In this document: piece by piece, positions 1 through 64,000 of the stretch
Layout: the number at the start of each line of letters is the position of its first letter
How positions within the stretch are numbered: the stretch's first letter is position 1
Source of the DNA: Lama guanicoe
Lineage: Eukaryota
DNA length: 64,000 nt
Reading direction: 5' to 3'
NCBI GenBank assembly: GCA_013239625.1
Contig: MU053216.1
Span: forward strand, 2,134,943-2,198,942
The notes under the pieces: generated by a model
The model's database searches: none
What the model saw: the letters and a program-made list of their open reading frames with translations, nothing else
What the model was told of the DNA's origin: nothing
Translations under genes and position numbers: made by a program

Positions 1-640
1 CTCTCTCGGACCAGCTGCCCGCGGGCCGCGGGACAGGCCGAGGGGGTGCCCTCCCCGAGCGCTGCTCCCCCTGGTTCCCGGGGGACTTCCTCGCGCACAG
101 GTTGCTGCAGCCGAGTGAACGCCCTCGCACGTACTGTCCCCTGGGAGCAGCTGTGCGGGTCCGCGACGGCCCCCACCTGGCGCCCTGTCCCCACGCCGTG
201 CCTCGTGGCAGGTGGCCCCCGGCGGGGCCCGTGCACCTCGGGGCTCCCTGTTCAGCCCACGCCCTGCTGCTCAGCTTCGCCAGACGTGACTGCAGGGTGT
301 TGCCCAGCCGGGTCCCCCGGCCCCGCGCGGGGAGGCGCCCCGTCCACGTCCGCGCCCAGCCTCGCTCGCCGCGGGGACAGCCGGCCCTGCGGGCCCTCCG
401 ACGCCGTCGGCGCGGGCGTCCTGCCCGGGTGTCGTCCCGCGGGCCGGCGGGGCCCTCGCCGACTCTCCTCCAGCGGCGTTTCTGGGCCACCTGCTCGTTT
501 TGTCGTTTCAGGGTGGCTTCCGAGGGAGGAAGGGAGCGCGGTGTCTCTCTCCTGCTGCCTTAAGGACGGGAGCGGCTGGTGTGCGGGGGGGCCGCGCGCC
601 GCTTCGGGTGGGCTGGGCGGCTGCGCTGCTGAAATTCTCA
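1..640. promoter_or_regulatory. CpG island, truncated by the window start; probably the flank of a promoter
   Basis: Very high GC with dense CpG (e.g. CCGCGCGG, GCCGTCGGCGCGGGCG), then an abrupt switch to AT-rich sequence after ~640. The overlapping ORFs are Pro/Arg/Gly/Ala-rich, as expected from GC content alone. Confidence 0.85.
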
Positions 641-884
641 TCTCATTTAACTTATTGAAACTTCCATTGAACCAGCCAGCCTCTATTTAGGTTCCCCTAA
701 AGGAATGTGCTTTAAAAATTTTTTTTTGAAATTACAACTTTATTTGAAAGTATATAATAGCAACTCCCTTAAAATGTCCTTTTGTGTAATAAAAATCATC
801 CAACAAAGTCCAAAAAATTTTTTTTAAAAACCAAACAAAAGGAACATTTCATATTTCTCTAAAGATAAAATAACAGATTCTTAT

Positions 885-1200
885 TACTTACATAAAATAT
901 GCATGATGTAAAATTTACCACTCTAACCATTTTTCAGTGAACAGTTCAGCGTCAGTGAGCACATTCACGGGGCTGTGTGAGCATCACCGCTGTTTTCAGA
1001 ACTTTTCATCGTCCCAAACAGTGGCTGTGCCCATTAATCAGTAGCTCCCCATTTCCCTCTCCCTCAGCCCCTGGTAGCACCTCTGAAACTTCCCGTCTCT
1101 GTGAATCTGCCTGTTGCAGGGACCTCCCGTTTGTCCTTTGTGTCTGGTTTATGTCACTAAGGAATGTGCTTTCAGAAGGCATTTATCTTCGCGTGTTTTA
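885..1200 (-). mobile_element. Old L1 (L1MB-like) 3' end fragment
   Basis: AAATTTACCACTCTAACCATTTTTCAGTGAACAGTTCAG...CATTCAC...CCCTCAGCCCCTGGTAGC...TCTCTGTGAATCTGCCTG resembles the reverse-strand L1MB 3' UTR. Confidence 0.7.
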
Positions 1201-1931
1201 TTTTTGTCTTCCGCCTGCCACCTCCCTTTCCTGCGACAGAGAACACAGTTGGGGAAGTGCTTGAAGGAAAGAGGGAAAATGCCGGAAAGGAAGAAGGGGC
1301 TCATCTCTCAGCAGTCCTACCCTTCATTAACTGGAGTCCCACTTTCCCCCGTAGCTGGAGCCGGAGGCCCAGGCCTCACTGGAGACCTCCCACAGCTGGA
1401 GCGATGCCCAGCTCCTTGTGGCCTCAGCTGCCACTTTCAGAACCTAAGGCAAATGCTGGCGCAGCATTTCGTAGGATTTCTAATCAGCTGTGAAGAAAAA
1501 AGTTTCTGTGGGATGCTAAGGGGAGACAGGACGCGAGGTGGAGTGCGCTCCTGCTCCTAGGGAGTGGTGGCCACGAAGCCTCTGTGCTCCGGCCTCTGCT
1601 ACATCCCTGGGGGCTTCTTGCAACTCTCCCTGGGTCCCTTGTGGTCCGGCCTTCTCTGTGATGCCAAGGGTGTGCCGTGTCCTTGCTCCGCTCCCTGCAG
1701 GACTTTTGCACGTTTTGTCCCCACGTCTAGAGGGGGACCACCCTTGGCCATCTTTTACTTTTCACTTCTACCCATTCTTCAGATTGTGAGTATTCTTCCC
1801 CAGAAAGCCTGCAGCAGTCGTGCCTTGATAAATAATGTGGGTTAGGCAGCTGCCTCAGGAAGCCCACCATGTTTTAGAAGCAGAGCCACAGCTGGGAGCA
1901 CATCTGGATCTCCCCCAGGAACTCAGGACAC

Positions 1932-2372
1932 TGTTACCAAGTCCACGCTCACGCTCCTTGTGGCATGACAGGCCAGTAAGTCAGGAGATGAGTTCTTTGG
2001 GGCAAGGAATAATGACTTTACTCAGAAAGCCAGCAGACTGAGAAGATGGTGGACTCGTGTCCCAAAGAACCATCTCCCTGAGTTAGAATTCAGGCTGCTT
2101 TTATCCTGAAAGGGGAGAGAGTAAAGTCAAACATTTCCTGGTTCTGGTCAGCCTCCGCAGGGGATGTGTTAATCTCTTCCTTCCTGCAGTCATTCACAGG
2201 GGGGCCTGGTCAGGATGTTTCCTGTGAGCTAAATGAAGGTATTTTAGCTTAATATCATTACCTGGGGGACAGGATTCCCAGAGAGGGGCCCTTTTATGTA
2301 GTTTAAACTTACAGGCAGCATCCCTTTGGTGATTAACTTGTAATAGAATACAAAGGTTCTTCCCTGTTACCA
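1932..2372 (-). mobile_element. ERV1-type solo LTR (~440 bp)
   Basis: Starts TGTTACC and ends GTTACCA. The interior (GGGCAAGGAATAATGACTTTACTCAGAAAGCCAGCAGACTGAGAAGATGGTGGACT) resembles cetartiodactyl ERV1 LTRs. No clean TSD. Confidence 0.7.
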
Positions 2373-4601
2373 TGTTCCTGGGATGTGGTGTTCCCATCCT
2401 CCCACTCTGAGATGCATGGCGGTTTGGTGTTTTTCATTTTGGAGGGTGCTTGAAGGAACAGATTCTGGCTTCAGTGGGGCCATCCAGAAGCAAAGGATAA
2501 AACTGTAAATTGTTACCCTGCTTTAAACGTATCATGCAAACCCTCCTTCCACGTGTCAGTGAGACACTCAGCTCTCCAGGTGGTTTGCAGCTGTGCCAGA
2601 CCCTTCAGTCATAATTAAACAAAATAAATGAATCCTCCCTTCATGGAGTTCACAAGGCTGGGATGCTCTTTGTAGACTTAGGTTTAGATTTAGTATTTTC
2701 TGGAAATGAAGGGTGTAATAATAAATAACATTTCCTAGAAATGCAGGTGCAGTAATAAAATGTGCCGTTTTATCGAAGGGGAGCAGATGATGCCTTTACC
2801 TGGTGAGGAGGGTCCCTGCTGGTTTGCTGACCTGCGAGGTGCATTCGTTGTTCTCTGCTGGCGTCGCCCTTCGCTGCTCGCGGAGCCGGGGCTCGAGAGC
2901 GGATGAAAAGGAAGAAGGGCAGTGAAGGAAAGAGAAAGTGAGAGTCTGATTGGGTTAGGGCAGAGTGAAGGGAGTCCCAGGAACAGTGTGCTCAGTGCAA
3001 GAGAGCTTATAAAAGCAATTTCCCCCTTTCAGAAACGCCTCTGGTCCTGCCGAGTCAGGCCATCACTGGGTTAATATCTGAGCCATTGTGTTCTGTTGTC
3101 GGGGAGGCTCCCAGAATTATTCCCCAGCAGACGTAACTTACGGACCAAATAACCTGGCTCCTTTGAGTTTCCCAGTCCACCTGGAGTGAGCCGTTCACTA
3201 GCAGTTACCAGCGCGGAAGGCCGCTGACTGATTCTTCCTACCTGGACGTGGCTCAGGCGCGACCACGAGGAGGTGGCTGGGACACCAGGCTGGTTCCCAA
3301 GGATGAGCGTCCAAGTCGGTTTTATTTAATTTGTTTTATACTCAGTGTAACTTTAAATCTATACATAAACTAAAATTTCTGAAACTTTGGTTATGCAATA
3401 ATTTATGTTAACTTATCAGGGACAGATCCACAAAAAGAGCCACAAGGCCAGTGACATTGAGCCATGATGCTGGAACTTTCGACACCTTCATGCCAGTGGG
3501 GACACAGGGGGACCAGGCTGAGCAGGGGTCCCCGTGGGGACTGGGTCTGAGGTTTCTCCGAGATGACTCATATAATTTGGTCACGTACTTGTTCCAAAGT
3601 AGCCTGAAAAAAGGGAAATTCAGATGAAGTCATTATGCCGCTTAGCAGCCTTTGGAGAGTCTAGGCCTGAGGCTAAGAAGAGAAAAATGGACCTTATTTC
3701 TGTTTAACCAACAAATGAATTAATTCGCTCCTTGAAAAGCTTTAAAATTGTTGTGTTTAAGTGGCCGTGCTCAGCTCGAGCTGGCGAGGCCATCTTGTGA
3801 GCAAGCCATGGTCAGCATCCACTGCGAGTGCAGGTCCGGGGCCTCCTGCGTGGGGCTCCTTCTGGTTTTTTCCCTTCACCCGCTGAACACTTGCTGCCAT
3901 GCTTTCTTCCGGAAAAGACACATTTTCTATAACTAAATGTGGTGGTTTAGTTTTCATTTTTCGGCTGATCAGTGGCGCCTCCTGCTCTGACAGCTTTGGC
4001 AGAAGGGAGGTGGAAGAGGAGAGACCTGGCAGAGATGAGATCAGGGAGCCGGCTGAGAAGTCAGGGACCCAGGCAGGGGCCTCCGGAGCCGCGTCTCACC
4101 CAGAAATGTGAACTTAGTCACTCGTTGTCACGGTACAATGTCATCAGTGTGTCAGTAAGATAGCATTACTCACAATAGAGGATTTTTTTTTTGATTGTGC
4201 ATTTTGCTACAGGAGCGGACAATAATACTTTAAGTAATAAACCTTCAGCTGTGAATATTTTGTCTTTATTTTGAACCAAATTTACATTAAGTCTAACACA
4301 TATTTAACAGAATTTATGAACACCACTGTAACACCTCATACATCAGCATAGACTGAAGGCTACATACATCCTACCATCAAATCCTAGAGGCTGGCTTCAG
4401 ATGAGCCTAACTTTCTCTTAGGCCCAGAGAAGATGAACTCTTGCCTGAGAACACACAGCTAGTAAAGAGTCATCCTTTTTAACCTGCTGAGTTTGGAAAT
4501 AAATGCTTTTAATTAGAATATAAGATTTTCCTCCTTTGGATAGGAAATTAAGTGAGATTACTTCTATAATTCTTTCAAAATCTAATAAGAAAATCATAAA
4601 C

Positions 4602-5328
4602 TTTTTTATTTTTATTTTTTAAATTGAAATGTAGTTAATTTACAATGTTGAGTTGGTATCAGGTGGACAGCAAGGTGATTCAGTTATACATACATATACA
4701 TATATATTCTTTTTCAGATTCTTTTCCATTATAGATTATTGCAAGATATTGAATACAGCTTCCTGTGCTACACAGTAGGTCCTTGTTGTTTATTTTATAT
4801 ATAGTGATGTGTATCTGTAAACCCCAAATTCCTAATTTATCCCTACCCCCACCCTTTCCCCTTTGGTAACCATAGTATGTTTTCTACGTCTGTGAGTCTA
4901 TTTCTGGTTTGTAAATAAGTTCATTTTTTTTTTTTAGATTCCACATTTAAGTGATCTCATATGATACTTGTCCTTCTCTGTCTGACTTACTTCACTTNNN
5001 NNNNNNNNNNNNNNNNNNNNNNNNNNNNNNNNNNNNNNNNNNNNNNNNNNNNNNNNNNNNNNNNNNNNNNNNNNNNNNNNNNNNNNNNNNNNNNNNNNNN
5101 NNNNNNNNNNNNNNNNNNNNNNNNNNNNNNNNNNNNNNNNNNNNNNNNNNNNNNNNNNNNNNNNNNNNNNNNNNNNCACTGGGGTGCATCTGTCTTTTCA
5201 AATTAGAGTTTTCTCCAGATACATGCCCAGAAGTGGAATTGCTGGATCATATGGTAACTCTGTTTTTAGTTTTATTAAGGAAACTCCGTATTGTTTTCCA
5301 TAGTGGCTGCACTAATTTACATTCCCAC
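4602..5328 (-). mobile_element. 5'-truncated artiodactyl/camelid L1 3' end, containing an N gap
   Basis: Poly-T tail, then TTGAAATGTAGTTAATTTACAATGTT...TTAGATTCCACAT...CATAGTGGCTGCACTAATTTACATTCCCAC. Approximate TSD: AAAATCATAAA (4590) / AAAATCATGAA (5329). Confidence 0.9.
4998..5176. other. Assembly gap (N run) inside an L1
   Basis: Run of N. Confidence 1.
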
Positions 5329-6104
5329 AAAATCATGAAAATTTTTCAAAGGTTTCATTGTGTAACTTTATTTTTATAATCAACAAAGTTCTTCCAAATA
5401 ACTTGTTTCATCCTCACTTCTACAAATTACTATCACTCAGGGATATCCAAATGTATTTTTTTTCAGTGAAACTTTTGTATTACTCTTTTATAACAGGGGT
5501 TACTTTGACATCAACCACTTTAAAAAAATAATTTAAGGTGTGAGTTCTTTTTTTCCATCCAGCATTAAAGGGGTGGATTCTTTCTGTCATCTTACACGTC
5601 CTGTCCTGAGAACGTCTGCTTCAGAGCAGCTCTCATGAGCCCCCGTTCTTCCCTCCCACCTGATCTGCAGATTTTCTGGGTGCCGGGGCGTGTGGAGCTG
5701 AGGGAGAGCGGTGTGATAAGATGTGAAGACGAGGGTGAGACATCACAACGTGAAGACTCTGCTGTTGGGAGAGAAGAAAGAGCCCAGCCAGCGGTGGACT
5801 GAGAGGAGGGTGAGTTGACAGGAAAGGGGAGCTGGAGTCTGAGGGGCGGGGAGGAGCTGGGGCTCTTCCAGGAAGGGGTTTAGGGACAGAAACGTGATGA
5901 TTCAACATCTCTGGCTCCTCTAAAGAAGCGAAGTGTGTAACCTCTGCTTTCTGGAGTCAGGAAAGAATGCGTTGCATCTCAGCATTTTTAGTCCCTGCCT
6001 CCCCCTCCCCTCCCCTCCCCCCGTCCTTTTAAAAGAAAAGGAAGCTTCCTATTCCACAGAATTAAAAGTCTTAACACGCTTGGGAGAGTTCACACCTTGG
6101 TACA

Positions 6105-6123
6105 ATGGGATACAGGCAGGAAG
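6105..6123 (+). CDS. Candidate coding end of an alternative first exon (MGYRQE, phase 1)
   Basis: ACAATGG is a strong Kozak context, followed by the consensus donor AAG|GTAAGT at 6124. A C-rich tract and TTTTAAAA lie ~80-100 bp upstream. No homology recognised. Confidence 0.3.
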
Positions 6124-7211
6124 GTAAGTACAGGTGTCAGATCCTATTTGGCTTTGATGGGGGCAGGCTCTCTGGGAACAGAAAAGAAAATGTACAGATC
6201 TCCTGGCGGGGGAGGGGGACAGGGCAGAAGAGCTACGACAGTCAGTAAAGGCAGATTCCCTGGTTTTTGTCATTTGCTTGCAGCCGTCCTAGTTATTCAC
6301 ACCTGCGCAGACTGGCAAAGCCGTGTGCAAAGGTTTCAGCTCGTGCCCTTCCTGCACACGCACACCTGCGTGAGGAGCGTGGACCACGTCGTCACCAGCA
6401 CACCCGGCATGCTGCCGTCTTCCTAAATGCACCTTTGCGTTCTTTACTTTCCTTCTGCAAAACGTAATCTTCCCCAGCTCTGCTCAACGCATTTAAATCA
6501 CAGTGCGACAGAGGGTCGAACAGGTAATTTATGTTTGCTGAGGTTGCGCTCGGAAGACTCGTCTTTGTCTGAGATTGACCGTTAGATAGCCCATTGTCAG
6601 GACAGAAATTTGCGGCATCGGTTGGGTCCAAACAGCACAATGAGGACCCACAGTTTAAGAGGCCGTATTTCTTCATCTTGTTAACAGATAGCCTCTTGTT
6701 CTTTATAAGACGTGACATTACCCAAGAGTTCCTGGCCAGCGTTAGGATCAGACAGTGGGTTATAACATTTGGACCTGATGAAGTGAGACCAACACCTGCA
6801 CCTTCCAAGCCAGTCGGGGGTCGGTGTGGGGGTGGTGGGGAGGCACAGTTGTTCCTTTCAGACCACCACTTACTTATCTCCCCAAGGGAAAAAATTACAC
6901 GTAAAAACTTTTTCTGCTGTGAATGGTGTACAGACGTTCTAGCGGTTTGATTGCTGGCTTATAGGATAGAGTTGACAGAATGGCATGAGGTTCAGGGAGT
7001 CTGACTGTGTTGCCTGAGGTCGAGGGGCGACGAACACCCTGGTTCTTAGTGTGAATTTCCTACCCAGAAATGGCAGGGCTGGCACTCCACCTGCTTGTGT
7101 GTTTCTGCTGTAACACTCCCCACTTGAGTTCTGCTGAAGAATGACATTTTGACATTCCTCAGGAAATTTCACATCCCTCTGTGTGTGTGTTTTAAATTTG
7201 TAATTGCTTAG

Positions 7212-7450
7212 AATGTGTACACATTAGAGGGGGCGGGGCCCCCATTTCCCGAAAGCAGCACATCCCTGGCAGCCAGTCAGAGCAGCAAGGCTGCTGTGGT
7301 ACCACAGTCACGTCCCACTTCAGACAGCTTCCTCTTCGCCGTCACAGAACTGGAAACGAATTCAGCTCGAGTGCTTCAGCCACAGTGGCCGGGAAGTGGT
7401 AAATTAAGGGAAACACCATGATGGTAATGAGTTTATTCCGCTGTGGTTAG
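7212..7450. promoter_or_regulatory. Candidate enhancer: GC box, RUNX and ETS motif cluster
   Basis: GGGGCGGGGC (~7230), RUNX palindrome CTGTGGTACCACAG (7294-7307), CGGGAAGTG (7390) and TGTGGTT (7442). Confidence 0.45.
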
Positions 7451-7547
7451 CCTCGCCCAGGTGAATGGCTCTGGGGAGCGCTAACGTATGGAGTGCCTAA
7501 TGTCACGGCTTAAAATGCCTGAGACTTTGTGACTTCATTTAAAAATT

Positions 7548-7800
7548 TAAAATTTTTATTTTGAAACAATTTTAGCCTTACAAGAATGTTGCAGAAATGA
7601 AACAGTTCCCGCACGCCCTTCCCGCAGCTTCTCCCACGGGGGCCTCCCTACCGGAGCCTGAAAACGCTGAGGAGCGCTGGGGAGTCCCCGCGGACTCCGT
7701 GCCCCGCGGTCATCTGGGGGTCGTAGTTAAATCTGCTGGTTGTGTCCTTTTTCAGGCCCAGGAGCCAGTCCAGGGTCACACTTTACGTTTAGTGGCTGGA
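7548..7800 (-). mobile_element. L1MC-like 3' end fragment, GC-enriched
   Basis: TTTTTATTTTGAAACAATTTTAGCCTTACAAGAATGTTGCAGAAAT...CAGGAGCCAGTCCAGGGTCACACTTTACGTTTAGT resembles the L1MC4/5 3' end. Confidence 0.6.
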
Positions 7801-8611
7801 TAGTGAATTTAGAGATTGCTGTACCGCCTACATACTTAATTTTAACCTTATCCTTTTAAGCAGGTAGGAACCTTGAGTGTCACGATGTCATAATTACAAG
7901 ACCAGCTTGGTAAAAACACTCAAGCCTGTTGACTGAATTCATGTAACTGCCCTGATGTGCTTATTCGCGGTAGAACGGAAAGCCAGACGTCAGCGTTTCC
8001 CCAGGCACGTTTACTTCTCACCCACTTTAAATGGGAAGTGTTATTCTCATGTGAGGAGTGCCTTGCCAGGCCAGCACTTCCCATGGTCAACAGGGTCAGA
8101 AGTCAAGTGAGAACAGCCTCCTATTTTTAAATCATGACTTTGAAGACCAGTCTGGTGGTGGTACTGGCATTTGAGGTGGAATGGATGGAGGGATGGAAAC
8201 TACAATAGTGATTCAGGACAAAAGGGTATCTTAGACGGGAAGAAAATGACTAACGAAAAGAGGACAAATCCAAGAAAAATCACTGCCATTAGGTGGCTGA
8301 TGGAATAACGGAAATGAAGGAAAAAAGAAGGGTAAAGAATATTACAGGTTTTTTACTCCATGGTTAAAATGCCTTTTTAAGGGTTTAACAAAGCTAATCA
8401 CTTCCGGTGTGATGAATGTGATGAATCAAATTTCTCAAGTAATCTCTCTGCATATTTTATTTTCCAAGTAACACCTGGGTGCATACGTTAACTCAAAGAA
8501 GGAAGGCAGTGGGAGGGCAGGAAGAGGGCAGAAATGTTAGCAGACACAGACTCGGCTTTCTGGGCAGCGGTGTAGCTGTCTTCTAAATGGCACGTGTCTT
8601 CAGAGCATCCG

Positions 8612-9062
8612 TGTTACCGAATGCAAGTTCGTGTGTCGAAGCCCAGTGAGGCCAAAAAATACAGAAATGTCAGTTTGGAGCAGAGAAAGGTTTATTGCTG
8701 GGCCAGGCAAGAATAAGTGGCTCATGCCCCCAAAATCTCCAAACTCCCTGAAAGGCTTCAGCTGAGCATTTTAAAAGGCCAGCTGAGGGAGGGACGTCCC
8801 AGGGTCTGCAATCAGTTGTGCACAATTCTCTGATTGGTTGATGGTGATCAATCCTTAGGCGCCGGAAGTTCTGGGGGGGGGGCACATGCTCATGATTATC
8901 AAGTAGTTAATTTCTTCCATTTGGTGGTGGGTTTAGCATCTGAAAAACTCAGGAAACGTGCGTGAGATAACTATTCTCTGGGTCCTTCAGACAGAAGCTG
9001 CAGCAGAGGGTATGGGGGAGGGGTCTGGCCCCCAGAAGGCCCCCAGGTTTCTGCTCATCCCA
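8612..9062 (-). mobile_element. ERV1-type solo LTR (~450 bp)
   Basis: TG...CA termini (TGTTACCGAA...CTGCTCATCCCA), a minus-strand AATAAA (TTTATT at ~8691) and a minus-strand CCAAT (CTGATTGGTT at ~8830). The motif GAGCAGAGAAAGGTTTATTG is typical of cetartiodactyl LTRs. Confidence 0.8.
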
Positions 9063-9539
9063 CTTGCTGGACGCCAGAGCTGCTGGGAGTGGGTGCCCCG
9101 CCTCCCGCCTCCCCGCCCGGGAGCCTCCGTCCCTCCACGGAGCTGGTGCAGGTTCTGATTCTGGCACTCTGTCGCTGGCTGCCTTTGTTCCCACAGCAGA
9201 GGGGACACCCACCACTGCTACCCATACACTGCGTTCACTGCAGCCACTCCTGTGGTCCCTGCTGCTTGCCAGTCCCAGAAGGTTTGTGAAAAATGACCGA
9301 AAAAAAAAAAGTTCTGGGAGTCGGTGTGGTGATGTGGCTATGGGAGAGTCACCTAGTGGCTCTGGGTTTTCTGAAAAACGAGGGGTTGGAGGAGGTGAAT
9401 CTCCAGATCTCTCCTGGTTTTCTAATTCTACAGTTCTTCCCCTGTTTCTTCTTGCCTCTTCTGCGTTTTGTCCAAGGGCTCACTTGCTTTGCGTTCCCCT
9501 GGGAAGGTGTCTTCCTGATAGACCCTGCGTGTTGGGGAA

Positions 9540-9700
9540 GCTCCTCCTCCTTCCCCAGAGCAAGCTGGCCAATCAGCGTAGCGCCTCCTCCCCCCAGAGA
9601 GAGCCGGCCAATCAGTGTAGCTCCTCCTCCTTCCTCATAGTGAGCTGACCAATCAGCGTAGCTCTTTCTTCCCCCCCAGAGAGAGCCGGCCAATCAGCGT
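9540..9700 (+). repeat. Tandem repeat of four ~40-bp units, each with a CCAAT box, organised as a duplicated ~80-bp dimer
   Basis: CCAATCAG begins at 9569, 9608, 9649 and 9690 (spacing 39, 41, 41). Approximate unit: GCTCCTCCTCC(T/C)(T/C)CCCCAGAG..AGC(T/C)GGCCAATCAGCGTA. Confidence 0.95.
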
Positions 9701-11189
9701 GTCGGGGGAAGACCCCCCCCCCCCTGCTCGGTGCTCCCTGCTGACATCAGCTTTGCTTTTCACGTATCTGCCTATTGGAAGGTGTGTAGGGTTTGATTAA
9801 TCACAAAAGAGCTTCTTTTCAGAGGGAAGGATTTTTCTGAAGTTTTTGTGGTGCTTAGGGGTTTTATAAGTTGCATCTCTAGAAATAATTGTCTTTACTA
9901 TCATGACAACACCACAAAATACTTTTCAAAGCTTTTTTTTTTCTCATGCAAAAAAACTGTAATTGTATTCCATATTACAAAAGGGAAAGTTATCTGTAGG
10001 AAGAAGAAAGGAGGGATGCACGTGGTAAATTTCGTATACGATTACCAGGTAGTGTTCTGCATTCTTGTCAAACTTTCACGGAGGAATTTTAAAGCTATTA
10101 GTGTGATCCTTTCACCCCGAAAGTGCTTAACTTGGCCCACAAACTGGACTTAATTGAATTTTTAGATGTCTATAAAATTTACAAAGTGACCATCTATAGC
10201 ATTTTCAGGTATGATCTTACTTACGGTTTATGATCTATTTTTTTTTCCATCACGTGAGCACAATTTAAATTTTTAAGACTAGCTTGCTAAATGCATCCAA
10301 AGAGAAAAGCCTTGATTAATAAAAGCCAGAGAGTTTGTCTTCTGTGGTCAGCACATAGGACTTGACAAAAGGATCTGAACTGTCAAGGATCATTTAAAAC
10401 CAATGAATTAAAAATCAGGCAGCCAGGGAGAAGCCGCCCAGAGGTGATAAGGCTCTCTGTATTTGTCTTAACAAAGGAGGTGTTAAACCAGAGCGATTTC
10501 CCCCTTCGTTCTTTCCCCCCACCAGGGAGAACCGTGAAACTCAATTTTACCCTTGGTTGAGAAGGTGCTAATTTGTCTGACAAGTGGTTGGAATTTGAGG
10601 ATGCTCAAGGTATCCTTGATGTCTCAAACCTTCACGCTGAGTGAAGCATGCTTTAAATGTGTCAATGTTTGCGAGGCTCTCTAAGTCTCATTAGGTAAGA
10701 ACAATATAAACCGCGTGAATGCAAATAGGATTGCAGGAACTGGTCCCCTCTCCAAGGGAAAACCTTCAGCATGTTCCAACCAAGGCAATTTTTGAGTCAT
10801 TCTCATTCGACTAAATATTTTATCAGAAATTAACTTTATTCTTTTATATCCTAGGAGACTTGAACAAACTTTTCTCCATTTGCTTCCTATTTCTTGAGGA
10901 GGTGGGATCTTCAAATCCTTCCCTTCATTGATTGCAGTATCAGTGAGTATTTATCAAGAAGGCTCCTAAGAGGGAGATTCATGTACATATGAAAACTTTA
11001 ATTCCTTTTCTTTTTAATTGTGTATTTATTGATTTTTCCCCTATGCTTTCTAAAGCCAAGAATTAGCTGTGTGAATGACCTTTGCATGTTAACTAAATCC
11101 TAGTTGGTAATGATTAGAAGAAAGTCCTGCTGGAGAAAAAAAGACTTTTTTTTTTAAGCACACAACTCACCCAAAGTTGCATGGTTGAT

Positions 11190-11410
11190 TCTGATAGCTA
11201 ACACTTAACTCTCACAATGGGCAAGGCATTTTTTTAAGTGCTTTTACTCATTTTAACTCAGGTAATCCTCACAATAACCCTGTGAGGTAAGAATTATTAT
11301 TTCAACTTTACAGAATCAGAAAAGTGATGACAAAAATAGGGCAGCTAAAAAGTAATAGAGCCGAATTCGACCTTGGGCTGTCTGGCTTCAGGGTCCAGCC
11401 CCTGCCTCCT
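11190..11410 (+). mobile_element. MIR SINE
   Basis: TAATCCTCACAATAACCCTGTGAGGTAAGAATTATTATT...TTTACAGA...CTGTCTGGCTTC matches the MIR core. Confidence 0.8.
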
Positions 11411-11684
11411 GTGCTGTGTTGCTGTTCCTCATCCGTGGCCCTCACGTGGGGGGAGAAAGTACGTCGGGTAGGACTGCCGTCCTGTGCTGCAGGGAAGATG
11501 CCACTGCCGTCGAGAAAACCTCCCGTGGGATCTGCATGTAGCTGACTTTTCTAAAAGACAAAACTGTAAGGCAAATTTTAATATTTGAAGTAACATTTAC
11601 CATTTGCTTGTGATATTTTTGACCAGCATTATGTATTATAGGAAGACTGAGCTCTTGAAACATTCCAAGACAATAAGAACCATG

Positions 11685-11830
11685 ACTCATTGAGTGCCTA
11701 CCATGTGTGGGACATTTTACACTCATTTCACTTCATCTGCATAGTAACTGACGCGTGCGTATTGTTATTCACACTTTGCGTGGAGGAATTTGAGGTTCAG
11801 GGAGGTTAAGTATTGTGCCCAAGGCTCCAC
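11685..11830 (+). mobile_element. MIR SINE
   Basis: CATTGAGTGCCTACCATGTG...TGAGGTTCAGGGAGGTTAAGTATTGTGCCCAAGG. Confidence 0.7.
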
Positions 11831-12039
11831 GTTCCATGAAATGCTGGTTGTTTCCCAGTATTCACTCTTTTCAACTTCATCAGCAACAAACTCTCCTGAT
11901 TACTAACTGGCTGTAAGAATACCTGGAATAAAGACTACTTTTAAAGCATTCCTTGCAATTAGGCATTATCTTGGGATTAAGTTCTGGCTAAGTTCAGATA
12001 TTAGCAAATATGTGTAACTTCACAGAAGTGTTCTTAAAA

Positions 12040-12315
12040 GTGAGAGTGTATCTCTGACTCCTCCCCCCACCCACACTTTCTTCTTTTGGCTGGCAGGAAC
12101 ATAGATATGATGGCTGGTGCTCCAACAGCCTTCTTAGATTGTGAGGAAAAAACCATTACTAAGACTTGAAAAGCCCTGACAGTAGAGATTTTACAGTAGA
12201 GACCAATATCAGCTCTGGGAGGGTTCTTTTGAATGAAAGAGAAATACAAACTTTCATAGTTAAAGCCACTATTGTTTGCCCATTTCCACCTGTAGTTGGA
12301 CCTAACCCTCATGAA
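12040..12315. mobile_element. MaLR LTR fragment (MLT1J/K-like)
   Basis: GATATGATGGCTGGTGCTCCAACAGCCTTCTTAGATTGTGAGG and TTAAAGCCACTATTGTTTG resemble old MLT1 LTRs. Confidence 0.5.
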
Positions 12316-12334
12316 TATATTCTATATTCAGTAC

Positions 12335-12500
12335 CATCCATGCATCTCAGACTGTCATGTGCATTCAGATCATCTGGAGGTCTTATTAAAGTGTAGATTC
12401 TGATGCAGTGGGTCTCAGGTGGGATCTGAGAATTGTATAAGCTCCCAGGTGACGCTGAAGTTGCTGACTGGGCCATAGATCACACTTGGAAGAGCAAAGT
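12335..12500. mobile_element. MER5-family hAT-Charlie MITE
   Basis: CAGATCATCTGGAGGTCTTATTAAAGTGTAGATTCTGATGCAGTGGGTCT...AAGCTCCCAGGTGACGCTGA...CACACTTGGAAGAGCAA. Confidence 0.75.
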
Positions 12501-12979
12501 AGAAAGAGCTGGTGCCAGAATTAGCACCTAGGGTGTTCAGACATCGAAGTCCATGCTTTTCCCTTTATGTCCGGCTTCCCCCGTAGTGTTGTCACTTTTG
12601 TAACTTCCCCTTACACCCAAAGTATCATCATCGTAGTTTTAAACCAGTTAATGCTTTAATAACTTGTTTCCTTGGCAACTTTAGAATAAAATGTAGGCTC
12701 TTCATGTAAAATATAATTGTTTGGTTCAGGAGAGGTTGGTTGACGTGGAGTGAAACTAAAGGGATGGTGGCAGGAGTCATGCGCTAATTTCAATTAATGT
12801 AATGATTTAGTTGATATGCAGTTCATTGTCTTATGATTGATTCTGAAGAGCACTAAGTATCGTATGAGCTAACGGGAATAATACAATTACATTGTGAAAG
12901 TCTGATGAATAATACAGTTATGTTACGTGAATCATCTTTGTGGGCTAAATTGATGGTAAATTCTTTGTAAATTAGGCTC

Positions 12980-13115
12980 TTTGGGGAAATATCTAGAACT
13001 TCTGTTGCCCAGGCTGGAACCCAGCCCAGTGGACCTGAATCTCTAGGGGTGGGTCCCAGACATCAGAACTTTTCAGAGCTCCCCTGGGATTTCAATGTGC
13101 AACCAAGGTAACCAC
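12980..13115. mobile_element. MER5A-like hAT MITE fragment
   Basis: GAATCTCTAGGGGTGGGTCCCAGACATCAG...GCTCCCCTGGGATTTCAATGTGCAACCAAGG. Confidence 0.65.
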
Positions 13116-13464
13116 CCCCTGACCTAAATAGATGTTTTCACTGCAAACCCCATACCTATTTCAAAAACCCTTCAACCTTTATAGTAAATATGAAATATCA
13201 AATGATTTTTCTTGGAGTTTCTTTTGTCTGAATCAAGCATTACAACACAATTACTTGAATATCTTAGCATCTGGAGTGTATGTTTACTACGGAAGTATGA
13301 GATGTCATTTGTTAAGGTACTCGTGGAGTTCAAGTGATCCTGTGTAATAATCGAAAAGAGTCTGTATAAATCAGGGGCACCGCCTCGTGTATTAATGATT
13401 ATTCAAACCACATATTCCTGAAAAATCGACAGTCATTATTATATGCAGAACACATTTTTATGTC

Positions 13465-13941
13465 CATGTGCTCCTTTTGCCCTTCCAGGGACCGCCCCCC
13501 CCACCTCCTCCCCGCTGCGGAGTTATATGGGCAATGACCGTGGTGCCCACACCCTCCAGCTTCTGGCTGGCTTAGGCTGGTGGGGGCCCTGTCCACCCAC
13601 CCCCGGATCTAAAGGGTAGGAGAGAAATAAAGCATTTATTTCCTTGGTTTCTTTCAAGGTTTCCTCAGACTGGCTGTCTCCCTCCCCTGAAGGTCACTGC
13701 TGCCTTCAAGGTCACCTTCCGTCCTGGCGCGCTCCCATTTTGGGTCCTTACTTCTCCCTCCCGTGACTGCAAGCCTCGGAGCGGAGACCCTGTGAGGCTG
13801 GGCCTGTTGCCTGCACTGTCCGTGGTGCTGACTCAGCGCTCCACTCACAACTTTGTAGTTGTCTCCGTGGAAGCAAACCCTCCACAGATCGTCCCATTTT
13901 GACTGTGCCTTTTGTTTCCTGTTGGGACCCTAGCTGATCCA
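13465..13941 (+). mobile_element. ERVL solo LTR (LTR33-like)
   Basis: The 3' end TTTTGACTGTGCCTTTTGTTTCCTGTTGGGACCCTAGCTGATCCA and the internal CAGCTTCTGGCTGG...GCATTTATTTCC resemble LTR33. Confidence 0.6.
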
Positions 13942-14411
13942 GTGCCTAATAAAAACTGAGGTGAGGAAATCTGCCCTGAGATGGCACCAGTGATGAGACA
14001 ACAGCTGGGAGGCCCTGGGCTGCCACTCCACTGTGACGCATCCCAGCGTCCACCCTGAGCATGAGAATAACTGGTTTCTAAAAGTATGTTTGCCTGTGTT
14101 TTCACACAAGTTAAACTCTGCAGTCTGTTCACCGCTGTGTTATCTGACAGCAACAGCTTGAGGATGCCATGAGTGCGGAAGTCTACCCAGCTGCCCTCAG
14201 CATGTTCCCTCTGCAGTGTTTGCTGTTCCCAATATTTGCCCTGTATTTTCCTTTTCCATCTGTGTCTCACCTCATCCTTTTACTTCCTCCTAGAATTCGA
14301 GGTCTGGATTAAACACCCTCTCTGCCCTGAGGTTCTCTCTGATTTTTCCTCAGTTGAAGGGAAAGCTGTTCTCCTATGAAACCTACTTTGTTATCTACAT
14401 GTCTTGTGCCT

Positions 14412-14505
14412 CTTTTTTTCTTTTCTAAATGGAGGGACTGGGGATGGAACTCAGGACCTCGTGCATGCTAAGCAGGCGCTCCACCACTGAGCTGTACCCT
14501 CGCCC
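14412..14505 (-). mobile_element. Camelid tRNA-derived SINE (vic-1 type)
   Basis: The minus strand reads GGGCGAGGGTACAGCTCAGTGGTGGAGCGCCTGCTTAGCATGCACGAGGTCCTGAGTTCCATCCCCAGTCCCTCCATTT plus an A-rich tail, with A-box and B-box-like motifs. Confidence 0.9.
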
Positions 14506-14919
14506 GTCTCACTGTTCTTCCTACTCTGAGTCTCACATCCACCCCTGACAGCTGGCCGTCCGGGACAGGCAGCAGTGCTCGCCTGGGCATTGTTTTTCGT
14601 GCTGTAAAGTGGGGATGGATGATGAGTTGTGAGGCTTGTATCATGTAAGGGAGGTGAAGTGTTTCCCTCAGTGGCTGGCACGTGGCAGGCGACCCCTGTT
14701 AGCCACTGTGATGTCATTGTGCCATTGGGGTAGATCCGCGTGGGCACATCACCCTGCAACACGCGTCAGGGACGATGCCGAGTTCACCTTTGCACTCTCA
14801 GCACCGAGCAGAGAGACCCGGCTCGGAGTTGGTGGGAGGGAAGCCGGCTGGTTCGGTCAGCGTTCATTTAATAAAAAGGAGGCAGTCTGGTGCTGTGGTT
14901 GCACTTAGACCGAGACACT

Positions 14920-15130
14920 TACCTCCTGGGTTGAAAGTCTGGGTTCCGGTACTTGCTGTTCGTGTGCCCGTGAGCAGACGGAGCCCTCTCGCCGCGCCTC
15001 AGCCTTCTCATCCGTGATGTGGAGACGACAGTGTGGCGCCCCCTGGTAGGGCTGTTGAGGTCTAGGTGACATAATTGTGTAAGGCACTTGGCACCATGCC
15101 TCGAGGGTGGTCAGCGTTCAGTGAGTCAGG
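14920..15130 (-). mobile_element. MIR SINE, heavily GC/CpG-substituted
   Basis: Colinear with the MIR core: CTGGGTTGAAAG...GCCTCAGCCTTCTCATCCGTGATGTGGAG...TAGGGCTGTTGAGG...TGTAAGGCACTTGGCAC. Confidence 0.75.
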
Positions 15131-16099
15131 GGCGCATCACAGGAATCACAGGATTAGGAAGCAGCCCGCCGGGGGCGAAGACTGCCCGGAGGCAGAGTGC
15201 TCTGCTTCAGGGGTTATTGCCGGAGAGCTTCCACGCGCCGAAAGCCTTGCAGTGCAAACGGCGTTCTCCCGATGGGCAAGGAAAGCATTCTGAGGCTGAG
15301 GTGACGCCAGGACAGGGCATCCTCGTCTAAAACCGCTCTAGTGACGTGAAAAAGATTCATACAGTCTGTCTCTCGCCAAAGGATATGTCGGACATGAGAT
15401 TTACACGTCCTAAGTGTTCTGCCGTGTGATCCGTGCCATTTGTCTGCGTGTCAGTAGCTCTGTGATCACTCCTGGGGAGGACCCATCCACTTCCCGCTGA
15501 CCTCCCCCGTCCTCGCCGTCCATCCCTCATCACGCCCCGATGTGCGCTCTGACGTATGGCCCCAAGCCCAGGTGAAGCTGGGCGGCCGGCTGAGATAGAC
15601 GGGAGCCGCGTCCTGCCGTGATTCATTCTAATTCCGCCCAAATCCCACTAATGGAGAAGTCAGTGCGGTCGGGGAGGAAGAGGGATGTGGCTCCTCCTGC
15701 TGCCGTTCTTTCTCCAGACACTGCCCCCCGTGAGCTGTTGGCGCTGGAGAGCTGGAATCAATAGCTTGTAGAACAGTAAGACCAGCGTGGAAAAGATTCA
15801 GATTTCCTGCCTGTGAACGCAGTGGGAACAGGACTGCTGTGCTCAGCCGCCGAGGTGAGCCTGACCTTCGCTGGCTGACGGATGGAAGGCGCCAGCAGAG
15901 GAAGAGATAAAAGAGGAGCACGGGGACGATGCGGCTGTGAACATGAGATCAGCGCCATCGTCGCTTTAACTCTGGGAACAGACTGACATGTCACTTCACT
16001 GTTGAACTAAGAGCAGATCTCAGCTCGAGTGAAACAGTACATTTCTTCCTCTTCTTCCTTCTTCCATTGCTAAGCTATAATATATTCAGTAACCTTTTC

Positions 16100-16242
16100 T
16101 TTAAAAATTAAAAAAAGTATGTAATTTTGAAAGGTTACTTTCCATTTGCAGTTATTACAATATGTTGGCCATTTTCCCCACGTTGTAAACACATCCTCGA
16201 GCCTGTCTTCCGTGCCGTAGTTTGTACCTCCCTCTTCCCCAC
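16100..16242 (-). mobile_element. Short camelid-type L1 3' end
   Basis: AAAGGTTACTTTCCATTTGCAGTTATTACAATATGTTGGCCATTTTCCCC; same family as the copy starting near 30345. Confidence 0.75.
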
Positions 16243-17477
16243 AGTGGCAGATTCTTGAAGAAGGCTCGGAAACGGAGAGCCCAGAGGGGTGACTCTCACT
16301 AAGACTATGTCTGGGTTCATTCCACCGAGCCACGCACATTTCCTAAACACTAAGTTCACCTACGATTATTTTTTAAAGACCAAGGATTGGTATTGTTTAT
16401 CTCAAAATTCTAACTGGGGCTGGTAGTTCGGAGGTCAGATTTTTCTACGTTTAAAATACACACTGAAGGAGATTTGTGGTTCTGCGTTCTCCCAATATGG
16501 GCTGCTCTCGAAATAGTAGGCATTTCCACTGTATTTCTGCAAAGCGTTTTAGAATCTTATTAGAAAACATGGAGGAAAGAAATTGCCTTGCAGGTTAGAT
16601 CAATGCTTGTCTCTGCGTAGAGGTTGTTTCAGTCACAGGTAGATGCGTGTGGGCTGAGATTTGAAATTCCACGTTAGCTACATTCAGAAGAAACCCAATT
16701 TCCTGTATTAAAAATGTCATTAAAAGTTTTCTGAAAATTTATCAATAGCTTATAAAGCTTTCCGTGTGATCAAATCACCCCCACAAAATTTCCTCCTGGT
16801 GATTTAAGAGTAAAGAATCAGACGTATCTAAACTTCTTCAAATAAATGTGGATTTGAAAACTAGGAGGAAAAAATCCGTTCTTAGCATGTGTTATGAATT
16901 TGAAGATACATCATTCAAGAAAGAGTTCAAGGTGCTCACTGAAGCAGAGGGTCCAGAGAGGCATTTTGAGATGTAAGACTGCTGAGTTTACAACACCCCA
17001 GGAAACGGAGACTCTTAACTTAGGTGAAAAACAAACACTTGGAAAATGAAGCCAATTTGAATACAATGAAGAGCTGAATTTATGGAAAAGTCCTGCTCAG
17101 CATCACATGGGGAGAGTTCCTTTTCTGAATATAAGTAAACACCAGTCTACTTATCCACTAATTCACCTTTACAAAGCCAGACTTTCCCCGTCTTGCTGGA
17201 CGATTTCTGGGTTTGAATTTAGGTAAATATTCAGGGAGACCTGACAGCATGGGGTGCAACCTGCAGTGACAAAGTCAGTGCCTGTCGCTTCCTCCAGCGT
17301 TCTTACTGTCTCTGGAATGGCTGGTACACAGGTTGGAACCAGTGATGCTGTTGGTGAATTGTTCCTCTGAGTTGCTACCATTTTAGACTTGAAGTTTTTA
17401 GGGTGTGATTAGCCTTGATGTGTTTTTCATCTAAACAAGTACAGGTATCTTATGTTTGTTCCTCAAAATCTATCTTT

Positions 17478-17795
17478 TTCGAAGGCATTAATGAACTCAT
17501 CTACAAGACAGAAACAGACTCACAGACATAGGAAACAAACTTAAGGTTACTGGGGGGAGGGGGGTGGGGAGGGGTAAATTGGGACTGCGCCATCTGCAGA
17601 TACTCACTACTATGTATAAAATAGATAAACAACAGATTTCTTCTGTATGGCACAGGGAACTATATTCAATACCTGCTCGTAACCTATGGTGAAAAATAAT
17701 ACGAAAACGAATATATGTATGTGTGTGCATGACGGGGACATTGTGCTGCACACCAGAAACTGACATGTTGTAACTGACTGTACTTCAGTTGAAAA
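17478..17795 (+). mobile_element. 5'-truncated L1 3' end
   Basis: AATGAACTCATCTACAAGACAGAAACAGACTCACAGACATAG...GTAACTGACTGTACTTCAG plus an A tail. TSD-like AAAATCTATCTTT / AAAATCTACCTTT. Confidence 0.9.
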
Positions 17796-19361
17796 AAATC
17801 TACCTTTATCTATCCCAGTGGGTATTCTGGCGTAAGAATGGGATCCTGATCAGAAGAAATCTCAAGAAAATGTAAAGTATAAATTCTTTAATAAAAATGT
17901 AACCAACTGTTGAATAAAATCTCTGCTGGGAAACCGCTGAGACCGTGCTGAACGTGTTTGGGTGTTTGGGTTGCGTAGACGTTCTCTCTCCAGACGAGGT
18001 AAAGCAGTAGTCACTGAGAAGCGCTGACGCGGAAGCCTTAGAGCAAGGGTTCACAACTATGATGTAATTGAAATGGTAAATACCGTAATGATGATATTTT
18101 ATAAATTTATAATTAGAGAATATAAATAGTACCAGCATCACCTCTCACTGCAGATGTCTCGTAATCGCTGTCGAGAGACTTAAGAGAGTGCCGCTGCTTC
18201 CGGGAGACTTTTCTAGTTTTGAGATTGTGAAAAATGCTGCTTTGCCTGATCCTTCTAATGCGAACACGAGATGGATGTTTTCCAGCCATCTCTCTCCGCT
18301 GAACCAGGTATAACATTTTGAAGAGCCAGAGAAAGGTTGAGTTAGTGGCCCTCGCCAGTACCTGCGAAGGTAATTAAGGGAGTAACTTAGTAGAAATACT
18401 GGTTGTTTCACACGTTAGTTACGTAACGTGGTGTAACAGGGTCAGCTCAAGACCAGAAAGGCGCGCTGCAGAGTACACGCACGTCGGCTCGGAGATGCCG
18501 GTTCCTGAGCTGGTTTTTGTAGAATTACAGCAGCAACTGATTTAAACACTTAAGAAAGTGAGTTGAAGATTCTACAAGAATAAGGATCAAAAAGACCACC
18601 GAGAGACGCCGTGCCCTACAAAGCCATCAGCATAATTTTCATTAACTGTCTGTCATAGCAGTTCATGCATATCATTGCTGCTAGATGATCCTGAACGTTC
18701 ACTGGAAATTGAAGCCTGGGAATCAGGGACTATTCAGAGCATTTCACTAAAGACGCCCAGGGCACCAAAATATTTGCAGTAGACCTCGTACGTGCCCGTA
18801 GCTCAAGATAGACACTGATTGTAACATGTTAATAATTCCTTTATACTGTCCCGTAGGGGCCTTTATCAAGCATATTGAGACGTCCATGCATTTCTCAAGA
18901 TTATAAAAACCTCCCCAATGATGTTGTTTACAACTACTTTGTCCGTGTGCAGTGTGACTTCTCCAGAAGGAGCTTGCCCTCAATTCCCTGATGTAATAAA
19001 GAAAAAACTCTTTGAGGAGAAACGCAAAGAATCCACATCCGAAGCATGTATGCCATTCGGAGAGTCTGATTTTAGGAAACTCTTAAGGGTTTCCCAAGGT
19101 TTTGTACTCTCCTGCAGTGCTGGAGGCGTCTAGGGGAGAATCTGCATTCTTCTCTCTGAATTTGGCTGTTGTACCAATTCCCTTGAAATGGAAGTATTTC
19201 CCTTATGTTTCAGGAAAAACTGTAGAAAAACTTGGTCACCAAATCAAATGAATTTTTCTCAGAACAACAGTTTCTGTATCTCTGCACCAGTTGTGCTGGA
19301 GCGGAGACCTGGTGAATATTAAAGTAACACGAAGTGCAGATGCTGAATGGATTTTCCAATG

Positions 19362-19530
19362 TTTTTTAAATTGAAGTATAGTCGATTTACAATGTTGTGT
19401 TAATCTCTGGTGTACAGCATAGTGATTCATACACATACACACATACATATTCCTTTTTATATTCTTTTCCATTGTAGGTCATTACAAGGCTTTGAATATA
19501 GTTCCCTGTCCTATAGGGTAGGACCTTGTT
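19362..19530 (-). mobile_element. Short L1 3' end
   Basis: TTTTAAATTGAAGTATAGTCGATTTACAATGTTGTGTTAAT...GAATATAGTTCCCTGT. Confidence 0.9.
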
Positions 19531-19545
19531 TTTGAAATATCAAGA

Positions 19546-19632
19546 TTTTTTTTAATGGAGGCACTGGGGATGGAACCCAGGACCTCGTGCGTGCTCAGCA
19601 CACGCTGTCCCACTGAGCTCTACCCTCCCCCC
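19546..19632 (-). mobile_element. Camelid vic-1-type SINE
   Basis: TTTAATGGAGGCACTGGGGATGGAACCCAGGACCTCGTGCGTGCTCAGCACACGCTGTCCCACTGAGCTCTACCCTCCCC. Confidence 0.9.
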
Positions 19633-20777
19633 TTAACTTTTTAATTTCAAAATAATTTTAGTCTTCCAGGAAGGTTGTAATAATAGGACAGAGTTCCTGT
19701 ATCTTTCTCACCCAGATTCCTCTACTGTCAGCATCTTCTGAAAGCCTGGTAAAGTTATCAAAACTAAGAAGTTACCCCTAGTACGATGCTATCAACTGAA
19801 CTATGGATTTTGTTTGGGTTTTGCCAGTTTTCCCATTTTCATCTGTTCCAGCACCCAAGCCGGGCTCTCACGCTGCATTTAGTTACAACCTGTAACATCT
19901 TCTCTGTCTTTTCTTGTGCTTCGCAGCTTAATTTACAGGGAAATGCCCTGGTCAGTTATTATGTAAGCTACGTCTCAGTTTGGGTTTATCTGATGTGTCC
20001 CGGTGGGACACTGAGGTCGTACGGTTTTGCTGAAAGCACCACAGGTGTGCTGTGCCTGTCTCAGTGGTGACATCAGGAGGCATGTGATGTCATGTGTCTC
20101 ATTACTGGTGGCATTTATTTGTTATAGTGTGTATTCCATTTTGAGTGCCTCCCATCTCCTGGTTGATTATTTTCTAATTTACACACATGAAAGAAAGAAA
20201 GAAGGAAAGAAGGTAAGAAAGAAACCTCACTGTTTGTGGTAACAGTTCCACAGGTTTTGATGAATGCAGTCGTGCTTTCATCACCAGTCATGGTGCAGCA
20301 CATTTTTATTCCCCTCTCTCTCATTTTGCACCTTTGCAGTGAATCCCCCTCCACATCCCACCTTTTCAACTGCTGATTTGTTTCAGTTCCTGTAGTTTCC
20401 CCTGAGTAAAATGCATTTAAGATTTCTCTTCTGTCTTTTTTTTTTTTTTTGGTGTGTGTAAGCCAGGTTTGCCCCACTTCACTGCTGAATGGTGTTCCGT
20501 TGTAAGATGTAGCACAGCTTCCTGACACATTCAGTTGAGCATCTGTTTTTGATGATTGTAGGTAAAGCTGCTATAAGCATCTGCATGCAGATGCAGGTCC
20601 GGGCTCAGTTCTTTCCCATAAGGGTGTCCAGTTTCTCCAGCATCACAAAATTGCCTTTGCACTTTTCTAAAGATTCAGTTGACTAGATCTGTCTGGGTCC
20701 ACCTCTGGACTTCTGTTCTATTAGTCGTTGACTCTGTCTTTTCATTGTTACCATGTCGTCTTTATTACTGTCACTTT

Positions 20778-21155
20778 TGTTAAAGAAAAGTTAACCAAGT
20801 ACATTTGAAGCTGTAATTGGCTTTATTCAGGGATTCACGAATCAGGCAGCACACTGTGCAGCAAGTACAAAGCAGCTCCGAGGAGCTGTGCAGAATGAAA
20901 GAGGCAGAAAGAGGCAGGGCGAGGAAGCTGCTCCAGCAAAGGTGGATTGTTTCAGCTGAGGCGCCTTCCTGCGGGGAAGGATGGGGTCTGTCGCCCAGGT
21001 GACCTCCTAGGGCTGAAGGTCATTCCAGACTGGCTACGGGGCGCGTTCCTGGGAGGGGCCGAAACTGCTGTCAGGGACGGTCCTAAGTGGTGGTTTGCTG
21101 GTATGGGGCTTCGCACAAGTGGCTCGGTCTTGGGCCTGTTGTTCCTTTTTCAACA
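20778..21155 (-). mobile_element. ERV1-type solo LTR (378 bp) nested in L1, with a 4-bp TSD
   Basis: Termini TGTT...AACA. TSD CTTT at 20774-20777 and 21156-21159. Removing the insert rejoins the L1 motif TTACTGTCACTTTGTAGTAAGTCTTGAAATC. Minus-strand AATAAA at ~20822. Confidence 0.85.
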
Positions 21156-21367
21156 CTTTGTAGTAAGTCTTGAAATCGGGAGTATGAGTATCAGCTTTGT
21201 TCTTTTCAAAATTATTGGGACTCTTCTGGTTCCTTTCTCTTTCCATGTACATTTTAAAATCAGCTTGTCAGTCTCTTCCTCCCCTAGAAAAACCCCATCT
21301 TGCCTGGATTGTGATTGAAATTATAATGAATCTATAGATAATTATTAAGCCTCCACAATGCTGTCTT

Positions 21368-21521
21368 TACAATATTGTCCAACATTATGATATAATATTG
21401 TACAATGTTATAATATTTCACAATTATCATAAAATTACAACACACTTGCAGTGTAACATAATGCATTTTGATATATTATACAATATTACAATATTATAAT
21501 ATTGTAATACAGTATTATAAT
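21368..21521. repeat. AT-rich low-complexity expansion containing a 26-bp perfect palindrome
   Basis: Repeated ACAATATT/ATAATATT units; TATTACAATATTATAATATTGTAATA at 21484-21509 is its own reverse complement. Confidence 0.85.
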
Positions 21522-23977
21522 TTTGAGTCTTCCAGTCCATAAGCAAATACATTTTTCCATTTTTTTAGTTCTCCTTTGATTTATTTTATCAGTATTTTAT
21601 AGTCTTCAGCATATGGATTCTGAACCTATTTTGTAAGATTTATACCTTTTTTTGTTTGTTTTTTGTGTTTTGTGTTTGTGGGGTTTTTTTGTTTGTTTGT
21701 TTTAGCTTTTCTGCTTTTGGTGATGCTGCATATGACACTTCAAAAATAAATCTGAATTCTAATTATTCATTGCTATTTTATAGAAATGCAATTTCTTCTT
21801 GTATATTGACCTTATGTTTTGTGATTTAGATAAACTCTCTTGTTAGTTCTTGTGAGTTTTGTAGATTATTTGGAATTCTTTTTTATAGCCTGTCATGTTG
21901 TCTGTTAATAGAAACACTTTTATTTCTTCCCTTGCTGTCCCAGTGCCTTCCTCCCCCTTTTCCTTCCTTACCGCATGGCTAGCGCTCAGTAGGAGTTGAG
22001 AGAAAGGGCGCCCTTGTCTTGTTCCCTGTCTTGGGTGGCATTCAGTGTTTTGTGACCAAGTATAATGTTAACTGTAGATTCCCTTTATCAAGTTTGGGAA
22101 ATTCTCTTCTATTCCCAGTTTGCTGAGGGTTTTTATAATGGATGGGTACTGAATTTTCTCAAATGCTTTTTCTGCATTTACTGAGATGATCACATGCCTT
22201 TTTTCTTTACTAATATGAACTACAGATTAATTTTTGAATATGGAATAAGCCTTATATTTCTGGGAAAAACTTGCTTAGTTGGTGTTTATTATTCTTTTTA
22301 TATATTGCTTGTTTTGACTGATAATATTTTGTTGACTATTTTGCATGTATGTTCATGAGGAACATTAGTCTTTACTTGTTTTTAATACAATGTTTTGGTT
22401 TGGTTTTGGCATTAGGGTAATGCTGGCTTCATAAACTGAGTTGCAGAGTCTTCCTTTTTCTGGAAGATGTTATGCAGAATTGTTACTATTTTTCCTTAAA
22501 TATTTGGTACAATTCACCAGTGAAATTATCTCAACTTGGAAATTTCTTTTTTTTGTTTTTTTGGGGGAAGTTTTAAACTACAACTTCAACTTCTTAGATT
22601 TAAGAATATTCAGATTATCTATTCCTCCTTGAGTGATGTTTTTAGTTTTTAAAGAATTGATCCTTTTCATCTGACTCGTTAAATTTATGGGCATAAAGTT
22701 TTTGGTAGTATCCCCTTAGTCACCTTTGAATGTCTCAGGTCTGTGGTCCCCTCTTTCGCTCTTGATTTGGTAATGTAGGTCTTCTCTGGTTTTTCTTTGT
22801 CAATTTGTCTAGCGGCTTAGCAACTTTATTAATCTTTTCAAATAATCAACTTTTGCTTTCCTTGACTTTCTCTATTGTTTTTCTCTTTTCAATTTTATTG
22901 ATTTCTTTATTATTTCCTTTTTATAATTTCCTTGCAATTAATATGCTTTCCTTTTTCTAGTTTCTTAAAGGAGATTACTGATTTGAGACTTTCTTTTTTT
23001 TTAACATACATTTTTGATACTATAAAATTCTCTCTCATCTCTGCTTTAGCTTCATGGTACACATTTTGATGTACTGCATTTTTATTATCTTTCAGTTTAA
23101 AATATTTTTGTTTCTTTTGAGATATTCTTTTTGACAGATGGGTTATTTAGAAGTCTGTTCTTTATTTTCCAGAAATTTGGTTTTTTCCCCAATACCTGTT
23201 ACAGATTTCTAGTTTAATCAATGTTATGTATATGAATATAAACATGATACATATATCCTGTCCAGACACACGTGCATATATCTTTAGCACGATGGGACGG
23301 GTCATAACATACTTCCCTTACCGCCTACTTCGCTTTACTCGGACCGTGTTGTCACGCAGATGTGCGTAGATCCGTATCAGTCTTTAAGTAACTACATTGT
23401 ATTCCATTGTATAGATGAAACCTCATTTAAACAATGACTCCACTGTTGATGGACATTTACATGATTCCATTTTTAACTATTAAAGACAATTCTACAACAG
23501 TGATGAATTGTAACATGTATTTGTATTCTTCAGGAATTTTTCCCACAAGATAAATTTTAAAAGTAACCTTGCTATGGAATAGAGCATTCATATTTTGAAT
23601 GTTGATAGGTGTTTACGGATTTCTCCCCAGAAAGGCCGTACCGGTCTCCACGAGCAGCAGCCGTGTGCGGGAGTGCCTGCTCCTGCCCCAGAGCATTTCC
23701 AGACACTGCTCTCCCCTGGAGCTTGCTCTCAGGGCAGAAAGACGCTGTTGAAACCTTTTGTATTGTTAAGGATTATGGCAGACGCGGTATTTGCCTCACG
23801 TCAGTTTGGCATTACCATTAAGAGAGTGGATGGAGATGAGTGAATTTCGACGCATGCAGACAAATGTCTCATTCAGGCTGAGGGTCTGAGAGCCGGCAGC
23901 GATGCAGTTGTCTGGCAGGAGGAGCTCAGAGGAGGGATGGCGTTTCAGAGAAAATGAAATGGCCCTTGTTAGTACCT

Positions 23978-24155
23978 GAATTTGGAGTCAGAAGACCAGG
24001 ATTTGAATCTCAGATATGCCATCATTACTAACTTGGTGACCTTGGTCAGTTTTTCCAATTTTCGTGTTGCTTACCTATAACAGGCTTATTGTAAGGACTA
24101 AATGAGGCAATTTATGTGACAGTTTTTAAGACTGGAATGCCTCATGCAAATGCAA
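23978..24155 (-). mobile_element. MIR SINE
   Basis: TTTGGAGTCAGAAGACCAGGATTTGAATCTCAG...GTGACCTTGG...GTAAGGACTAAATGAG. Confidence 0.8.
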
Positions 24156-26069
24156 GATAAAAGTGATAGTGTGTGAGATGAGTGTGAAAGAGAAGAGAAA
24201 ATTAACAGTGATCCCAGTATTTGAGCAAAGTGGTCCAGGAAGTGGAGGTTATTGGTGGAAGGAGATGATTAAATGAGACAGTGATGGGTTCGAGTTTGGA
24301 ACAGTTGGGTTTGAAGTTAACTACAGAGCTTCCACATGGAAATACCCAATAGCTAGTGGATACTAGTGAATTAGAATTAAGGCAATAAAGACTTGAAATG
24401 AATTTCCTCTTGGAAAACCTAGGAGTTGGCTCTCTGACCTCACAGCCCCTCCTCCAGTCTCTGGAGGATTAAGTAACTGACAGGCTGAACATTCTTTGCT
24501 TTACTCCCATTTTTCCAGAAAGGGCTGAGGAGGCCCACGGTGACCTCCTGTTAGCTGGAATCCGGCATCTTTCCAGACACAGCTTGCTTAGGGTCCTGTC
24601 TGGAGGTTAAAGCTCAGTTTGTAGGCTTGAAAAGAAGGCATCCTCTGTTTTTGCTTGAATTCCTTACTGATCGAAGAATTATCTAAAAGATACGGGTTAA
24701 GGTCATGGGGATTAAGACGGATGATAACCAAATCGTCGGTCGCTCGGTTGGTAACTCTTGGTCGTCTGTAGTGAGGAGAACGACGCTACTCCTGCCCTCA
24801 AGGAACCTTCCTTCTGGTGGTGAGAGAGTCGCGTCTGAGTTTAACCAGATGAAACTGGTGCTTTGTTAGGACTGTGCCCGGAACAGGGGAGAGAGGAGAG
24901 GGAACGGAGCGTGTGGTTGTTTCCACATTTCGGGGGAGGGAGGCAAATGATGGGAAGTTCTAGGGGGTTGTTGACTGAGCTGCATCTTAAGGGATAGTGT
25001 TTGTGGGTGCACAACAGGGACGACGTTTAAGGAAGAAAAAGCAGGAAGACTGACTACATGGATGTGAGGGATGTTTCCAAGTACTCAGGTGTGATGGCAT
25101 CGACAGGTGGGTCCTCCTGGCTGGAGGCCGGGGAGCAGGCTGCACCGGCCGGCCGTGTTGGAGTCCTGCTCTGCTGTGATGGTGGTCTCTACTCTCCCGA
25201 CCCCAAAGCCCGCCGTCTCCAGTCTTGATTTCTCCTGCATTCGAACGCTGGCCTGTCCTTTCACTCTGGCTGCAACCTTCCTCCACCTCCACTCAGTCCC
25301 GCACTCGCGATGCCTGGGAGCCAGATCGCCACCTGAGGGATTAGACCATCGGTTCATACTGGCCTTGCTGAGACACGATACGGTTCTGCCCGAGGTTTAC
25401 TGCGATACGCTGGATGAAGTGAAGACTTCTGAGTTTTGATGTTTACATGTTTAAAAGAAACGGGGGAAAACCCCATACCTTAACTCCTAGAAAAGGAATC
25501 AATATGCGCCACGCCCCCCCAGCACAGTGTAATATGACTTACGTGATACTGTAGCCCAAGAAGCCTGAACTTACTGAAAATACTGCGTAACTGCTTAATA
25601 ACTCAGATGGAGCACTTGCTCCTGGTGACGCCTGAAGACTGACGGGCACCCGGCGAAAAGGGAACAGTTCCGTCTCAGCATCTCCAGTCATGCGCCGGCT
25701 TCGGGCTGCCTGCAGTTGCTCCGGACCCTCTCTTTCAGGTTCTCCCCTCCACCCCTGTCTAAATGCTCCACTCTTTCTCATTGCTTGCTTTCCTTTAACG
25801 CGTCATCTTAAGTCTCAGTGACTTGCTTATCACCCTGTGCACACTCCGATTTGCTGTGCTTTGTTTTTTCATCCCAAGGAAATGCCACTTGCTGATTATG
25901 CACGTTATTTTGACTTCCTGGCATCATTTGGACTGTAGTCTTCTCTCCTACAAATAGAGGCAGCCTTTCTTTTAATGTATGTTTTTTAAATAAAACAAGA
26001 GCACAAAGTGTATTTGCTCTTTAGGTCATCAGTCGGCGTGAGCCGTTCCCAGCTGCCTACTCAGACAAG

Positions 26070-26185
26070 GTCCTACAACAGGGTGGCTTCTGACCTAATT
26101 CCCTCCCAGACACCAAATCCAGTCACGCTGGGGTTACAGCCTCAACGTGTGAGTGGGGTTGGGGGTTGGAAATTCAGTCCCTGGC
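26070..26185. mobile_element. MLT1 (MaLR) LTR terminal fragment
   Basis: CCAAATCCAGTCACGCTGGGGTTACAGCCTCAACGTGTGAGTGGGG...AATTCAGTCCCTGGCA. Confidence 0.6.
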
Positions 26186-27199
26186 AGGTGTTTTATTCAT
26201 CTGTGTGTCTTGGGCACCCAGCACAGTTCCCAGGAGCAGACCCCATGGTTTGCATTGACTATGCATTGTTTAATGGGTTTAGGTCTTTTGATGACATTGG
26301 GGAAAATGGTAAAAATCAGAAACTTTGGTAATTGGATAATGATGAAGTGAGAGAAAAATATGTCCGAGCATTTTTGGGTAAAAAAAAAATGGAGGGGGCT
26401 AGGATTTGATTAGGAGAGAGCAAGCCTGGATTAAAATGCACAGATATACTCAGGGAGCCAACGGCCCTGATGCCCCTCTAGGCAAGGGCGTGACTTGAGG
26501 ACAGTAGCTCGCCCGCTGTCCCTTGCTGTTTGACAATGTTAACGGGCAGGAAGCCAGTAACGATTTATAAACCGCTGTCGGAGCTGAAGCTGACGTGGCC
26601 CCGACCCCACCGGACGTGCAGAGTGGGCAGGAGGTCTCGGTGGGGAGGGGCTTTCCTTCGTGCCTGTTCCCACCTCACACATTGTTCCGCTTCCAAGCTC
26701 CCCAGCTCCCTTATTTCTGACAACACAGAGCCTGAGGTTGACCTGTGGGGGGAGCCTTTGCGGCCGGTTGCAGATGAAACACAGGCTGCTCCGTGAAACT
26801 GAAGTTCAGATGGAGAAAGGAGGGTCTTGCAGGATGAGTACGTTTCACGTGACGCTTGGGGTCAACGCGTATTTTGGAATTTCTCTTTATTTACCGAAGT
26901 CCAAATGTCACTGGGGTGTCTCTGCCGCTCCACTTACCACCCACGTTGCTTTCAGAAGACGTCGTTAACTAGCTCGGATGCACAAAGCTCCTGGGTTGCC
27001 TCTCAGCACCGCGCGGGAAGCCTGTAGGCTTAAAGCCAAGCACAGGTGGGGACAGTTCTGTTGTTATTAGATGCTCTGAGTTGATGTGTGATCGTTTCAA
27101 AGGTGACACTCTTTATGTTGCTGTTTTGAGAACGGATGGACTTTTTAAAAAAGAGATGTCACCGTAGATTTGAAAGAGGGAACCCGGTAAATCACAGAA

Positions 27200-28050
27200 C
27201 GAACCAGCCGGAAGGAAGCGGAGCCCTGGGTCAGGCCCCGTCGTTTCAGGGCAAAGGCGCTGAACCGGCAGAGCGGACTGAAACCGCGGGGTCAGACGTG
27301 GGAGGCCGGTTACCTCGCTCAACAGCGCGGGCGCGCGCAGGTGGCTTCGGCCTCTGCGCTTCGGTTTCCTGCTTCGGCCACGGGGACTCCGAGTCTGGAA
27401 AGGCCCCGAGCTGCTCCCCGCTCGCCCGCAGCAGCTGGGCCGCCGCCAGGCCTGCCCGCCCGGCCCGGGCCACCGCGGCCGCCCTGCGTCGCTGAGGCGA
27501 CCGTCGCGTCTGTTCCTCCCCGCGGGCGGGCACCGAGCGCCCCACCTCGGTGCGGTGAACCAGCAGCTGGAACTCGGCCCCGCCGGCCAGAATGCGTGGG
27601 CAAGAGCAAGTGACACTGCTCATAAAAACAGGCAGACAGAAGCCTAGGGCGTCCGTGTCGGGGGCCGGAGTGCGCTCCCCTCGGGAGCCCTGCCCGGGTC
27701 GTCCGGGCACCTCGTGACCAGGGAAGCCCCTTGGGTGCTGCTGCCGCCTCAAAACTCCAAAACGCCGATTCTTCTCAGCACGAGATGCTCGCTCATCCGC
27801 CGTGTCCCTCGTGCTCCCGGCCCTGCTGCCGTCGCGTCCTGGGAGGCGGCGCTTCTCACTGCGCGGCCCGAGCCGGTGGCCCTGCGCCGGGCACGCGATG
27901 CGGACGCGCGGGCCCCGTGCGCCTGAGGCTGGAGGCGGAGCCCGGCGGCCGTGCTGGTGACGCGGGAGGGTGTGGGGGCGCCTGGCCGACGTCCGGGGAC
28001 CCCGGCCCGGGGCTTCGCCCCGCGAGCCCTCAGGTCCGCCTGCTTCTCGC
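27200..28050. promoter_or_regulatory. CpG island; candidate internal or bidirectional promoter
   Basis: About 850 bp of GC- and CpG-dense non-repeat sequence, with ETS-like CCGGAAG (~27208) and a minus-strand donor GAG|GTAACC at 27313. Confidence 0.8.
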
Positions 28051-28212
28051 TGGTCTGATCACGGTGCAGTTCATCTGTCTGTCTTTGCCTCCTCTAGACG
28101 ATTGCAATTTGAGGACGCTCAGAAATTGTTTTTTTAAAAAACTGCGTATGTTTTATTTATTCTGTCTAGTGTTTATAGCCATGTGTTTTTAATCTCATTC
28201 TAATAGTTAATT

Positions 28213-28451
28213 AAATTTTTTTTTTGTTTGAGTGTAGTTGATTTACAGTGTTAGTTTCAGGTGGACAGCAAAGTGGTTCAGTTACACGTACACATAACGT
28301 GTATACATAGCTTCTTTTCAGATTCTTTTCCGTTATATGTTATTACAAGATATTGAATATAGTTCCCTGTGCTATAGGTCCTTGTTGTTCACCTAGTTTA
28401 GATATAGTAGTGTGTATCTTTTCATCCGTAACCTCTAATTTATCCCTCCCC
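28213..28451 (-). mobile_element. Short L1 3' end
   Basis: GTAGTTGATTTACAGTGTTAGTTTCAGGTGGACAGCAAAGTG...GAATATAGTTCCCTGTGCTATA...CTAATTTATCCCTCCCC. Confidence 0.9.
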
Positions 28452-28514
28452 AGAAGTTAAGTCACAATACGGGAAGGAGGGACACCCCAACCTTTCAGTG
28501 CAGAGGAAGGGCGG

Positions 28515-28700
28515 CTATTGTGCTAGACAGCCTTACACACGTTAGCCCATTAAATGTTCACAGCAACCCTGTGTGGTTGGTATCATCCCACTTTGATAAT
28601 GAAACTGAAATTCAGAGATGTCAAGTCATTTGTCTAAGCTCACACAGCTCCAAAGTAGTAGAGCAGAGATTTAAGGCCAGTTTGACGTCCAATCTTATCA
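28515..28700 (+). mobile_element. MIR SINE
   Basis: TTCACAGCAACCCTGTG...ATCCCACTTTGATAATGAAACTGAAATTCAGAGATGTCAAGTCATTTGTCTAAGCTCACACAGCT. Confidence 0.8.
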
Positions 28701-30311
28701 AGATACAGAGAGTCCAGCTTTTCTACTAGGAACTCCATGAAATGGGACAGACCTCAAGATTCGCAGGGACTGGGGAGAAGTGAGCTGAGAAGTTTCTCAA
28801 GCTTGATGGAGGTGAAGGAACTGCAGGTGGGGAGGGGCAGCTGCCAGGGGAGCCCCAGGTGCAGGGGATTCTGCACCCGCATCTCCAGGTGGGGGAGGAG
28901 TAGGCTACACACACACACATTGCTCACAGCCAAGTTTAAAACAATTTAAATGAAGCAGAGCATTCACTTAGAGATGCTTGAGGAAACCAGGCACGTATCA
29001 TCTGTGTCTGCAGCGAAAGGGAAGAAAATATTTATCCTTTGCAGGCTGTGAGCACTTGGGCACCGTGCGATGCTGTTGCCTCGCGGAAGAGCTAAAGAAT
29101 ACATCGAATACCTTAGAGAGATTAATTTCCCCAGGAAAAAAAAAAACAAAAAACAAAGGAAGATCCTCTGATTACATTTAAATATTTCCTTGCCAGTGCT
29201 TGGGGGAATTCAAGCGTTCTTGCAGAGGAAAGCTTTTGTGCCCGGGAGGATGGAGACCGGGAGGGGCGGGCGAGAGGAAGGGGTGTTTCAATAGCTGCAC
29301 AGGTGCAACAGTTTGGAGTGAGTGATGACCTTACAAATGACCCTGGCACAGAGCAGAGGAAGCCCAAGGAGAAGATGAATTGAATTACAGCTACAGTGTG
29401 TGTGCGTCTTATTTCTGCTGTGGAGTCTAAATGGATTGTGGGGCTGGCTCGCCAGCTGGGGTAAGGTCACAGCGTTGAGGAAACGGGAGGGGATGTGGAT
29501 GAACAGTTTTCTGGGTGGGGAACAGGCTTCAGGTTGTGGGCTCTTGCTTGGGGTCTGGATGGGCTCAGTGTGTAACCTCCCTTGTCTAAGAGCAGCCTCA
29601 CTGTTTTTCATACTAGGCTAAGACTGGCACTGGAAGCGGTCACTTTAAGACAATAGAAGGTAAATTGGGACATTGGGATAAGGCAGAGAATGTGAGCTTT
29701 GTAACACGATTTCTTACTAAGATAATTGCCAACAGGATTTTTTTCCTGCAGGGCACTGAGAAAATAATTGAGGTTTTAAGTGAAATGACTATCCAGATAG
29801 CTTTTATACAGCAATGAATATTGCTAAAAATATTTCTTTGTGGATAAATTTTATGATACAGGCAAAATTTTCTAATATCATCCATGTGATTTCATATTTC
29901 CTTGGAATGTTAATCAAATTAGTAAGAGACATGAACAAGCTGATATCCAAACATTTGCCTCATCTCTTAAAAGCATGAGTTAATTTAGGTCATTACAACT
30001 TTGCGTTACCCAAGTTGCTCAGTCTCTTAGGTATTTATTCAATTACCTATTTGATCCTATTATGTAATAGCTTGTGTCCACGTATCCCTTTGCCTTTTGA
30101 ATTAAATATTTTAATGTTTTCTGCAATGTCCCTTTGGATAATTTGGCAGGAAGCAGCCTCCTATATCTCAAGGCCTAGCAAACACGGTTCTAGTTCTGAC
30201 AATGTATGCTAAACTTCTAAAAAAAAAAGTAGGGAGAGGTGCTGTGGGATAAAACCAAAAAGTAAACATAGGATGGGCAATAACACTAACAGTTTAAAAA
30301 CCTGTGAACGT

Positions 30312-31195
30312 TTTTTCCTTTTTATTTATTTTTTATAAAACTTTTTAAAGGTTACACTCCATGTATAGACATTACAGAGTATTTCGCGTGCTCCCTGTGT
30401 TGTGTGAGGCATCCCTGGGCCCATGTGATACCCAGTGGTCTGGGCCTCCCACTCCCCAGCCTTGCTTTGCGCCTCCCGCCCCCTCCCCGCTGTGACCGCG
30501 AGCTTGCTCTCTGGATCTGGGAGTCTGCTGCTTTCTTGTTACATTCCCTGGTTTGCTGTGGGTTTAGATGCTGCCTGTGAGTGATGTCACACAGGAGCTG
30601 TCTTCCTCGGGCTTCTTTCACTTAGTATAATGTCCTCCAAGTCCATCTGCCTTGCTGCAGATGAGACTATTTTACTGTTTGTTATGGCTGAGTGCCATCC
30701 CATTGTGTGAATACACCACGTCTTCTTTACCCAGCCGTCTGTTGATGGACACCTCCCTCGCCAATTGTAGGCAGTGCTGCTGTGAGCACTGGGTACGTGT
30801 ATCTTTTTGAATTAATAGTTGTATCTTTCTGAGGCATAGATCTAGGAGTGGAGTTGCTGAGTCATACGATTGTTCTTAGTGTTTGAGAACCCCCCGCACC
30901 GCTCTCCACAGTGGCTGCACAGTTTACTTCCCCACCAGCAGTGCAGGAAGGTTCCCTTTCTCCACACCCTCTCCAGCGTTTGTTATTTGTAGACTTTTGA
31001 ATGATGGCCATTCTGACTGGCGTGAGGGGTACCTCATTGTAGTTTTGATCTGCATTTCTCTCATAATTAGTGATGCTGAGCATCTTTTCATGGGCCTGCT
31101 GACCATCTCAGTGTCTTCTTTGGAGAAATGTCTATTTAGGTGTTTTGCCCATTTTTTGAATGGGATGTTCTTTTTTTGATACTGAACTGTATAAG
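30312..31195 (-). mobile_element. 5'-truncated L1 with a degenerate ORF2 C-terminus
   Basis: Minus-strand ORFs give [21 protein letters not shown] and [32 protein letters not shown], matching the L1 ORF2p C-terminal region (frameshifted). The 3' UTR and A tail follow. Confidence 0.95.
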
Positions 31196-32448
31196 GTCAA
31201 ACTAACACTTCTTCCAAGAGGCTCCTGTGTGGTGTGGGCGTTTGGGAGTGGGGCTAGGGGATGAGAAGTGTGAGTAGAGGCAACACAAGGAGAAATCTGG
31301 GGTCACATCCTTGAGTGGCATCGGCTGTGTGAGGAGGGAAAATTATAAACTTTAGATCACAAAAGCCAGGGGTCAGGGTTTTCAGAGACTGACACAATTG
31401 ACAACATGTATTTACCTCTTTCTAGCTTCAAGAACAACTGACATGTTACAGCTAGTCATCTGGAAGCATTTCCATTATTTTAAGGAAAAGAACGTGTTTT
31501 CATCTTAGAATCACAAAATGGCAGAGCTAGAGGAAAATGTGAGGTTGCCTGAATGAATTCAGTTTCTTAATTTGACTGCCAATGAAATCAAGGCTTTCCC
31601 AAAGATCTTTAAGGGCCTGATTATAATTGTGCCCCCCTTTTATTTAGGGTTGTGTGGAATGCTTGGTCTTACGGCGAGATTGCAGAGCCGACCCATGGTG
31701 ACAACTACCATGTTGAACTGGGCGGGGGTGACCTGAGAGCTGGGTGAACGGTTGTTTTACTGCCTTTCCAGCAACAGTAAGAGCCGTACATGGTGTTTTC
31801 CTGTGAGAACCCTAGAAAACTTTTCCTACAAACCTCACTCACACTGTTTTGCTGAGATGAGGACTCCAGGCATCTGAGAGAAAAGAACTAATTGTGGTTT
31901 TGGTGGCAGCAGCCCAGGATGCTTTGTCACGTTAAGCTGATTTCACCAGGAACGTGCTACTTCCACTGTAACCATCACTTCTGAGGGGGAAGGAAGGGTG
32001 CTCTTAGGAATATTCTAAGTGTTATGTATGTAAGAAGCTTCCTGCTTTCTGCTTCCCTGGCTCCACAAGATAAGTCTTTCAAAACATTTCTCTCTGCAAT
32101 TATTAGCCTATCCCTCTTTCTTTTTTTAAAATCATTACTTATTCATTTATTTTATTTATTAAATTTTTTTCCTAAAATTGAAGTCCCTCTTTCTTGTAAA
32201 CTGATTAAAAATGCCCCCAACCCAGTTGTCCTCAGCTAACAACGACGCTTGGAAAAAGCCCACATTCCATGGACGGCTGGAGTCCTTGCTAGAGCAGAGC
32301 AGTGGCTTTTCTAGGCACAGGGCTTCGGTCACATCGTGTCCGGCCCCGGGTGCCTCTGTGGTGTATCCGTGCTGATCCGGGAGAGGCGCGGCAGGCCTTC
32401 CGTCCGCGTCGGCCGGGGGTGGGCGTGTGGGCCGAAGCTAGCTGCAGG

Positions 32449-32467
32449 ACTGACATCTAGTGGGGGC
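32449..32467 (-). promoter_or_regulatory. Candidate CTCF site in a small CpG cluster
   Basis: The minus strand reads CCCCCACTAGATGTCAGT, close to the CTCF core CCACTAGATGGCAG; it lies within the GC-rich patch 32330-32495. Confidence 0.45.
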
Positions 32468-33290
32468 CAGCCAGCGGTGCTGCTCCCGGCGGTGGAGGTT
32501 TCTTTCTTCCCCTCTTTAGAAGATTATTTATATGGAAGAAAATCACATTTGAGGAAACCATTGTCTTAAATACACAGTTATAACACTAGACAGTAGTAAA
32601 ATGATAGAAATGGGAAACTTCTGCAAATGTGGAAAATGCACTTTATGGACCTTTTGAAAGAGTGCCGAGTAGCCTGGAGTGGAAAAAAGACCACATACCA
32701 GAAGTTAGTTTTACTGAGTTTGTTGGAAAGGACTGAAATACAGCGACACGGTAGTGAAAGCTGATGAGATACGTAAACAGCCACACGGAGCTGGAAGTCT
32801 TGTTGTTCTCATTTTACCTGCAATTTCTTTTTCGATATTCACTTACTGGCTTGAGAGATACATTGAAAAAGTCCTCGTCTGCTATCCTGACATGAAACAG
32901 CACTTGCGATTGTGCCACAGTGTGGAAACCCTGCTACTGTTCTGAGACTCAAATACTGAGAATTGACCAGCAGAATGAATTTTAAATTATTTGTTTTTAT
33001 TTTGACTGCCAGAAAAAATTTCATTTATTACTATAAAAATATGCAAAAGAATTGACCATGTCAATAGGAAATTTTAAGCACAGAATGTTTTGTGAACAAG
33101 TGCCTGTTTTATTACCATTAAGGTATCGGAATCCAGATAATTATGGGAATATAATGCAGATTATAAAGTTGTACGCTGATCTTTAGGAAAAAGTCCTGGC
33201 CATCCTTATTTAAGGAGTTAATGGACATACAGAAACAACAGACTGAACAAGGCAGTCAATTTGCAGGATGCCATTCCTGGTCAAAGTAGT

Positions 33291-33414
33291 TTAAAAATTC
33301 CTTTTATTGAAGTATAGTCGATTTACAATGTTGTGTTAATTTCTGAGGTACAGCATAGTGTTTCAGTTGTGCGTTTATATTCCTTTTTGCATTCTTTTTC
33401 ATTATAGATTATTA
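33291..33414 (-). mobile_element. Very short L1 3' end with a perfect 14-bp TSD
   Basis: TSD CTGGTCAAAGTAGT at 33277-33290 and 33415-33428; body TTGAAGTATAGTCGATTTACAATGTTGTGTT. Confidence 0.92.
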
Positions 33415-33684
33415 CTGGTCAAAGTAGTCTTTAACTGTAAATAATAAAAGATTCAAAAGAAGTTTTTTTGATGTATAATCTGGTAGATTGAAGAAATTTT
33501 TTTGAAGGAAATTATTTCCCTCCTCACCCCCTCTCCTCTCCTAGGCTGTGTGACATTTCCAGCAGAGAGAGAGCATTGTTTTAAAGGACATTTTGTCAGT
33601 GAGAGCTGCCCAGCTGTGAAAATTGCGTTGTGTGGGACAGGCAGACACCATAGAATAGTATTCATAATAAGAAAATAAAATGTT

Positions 33685-33790
33685 ATATGTCCATGAATGA
33701 CTGAAAAATTGTGCTGAACACTGGAATTTGACACAACACTGTAAAATGATTATGAATCAATAAAAAATGTAAAAAAAAATAAAAAAAAAG
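33685..33790 (+). mobile_element. Very short L1 3' end with A tail
   Basis: ATGACTGAAAAATTGTGCTGAACACTGGAATTTGACACAACACTGTAAAATGATTATGAATCAATAAAAAA. TSD-like AAGAAAATAAAATGTT / AAGAAAAGAAAATGTT. Confidence 0.85.
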
Positions 33791-34144
33791 AAAAGAAAAT
33801 GTTGCTGAAAACTCAGGGCAGATAACTCCTGTTTCTCTTTATGACTATCAGCGGGTCGGATAGACCTCATTCCTGACCCTCGGGAGCATCATTTTCTCTA
33901 GAATGGCCAGGTGGAGCTGCCCACGGTCGAAATTCTTAGCAGGGGTAAAGAAGTGGCGAAAGTTGAAAGAATTTTTACAAGCTGTTTCCCACTGGCTGGG
34001 AAGGAAGGGGCTGCAAGTTTGCTAGCTGTGTCTTTTATATTCATTCATGCATTGATCCTGAGAAAGGCCTCCTTGGTGACGCTGTGGCCAGGCTGATGGT
34101 TTATATTGCAATTATAAATCCGGGCCATTATTCGTCCTCCTGTT

Positions 34145-35640
34145 TCTAAAAATGGAGCTATAGTTTACACACAGTTGAAATGCAGTGTTTCAGTTGAATG
34201 AGTTTTCAGCAGTGTGGGCGCCTGTGTAATCCACATCCTGGATCAAGGCTCAGGGTACTTTCATCCCCCCAGAAGGTTTCCTCGAACCTCTTCCCAGGCA
34301 GCCTCCGCACCCCGACGCCCGCCTCCCACCCTGCTCCTCCAAGCAACCGCTCTTCTGATCGCCTTCATTATCGTTACCTGTTCTAGAATTTAATATAAAT
34401 GCACTCATAAGGATTATTTTCTTAAGTGTGATTATGTTATCCGTGTCGCATATGAAATACATGCAGTTTAGTTGAATCTAGTTGTTTCTGTTTCAGTTTA
34501 GTTTTAGATTTCTCCCTTTCGATGCTTGCTTCGAATGCGTAGAGCCTTGCTCAGCACCACATGTCCACATGCATCCGGAAGCACCGGCTCTTCCTGTGTT
34601 CCCAGCTCTTCCCCGCCACCCGCTGGACCTTGTAAGTAACAACTTCAGTGTTTCTGGCTAATTCTTCTGTGTTTCGACTTCGCCGTTTTTTCCTGTCAGT
34701 TGTTTTTTTCAGATGGGGGGATTTTAATTTGTATCCTAGAAAAAGTCCATTTCTCTGCTGAGAAACTGCTTGACTTCACTCAGTGTGTTTGTATTTTCCC
34801 TGAAGTATTTAAATAAATTCACAGTAACTTAAACAGATTTCCTTCCGCCGGTTCTAACAGCCCTGCCACCTGTGGGTCAGCTTCCGCTGGATGTTTTTTT
34901 TTTTCCTTTTCTGGTGCTGGTTACTGTTTTCTTCTTCTTGAGGTGTCCAGTTATTTTTCAGTGGTGCTGGAGAGCATGGTTCCTACGTTGCGGAGGGTTT
35001 ACCCTTAAGCAGTGCTGCGTTCTGCTCCGGCAGGTGGTTAACTTACTGGTGGGTTGACACCGTCCTTTTGAGACTTGTTTTTAACAGTTGTTGAAGTGAA
35101 TCCAGAGTAGTCTCTACCCTGGGGCCAGAATAGCCCTACTCCTAATGTCTGGGGTGTGGGAGTTTTATTTGAATGCCTGGGGTCAGTTCCTGCCAGTCTG
35201 GCTGGTCAGAAATCCTGTGTCTCCCAACTGTGCAATCTTCAGAAATACCATTCAGATCCCTGCTCCCCTAGTGTTTGGCCTCCCTGACCTTGCAGGTTTC
35301 TGAAATTCCTTCTTTGCACAGATCCTTCCCCTCTGGTTCTGTGCTCTGCAAATTCCGCCTGCTGCCCCAGCCCTTACTCTGGTTCCCACCTTCTTAGTTT
35401 AGCAAGACCCCCGTGTTCTGGTTGGTCTCCACCTCTCTGTGCCACAGTCTGGAAAGTTTCTTTAGAGGCAAAAAAAAAAAAAAGTGGGCTTTATCTTGTG
35501 TGTGTGTTTTCCTTCTTTCCAAGATCACAGTCTGTGGCTGCTGGTCCACCAGCATCTGCACAGCGTGGCTCCAGGTGCTGGCCGTTCACAGCAGAAGGCT
35601 GGTGTGCTCCGCTCGCTCCATCATGGCTGGAAGCAGAAAC
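34145..35640 (-). mobile_element. Old L1M fragments: a 3'-end piece (~34150-34460) and a 5'-region piece (~34720-35640)
   Basis: AATGAGTTTTCAGCAGTGTG...TCATCCCCCAGAAGGTTTCC...TTCTAGAATTTAATATAAATG, and TGAGACTTGTTTTTAA...CTCTGCAAATTCC...CATCATGGCTGGAAGCAGAA. Confidence 0.55.
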
Positions 35641-37032
35641 TCCCAGCCAGTGCTTCTAATGAAGACTTTTCCGTGTCACTAGGAATTTGAGTAGCAGTCT
35701 GCCTCCCTTTGGACATTGCCTAGTACAGCCTTGGGTGGCTGGCTTTAGCTGATGCAGAAGTAAGCAAGCACTGGGGGCAGAAGTTTTTCAGATTTCCAAA
35801 TAGCTAAACACTTCGCATGTATGTGCATAATCCCAGGAAGTGACAAAAATGGGACTTAAAACACTTCTTAAAGAAAATGACAGAGACGTATTTCATGATG
35901 ACGTACAGTGAACGCAGGACTTCCTTTTCATACATTTCTTGTATTTTTACAATTTCAAGCTTTTAAAATTTAGTATATTAGAAAACCTTTAAAATAGTCA
36001 CCCTTTAAAGATAAAAGAATAAAGGTAGGATGGGTTAATATGATGTAAACCTTGTAGAGAGAGCTGTACCTTGATGCTTCCTAACCACGTGCCGTTTCGG
36101 CAGGACTGTGGTGTCGTGAACGTGTTTTCCTCCTGAAACGTGTGGCCAACTAGTCACAGCTCATCGTGTTTTCTAGAAGATACATATTTGATTGTATTTG
36201 TAGAAGCGAACGAGAGTGTTTTGCTGGAGTTAAGATTTAAACACTTAGGGAATAGTTTTCTTTCATCACTTGTGTCCTGAGCGTTAACACGCGCACTATA
36301 CCCGTAGTGTCGCTGTGGTTGGTTGTGTGACTCTGCGGCGTGTTGCGTTCACACTGAAGGGTGGACGGCAGCAGAGGTGAGGCTCAGAGGTGGGGGGTCG
36401 GCGGAAGTGACTGTCCAGGTGAGCTCAGCAGCATGAGCAGGAAGAACGAGGAGACCGCAGAGTGTGTGAGGGTCAGCAGGAGGCCCACGTGACAAAGCAC
36501 GGGGCCGAGCGGACTGGCGCGGGACCAGGGAGCAGTCCTTTTGTGACCATTTACGAGTGTCAGTTACACCAGGCGATGTGGAGTTTTCTAGTTTCAGTTC
36601 TGGTCTCCAAGGAGCCTACAGTCTATTGGGGAGACAGACATATAATAAATCTTCATAATATAATTATCAAAGTAAGTTTTATTGTGCCAGAGGTTAGCTT
36701 TTGTGTGCAGAGAGAAATATTTAAGGAATATTACTGAAATTATGTTAAATTTGTATTGAAGTTAAAATGACTTTTCTTGAAATTTAATTTTAACTTACAA
36801 AGCTTGAGCCTCTGTTTTATTTTCTTCACTGTTTCTTTGTCTCTATCTGATTATCTTAGTTAAACAGATTAACTCCCCTTAAAATTTTGATCTCTTTTAG
36901 GAATTTAGCTAACGGAATTCCCTTAAATATTTAAAAATAATTTTAAAGTTAATATATCATATTTTCTTTTTAAGCACTTCAAATATATAATTAGGAAACT
37001 ATATAATTCTAGTAATAAAAATTCTCAAGCAC

Positions 37033-37138
37033 TTAATTTTTTTTTATTGAAGTAGAGTCAGTTACAGTGTGTCAATTTCTGGTGTGCAGCACAGTGTCCC
37101 AGTCATGCATACACATACATGTATTCGTTTTCATATTC
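37033..37138 (-). mobile_element. Very short L1 3' end with an 11-bp TSD
   Basis: TSD TTCTCAAGCAC at 37022-37032 and 37139-37149; body TTATTGAAGTAGAGTCAGTTACAGTGTGTCAATTTCTGGTG. Confidence 0.9.
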
Positions 37139-38109
37139 TTCTCAAGCACCTTAAATAACTCTTGAAAATGTAATCAATTAAACCTGGACGTCAATGTTGT
37201 GTTTGTTTCCACGTCTTCCCAGACACTTACCTGCTAAAAGAGACAGGACATCACAGGTGTGCTGGGGTTGCTTGGCCGGCATTTCGTAGCCGTCACATGG
37301 CTGTCACCTTGGGCAGGCTGGCTCTCTCGCTCTGGGATTCGAGTTTGGGAGTAAGGCTTGTCCTGAGCGCAAACAGACACAAGGAACAAGCTTGCGGTCA
37401 CCACAACAAAAGAAAACTCCGAGTCCTTCTAGCCTCCGGAGTGAGACTCCTCCTGCAGCCTGCCTGCCCCGGGCGCTGTCCTCTCACTCAGCATTTCCTA
37501 ACCTGTTACAACTGCAATCACCTGCGTGGACGAGCTCTGCTGCCCGTGCGCAGTGTCTGTCACCACTCGATTGGATTCTCCTGGTCTGTTTATTGTCTGG
37601 TTCTTTGCACTTCTGATTTTTGGCTGCAGCTCCAAGCTCTTCTGACAGTGACCTTGCTGAACCAACCGAAACAGACACGTGTGCCGAGTGGGGAACGTAA
37701 GAAGGAAAGCCTGCTTCCTGTGTTGGTCAAATGCCTTCTCTCTCTGAGCCTCTTGAAACCTATGCTTACTTCTATTTTGCTGCTTCTGAAAAGATATTCT
37801 CTTATTTTGTTAGTTTTTCCCCAGTAGAACGTATGAGCTTTTTGAGAGATGGGGCTGTGCCCGCCTTTACATTACACCTTAGGACCCGGCAAATATTTGT
37901 TGGATAAAATCTTTAATACTTAAATAAATGCCATAGCATTAAAATAGCTTGATTGGAGTGAAGTGAGGTCAGAAGCAGGAACAACACTTTAAAAAGTATT
38001 TAGATAACCTCAGTGATACATCATGGAGTCAGTGGGAAAAAACAAGAAGGTGCGTTTAGGGGATGCTCGTTTAGGAAGCAGGATTGGGAGGGCGGATGCC
38101 TGGGTGATG

Positions 38110-38334
38110 GGACGTGGGAAGGGGTAAGTCTGGGAGATCAAGATTTGCAAATATTAACTACTATATAAAAATAGATAAAAGAGTTTCTTCTGTCGAGCAC
38201 AGAGAACTATATTCAATACCTTGTAACAGCCTTTAATGAAAAAGAACATGAAAACTAATATAGGCATGTTTGTGCCTGACTGGGACGCTGTGCTGCACAC
38301 ATTGTAACTGAGTGCACTTCAGTTGAAAAAAAAG
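38110..38334 (+). mobile_element. Short L1 3' end inserted in L2-like sequence
   Basis: GGGAGATCAAGATTTGCAAATATTAACTACTATATAAAAATAGATAAA...CTATATTCAATACCTTGTAAC...TGTAACTGAGTGCACTTCAG plus an A tail. Confidence 0.88.
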
Positions 38335-38339
38335 AATTA

Positions 38340-38830
38340 ATCTAATTAGTTTCTTAGAAGACTGGATAGACGATCATAATTGAAATTGTTGCTCAGGAAG
38401 CACAGATGTATGCAGTGCACGGGGCTGGTAAAGCCAGTTTCAGAAATGTGTCTGAGGTGATTGTGAGCTACCCAGGCGGACACTTCCAGGAGGTTGTTTG
38501 GAGGAAAGTTCTAAAACTGATAAATCTAGGTGAGAGGGAAGATGCACAGTAATCAGCCCTGGATGGTAACTGAGATGGGAGAGTGGTTAAGACTCTCCAC
38601 GGGGAGGAGGTCGAGTGAGAAGAGAATATGGTTAATTTAACTTTAGGGAAAATCAAAACTTGATGACTTCCGTCCTGACAGTAGAGGGGTCAGCAGACTC
38701 AGGAGAAAGATGGGGAAAATTGGGAGGGATGCAGCAAGCCTAGTTATCACCGAGCCAAGAAGGACGGGTTGTACAGTTAACAAGAGCCTCAGATAAGGAC
38801 CAGAGGGAGGCCTTTGGGTGTGGGAGTCAG
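38340..38830 (-). mobile_element. L2 fragment
   Basis: CAGTTTCAGAAATGTGTCTGAGGTGATTGTGAGCTACCCAGGCGGACACTTCCAGGAGG resembles reverse-strand L2. Confidence 0.55.
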
Positions 38831-39452
38831 GAAGCTCGGAGGCGGGGCGAGGGAAGAGCTGCATTCACACGCAAGTGCGCAGAAGTCCCAGTCGGTCCCT
38901 CCGGTTGGCTGGGACGCAGACCTGCGTGAACGTGTGTCCCTGCACTGCTGGTCCTGCCGGTCCTGTCCCAGGCCAGCTGCTCGGGGTTTCTGATCCGCAG
39001 TGTGAAACGGAAACAAACCCTCACAGCGCTGCTGTGAGGGCGAGCGCTGGCAACCTGTGCTTTCTAGGCGAAGCGCTCACTGAGGCGCAGTGCATTTTGA
39101 CGGGGGTGGGGGTGGGGGGACTTTGGAACTTGGAGAGGACGAGGCCAGCTCCTCCTTCCTTTTCCTCACATAGCCCTTGACATCACTGAGGACCAGCCAA
39201 GTCCACGCTAGGGGCGAGTGCCTATAAATAAAGCACAGGTCTCAATGACTTCTTGTTGTGGTTGACAGGCCTCAAATGATGACCACTATTATGTTATTTC
39301 CAGAGCAAAATGTTTTTCAAGTTACAACCGCATTGCACATGGACCTTGAGGAGAGCTAGTGTGTAAGTAAGTGGAGCATTACCTCCGTTGCCTTGTCGGG
39401 TAGCAACCATATCTCCCTCTGGTGTGCAAAAGGCAGCCTCGTTCCAGCAAAC

Positions 39453-39492
39453 TGTGTGTGTCGGTGGGGGTGTGTGTGTGTGTGTGTGTGTG
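39453..39492 (+). repeat. Interrupted (TG)n microsatellite
   Basis: TGTGTGTGTCGGTGGGGG(TG)n. Confidence 0.9.
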
Positions 39493-40254
39493 TAACAGAG
39501 TATGGAAACTCCCAGTGGAGAAACTGACGTTTGAGAATCACAATTCGCATGTCACACAGGAAGAAGCACACGGATTTCAGGAGACAGGAGTGTTCTCCTG
39601 AAGGTAAAACTTGAATCATGTGCAAATTAAACATGACGCTGAAGCCTTTGTAATTATAACAGTGATAAAGTTTAAAGCTCTTTTAGAAACACTGTTTAAA
39701 AATGTCCTTTTCAGAACTTTAGAATGCCTCTTTGTGTTTGTGAAGGTGTAAGTCACCTCCGCTGAGCTTAAGTAAAATGGTTTCTTTTCTACTTCTCTTC
39801 CACGTCTCCCACCTTCTGTGCTGACTTCCAGGTTTCTGGGAAATAATGGAGAGGTCTAAGCTGCCTGCAGCTACTTCAAAGTCGGGTACTGTAGAAGCCA
39901 GGAATTTTAATCTTTGCAGGTGCTGACAATTTTATAAATTTGAATTTTTGCCTTAAATTATGTATTTTGTTTTTCTGGACTCAAATGTGGCATCAGCCTG
40001 TGAGTCACAGGCTCTGCTGGTGTTTCGGGAGAAGCCAGCCCTGCCTATGGACCAGCTAAGTTGAAAGTACAACGAGAACTCAGGGTCGGCAAACCAGTTA
40101 GAACCTTGTGTTCGCTCAGTGGCATCAGAGTTTCAACAATTCTTTATTAAACTGACTTTGTGACATCGATGAAAAATAGTGCTTTGAGAAATGGGAAAAC
40201 GGGAAGAAAAAGGACCTGTGCAAAATACTTTATTTTGGGTTTGGCATTCAGGTT

Positions 40255-40450
40255 TCCCACAGCGGGGGGGTGTGAAAGTGGACTTGGGCCCCCTCCCCCG
40301 CCCACTTCCGGTCCCTCGGGGAGAAGTGCCCGGGGAGCGTGGCTGCGCCGGGGCCCCCGGCGGCGGGCTTTCCTGCTGACTCGGTTGCTGCTGGCGAGAG
40401 GCCCGCTGGCCCCCGCGGCCCTGCGACGCGCAGCGCGCTGAACGTTCTGA
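40255..40450. promoter_or_regulatory. Small CpG island with adjoining GC box and ETS (GABP-type) motif
   Basis: CCCCGCCCACTTCCGGT at 40296-40312, followed by CpG-dense sequence. Confidence 0.6.
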
Positions 40451-40544
40451 GTGCTTTCTCATCCGAACCCAGAGTCCTCTCAGTTTTATCTAAAACCCCT
40501 GCCCCTCTTGGTGCGAAGAGTTCTTCCCCTGGTTCTCGTCCCCA

Positions 40545-40700
40545 GCTTACCTGTTTGCATCTTCTGGGGGAGCTTTTAATGGCCCCATGCCCAGGCTGCG
40601 CCCAGCCGGTGAGACCCGGCCTCTAGGCGTGAGGTCTGGGACCAGGGTGGTGGTTCTCAGCGTCCCGAGTGTCTCCGTAGTGCAGTCACGGTTCTAGACT
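40545..40700. mobile_element. MER5A-like hAT MITE, GC-substituted
   Basis: CTGGGGGAGCTTTTAA...ATGCCCAGGCTGCGCCCAG...CTCTAGG...GGGACCAGGG...GTGCAGTCACGGTT. Confidence 0.5.
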
Positions 40701-40807
40701 CTCTTCATGCAGCTGGCCTTGTCGTTTCCCACGCAGTCAGAGGCGGGAGTGGGGCTGTGGCTGCAGGCCGTAAGTCAGTTGATACCAGGAGGATGCAGGG
40801 CAGAGAC

Positions 40808-41161
40808 TGGTGCTTGCTGGGCCGTGTCCCCGCGACACCCACCCGTGTGGAGTCCCCAGCTCTCAGGACCTCGGATGTGAGTGTGTTTGGAGACAGGGCT
40901 TTAGCGAGGTTAAGTTAAAGTGAGGTCATCAGGTTGGGTCCTAACCCAAAACGACCTGTGTCCTTGTGCCAGGAGGAGGTGAGGGCACAGACATTTGCAC
41001 ACAAGGAAGAAGGTGTGAAGACACAGAGAGACGGCCATCTACGGGCCAAGGAGCGAGGCCTCCTGCTGACACCTCGACCTCAGTCCTGAGCCTCCAGAAC
41101 TGTGCAAAGTCTGTCCCCAGCCTGTGGTACCTTCCTAGGGTAACCCTAGCAAACACACACA
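40808..41161 (+). mobile_element. MaLR solo LTR (MLT1B/C-like)
   Basis: ACCTCGGATGTGAGTGTGTTTGGAGACAGGGCTTT...AAGTTAAAGTGAGGTCAT...GTGTCCTT...GACGGCCATCTAC...CCTGCTGACACCTCGAC...GCCTCCAGAACTGTG...CCCTAGCAAAC. Confidence 0.9.
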
Positions 41162-42846
41162 GGGGTCAAAGGGGTTTAGGGATGGGAAAGGAAGGGAGAA
41201 AAGAAGAAAAGGAGGAAGGAAAGAAAAAGAATTCTTTGTGAAGCACCTTGTGAAAACGAAGGTCGCTGGTACCAGCGCTGCCTTGCTGTGTGGACCGCTC
41301 TCCTGGGAAGGTCCTCGGTGCTGAGATGGTTTAACTGAGAGCCAGTGGCTGAGACCTTGGCCTGATGAGCACTGCGGAAGCGGGAGGTGGCCGCAGGTGC
41401 CACACGGATTTCCGTGCTGTCCAGACACACACCCGGCCCAGTGGTTTATAAGCATTTCGCCACCAGACTTCTCTTCCAGATTCGTGCTGTGGTGTTGCCT
41501 ATGAGTGCTTCATATGAAGTTACAGTGCCATGTGCTATTCAAGGAAGAAGCACGTCCTGTTCAGTTTTTGACTTACCAAATGACAAATAGGAGGGACTCA
41601 AAAGTGCTTGTTGAATGAATGATCACACTGATTACTTAGTGAGTGATAAGCCGCTGTATTAAGTCTGAGTGATCGGAATTGGTTTTCAAAAGACTTTACT
41701 ATCTATGTTCTTTAAAATACGTCTTGTCTTCCACTTGGCCCACTGATGCTGGGTAATTTCCTGCAGATTGCGTCTGTGTGGCTCATTTTACGTCTGTGTG
41801 GTTTAATGCATCTCCCCGCCGGAGTTGCATTTCATTTGTGGAATTCGTTGTCTTCCAGTCAAAGTTGGTTTCTCATGTCTGCGTGGCTATAAACCGTGGA
41901 TCCCAGCCCATGCTCAGCAGACACGTGTGGAGCCTCTGGCCTGTGCCAGGCGCTGTGTTAGGGGTTCACAGAGACGTCCAGCAAGATTCTCTGTTTGCCA
42001 GGGTCTTGCACTTAGACTGGGGAGCGAGGTGGGTGACTAGGTAAGGTGTAATGTGCGAGTGTAACAGAGGCAGGGAGCAGATGCCAGTGGGAACTAGGGG
42101 TGAGAACTTTTAGATCCGCCTGGGGGCTCGGAGGAGCCTTCATAGAGAAAGGGTCATGTGGGAATTTACGCGGGCAGAGAGGGCGGGTGAGGGTGAACCA
42201 AGGAGGGGAATGCTGGAGCTCAGAGCCTGCAGCTGCTGGGCAGCCTTAGCCCTTGAGTGCTTTCATCCCGTGCAGCCTTGACGCCTTCAGGAACGGGTAC
42301 CACTAGCATTCAGCCAGCTTGCCTTGTTACAGAAAATGCCTCCCCGGGAAGAGACGAAGTGGCAGAGAAGAAGCCTGGGGTCACGCCATTTCTCGATCTG
42401 ATCTCCAGGTAACGCCGCCAGCCCAAGCCGCCTTCTTGTCTGGGGCTGCGTCTTGTATTTCGCTGTTGGCAAGGGACTGGTCCATACCCTGCACGGGAAC
42501 AGCATGTAAAGATATACATTAGGGTGTAATTTTTAGAGATGAATATTATGTGGTGATAGAAATGGGTTTAATCTTACACACTTTTCTGTTGGACTACGTG
42601 CAAGTTAAATATATGCCTTGAAACAGTAATTGTCGTCTTAAAAAATGCCGTCTTTATAAATTGATGCCCCCCAAAAAACTTTCATTAAGAACACAATCAG
42701 TACTTTTTTGCTTTGCCAGTCTTGTCATCTAGAAAACATGTGATGTTTATACAGTTTTCAAAGCTCCGTCTGATTCAGTTAGGCGCCCAGAGACCTGCGT
42801 GAATCATTAATTCCGCACTGCCCAGCACGGTCCCGCCAAGCTTTGC

Positions 42847-42978
42847 NNNNNNNNNNNNNNNNNNNNNNNNNNNNNNNNNNNNNNNNNNNNNNNNNNNNNN
42901 NNNNNNNNNNNNNNNNNNNNNNNNNNNNNNNNNNNNNNNNNNNNNNNNNNNNNNNNNNNNNNNNNNNNNNNNNNNNNN
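42847..42978. other. Assembly gap (N run) in non-repeat sequence
   Basis: Run of N. Confidence 1.
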
Positions 42979-43984
42979 TCTCCACCCATTAAAAAGACAT
43001 CTGTGTTCATAAAGGGACCAAGGGGGCTGTGAGCTGTTAGAACTGTTGCGGAATAAGAATCAGGTGTCCCCTGCCCGGATAATGTAGTGCTCAGCTTTGG
43101 CCTTTTGGGGACAGGAGGCCAGTGACACGCGCCTGTGTTTCCAGGTACAAGAACAGTGGCCCGAGAGGTCACCCGTTGTGGCCCACGGATTAGAACAAAT
43201 GTGCTGTTACAAAGAGCAGGTGTGCACGTCAGTAAGAAGAGAGAGGCAAGTAGAAATAGCAATTTAAAAATATTCCTCCCAGGTATCTAAAATAATACAG
43301 CACCTGCATGAACCATTACAACATATGGGCTCCTTTCCGAAAAGTATAAAACACTTTGTAGAAGTGACTGTAATTGACCAGTTAAAGAATCAAGGCAAAC
43401 GCGTTAATTTTTAAAAGAGAAAACTAGATGCTAACCAATTGCAATAATACCTTATTTCTGTGTCTCTGGTAGTTTGGAGAGTACAAAGCGTTTCACAAAC
43501 GTGTTGATGATGATAATAAAAAAGCTGACGTACAGAGGAGATACCTGGTAATTGAAAAGGCTACAGATCTAGAAAATTGTCATCATTAAATACTGAATAT
43601 GGAAGCAGATTATTCTCACTGTGATCTAAATGTCTTAGGTTTTTTAAATGGAGACTTATTTGCTCAAGTCTTTTAAAAACCAAACAAATGTGTAAGTGCT
43701 TTTTGCATATACCTGCTGCCAGGGCACCAGGAGCCCAGGGTGCCTGCTCTGTGTGCCTGGCGCAGCCGTGTGCACAAGCCCGGCTCACTGGCACACCAGG
43801 CTCGCCCGGGGAGGGGACAGGTGAGCTGGGGCTAAGGCAGACGAGGAAGACCGGGTCCCTCCCCCGACACAGACACCTGCGCAGGTCAGCAGGGATGGCA
43901 GCACTGAGCAGAAGGACACGGTGGTGATGGGTGGGTTTAAATGACGTCCAAAGGGAACAAAACCTGACAAACGGTGCTTGCTCG

Positions 43985-44365
43985 GTGGAGAGGAGGGAGG
44001 TGGTAGTGATGGAGAGGGACCAGAGGGCGTGTTTTGGAACGCTGGTGATGCTGTGTGTCTTGATTAGGGGATGTTCATAGGTGTGTTCACTGTTATTCAC
44101 TAAGCTGTACACTTTAATATTAATACATTTTATTAAATTATATTAATAAATCTTATATATTAATTTTATAAATATATATATCAATGTTGATTATATCTTT
44201 AATTCTACATATTAATATTGTATTTAATATTTTAATATATTTTATATAATCAATATTTATATTTTAATATATTTGATATTAATACAATATAATTGATATA
44301 TAAATATATTTTAAGATGAGTATCTTTTCTGGATGTAGGTTATATTTCAATTCAAAATTTACAAA
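43985..44365 (+). mobile_element. Old L1M 3' end interrupted by an AT-rich expansion
   Basis: GCTGGTGATGCTGTGTGTCTTGAT...ATAGGTGTGTTCACT...ATTCACTAAGCTGTACACTT [AT-rich insert] TTAAGATGAG...TGTAGGTTATATTTCAAT. Confidence 0.7.
44113..44312. repeat. ~200-bp extremely AT-rich, quasi-palindromic tract
   Basis: Almost no G or C, with several inverted 10-11-mers (see findings). Confidence 0.9.
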
Positions 44366-45255
44366 AATTACATGTTTGACATCCAGGTTTGTTAAAGAAT
44401 TCCACTAATATAAGTTAAGGAGCAAAATAAATTCAGAACCCCCAAATATACATCCAAGCTTGGCCACCATGAGTGCCTCCCCATGTCTTCCCAGCCTTCT
44501 CTACACCTGCCCGCCTCCAGAGACCTCACCATGAGGTCCTGGGATAAAAATGTAGAAATGAGACATAGTATAAAAAGGCTCATGTCCAGGTAGAAAGATG
44601 AATCAGAAGTTGAAAGCAGCTATATCAATATCATGCTGACTGTCTGGGTAAACAGTGTGGGACTCTATCAAACGTGCGGCTAGTCGGTTGCTACCAGGTT
44701 ATCTGAGAAAAATTTAACCAATTGCTTGATCCCTGATTTTTAGGCAGGTGTATGACAAGTTACGTAAAAGCAATTGATTCACAGAAGTCTGGACATTTAG
44801 AAGAAAATGACTCTGTTTTGTGAATCACATCACTGGGGAGCAAAATATTGTCATGGGAACACTCTGTCCGGATACCACTGGACCCTATAGAGGAAGTGAC
44901 GGTAAGATAAGCGAATTGCCACCCTACATGTAGTGGAATTAAACCAAAGTAAGTAGTTTTATCTGGTCAATAGGAAGGCATAAGTCCCCACAAATTATAA
45001 ATGAATACTGCAGCCTTTCTGGAGGAATGCAGTGGGGTCAATGAGGGGAGCAGTGGGACATCCAGAAACTCCTTTATTCCCGAGCTAAAGTTTTCTCATT
45101 ATTTTGACCTTTGACGTCATCATGTATCACAGTGTTATCAATAAGAAATTTGAAGAGAATCCATTTTTCCCTTAAAAATTTGTTTTTATTGAAGTATGCT
45201 GTAAATCAAAAGGAACAAAACACTCAAGGTCCTATAATCTCAAGAAATGGCTCTT

Positions 45256-45412
45256 TTTTATAATTTTATTTTTGGGGATAGGTAATCAGGTTTATTTATT
45301 TTTATTGATTTATATATTAAAAAACTTTTTTAAAATGGAGGTACTGGATATTGAACCCAGGACCTTGTGCGTGCTAAGCACACACTCTACCACTGAACTC
45401 TACCCTCCCCCT
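45256..45412 (-). mobile_element. Camelid vic-1-type SINE (long-tail form) with a 14-bp TSD
   Basis: AATGGAGGTACTGGATATTGAACCCAGGACCTTGTGCGTGCTAAGCACACACTCTACCACTGAACTCTACCCTCCCC. TSD AAGAAATGGCTCTT (45242-45255) / AAGAGATGGCTCTT (45413-45426). Confidence 0.93.
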
Positions 45413-46099
45413 AAGAGATGGCTCTTGGTGGCTTGATGTACTGGCCTCCAGGAGAGCTCGGTACCTCTGTGTCCCAAGTGAAGATATGTTTCATTGACAT
45501 GTACAGTATTATTATTGAGTTTCGATAATTCTGGATTCTCTGATTTAAGCTCGTAGCTTCTCTGCAAGAATGAAACCCCTTGAGCTGCCTCCCTTCTGAT
45601 ACTTGGGGGCTGTGTGCCATTTCAGGCACTGTTTAAGGAGGAGTAGCGATTCACGGTTCTGTTCTTTAATATTTCTAATGGTCTCCTGAGGTATTGCTTG
45701 AATATTTTATTTTTTTTAGCTTAGTTTTTGTTACAGGTGAGGATGATGTTTGTTTGTTTTTGAATTACTGTGTAGAGAGAAGGTGATTGATTTAGTAACA
45801 AAGTGTCAGAACCAGTAACTCTTTCTTTGTAAAGGAAATTAGAATCGCTGTAGGGAGATGTCCCCTCTGCTGGGCTTCAAGAGAGGACGCTGTTGCTTCT
45901 CTGTCTGTCAAATAATACAATGTACTTATTAAGTACTGAATGTTTGCACAACAGTGATTGACCATTGACTAGTAAATAAGGATTTGCTTTTATCTGCACA
46001 GCCCATCTGCTTGGTTAATTTCCTAATATTTAATTGCATCAAAATGCAGGGTGAGGTAACCTGGACTTCAGATCCGAAGAAATGAAACAGCAGATTCAG

Positions 46100-46260
46100 T
46101 GGTTCTGGAATTTGGAGGCAGGAGCTCTAGCTTTACATTTTATTTTTACTGTTTATTATGTTAATTTAGGTGAGTCACTTCATCTCTTCAGACTTTAAAA
46201 AATGGAAATGATATAACATCTCCTCCGCAGGATTACAGTGAGGATAGAATGGGATCAGAT
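46100..46260 (-). mobile_element. MIR SINE fragment
   Basis: TTTGGAGGCAGGAG...GGTGAGTCACTTCATCTCT...AAAATGGAAATGATATAACATCT...GTGAGGATAGAATG. Confidence 0.6.
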
Positions 46261-46439
46261 GAACTAGAGTTGAAGTGCATGTCTTAGCCTGCATCCCATA
46301 AAAGCTCTTCCCTAAAGGTCCCAGCAGTGGGGCCTCAGGTGCCTGCAGGATGAGCCTTCATGCTAGGAAGTGCTTTCAAATTCCATTTTAATATGTATCC
46401 TTTGTGCTTTGTCTCATTCTGTGCTTCCAGTCAACTCCT

Positions 46440-46700
46440 CAGCATATTAAACATGCATCAGCTTTGACCCATATGTTGTTGCTAAAAAAAATTCAGAAAA
46501 ATATTGGTTGTCATCTGGAAGGGTGTTGGAGCATAAAACCCAAACAAAAATTGGAGGCTTCCCTTAAAAAAACCGATGGGCTGTAATATGCCCTGTGCTG
46601 TGCATGCTGCTTAACTCGTTCTAGGAAGATCAGAGAAGAGCTGGAATGTTTCAGAAAAGAGCAACTACGAACGTGCACAGGGGTGGAGGGAGTTTCTCCT
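46440..46700 (+). mobile_element. Ancient L3/CR1 LINE fragment
   Basis: TGTTGTTGCTAAAAAAATTCAG...GGTTGTCATC and AGCTGGAATGTTTCAGAAAAGAGCAACTACGAAC resemble the CR1/L3 ORF2 3' region. Confidence 0.45.
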
Positions 46701-46818
46701 TTTCTTTGGGTGTGCTGGGAAGGTGATTTGGGGAAGTGAGGTGTGAGGAAGATGTGACAGGCAGAAAATTACAAAGAAATGTGTGTCTGGGGCGAGAGCC
46801 TGAGGCTTTGAAGGTTAA

Positions 46819-47133
46819 CAGGGGCCGCCAACCTGCAGCCTCTGGGCCACACCGAGTCTGCCATCTGTATTTTTTGTAGGCTGGGAACTAAGAATGGCTT
46901 TTACACTTTTAAATAGTTGAAAAAAGGAAAAAGAATAGTATTTTGTTTCATGTGAAATTTATATGAAATCCAGATTTCGGTGCCGGTGAGTGAAGTTTTA
47001 TTAGAACCGGGCCGTGTTGCTTCGCTTACCCGCTGTCCAGGCTGGAGTGAGCGGTCACCGCGGAGAGCGTCTGTGGGCCACCCAGCATCAGACAGTCACC
47101 GACTGGCTCTTTGCAGAAAAGTCTCCTGGCCCT
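46819..47133 (+). mobile_element. MER58B-like hAT-Charlie MITE
   Basis: Starts CAGGGG...; AACTAAGAATGGCTTTTACACTTTTAAATAGTTGAAAAAA...TATATGAAAT...AAGTTTTATTAGAAC...CTCTTTGCAGAAAAG. Confidence 0.85.
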
Positions 47134-48600
47134 TAATTTAAGGCTCCGTGTTTAAGTGACAGAAAGACAGTATTGTTATGCACATGTTGCAGCTCACTTC
47201 TGGAGATCACTATCTCTGTCATATGCCTTGTTTCTGAGAAAGCTTGGCTCTTCCCAGTTGTTTCAGCTGCGCGTTGCGTTGGGACTCAGCTTACATACAG
47301 CCACCTCCGGGAAGCTTCCTTTGCTTAGCCGGGGAGTGACATCCTCCCAACCCTGACACCCAGGGCACCTTGTAGCTCTAGCGGCTCCAGCGGTGGCCTG
47401 GCCCGACATTCGCTCCAGTGCTTGTCTGACCTTCTCAGCTACGTTACAGCCCCTCAAGGAGCGGAGGCGGCGTCCTTCCCTCCACGTTTCCCCCTTCTCG
47501 CCCCGCGCGGCATGTGGTCAGGAGCATGGCTCAGTGTTTGTTGAGTGAATGTCAGGGAACTGATTAACTCCATCGTTACAGAAAATTGATTCTTAGGAGG
47601 TTACTTTTTGATGCTGTACCTTCAAGATGACACAGAAGCACCTTGTATGCGGCTGTTTCCCGGAACACTGAGTTGGATGGCGTCCTTTAAGATGAAGCTC
47701 TGTACCCAGTGAGATGTAGTTTAAGCCATTATTGTTCGGACCCCAGCTTTTCTCTCGATCCAGGCAGCAACTCATCAGAGTATTCCTTCCTTAGTTAACT
47801 GCTGGTTTCCTTTCCCGTTTCTTCCTTTTCTCTCCATGTGAATCTCCCCTGAAGGTATGTGTTGCTGCTTCTGATGGCCACGAGAGACAAGTGTTAGGAT
47901 GTCATTTTCATTGAAAACCACATAAATATTGTTTTCTTTATTCTTTACTGCTTATCCTGTTACTTAGTTAATTTAGCATTATTTTATGCCCTGGCCATGA
48001 CTTTTTCTTTTTCTTATATAGCGTGTGAATTAGGGAAAAAACTCAACCTGGAAAACAGTGATTTTTTTAATAATCTGATTTTTGTCTATTTTTGGTACTT
48101 TATCTGAGCCTCCTTTTCTTTCTTTCTTTCTCTTTTGTTTGCCCAAAGTATTTCCTTCCACATTTCATCCCTCTTCAATAACGTTTTTTCTTACTGCAAA
48201 TAGAAACTTCAGGGTAAACTCAAGGAATGAGAAACTCACTATCTAAATCCAAAGAAATTTTGTGCAGCCCAAGTAATCAATGTACTGAACAGTTGAGGCT
48301 AAATTAAGTCAAAATGAACTGAGGACAGAGCTGTGCATGCAATTCTGTGTTGGGAGAAAAGGCTCTTTCCAAGGTTTATAAAACCAGGCTTGGCAGGGGG
48401 AGACAGATGACAAAAATAGATTTACTGAGAGCGACGTTTAAAAAAAATGATTTGGGTATTGATCACTTTTAATCTCTCGCCTTGAACGCCGGGGAGATGT
48501 ACGAGCCCTCGGGCCACGTGGAAAGGAAGCCGGGCTGTTCTTTCAGCTGCTCCTGTTCACATGGACATATTTTCCGTCTCTGGGGATCCGGCCGCAAAGC

Positions 48601-48690
48601 TGTGTGTGTGTGTGTGTGTAACTGAATCAGTCACTTTGCTGTTCACCTGAAACGTTGTAAATTGACTTTTCTTAATCTAAAAAAAAAAGA
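48601..48690 (+). mobile_element. (TG)n followed by the terminal L1 3' fragment
   Basis: (TG)n then TAACTGAATCAGTCACTTTGCTGTTCACCTGAAAC...TGTAAATTGAC and an A tail. Confidence 0.75.
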
Positions 48691-51059
48691 AATTATACTG
48701 TAAGTGATATGACATCACTTTTCTTTTTGCTTCAACAGAGTTGTCTCTGTTGTGAGCAGTCTTCAGTCAGGTTGTTAAACATGCTTATTGGTCTAGAGGG
48801 ACGTGGACTGAATTCAGTTCACCCAGATTAAAACAGCCCCCCCCTTCGTGTGCTGTCAATTAGCCTCTGGATTATCGCCAGCCTCGTAGCATCACAGCCG
48901 CGTGGCTCTTCGCGAGCGCCTTGGTCAGCAGTTGTGCCAGTCTGTTCCATCCAGGAGAGCCTCTGTGTCCCCTTGCTAACCTCTGGCATGCAAGTTTAGC
49001 TCAAACTGACCTCCGTTAGTGCAGCAGAAGGAAAGCAGGGGTTGCTGACAGGTGCTTCCTACTGAGCAGGGCACATCCGGGCATTTGGAAGGAACTGCAG
49101 GGCGCCCTGTCCTCTGAAGCAGGAAGAGGCTCTGGGAGTAGCGGGGTCCCCATCATTTCAGTGAGTGGCGGAGGGCAGCTCATCAGACTTTGACTTCGCA
49201 TTGAGCCTTTCTCTCCTGGACACAGCTGTATTGATTTTCAGGGGCTGTTATTCTTGGGGTGGGGAGCCCGAGGAGGGGAGGTGCAGGTGAGGGCTCATGA
49301 GGTCATAAGGACCAGACCGCTCAGTGCTGCGTCCCTGGGGCTGGTGAGCTGCAGGGGACACAGATATTTGTTCTCGGTCAATTCTAATGGAGATGACACT
49401 GAGAACAAATGAAGTCGTCTAAAGGAAGAGGATGTCTCAAGAGTCTTGCTACTGGTTTGGCTGCAAGTTAGTAATGTGGCCGGCACTTCATGGGAACTAC
49501 AGGACAGTAACTTTTAACAGATGCCATTCACGTGTAATCTAAACAGGTCGATTGCTAGCAAGCCTCTGGTGTGGTCTCAGGACACCAAGGAGGAGCCAGG
49601 GAAAAGGCCCAGATGGGCAGACACAGGAGAACTAAAACTGGGCACAAACCAATTTGCAGAAATGGCATTGACCCTTAGAGGAATGAAGCAGCCTGCTGCA
49701 TGTTCACTTCTATCTTATTAATTATTTATGCAGGATGTGAGCTTGTCACTTAAAGCAAAATTTTACAATTGCATAAGAGCACATATTTAAAAATTCCCTG
49801 TTCCTCCAGGAAATGGTATATCCTTAAGGGGGGAGTGTAAATATTAGAGAAAATTTCGCCTTCTCTTTCTATTCATTATTATTGGCAACTCTAGTTCAGC
49901 TCCAAACTACAGGTTTCTGGACGAGCCCAGCAGTCCTGCAGTGAACACAGTAAGAGTCCATCCATCTCTCATACGTGTGTACATCTGCCTCTCATTAATA
50001 TTAATGCAGTTCATACAAGCATTGAGGTGATAATAGACCCCCATTAAAATCCATTTGTATTCATGAGTTTTTTTAAAGGTTACTCTTCAATCATTTCTTC
50101 TAAAAATGTGAGTCAGTGATCTTCTTCAGTTCAAAGATATTTCAAACACAGCTGACTAAATACAGTAAGAATCCAATTAAAGTTTATTTGCAGCAAATTT
50201 CCATGGAAAACTTAACAGTAAATTGCCCCATTTTCCCCCCTAGAATCACCCTTATTTGCTCTATTAAATTGTGTACAGTACATTAACCAGAAAGCGTACG
50301 ATGATCCTTGTTTTCTGCTTCTGTTGGTCTTTGGAATCTGGACTTGCTAGATTGACAGCTGACAGTCTGAACATAACCACGTCCAGAAACTGAGCTTCTC
50401 CCCCTAGAAGAGACTCAGCGTTGCCAGCAGGAGAATAATACATCTCAGTATTCTTAACATCATCCAGGAGCTGTAGAATGTTGAAGGCTAGGAACCTTCG
50501 ATAAAATTCGTGTTTAGAAAATTAACATTCTATTTGTTAAAGAATTCCTCTTTGCACCATTCACCGCTGATTCTACGGAAACAGTAGTGAGGAAGGAGAG
50601 GATTATAGGAAGGGCAAGTCCTGGAGCAGACAGTTCGCATTTTCATGCAACCAAGTGTTTATAAGGAGGAACCAGACAGCAGGATGCTGAGGGGAGGGGT
50701 ATCGGCTAAGCTCACGTTTATAGCCGCAGTGATAAATCTCTCCGGGATTTTCTGATTAAAGTAACACTTTATGCTTTTAGAGGAAAACCTACCAGACTCT
50801 CAGAACCAAGATTAAAAGGCAATTCAAACATTCTCGAAAGCAAAACACATTACGTAAAAGAGGCAGCCCATTTTGTCAATAATCCCTTCTCATCCAAAGG
50901 ACTAAACTGAACTAAATGTAGTGAATTTAGTTGATTCCCTAAAACATGAATGTGTGTTTCCCTTGGGCAAGCATGTGGCTGAGGCTCAATGGGAAAAACT
51001 GTTAGGAGACAGTCTGGGTCCCCAGAGATTTATAATCTATGTGAACCGTGGTCACCAGG

Positions 51060-51195
51060 GGCACACCCTCACTGCACCCTAACTGTGAGTCAGGTGTGTT
51101 CCCTGGGACTACGGTTTCTAGCTGAAGACGGCTAAACCCCTTGGAGGAAGAGCGCAGCAGGATTAAATACACGTCATCCGTCACTTCCGGAGCAG
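51060..51195. promoter_or_regulatory. Candidate enhancer: AP-1 site plus composite ETS-CRE motif
   Basis: TGAGTCA at 51086-51092. The minus strand of 51170-51190 reads CCGGAAGTGACGGATGACGTG. Confidence 0.5.
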
Positions 51196-51515
51196 GGAGC
51201 AGGGGTCCAGTGCACACAGTTCTAGGAGTGAGTCTGTGTTGTGTAATAATGCAGATTTTTACACATTACCAATTATAATTCTATTATCAGAATATACTTA
51301 GTGACAAATATTTTTGGATCGATTTGCATTAAACAAACATTCTAAGTATGTTGTTCATTGCATTCAGTGTTAAATATTTAAATACATACATAGAAATTCA
51401 CTGTAATACACAGAATACTTAGTGACACTAAATTTGAGTATCAGTAATATTAGAGGCTGAATGTATTACAGTAAATGGAACAAATATGAAGAAGCAAACT
51501 CAGAATGTAGTCTTT

Positions 51516-52149
51516 TTATTTTAATTAAAAATTCTTTTTTAATGAAGTATAGTTGGTTTTCAGTGTTGTTAGTTTCAGGTGTAGAGCAGAATGAGTCAGT
51601 TATATATGTATATTCCTTTTCATAGTCTTTTTCATTACAGGTTATTATAAGGTATTGAATAGAGTGCCCTGTGCTCTACGGTAGAACTTGGTTGTTTATC
51701 TGTTTTGTATATAGTGGTTAGTATCTGCAAATCCCAATCTCCCAGTTTATCCCTGCCCCCTTTCTCCCTGGTAACCATAAATTTGTTCTCTGTGTCTGTT
51801 AGTCTGTTTCTGTTTTGTAAATAAGTTCATTTGTCTCATTTTTCAGATTCCACATATGAGTGATGTCATATGATATTTGTCTTTCTCTAACTTACTCAGT
51901 ATGGTAGGGTCTAGGTCCATCCTTGTTACTGCAAATGGCATTATTTCATTCTTTTTTATGGCTGAGTAATATTCCATTGTAAATATATTTACCACATCTC
52001 CTTTATCCAGTTATCTGTGGAGGGACATTTAGGTGCTTCCACATCTTGGCGACTGTAACTAGTGCTGCTGTGAACATTGAGGTGCACGTATCTTTTCAAA
52101 TTACAGGTTTCATCTTTTGTGGATATGTGCCCAGGAGTGGGATTGCTGT
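51516..52149 (-). mobile_element. 5'-truncated L1 3' end (~630 bp)
   Basis: TGAAGTATAGTTGG...GGTAACCATAAATTTGTT...AGATTCCACATATGAGTGAT...GCAAATGGCATTATTTCATTCTTTTTTATGGCTGAGTAATATTCCATTG...CCCAGGAGTGGGATTGCTG. Confidence 0.95.
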
Positions 52150-53269
52150 GGTTAAGAATAGTCTTAACCTCTGTTATTTTTTTGATTTTACATGACTTCT
52201 GTTGAGCCACCTGTCAGGACAGAGCACATGGCAATGAGTGGGAAGACCAGCTCTTTCCTGAGCCTTTACTCGTGCACTTCCACTGAGTGGCCCATTTGCT
52301 GGCACTGGAGTAGATGATCAGATAAAAGAATGGAAGACACGTCTGGTCCTAGGTCATTTTACCGATGAGAGGGGAGACCTCTAAGTGCAGATGAATGTAA
52401 CAGGGAAATGCTGACATAGGAGTGTGCACAGGGTGCTCTGGGAGCATGCTGGGAGGGAGGGGTAACGTGATTTTAAGGAGAGATTTCCAGAGATGTGACG
52501 TCTGAGCTACGTCTCTTCTACCACTATACATAAAGTAGATGGCATCTATTTATCTATTTCATATATAGTAGTAGAAGGCCAGGGGCCTTAGGACCACATT
52601 TTAAGAACAGCTGCTTCAGTCTGTTTATAGATTTTCGGTTCCCTTCCCTCCATCCATCAGCCCCGGCACCGATACTTTGCTGTTTTAATTTAGTGCATGT
52701 TTACAATATGTTTAACGCTCTATACTGTGCTTTCCTTACCCTTTATCATTAGCGTTGTAGGTATTTTCATACATTATTTATTCAGTTAAAATTAAAAGTA
52801 GTTTTTATTATTTAAAAGACATCCTGTCAGACTTTTAATTGGAATGATACTGTTTATAAAGAAATTTGGAGAGAACAGACTTTGTTACATTGTAGATTTT
52901 TCTCTTTGATGTTACCCCAATATCTGAGAAAGTGGGATAGAAAATTTTGGCCCATTGGACACCGTAGTGGAGTAGGGTCAGTGCAGTGTTGCACACTTTC
53001 AATAAAAAGTAGCTGAAGCCCAAATCTGTGCGTTACAGCCCTGTGAGGGTGCTGGGAGGCACTAGTGTGACACTGACTGGGAGCCAGTTCCTCCAGCCTA
53101 TTGAATTTGGTAACTTGATGGTGCTTCTTTCTAAGCTTCTGTAAAGTCTTGTCTTCATTCTTGGGGCCAAAATTTGAGGGGCTGATTTGAACCTTGCAAA
53201 AATACAAAGCATGAAAACCTACGATACCACGCAGTATCAAAAAAGCTCATAGTGGGAAACAGAACACTG

Positions 53270-53460
53270 GGAGATTTCTGACTCTAACCCAGCTTTAGCC
53301 CTTATTCACTGTGGAGTAGAGAGCACCTTCATCTCTCTTGAGGTTCAACTTCCTTGTCTCTGAAACAGGAATAATGATACCCAGACTCCTTATTTCAGAG
53401 GATTGAGAGGAACAGAAACTGTAAGTGATTTACTTTGTCAAGTGTTTTACAAAATGCTTG
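53270..53460 (-). mobile_element. MIR SINE fragment
   Basis: TCAACTTCCTTGTCTCTGAAACAGGAATAATGATACC...GGATTGAGAGG. Confidence 0.55.
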
Positions 53461-54334
53461 TGCTTGAGTGATGTTAGAGAAATGGAGTTGCAGAGCTGGA
53501 CCAGGGCCTCAGAGACCAGCGAGTCCACTGGTCCTTGGAGCCCTGCGTGTTCCCTGTGTGTGTCCCAGAGCCAGGCGTGGGGTTGGCGGCGGAGCAAGAG
53601 GACATGTGAAGATCAGGTTTATGCCTTATGCTTGCTCGCTTGCTTTTCTTTTTCTTTTTGGCTTGAAGAAGGGGACATACTGCTTTCAAACTTTGAAAAC
53701 CTCTATTTCTAGTCCAGACCCTCATTTTTATAGCTGAAGAAACCAATTAAGAGCAAAGAAGTTATTTTCCCATTTGTTCAGCTAGGTAATACTGGTGTTA
53801 GACCAGAAGCGTGGTCTAATGTCTTACGTGTGATGCACATTCAGTCTGCTTAGCCTTTAATTCAAAAATCTATACAAAATTTAATTATCTTTGGCTTTCA
53901 GTCCAGAAAGCTGACTTTCTGTTGTCACCAGAAAGAGACATACTCTTTATGGATAAAGCCAAATAGAGAAACAGTGTGGATGGTGCTCAGTCTGTCAAAA
54001 CGATATCCCGTCATCTCAGCACTACAGTCTATGAAGGTGTCATTTAGATGTGGTAAGTCATGAGTGTTGGCTGCGTGAGGGCCTTATGGACTTAGAGAAA
54101 ACTAACATACGAAAGAGAGGGATCTCTTTCTATGGAGCATGAAGGAAAATCCAGTTGAAAGGAGAAAATCCAATGCTCGTTACTGAGGTTTCACCCAACC
54201 CCCGGGGAAGGGTCCTTCAGTCTCCGTGTGTCGTGTCTACACGAGGTCAAGTGCCCAGTGCTCCTGGGTGTCAAGACGTTTGTACAGAGGCAAGTTCAGA
54301 TGACTGTTTTTGGTTTGCTTTGGTTTTTCTTCAG

Positions 54335-54356
54335 ATTGTCTGCTATGAGGGCTCAG
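54335..54356 (+). other. Candidate 22-nt micro-exon (ATTGTCTGCTATGAGGGCTCAG)
   Basis: Branch-like TGAC (54301), a long T-rich tract, a TTCTTCAG acceptor, then the consensus donor CAG|GTAAGT at 54357. Confidence 0.45.
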
Positions 54357-54425
54357 GTAAGTGGCGTACTATCATTGGATCAAATTGTGTTCAAATAAAA
54401 TAACTGCGTAATACGTTCCTTTTCT

Positions 54426-55242
54426 TTTTTTAAAAAAATGGAAGTATCGTCTGTTTACAATGTTGTGTTAATTTCTGGTGTACAGCTTCATGATTCAGTC
54501 ATACATATAAATGTGTATCTGTTCCTTTTCATACTCTCTTTCGTTATAGGCCATTACAAGGTATTGAATATAGTTCCCTGTGCTGTACACAGCCTTGTTG
54601 TTTATCCATTTTATACAAGGTCATGTGTATGTGTAAATCTCAACCTCCCAATTTATCTCTTCCAACTCTTTCCTCTCTGGTAACCATAAGTTTGTTTTCT
54701 ATGTCTGTGAGTCTGTTTCTGTTTTGTAAATAAGTTTATTTGTGTCATTTTTTAAGATTCCACATATAAGTGATATCATACAATATCTGCCTTTCTCTTT
54801 CTGGTTTACTTCATTTAGTATGATCATCTCTAGGTCCATCCATCTTGCTGCGAATGGCATGATTTCATTCTTTTTTATGGCCAAGTAGTATTCCATTGTG
54901 TATATATATCGCATCATCTTCATCCAGTCACCTGTTGATGGACTCAGGTGCTTCCGTGTCTTGGCTGTTGTATATGGTGCTGCTGGGCACGTTGGGGTGC
55001 AGGTGTCTATTCCAATTGGAATTTNNNNNNNNNNNNNNNNNNNNNNNNNNNNNNNNNNNNNNNNNNNNNNNNNNNNNNNNNNNNNNNNNNNNNNNNNNNN
55101 NNNNNNNNNNNNNNNNNNNNNNNNNNNNNNNNNNNNNNNNNNNNNNNNNNNNNNNNNNNNNNNNNNNNNNNNNNNNCTCCAGCATTTATCATTCGAGGGC
55201 TTTTTGGATGATGGCCATTCTGACCGTGTGAGGGGATAAAAG
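54426..55242 (-). mobile_element. 5'-truncated L1 with an 11-bp TSD, containing an N gap
   Basis: The minus-strand ORF contains YIYTMEYYLAIKKNEIMPFAARWMDLEMIILNEVNQKEKGRYCMISLICGI, the L1 ORF2p C-terminus. TSD GTTCCTTTTCT at 54415-54425 and 55243-55253. Confidence 0.95.
55025..55176. other. Assembly gap (N run) inside an L1
   Basis: Run of N. Confidence 1.
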
Positions 55243-56053
55243 GTTCCTTTTCTAGCAAGTCTTGATTTTAGTGGGATAACACTCAAACCAGAATAGTAAA
55301 TTTACTCTGGCCTGCAGGAAGACAGTGGTGGCCTCTTCTCGGGCACAAAGGTGCATGTGGCCACTGTCTGGTTTGTTCCTTCTGGGATGGTGTTGCGCGC
55401 ACAAGAGCAACTAGCCGAGCAGCTCATGGGCCTGTCCTGCAGAAGCATCTTTCACCAGTGAGAGCTTTCAGAGGCGTGGTCAGCTGCGTGAGTCCCTCAT
55501 TGCTTCATCGCACCATGGGGAGGTGCCCCCTCTCCCTGGGGCTGGACATTATAGGAGAGGAGCCCTGACTCTTGGGCTGAGAGTCTTTCCAGCTTCCTGA
55601 CAATGGAAGCCCTGGTCTTTCCTGTGCTGTCGTCAGGGACCAGGATGTTGTGGTGCAAAGGTCATGTTTTTTAGCAGATGATTCAAGTAAAAAATATCAA
55701 AGAATTTCTTCATATTCTAGAAAATAGTAGATAACAGTGTCCCCATTTCCTGACAAATGTTTGGCATGGCCTGAAATTCACACGCTTGAATTACAGAAAG
55801 GTGGAGACGCCACGAACTTAGGCAGCAGTGCTTACCCTGCAGGCTTGCAAGGTAAACTTCGCAGAGAGCGATGAAACTCTAGACGAGGTGTTGCACACTT
55901 ATGCGGACAACATGCTTCCTTCCTTGTGGGTCTTTGTTAGGAAAACAATTTGTACTGGAGGTTGAGCCCTTTTTAAAACAGGAAAAAAGTACGTCTCCTT
56001 TTACACAGACTCTGTTTTTAATTATAATTTGACAAAAGAAATAACCACATTAC

Positions 56054-56120
56054 CTGTTTGATTTGCCAGAACCTTCTTGAGCACCACCTGTTAGGCCCAA
56101 GGCACTCAAATACTGACATA
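56054..56120 (-). other. Candidate 67-nt internal exon on the minus strand
   Basis: Minus strand: TAATTTTGTTCTCTGCAG|TATGTCAG...ATCAAACAG|GTAATG. Confidence 0.35.
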
Positions 56121-58359
56121 CTGCAGAGAACAAAATTACTGAGCTGGCATGCCGACTAGCATTGGTGCCAACAAAAGCATAATATAGCCTTTGTACTCAG
56201 AAGAAAACAAAAATACATTAAGCTACCAACTGTTAAGGTTTAAGAAAGCCACATCTAATTACATACAAACAGAGCCTTCTAACAAAGAAATGTAATGAAA
56301 AAAATGGTCTTGGAGCTAAAAGGCCAGAGTTTGCATGGTGCACACTGGTAACTCTCATGAGCTGTAACAGAACAGAACGTCACGGTACGGCTGAGTTCTA
56401 TTAAACCCGACAAGGGGTGCCGGACTTGTTTTCATGAACTGATGGGTTCAATTCCATAACATGTGCTGTGAGGAAATAGTTCAGTGCGTTACCATACCGA
56501 CAAAACAGAGAGCTATAATCTGTTATGTGAGTGTGTATTCATGGCCCTCAAGTTTGTGATTTCTGACTCTGGAGGGGCGTGTTGCCTTTGAAGGTTCACC
56601 TGCCTTTGCCTTCATACCACACGGACTTACGTTAGTGCTGAAATGTGCAGTCAGGACACGAGGGCTTGTCTAGGTGCCTCCCCTATTTTGGACAAAGGAA
56701 TAAGAAAAGGCCACGTTGGAGGAGTGGCGGTAGTAGGCGCACAGTGCAAAGAGCCGGAAGTTCTGACGACCACATGCACCGTCGGTCCTGACTGGGCTCT
56801 GCGCGTCCTTCATAAACATCCCTTCGACAAACGTGAAGAGTAGGGGTTTTTATTTTATTTTACACATGAGGATTTTGAGACTTGGGTTAATTAACTTGCC
56901 TTAATTTACTCATAAATTACCCCAAATGATCCCAAAGCAAGTGCTCCGAGTCTGTACGGTAGACAGCTATGAAGCTGCTCTTTCCCTAAAAGGTGATCTG
57001 TAGGTTTGTGGACTTGGGGGCTCAGGTCCGCCAGTGGGGCTAGAGTATGGTTTCGTGGCTGAGATGTAACTGAAGAAGTGGCTTAATCAAACGTGCCGAG
57101 TGTGGCTGTGTGAGGAAGGGACGCGTCAGTGGAAAGGCCTCAGTGTACGCAGAGGTGAGAAGAGAAGTCCTGCTCAGGTTAGTGCAGGAGAGGCGTCTGT
57201 CCCCCTAGTTCAGGGGGCCAATACTGCTTCCCGGGCCAGAAGGACCCCCAGGCCAGTTCACATAGCTCTCCTTCTTCGATGACAGTTTAGCTGCTCCATT
57301 CTGATTCTGGGCTCTTCAAGCAAACTTCTGGCCTGTAATTCAGTCGCTGAAGTGAATCGATCCACCAGGGGGACACACCCTAAGCTGATGACCGAAGGCG
57401 GTGCTGGTGTCGCCTCTGTTGTGAATTGACAGTGGGCACTTCGGTTTGTAAGACAGATTCTTGAAATTTTAGTTTGCCTGAATAAATCTCTCTGAGCTTA
57501 CCTAATTCAAGATAGTTTCTGAATCTGAAAAGGTGAGGACCAGGACTGGGAACCCACTCCCTTCACCAAGGGAGCCCCGGCTTGGGACACCCTGCCTGCG
57601 TCTGCTCCCCTTGGACGTGGCTCCTTCAGTGGAAACAAAGGCTTTAAGACTTTCAGCTCAGTCCTCTCACTTTTGTAGGTGAAGAGAATGAGGCAGGAAG
57701 GTTCCATAGTGTGTCTAATTAAATCCGTTAGAGCAGTGGAACTCCACGCTTCGCCCCATGTGGCCCAAGTGTTAGCTGCTGTAGTTACAAATATTTGGGA
57801 CATATGGTTCAGCTGTCTTTCACTCTGATCAAGTGCTACAGTTTCACAGACAGATGCTTCTGCTGCACATGTCACAGTGTCATTTCCAGTGAGTAGGACC
57901 TAAGCTGGAATGTTGGAAATTGTGTTAAGTTGTAACAGTGTGATGACACAGCTATTGTGATGGGTGATTTTGGAAAATATATGCTAGAAACTTTTAAAAC
58001 CTTTATGTCCTAAACTTTCACAAGTTTTATAAATGACAAAGCCAATTGTCAAATAGTTTATCTAATTTTTCTGTGTTGCAGGGCCTGATGCTTGGCCTAA
58101 GGCCCTGCTATCATGTCTTAAAAATCTTTAATAATTTTTGAACAAATTATAATAATTTGAACTTAACTTATAATTATTGCCACCCAGCTAATAATTGGCA
58201 AAACCTCAGATTGCCTGTCTTCAAAGCTCATATTTTTGCATTTGAGTAAAAATCACAGTTTTTGAAAGGATGTGTTTTATAAGTACTCAGTGGCACTCAA
58301 AAACCATGTAAAGTCTAGGTCAAATGTTTTCAAAATAAAAACCCCCACAGGTCAAAATG

Positions 58360-59250
58360 TTGCTAACTAGACAGGAGAGAACCCCTAGAGCTGGGTGGCT
58401 GTAAGTGAGCAGCCGGGAGGAGTCTAGGGTTTTTAGTACTAGCGTCTTAAAAAGATGGAGTTGCCATCGATGCAAACGGGGAACCTGTAGGTGGCATGAG
58501 TCTGACAACTGATGAGTTGATGTGTTTATTGAACAAACAAATGGAGATTTCAGGTGGGCAGCTGGATAGCAAATCTGGCATCTGGAAGGTCAGGGCTGGA
58601 GATAAAAATTTGGAAGTTATTGGCACGTAGATAGTATTTAAGATCGTGAGTGAGTGCGATCCCCGAGGGAGTTTTGTAAAGAAGAGGAGACAATGACAGG
58701 TAAGGGAGGAGAGGAAGGAGGAACGAGCGAAGGAGACTGAGGAAGAACAGGCACTGAGGTAGAAAAGGTCCAGGGAGCGCTGATGCCCTGGACACCACGT
58801 GCCGAGGGGAGGGGCGCTCCGCAGGGTCAAGGGTTGCTGCTGTCTGTAAATGAAGACTGAGAAGCTGGCCGCTGGGTATGAACACGTGCAGGTGACGGGT
58901 GGCTTTAACAGGAGGGATGGGACTGACGGACACAGCCTCTCTCAAGTGGGCTGAGTGGCGGGGATGTAAGGGGGTGGAGGAGAGAGGCTAGAGATGGCAT
59001 ACAGGGGCCACTCCTTCGAGGAGTTTTGCTGTAAGGGGAAAAAGAAAAAGAGGTAGCAGCTAGTTGGGGAAATGGAGGATAAAGAAGGGTTTTTTTTTTC
59101 CAATGAGATAAATAAAAAAGGGTGTTTTGCTCCTGATGAGAAAGGTCCTGTAGGGAGCAAGGAATGATGGCACAGAAGAGGGCGTGGAGAGCTGATGCAG
59201 GACGCCCTTGAGTGGGTGGAGGGGTGGGGTTTGGGTACCAGTGGAGACGT
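58360..59250 (-). mobile_element. L2 LINE fragment including a degenerate RT region
   Basis: The minus-strand ORF 58550..58945 contains LTHDLKYYLRANNFQIFISSPDL, a decayed form of the L2 RT motif HGFNYHLYADDSQIYISSPDL. Confidence 0.85.
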
Positions 59251-60739
59251 CAGCTCTAGAGGAATTAGAAGATGGATTTGACAGATAAAGAAACAGTCCG
59301 GAGTCGTTGAGCTTTGAGAAAGAAGAGTAGATTGTGTGTTAGAAAATACAGTATATCATGATATTTTATATTGGTAAGAGGCTGTTTCTAAATAATATTC
59401 TAGACATTCGTGGTATTGACTGCTTTGTGCTGAAATGCATCAGTGTAGGCATATTATATTCACACTTTCTTCTGTCTTACTGTGAATAATGATACGAATG
59501 GACAACGGACTATGCGATGCTGTATTGGCTAAAGCATCCGATTTTATAAAGTCATCCCCATTTTAATTAGATAATTTCACTTGGGGATGCTATGGATGAA
59601 ATATTCTTTGAGAATATAATAATATTTCTGTTAAGACTTTGCTTTGGAGAATAATGGAACTCAATAAAAGGTATTTTTACCTCAGTTTATTACAATGGAA
59701 GTTTACCAAGTAGTCTGCTTATTCAGTAAGCATTCTTTTTTTTTTTCACGGCAAGGTACTCTTTTATCTGCTAAATGCTTTGTGTAGTAGAATAGTTTTT
59801 AAATTTTCAAAGCATCAGGGTCCTTTTTTTCAAGGAAAACTCTGAAACCTGCTCTACGGAATAGATGATAATGCTATTTCTTTTGGATAAATGTCTTTTC
59901 AGTAGTTGAAATGGATAACGTTTATTTGTAAAATCAAATAATGAATCTGTGCGCATGCACACATTAAATTTAGACGCTAAGGATGGCAGACGTCTCCTAA
60001 CATGGGTGTCACTGTCCTGTCGATTTCTGGGTTTCATTTGGTTAAACTGTAGCAAGTAAACCCTGAGTCTTACAGAGAAGTAGTTGCAAAAGCTAGCAAG
60101 TATTTAAACAGCTCACTTTATAATCTCAGGATGTTTAAAAGAATACAGAACACTTTTAGTATTAAAGATGAATCAACCTTCTAAAAAACAATCACAAGAA
60201 ATTTCTAACTGATTGAGTTCCTTGTAGTAAAGTAGACATTCAGAATTAAAAGCTTGTAATAGGCTATTGACAGTCTATTAACTGCAAGGGTGTGGAGTCA
60301 CCAGCAGACGTGTTCTATGTTAACTCGTGATTTCACCGCAGACTCTGTACCGTGATTGGCTGACGGGTTTGGGAGCTCCTCCTCTGCTTCGTGCAGTGTT
60401 TAATTGACTACACAGCACACGTGGAATTTATGAAGGTGTGAGCGTGTCTGAATTCAACACAAGATCAGTACAGAAAAAACATCGTCCTGATCATCAGCAC
60501 GTTTATAAGAAGTTTAAAGGTCTGCGTGGACGTGATAGGAGAGAATTTATTTAATGTTTATTTAAGGAAGGCACAAAAACAAGAGGAACTCACTGTCCAG
60601 TCGGTTGATGGTGGTCCTCACCGAGTGAAAGTTGGATTTTTAAGACTTAAAAATGAAATTTGTACCTAACATTTACAAAACTCTTAAAAAGCGCATCTTC
60701 GAAACACTGAAGTTCCAGAGAATGCAATTTGAAAAACAC

Positions 60740-60985
60740 TTATGTTGTAGAAAGAGCAAGACATAACATCCCAGTACCTGCCTGGGAACCCTCCTCTTCT
60801 CACCTACGAGCAGCGTGAGCTGGGGCGCGGGACGCACTTTTGCTGAACCTTAGTTTCTCTTCTGTAACATAGGGGTTATGACCACACCCAGGTTTTGCTA
60901 AGGCTGAATCCTTTGTGATCAGTCAAGTAATACGTATCTAATGCAGTGTCTGGCGTAGAGACAGGTGTGTCAAATGCTATTCCAT
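60740..60985 (-). mobile_element. MIR SINE
   Basis: CTGAACCTTAGTTTCTCTTCTGTAACATAGGG...GCAGTGTCTGGCGTAGAG...CAAATGCTA. Confidence 0.6.
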
Positions 60986-61339
60986 CTAAACCTAATGCCT
61001 CGAAGAACAGAAAGTACTTTCTAAATCCTTAGGAAAACAGAAGGAAAAGATTGTAGTTTGAGGGAAGGAGGGGGACTATGCTTGGATTTAAGGGGGAAAA
61101 AAGTGATTCCATCACAAAGAGAGATTTCCTCAAGAGAAGAAGAATGAAAGTGTGGAATAAAACCCTCGCCTTTGGACCCAAATGGAATGTCTGTCACACT
61201 GGACTGGATGCTCTGGTGTTAAGTAATGTGTATTTAATTTTATAAACCACATATTCCAGTTTTAGGGTAAAAAAGCTATTTAACGTTCTCTTCAGCTTCC
61301 CAGGAAGCGTTCTGCTCTATAAAGTGGTCAACAGAGGAT

Positions 61340-61945
61340 GAAACCGCGGAGGCGCAGGACTGCAGCGCGGTGGCTCTGACCTGGGGGCGCACGGGTCCCA
61401 GCAGCGCCGTCTTCTCAGGGCCTCGGGCCAGCTCAGTTCTCAAGCTCGGGCTCCGCCCCCAACCTCCGCACTGCGGATAAAATCACCTCTTGTCACAGGT
61501 CCAAGTGAATCAATATCCCCTGAATGAACTTCTCTTCAAAGGCAAGAAAGAGCCAGAAGTATCCATGGCTTAGTGACTTTTAATTCTTTAAATCCGTGGG
61601 CCAAGTCGGTGATACAGCAGATGGCGTAGTTAGTAGTTCCAGAACTTGGCCTTCTACCAGCGCCACCGAGGGGGCTGGCTTGGAGAGCGCGTTCCCGGGT
61701 TCAGCCCCAGGAATGCTGGCGCGGCTCCTGCCTCTGCGCCGGGAGCGTGGCGTCCGCCGTGAGCGAGCTGCCGTGAGCTCAGCACCCGCGCGAGCCCTGG
61801 CCCGCGGGCGCGCGGGGCTGGGGTGTGCGCTCGCTCGCCCAGCCCTCGCCTTGCTTCCGCTGGGCCTCGGCTCCTTCGGCGGCTCCTTCGGCAGCTCACC
61901 GGCCAGTGGGTTTACCTGCGTGCGCCGCCCCCCAGCTGTGGGCCC
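61340..61945. promoter_or_regulatory. CpG island; candidate promoter
   Basis: CpG-dense at 61340-61480 and 61655-61940, with a GC box CTCCGCCCC (~61451) and two minus-strand donors: CAG|GTAAAC (61915) and CCG|GTGAGC (61899). Confidence 0.75.
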
Positions 61946-63821
61946 TTTTCCTTTATTTCCCTGCAAGAGCTCTTCACCCTTTGTTTCTTCATGGCTCCTA
62001 GAAGTTCTCTGATTTTTCTCCTAGACTCCCTGCAAGAGCTTCTGGGCGTTGGGGGAAAGGCGGGATGCGGAGGGGTTGACTCTGGTAGCTTCTGCCGAGA
62101 GAGAACCTGCGAGAAAACTCGCCTCTACCCTCTGTCAGAACTGAGGTCCGTTCACTTAGCCCCCGAGTCTTACTACGTGAGACAGCCCTGGGGCGCAGTC
62201 GTCCACGTCTGTTTCTGTTCCTCTAACATCTGCTTGTCTACTGTCCAGGACGAGGGGGCAAGAATAAAAGCATCTTGCCCCATTTTGTTGAACATTCTTC
62301 CTCAAATTGCTTTTAATTTTTATATTTTCGAAGTTGTGAAGTCTTTCCAACGTAGGAAAAGTATTGGACAGTAACTTAATAAACATCTGTGTATCTGCCG
62401 TGCAGAATTAGCACATACCAACATTTGCTACAGTTGATCTCTTGTGTGTGGTTGGTGGGAGTGTAAGTGTATAACCGCTTTGGTAAATTGACGTTATCTA
62501 CTAAAGCAGCCCCATGCACGTCCTGCAGCCCAGCGCTTCCCCTCCTAGAAGCGCACGCTCACGTACATTGATGTCCGTGAACCAAAACGCAGCTGAGCCC
62601 CACACGGGCCGCATTTATTATCTTCAGAACAGCGTGTTAGCCTCTGTAGGTGTTTAAAACTCCTAAAATCATTGCTTTCATACTCCTAGAAGTTTTCCAA
62701 GTCTACATAATCCAAAATTCTCAAAACTTATTTTCATTTATTCCAAACAGATCTTTTTTTTTTCTTTCACTTACTGATAATCCTCAACCTCCCAGGCCCT
62801 GGTACATTTTATTTTCCTCTATTAATCACTTTTGCAGCATCATGAAGTGAGTGCCATCTCAGAACGTAATCTGTCAATGTTTACTCCTCCTTCCAAGTCG
62901 TTAACAGGCGGCATAAAACAAGTCCGCCCCTGGCCTTTTGTCATCCCCTGAACCGCCGTCTTCTCCGTTCAGGGCACTGACCTTTTTCATGACTTGCTGC
63001 TTCAATGCCAGTGACAGGATGTTTAACCAAATCATTTTTTAAGCATTTTCTCAGAGTGCTTTATACTGCAATGCATCAGACGTCCTAGAACACTGGTACC
63101 CTCTCTGTTGAGTTTGTTATTTACTGATACTGCTTGTCCCTGAATGGTTAGTTTCGTATTTTAAAATTTCATGGCACTTTCTAGTTTCTCATCCATCTTC
63201 CTTATTCAAGGTTTTACCTTTTTTTAAAAAAAACTGGAGTAACACTATATACCCCTGGGCTATACCCGCACGCCCTTACTGTATTTTTCAACAATGAACC
63301 AGTTCCTTTTGGAGAATCTGAAAAGTGACACGGGCAGGCGAATTGTGTCTATGAAAGCTAACGAGAGCTCTCCAAAAGCAGCACGCAAATGTTTAGCAAG
63401 GTTCTGTGGCCGCTGTAAAAGTGAAGTCCCTCAACCAAGGGCCCTTGTGCAAATCATCTGCGCCCACTAGACGTGGCGCGGGCAGAGACATCAGGGCGGT
63501 GCAGGTGTCGAGACGCTGAGCGCTAGGATCGCACCAGGTGCCAGCGGCGATGGGTCTCGCCTGCCCCTTCCCCACCTCCGCTCCACTCCACATTGCTTCC
63601 TGTCTTCTGTGAGCCCGTGCTCTCATGCGCACACAGGAGAAGGAGCTGCCGACTGCTCACCAGGTCCTGTGCTGGGGCTTCAGAGATAAACGAGACCTGA
63701 ATACAAGATGGTCCGACAAGTAATTCTCAGTCCCCATCTTTCCTGGCCACTTAGCACCCTTCCACTGTTGACCACCCCTTCTGCCTCAGTATGCTGAGAC
63801 GTGGCTTCTGCTCCCCACACT

Positions 63822-63898
63822 TTGTTTTTTTGTTTGTTTTTTTAACTTTAATCAAAGTATAGTTGATGAACAATATTATATAAGTTACATGTGTACAC
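63822..63898 (-). mobile_element. L1 terminal 3' fragment
   Basis: Poly-T, then AAAGTATAGTTGATGAACAATATTATATAAGTTACATGTGTACA. Confidence 0.8.
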
Positions 63899-64000
63899 GG
63901 ACATAGAAAACAAACTGTGGTTACCAGAGTGGAAAGGGCAGGGAGGGATAGATCAGAAGTTCGGGATTAGCAGATACACATCACAGTATATAAAATAGAT
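63899..64000 (+). mobile_element. L1 3' region, running off the window
   Basis: GACATAGAAAACAAACTGTGGTTACCAGAG...GGGATTAGCAGATACACA...TATAAAATAGAT. Confidence 0.85.

Follow-up and report, generated by a model that had tools for sequence, protein, structure and literature searches.

A row of four CCAAT boxes in guanaco DNA is best read, with middling confidence, as an old single-copy tandem duplication that has probably become a docking row for NF-Y, silent or weakly enhancer-like, and not as a promoter tuned by copy number. The first-pass annotation of this DNA had predicted NF-Y binding, promoter activity and copy-number tuning; judged from the sequence, the first is likely, whilst the other two are unsupported. 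The array is also not a singular object, being one of a small recurring class of CCAAT minisatellites in this genome.

Anatomy of the array

The CCAATCAG boxes described earlier are all present, starting at 9569, 9608, 9649 and 9690; the plus strand of the window (the whole 64-kb stretch of DNA analysed here) has no others. Their spacing of 39, 41 and 41 bp bears out the proposed unit of about four helical turns, and the CT-rich tract said to precede each box is found in all four units (Table 1). The optimum consensus for NF-Y is Y-R-R-CCAAT-CAG. All four boxes match it, in keeping with their prediction as near-optimal NF-Y sites, and the looser pattern YRRCCAATSR occurs elsewhere in the window at only two sites, both single and on the minus strand.

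TRF describes the array as 4.0 copies of a 41-bp period (78% matches) or, alternatively, as 2.0 copies of an 80-bp period (87%). The units are mutually 76-90% alike. Units 1 and 3 are identical at 36/41 positions and units 2 and 4 at 35/39, compared with 31-34 for mixed pairs, so that the suggested A-B-A-B alternation stands as far as the closest pairs are concerned; the effect is modest, however, and few columns decide it. Beyond the fourth box come a C run and then AAG/GTGTGT with its GT at 9782, both as previously noted. The C run is accounted for by a decayed fifth unit that contains it and in which one box has been lost; the alignment score of this segment against unit 1 was reached by 0/2000 dinucleotide shuffles. 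A sixth unit to the left of 9527 is unsupported, 18-153 of 300 shuffles attaining its alignment score. The clustering of the boxes is thus beyond chance, but it is the product of tandem duplication and not of four independent sites.

Table 1. Coordinates of the array, of its surroundings and of related loci (window positions unless a locus or contig is named)
Feature	Position	Strand	Remarks
Solo LTR	8612..9057	-	446 bp, TG...CA; imperfect 4-bp flanking duplication TCCG/TCCC; dispersed family
LTR signals	CCAAT 8837; TATA-like TTTTAAAA 8776; AATAAA 8696	-	
Spacer, LTR to array	9058..9526		single-copy (9058-9500 single copy in genome); covered by contigs from two other organisms
Unit 1 leader	9527..9538	+	recurs at 9697; marks longer, ~53-bp outer unit form (alignment 9527-9579 vs 9697-9753)
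Tandem array, four 39-41-bp units	9539..9700	+	each unit a CT-rich tract, then Y-R-R-CCAATCAG; ~80-bp dimer substructure
NF-Y-type box 1, TGGCCAATCAG	9566..9576	+	predicted from sequence
NF-Y-type box 2, CGGCCAATCAG	9605..9615	+	predicted from sequence
NF-Y-type box 3, TGACCAATCAG	9646..9656	+	predicted from sequence
NF-Y-type box 4, CGGCCAATCAG	9687..9697	+	predicted from sequence
Decayed fifth unit with C run	9697..9753	+	CCAAT lost; 38/52 aligned positions match unit 1 with leader
Candidate donor-like site, AAG/GTGTGT	9779..9787	+	5.1 bits vs 8.8 for real NR5A2 donor (rough matrix)
Thirteen unrelated arrays	L059, L060, L063, L095, L096, L099-L104, L111, L112		
CCAAT-rich LTR family, examples	L064-L091		e.g. 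L073:1250-1782 (same contig near 1517650-1518180)

Age, copy number and retention of the boxes

The two dimer copies of the array differ by 13% and its units are 10-24% diverged, and active turnover is therefore unlikely. Over 9061-9515 the flank shows 19 substitutions in 455 bp relative to a contig from organism E, so that at equal rates the last duplication would predate the split from that organism, at about three times its age. A contig from organism D (DNA run X11) spans 9060-9724 and differs by 8 substitutions in ~665 bp of flank. It carries the same four units, with no indel in the array and with two substitutions there, both outside the boxes.

The earlier description of the array as a VNTR finds no backing in the diverged units or in this unchanged unit number, which was compared in one other haplotype, a single haplotype being compatible with variation. 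The same two observations leave the idea that copy number could tune activity unsupported, organism D being the only other organism in which the array is spanned. Copy number cannot be read from word shares, which came to 0.74-0.84 in 14 runs of genomic type from four organisms.

Across the units, 13 of 41 columns vary, the longest invariant run is exactly CCAATCAG, and the positions flanking the boxes that do vary stay inside the NF-Y consensus. Such invariance has P=0.03 for a pre-chosen 8-column window and P=0.49 for any invariant run of at least 8. Retention of the boxes may thus be taken as weak evidence of selection, weak because the locus was picked for its intact boxes; the decayed fifth unit did lose its own.

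Recurrence of CCAAT arrays in the genome

Three copies of CCAATCAG at a period of 38-42 bp are found at 5 independent loci including the window array (7 matches), compared with 0 loci for 7 control octamers, namely the reversed box and three anagrams in both directions, which were unmatched for genome-wide frequency; CCAATCAG is common in LTR families here. At a period of 26-37 bp there are 11 loci (19 matches), and 0 for the reverse control. At least 15 other three-box arrays therefore exist at periods of 26-42 bp, and 14 of the 15 fall within 2 bp of 31 or 41 bp (P=0.001 against a uniform null, with the window array left out, although this null is uncalibrated and the 2-bp tolerance was set post hoc). 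The phasing test covered periods of 26-42 bp, with anagram controls for 38-42 bp only, and the local period background comprises 9 TRF rows, of which 4 are at 31-32; these are too few for calibration, and the background is not flat-looking. A stronger figure of 17/18 (P=2e-5) was discarded because the set had included C2250, whose true period is 25-26, and C12520, which has spacings of 50 and 54 and no tandem repeat; both were dropped. The other extra hits of that set were multiples of shorter periods.

Thirteen of these three-box arrays have unrelated units, with periods of 29-32 (nine), 34-35 (one) and 40-41 bp (three). The array at L060 repeats a 40-bp unit 12 times, has a GC-box-like word and lies directly after a donor-like site, and that at L103 lies within CpG-island-like DNA. 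Two of the 15 other arrays (C8676 and C6178) are inside copies of the family to which the LTR next to the window array belongs, and two others, searched genome-wide, are both single-copy. At L062:1483-1615 and L105:1477-1838, copies of that LTR family have a single CCAAT segment expanded into arrays of 42 bp x 3.2 and 29 bp x 12.8, respectively.

A search for three boxes at any period of 20-50 bp gave 1890 overlapping matches, and 98 of the first 100 listed belong, by eye, to a single family of CCAAT-rich solo LTRs, which accounts for most of the total. Its members are ~530 bp long (TG...CA) and carry 4-8 CCAAT boxes spaced 23-24 bp apart, together with one or two ATGCAAAT octamer words in 13 of the 14 copies counted. 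This CCAAT/octamer family is the real LTR12-like family of the genome. Its combination of NF-Y and octamer words suggests a promoter family of the early embryo or germ line, and its spacing is close to the 24-bp minimum for NF-Y given in the available part of PMC4982600.

Genomic setting

No coding exon was recognised in the window. Scanning 484 kb, made up of the window and 420 kb of flanking DNA, gave one clear exon, on the minus strand, with 47/47 residues identical to the DNA-binding domain of NR5A2, which acts as a regulator in endoderm, ovary and the early embryo. The strand and position of this exon place the array on the 5' side of NR5A2. From the preceding NR5A2 coding exon to the first box is 200,681 bp, with no coding exon recognised between. 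The CpG-island, gene-proximal setting that is typical of multi-CCAAT promoters is not found at the array: CpG observed/expected is 0.41 over 9439-9800 and does not exceed 0.42 in any GC-rich 400-bp window of the 3-kb locus.

Strand skew becomes positive at the 5' end of NR5A2 and stays so in every bin for ~310 kb, a run that spans the window. A replication origin or asymmetry would fit this run, as would a long plus-strand unit transcribed divergently. In contig coordinates the TA+GC skew is positive over ~1,955,000-2,265,000, unbroken from the NR5A2 5' end, with a sharp end near 2.265 Mb; these ~310 kb may be the trace of a long, divergent and unannotated transcription unit with the window inside it. 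Within the window, CpG-island-like patches with no recognised gene lie at 1-620, 27000-28050 and 61300-62100, and the stretches 54330-54357 and 53903-54057 look, by eye, like plus-strand exons, with a pyrimidine tract, AG and GTAAGT donors, which makes them candidate exons of a plus-strand non-coding RNA. Downstream of the window, two identical exon-like stretches 2291 bp apart (L021:5616-5808 and L021:7907-8099) point to a duplication, either a recent local one or one made in the assembly.

Predicted NF-Y binding and the neutral alternative

The history that we infer for the array is that a unit of roughly 50 bp was duplicated and shortened to ~41 bp, that the 80-bp dimer was then duplicated and that expansion ceased. 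NF-Y trimers would bind the resulting row on one face of the helix, a spacing of 41 bp being above the 24-bp minimum footprint and on a known spacing peak. The CT-rich tracts could add candidate sites of the Sp/KLF type. As described in the available parts of two papers, CCAAT dimers in NF-Y-bound DNA have spacing peaks at 31, 41 and 52 bp and a minimum of 24 bp (PMC4982600), ~20% of good motifs in unmodified chromatin are occupied by NF-Y, and 49% of NF-Y sites have negligible Pol II or RNA (PMC3730095). Given this occupancy and this proportion of quiet sites, an array that is bound but silent or weakly enhancer-like is the most likely state.

The array might instead be a neutral, unbound minisatellite in a long intron or in intergenic DNA, with boxes that survive by chance and with at most a cryptic plus-strand exon (9680-9781) to show for it. 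The ease with which an invariant run of eight columns arises somewhere in the unit speaks for this reading, which we regard as unlikely, as do the depletion of CpG at the array, the CpG-to-TpG change at 9582 in organism D and the long positive skew, if this reflects plus-strand transcription or replication asymmetry. Segment 9680-9781 is third of 209 exon-like candidates in the 484 kb under a rough matrix, and it ranks high because CT tracts end in AG. However, its acceptor AG at 9678-9679 is altered in organism D, and no splice joint was seen. What also tells against neutrality is that CCAATCAG arrays across the genome are phased and outnumber those of the controls, and four optimal sites are, on the available part of PMC3730095, of the kind that NF-Y can bind in closed chromatin.

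The neighbouring LTR and possible leftward activity

A solo LTR was reported ~480 bp upstream of the array. It ends 482 bp to the left, as stated, but it is 'upstream' in window coordinates only: the LTR is in minus orientation, so that its U3 (5') end faces the array, the LTR itself points away, and its own promoter has the array on the 5' side. The orientation agrees with the occurrence of AATAAA on this (minus) strand in 7 of 11 family copies examined and on the opposite strand in 0 of 11. The family is large, with 2405 candidates, of which 40 were scored, giving at least 39 other copies at 78-81%. The LTR is a neighbour and not a part of the array. Further solo-LTR-like elements were noted by eye at 1925-2371 and 20775-21156, the ends of the former resembling those of the 8612-9057 element.

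Such a geometry, with repeats 5' of the promoter as in LTR12, raises the possibility that the array works leftwards, as a minus-strand promoter or as an enhancer of the solo LTR's promoter, with RNA running into the LTR (to the poly(A) signal) or towards NR5A2. That NR5A2 is itself on the minus strand, 200.7 kb away with the intervening DNA free of recognised coding exons, is consistent with this, and a contig from RNA library X17 (organism E) covers 9061-9515 and continues for 141 letters into the LTR. Contigs carry no strand, start or level, however, and this one, from a single study, may derive from DNA in the library. The contig stops at 9515, 12 bp before the array leader and without a loose end, whereas DNA run X11 continues; such an end would suit a transcription start, a splice branch (minus-strand AG) or an assembly break equally well and, coming from one study, is not counted as evidence. 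Between array and LTR there is a single minus-strand donor, which is weak (3.4 bits, at 9483), and the regional skew favours plus-strand and not minus-strand germline transcription. Leftward activity is a decidedly unlikely function for the array.

Proposed plus-strand transcription

The first-pass annotation proposed an internal plus-strand promoter starting at 9720-9780, with an exon closed by the 9782 donor and a strength set by unit number; this now seems very improbable. The boxes are in sense orientation, as in LTR12, regional skew is compatible with plus-strand transcription, and a donor matching the one at 9782 has a probability of only ~0.05 of lying within 100 bp of a given point. 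On the other hand, that donor is middling, 32 plus-strand sites in the window scoring as high. No splice joint, there or elsewhere, and no start or end sites appear in the contigs, which came from 2 of 4 runs (RNA and DNA) and by their nature do not show starts. There is no TATA-like word on the plus strand within 300 bp downstream of the array, the first being at 10171, there is no CpG island, strand skew makes no step at the array, and no copy-number difference was seen. A second contig from RNA library X17 covers 10004-10244; 9732-9983 is covered by no contig, which is not taken as absence of transcription. Small word shares (0.06-0.13) in six RNA or possibly-RNA runs were rejected as evidence of transcription. 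The TALE (PBX/PREP) decamer of Sp2-type modules has no match on either strand in 9401-9900.

Relation to dispersed repeats

The array was predicted to be independent of the LTR and of any dispersed repeat, and within the limits of what is detectable in this genome the prediction holds. Both 9500-9800 and 9058-9500 are single-copy in the guanaco assembly except for one 67-bp match (81%, E 5.7e-7), in a search where lack of a match is not proof of rarity. When CCAATCAG was masked, all five alignments of the array with five other arrays or LTR repeats scored within the shuffle range. The same was true of its masked alignment with the units of the 23-24-bp CCAAT/octamer LTR family, and 9060-9900 gave no BLAST match at E<0.01 to 28 loci of that family. 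There are 0 Rfam matches in 8400-10400. We take 9320-9430 to be MIR-like in look, and local BLAST of this stretch found no relative. By these comparisons, the array appears to be unrelated to the neighbouring LTR and to the CCAAT-rich LTR family of the genome.

A last and improbable alternative is that an ancient LTR or other dispersed repeat, by now so diverged that searches miss it, left the array and its flanks behind as a worn remnant, and that the boxes were inherited from it. In favour of this, the two arrays within the neighbouring LTR's family indicate that LTRs seed such arrays here, and the 67-bp match exists elsewhere in the genome. Against it, that match has no CCAAT and extends into neither flank above shuffles, the array and spacer are otherwise single-copy, and masked similarity is at shuffle level.

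Comparison with known systems

A more ambitious scheme, to which we give very little credence, would have the array fire leftwards as an NF-Y promoter or enhancer: it would use the solo LTR and serve NR5A2 either as a regulator far upstream or as an alternative first exon. It would then also belong to a set of at least 16 unrelated minisatellites that have converged on CCAAT spacings of three and four turns because duplications of this kind are favoured or selected by NF-Y binding. Should the docking row that we favour prove active, plain tandem duplication would have built an LTR12-like row of NF-Y sites with no retrovirus involved, and would have done so in the NR5A2 regulatory desert. By itself the locus adds little, since the principle is known from the human ABO gene. 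More useful is the genome-wide pattern, in which unrelated CCAAT minisatellites cluster near 31 and 41 bp, raising the question of whether NF-Y geometry selects such duplications or NF-Y binding promotes them.

In the literature covered on NR5A2 upstream elements, camelid LTRs, CCAAT VNTRs and retroviral NF-Y duplications, mostly non-subscription papers, no account of the locus was found, and the available part of PMC10688478 has nothing on the array region. The BORIS minisatellite was considered as a parallel and set aside; as far as the source goes, it is not a CCAAT array.

Multi-CCAAT NF-Y promoters, whose direct repeats are helically phased, resemble the array, as far as the available part of PMC4982600 describes them, in that its same-direction boxes at 39-41 bp lie on their 41-bp peak. 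They differ in being gene-proximal with a main peak at 31 bp, whereas the array is distal and CpG-depleted. The U3 repeats of LTR12/ERV9, a dispersed primate family, are, in the part of PMC11853044 that was available, units of ~41 nt with a CCAAT box; they number 5-17, have GATA and MZF1 sites as well and lie inside the LTR. The likeness to LTR12 that had been drawn for the array is borne out in design, by the ~41-nt tandem CCAAT units and, if the neighbouring LTR is counted, by their position 5' of an LTR promoter. In contrast to LTR12, the array is single-copy, has four boxes and is not within the U3 of a dispersed LTR, the LTR ending at 9057 and the array starting at 9539.

The closest known system is the CBF/NF-Y enhancer minisatellite of human ABO, which, on the available part of PMC7187371, consists of four 43-bp units at -3931 to -3650 that bind NF-Y and enhance a reporter in one cell line; its copy number is allele-dependent and its effect in vivo is disputed. 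A minisatellite of NF-Y sites outside an LTR is therefore an idea already known from ABO, so far as that source describes it. Like the ABO element, the array is a tandem repeat at a single locus, lies outside any LTR and away from a proximal promoter, and consists of four units of about four helical turns (39-41 bp compared with 43 bp), each with one CCAAT motif. Unlike ABO, where NF-Y binding is demonstrated and alleles vary, the array has boxes predicted from sequence and units that are 10-24% diverged, no copy-number allele was seen, and the nearest recognised gene is 200 kb off. The likeness is drawn from the description of the ABO element and not from its sequence, and it is one of design: in both cases a short tandem duplication outside any LTR has set CCAAT boxes about four helical turns apart.
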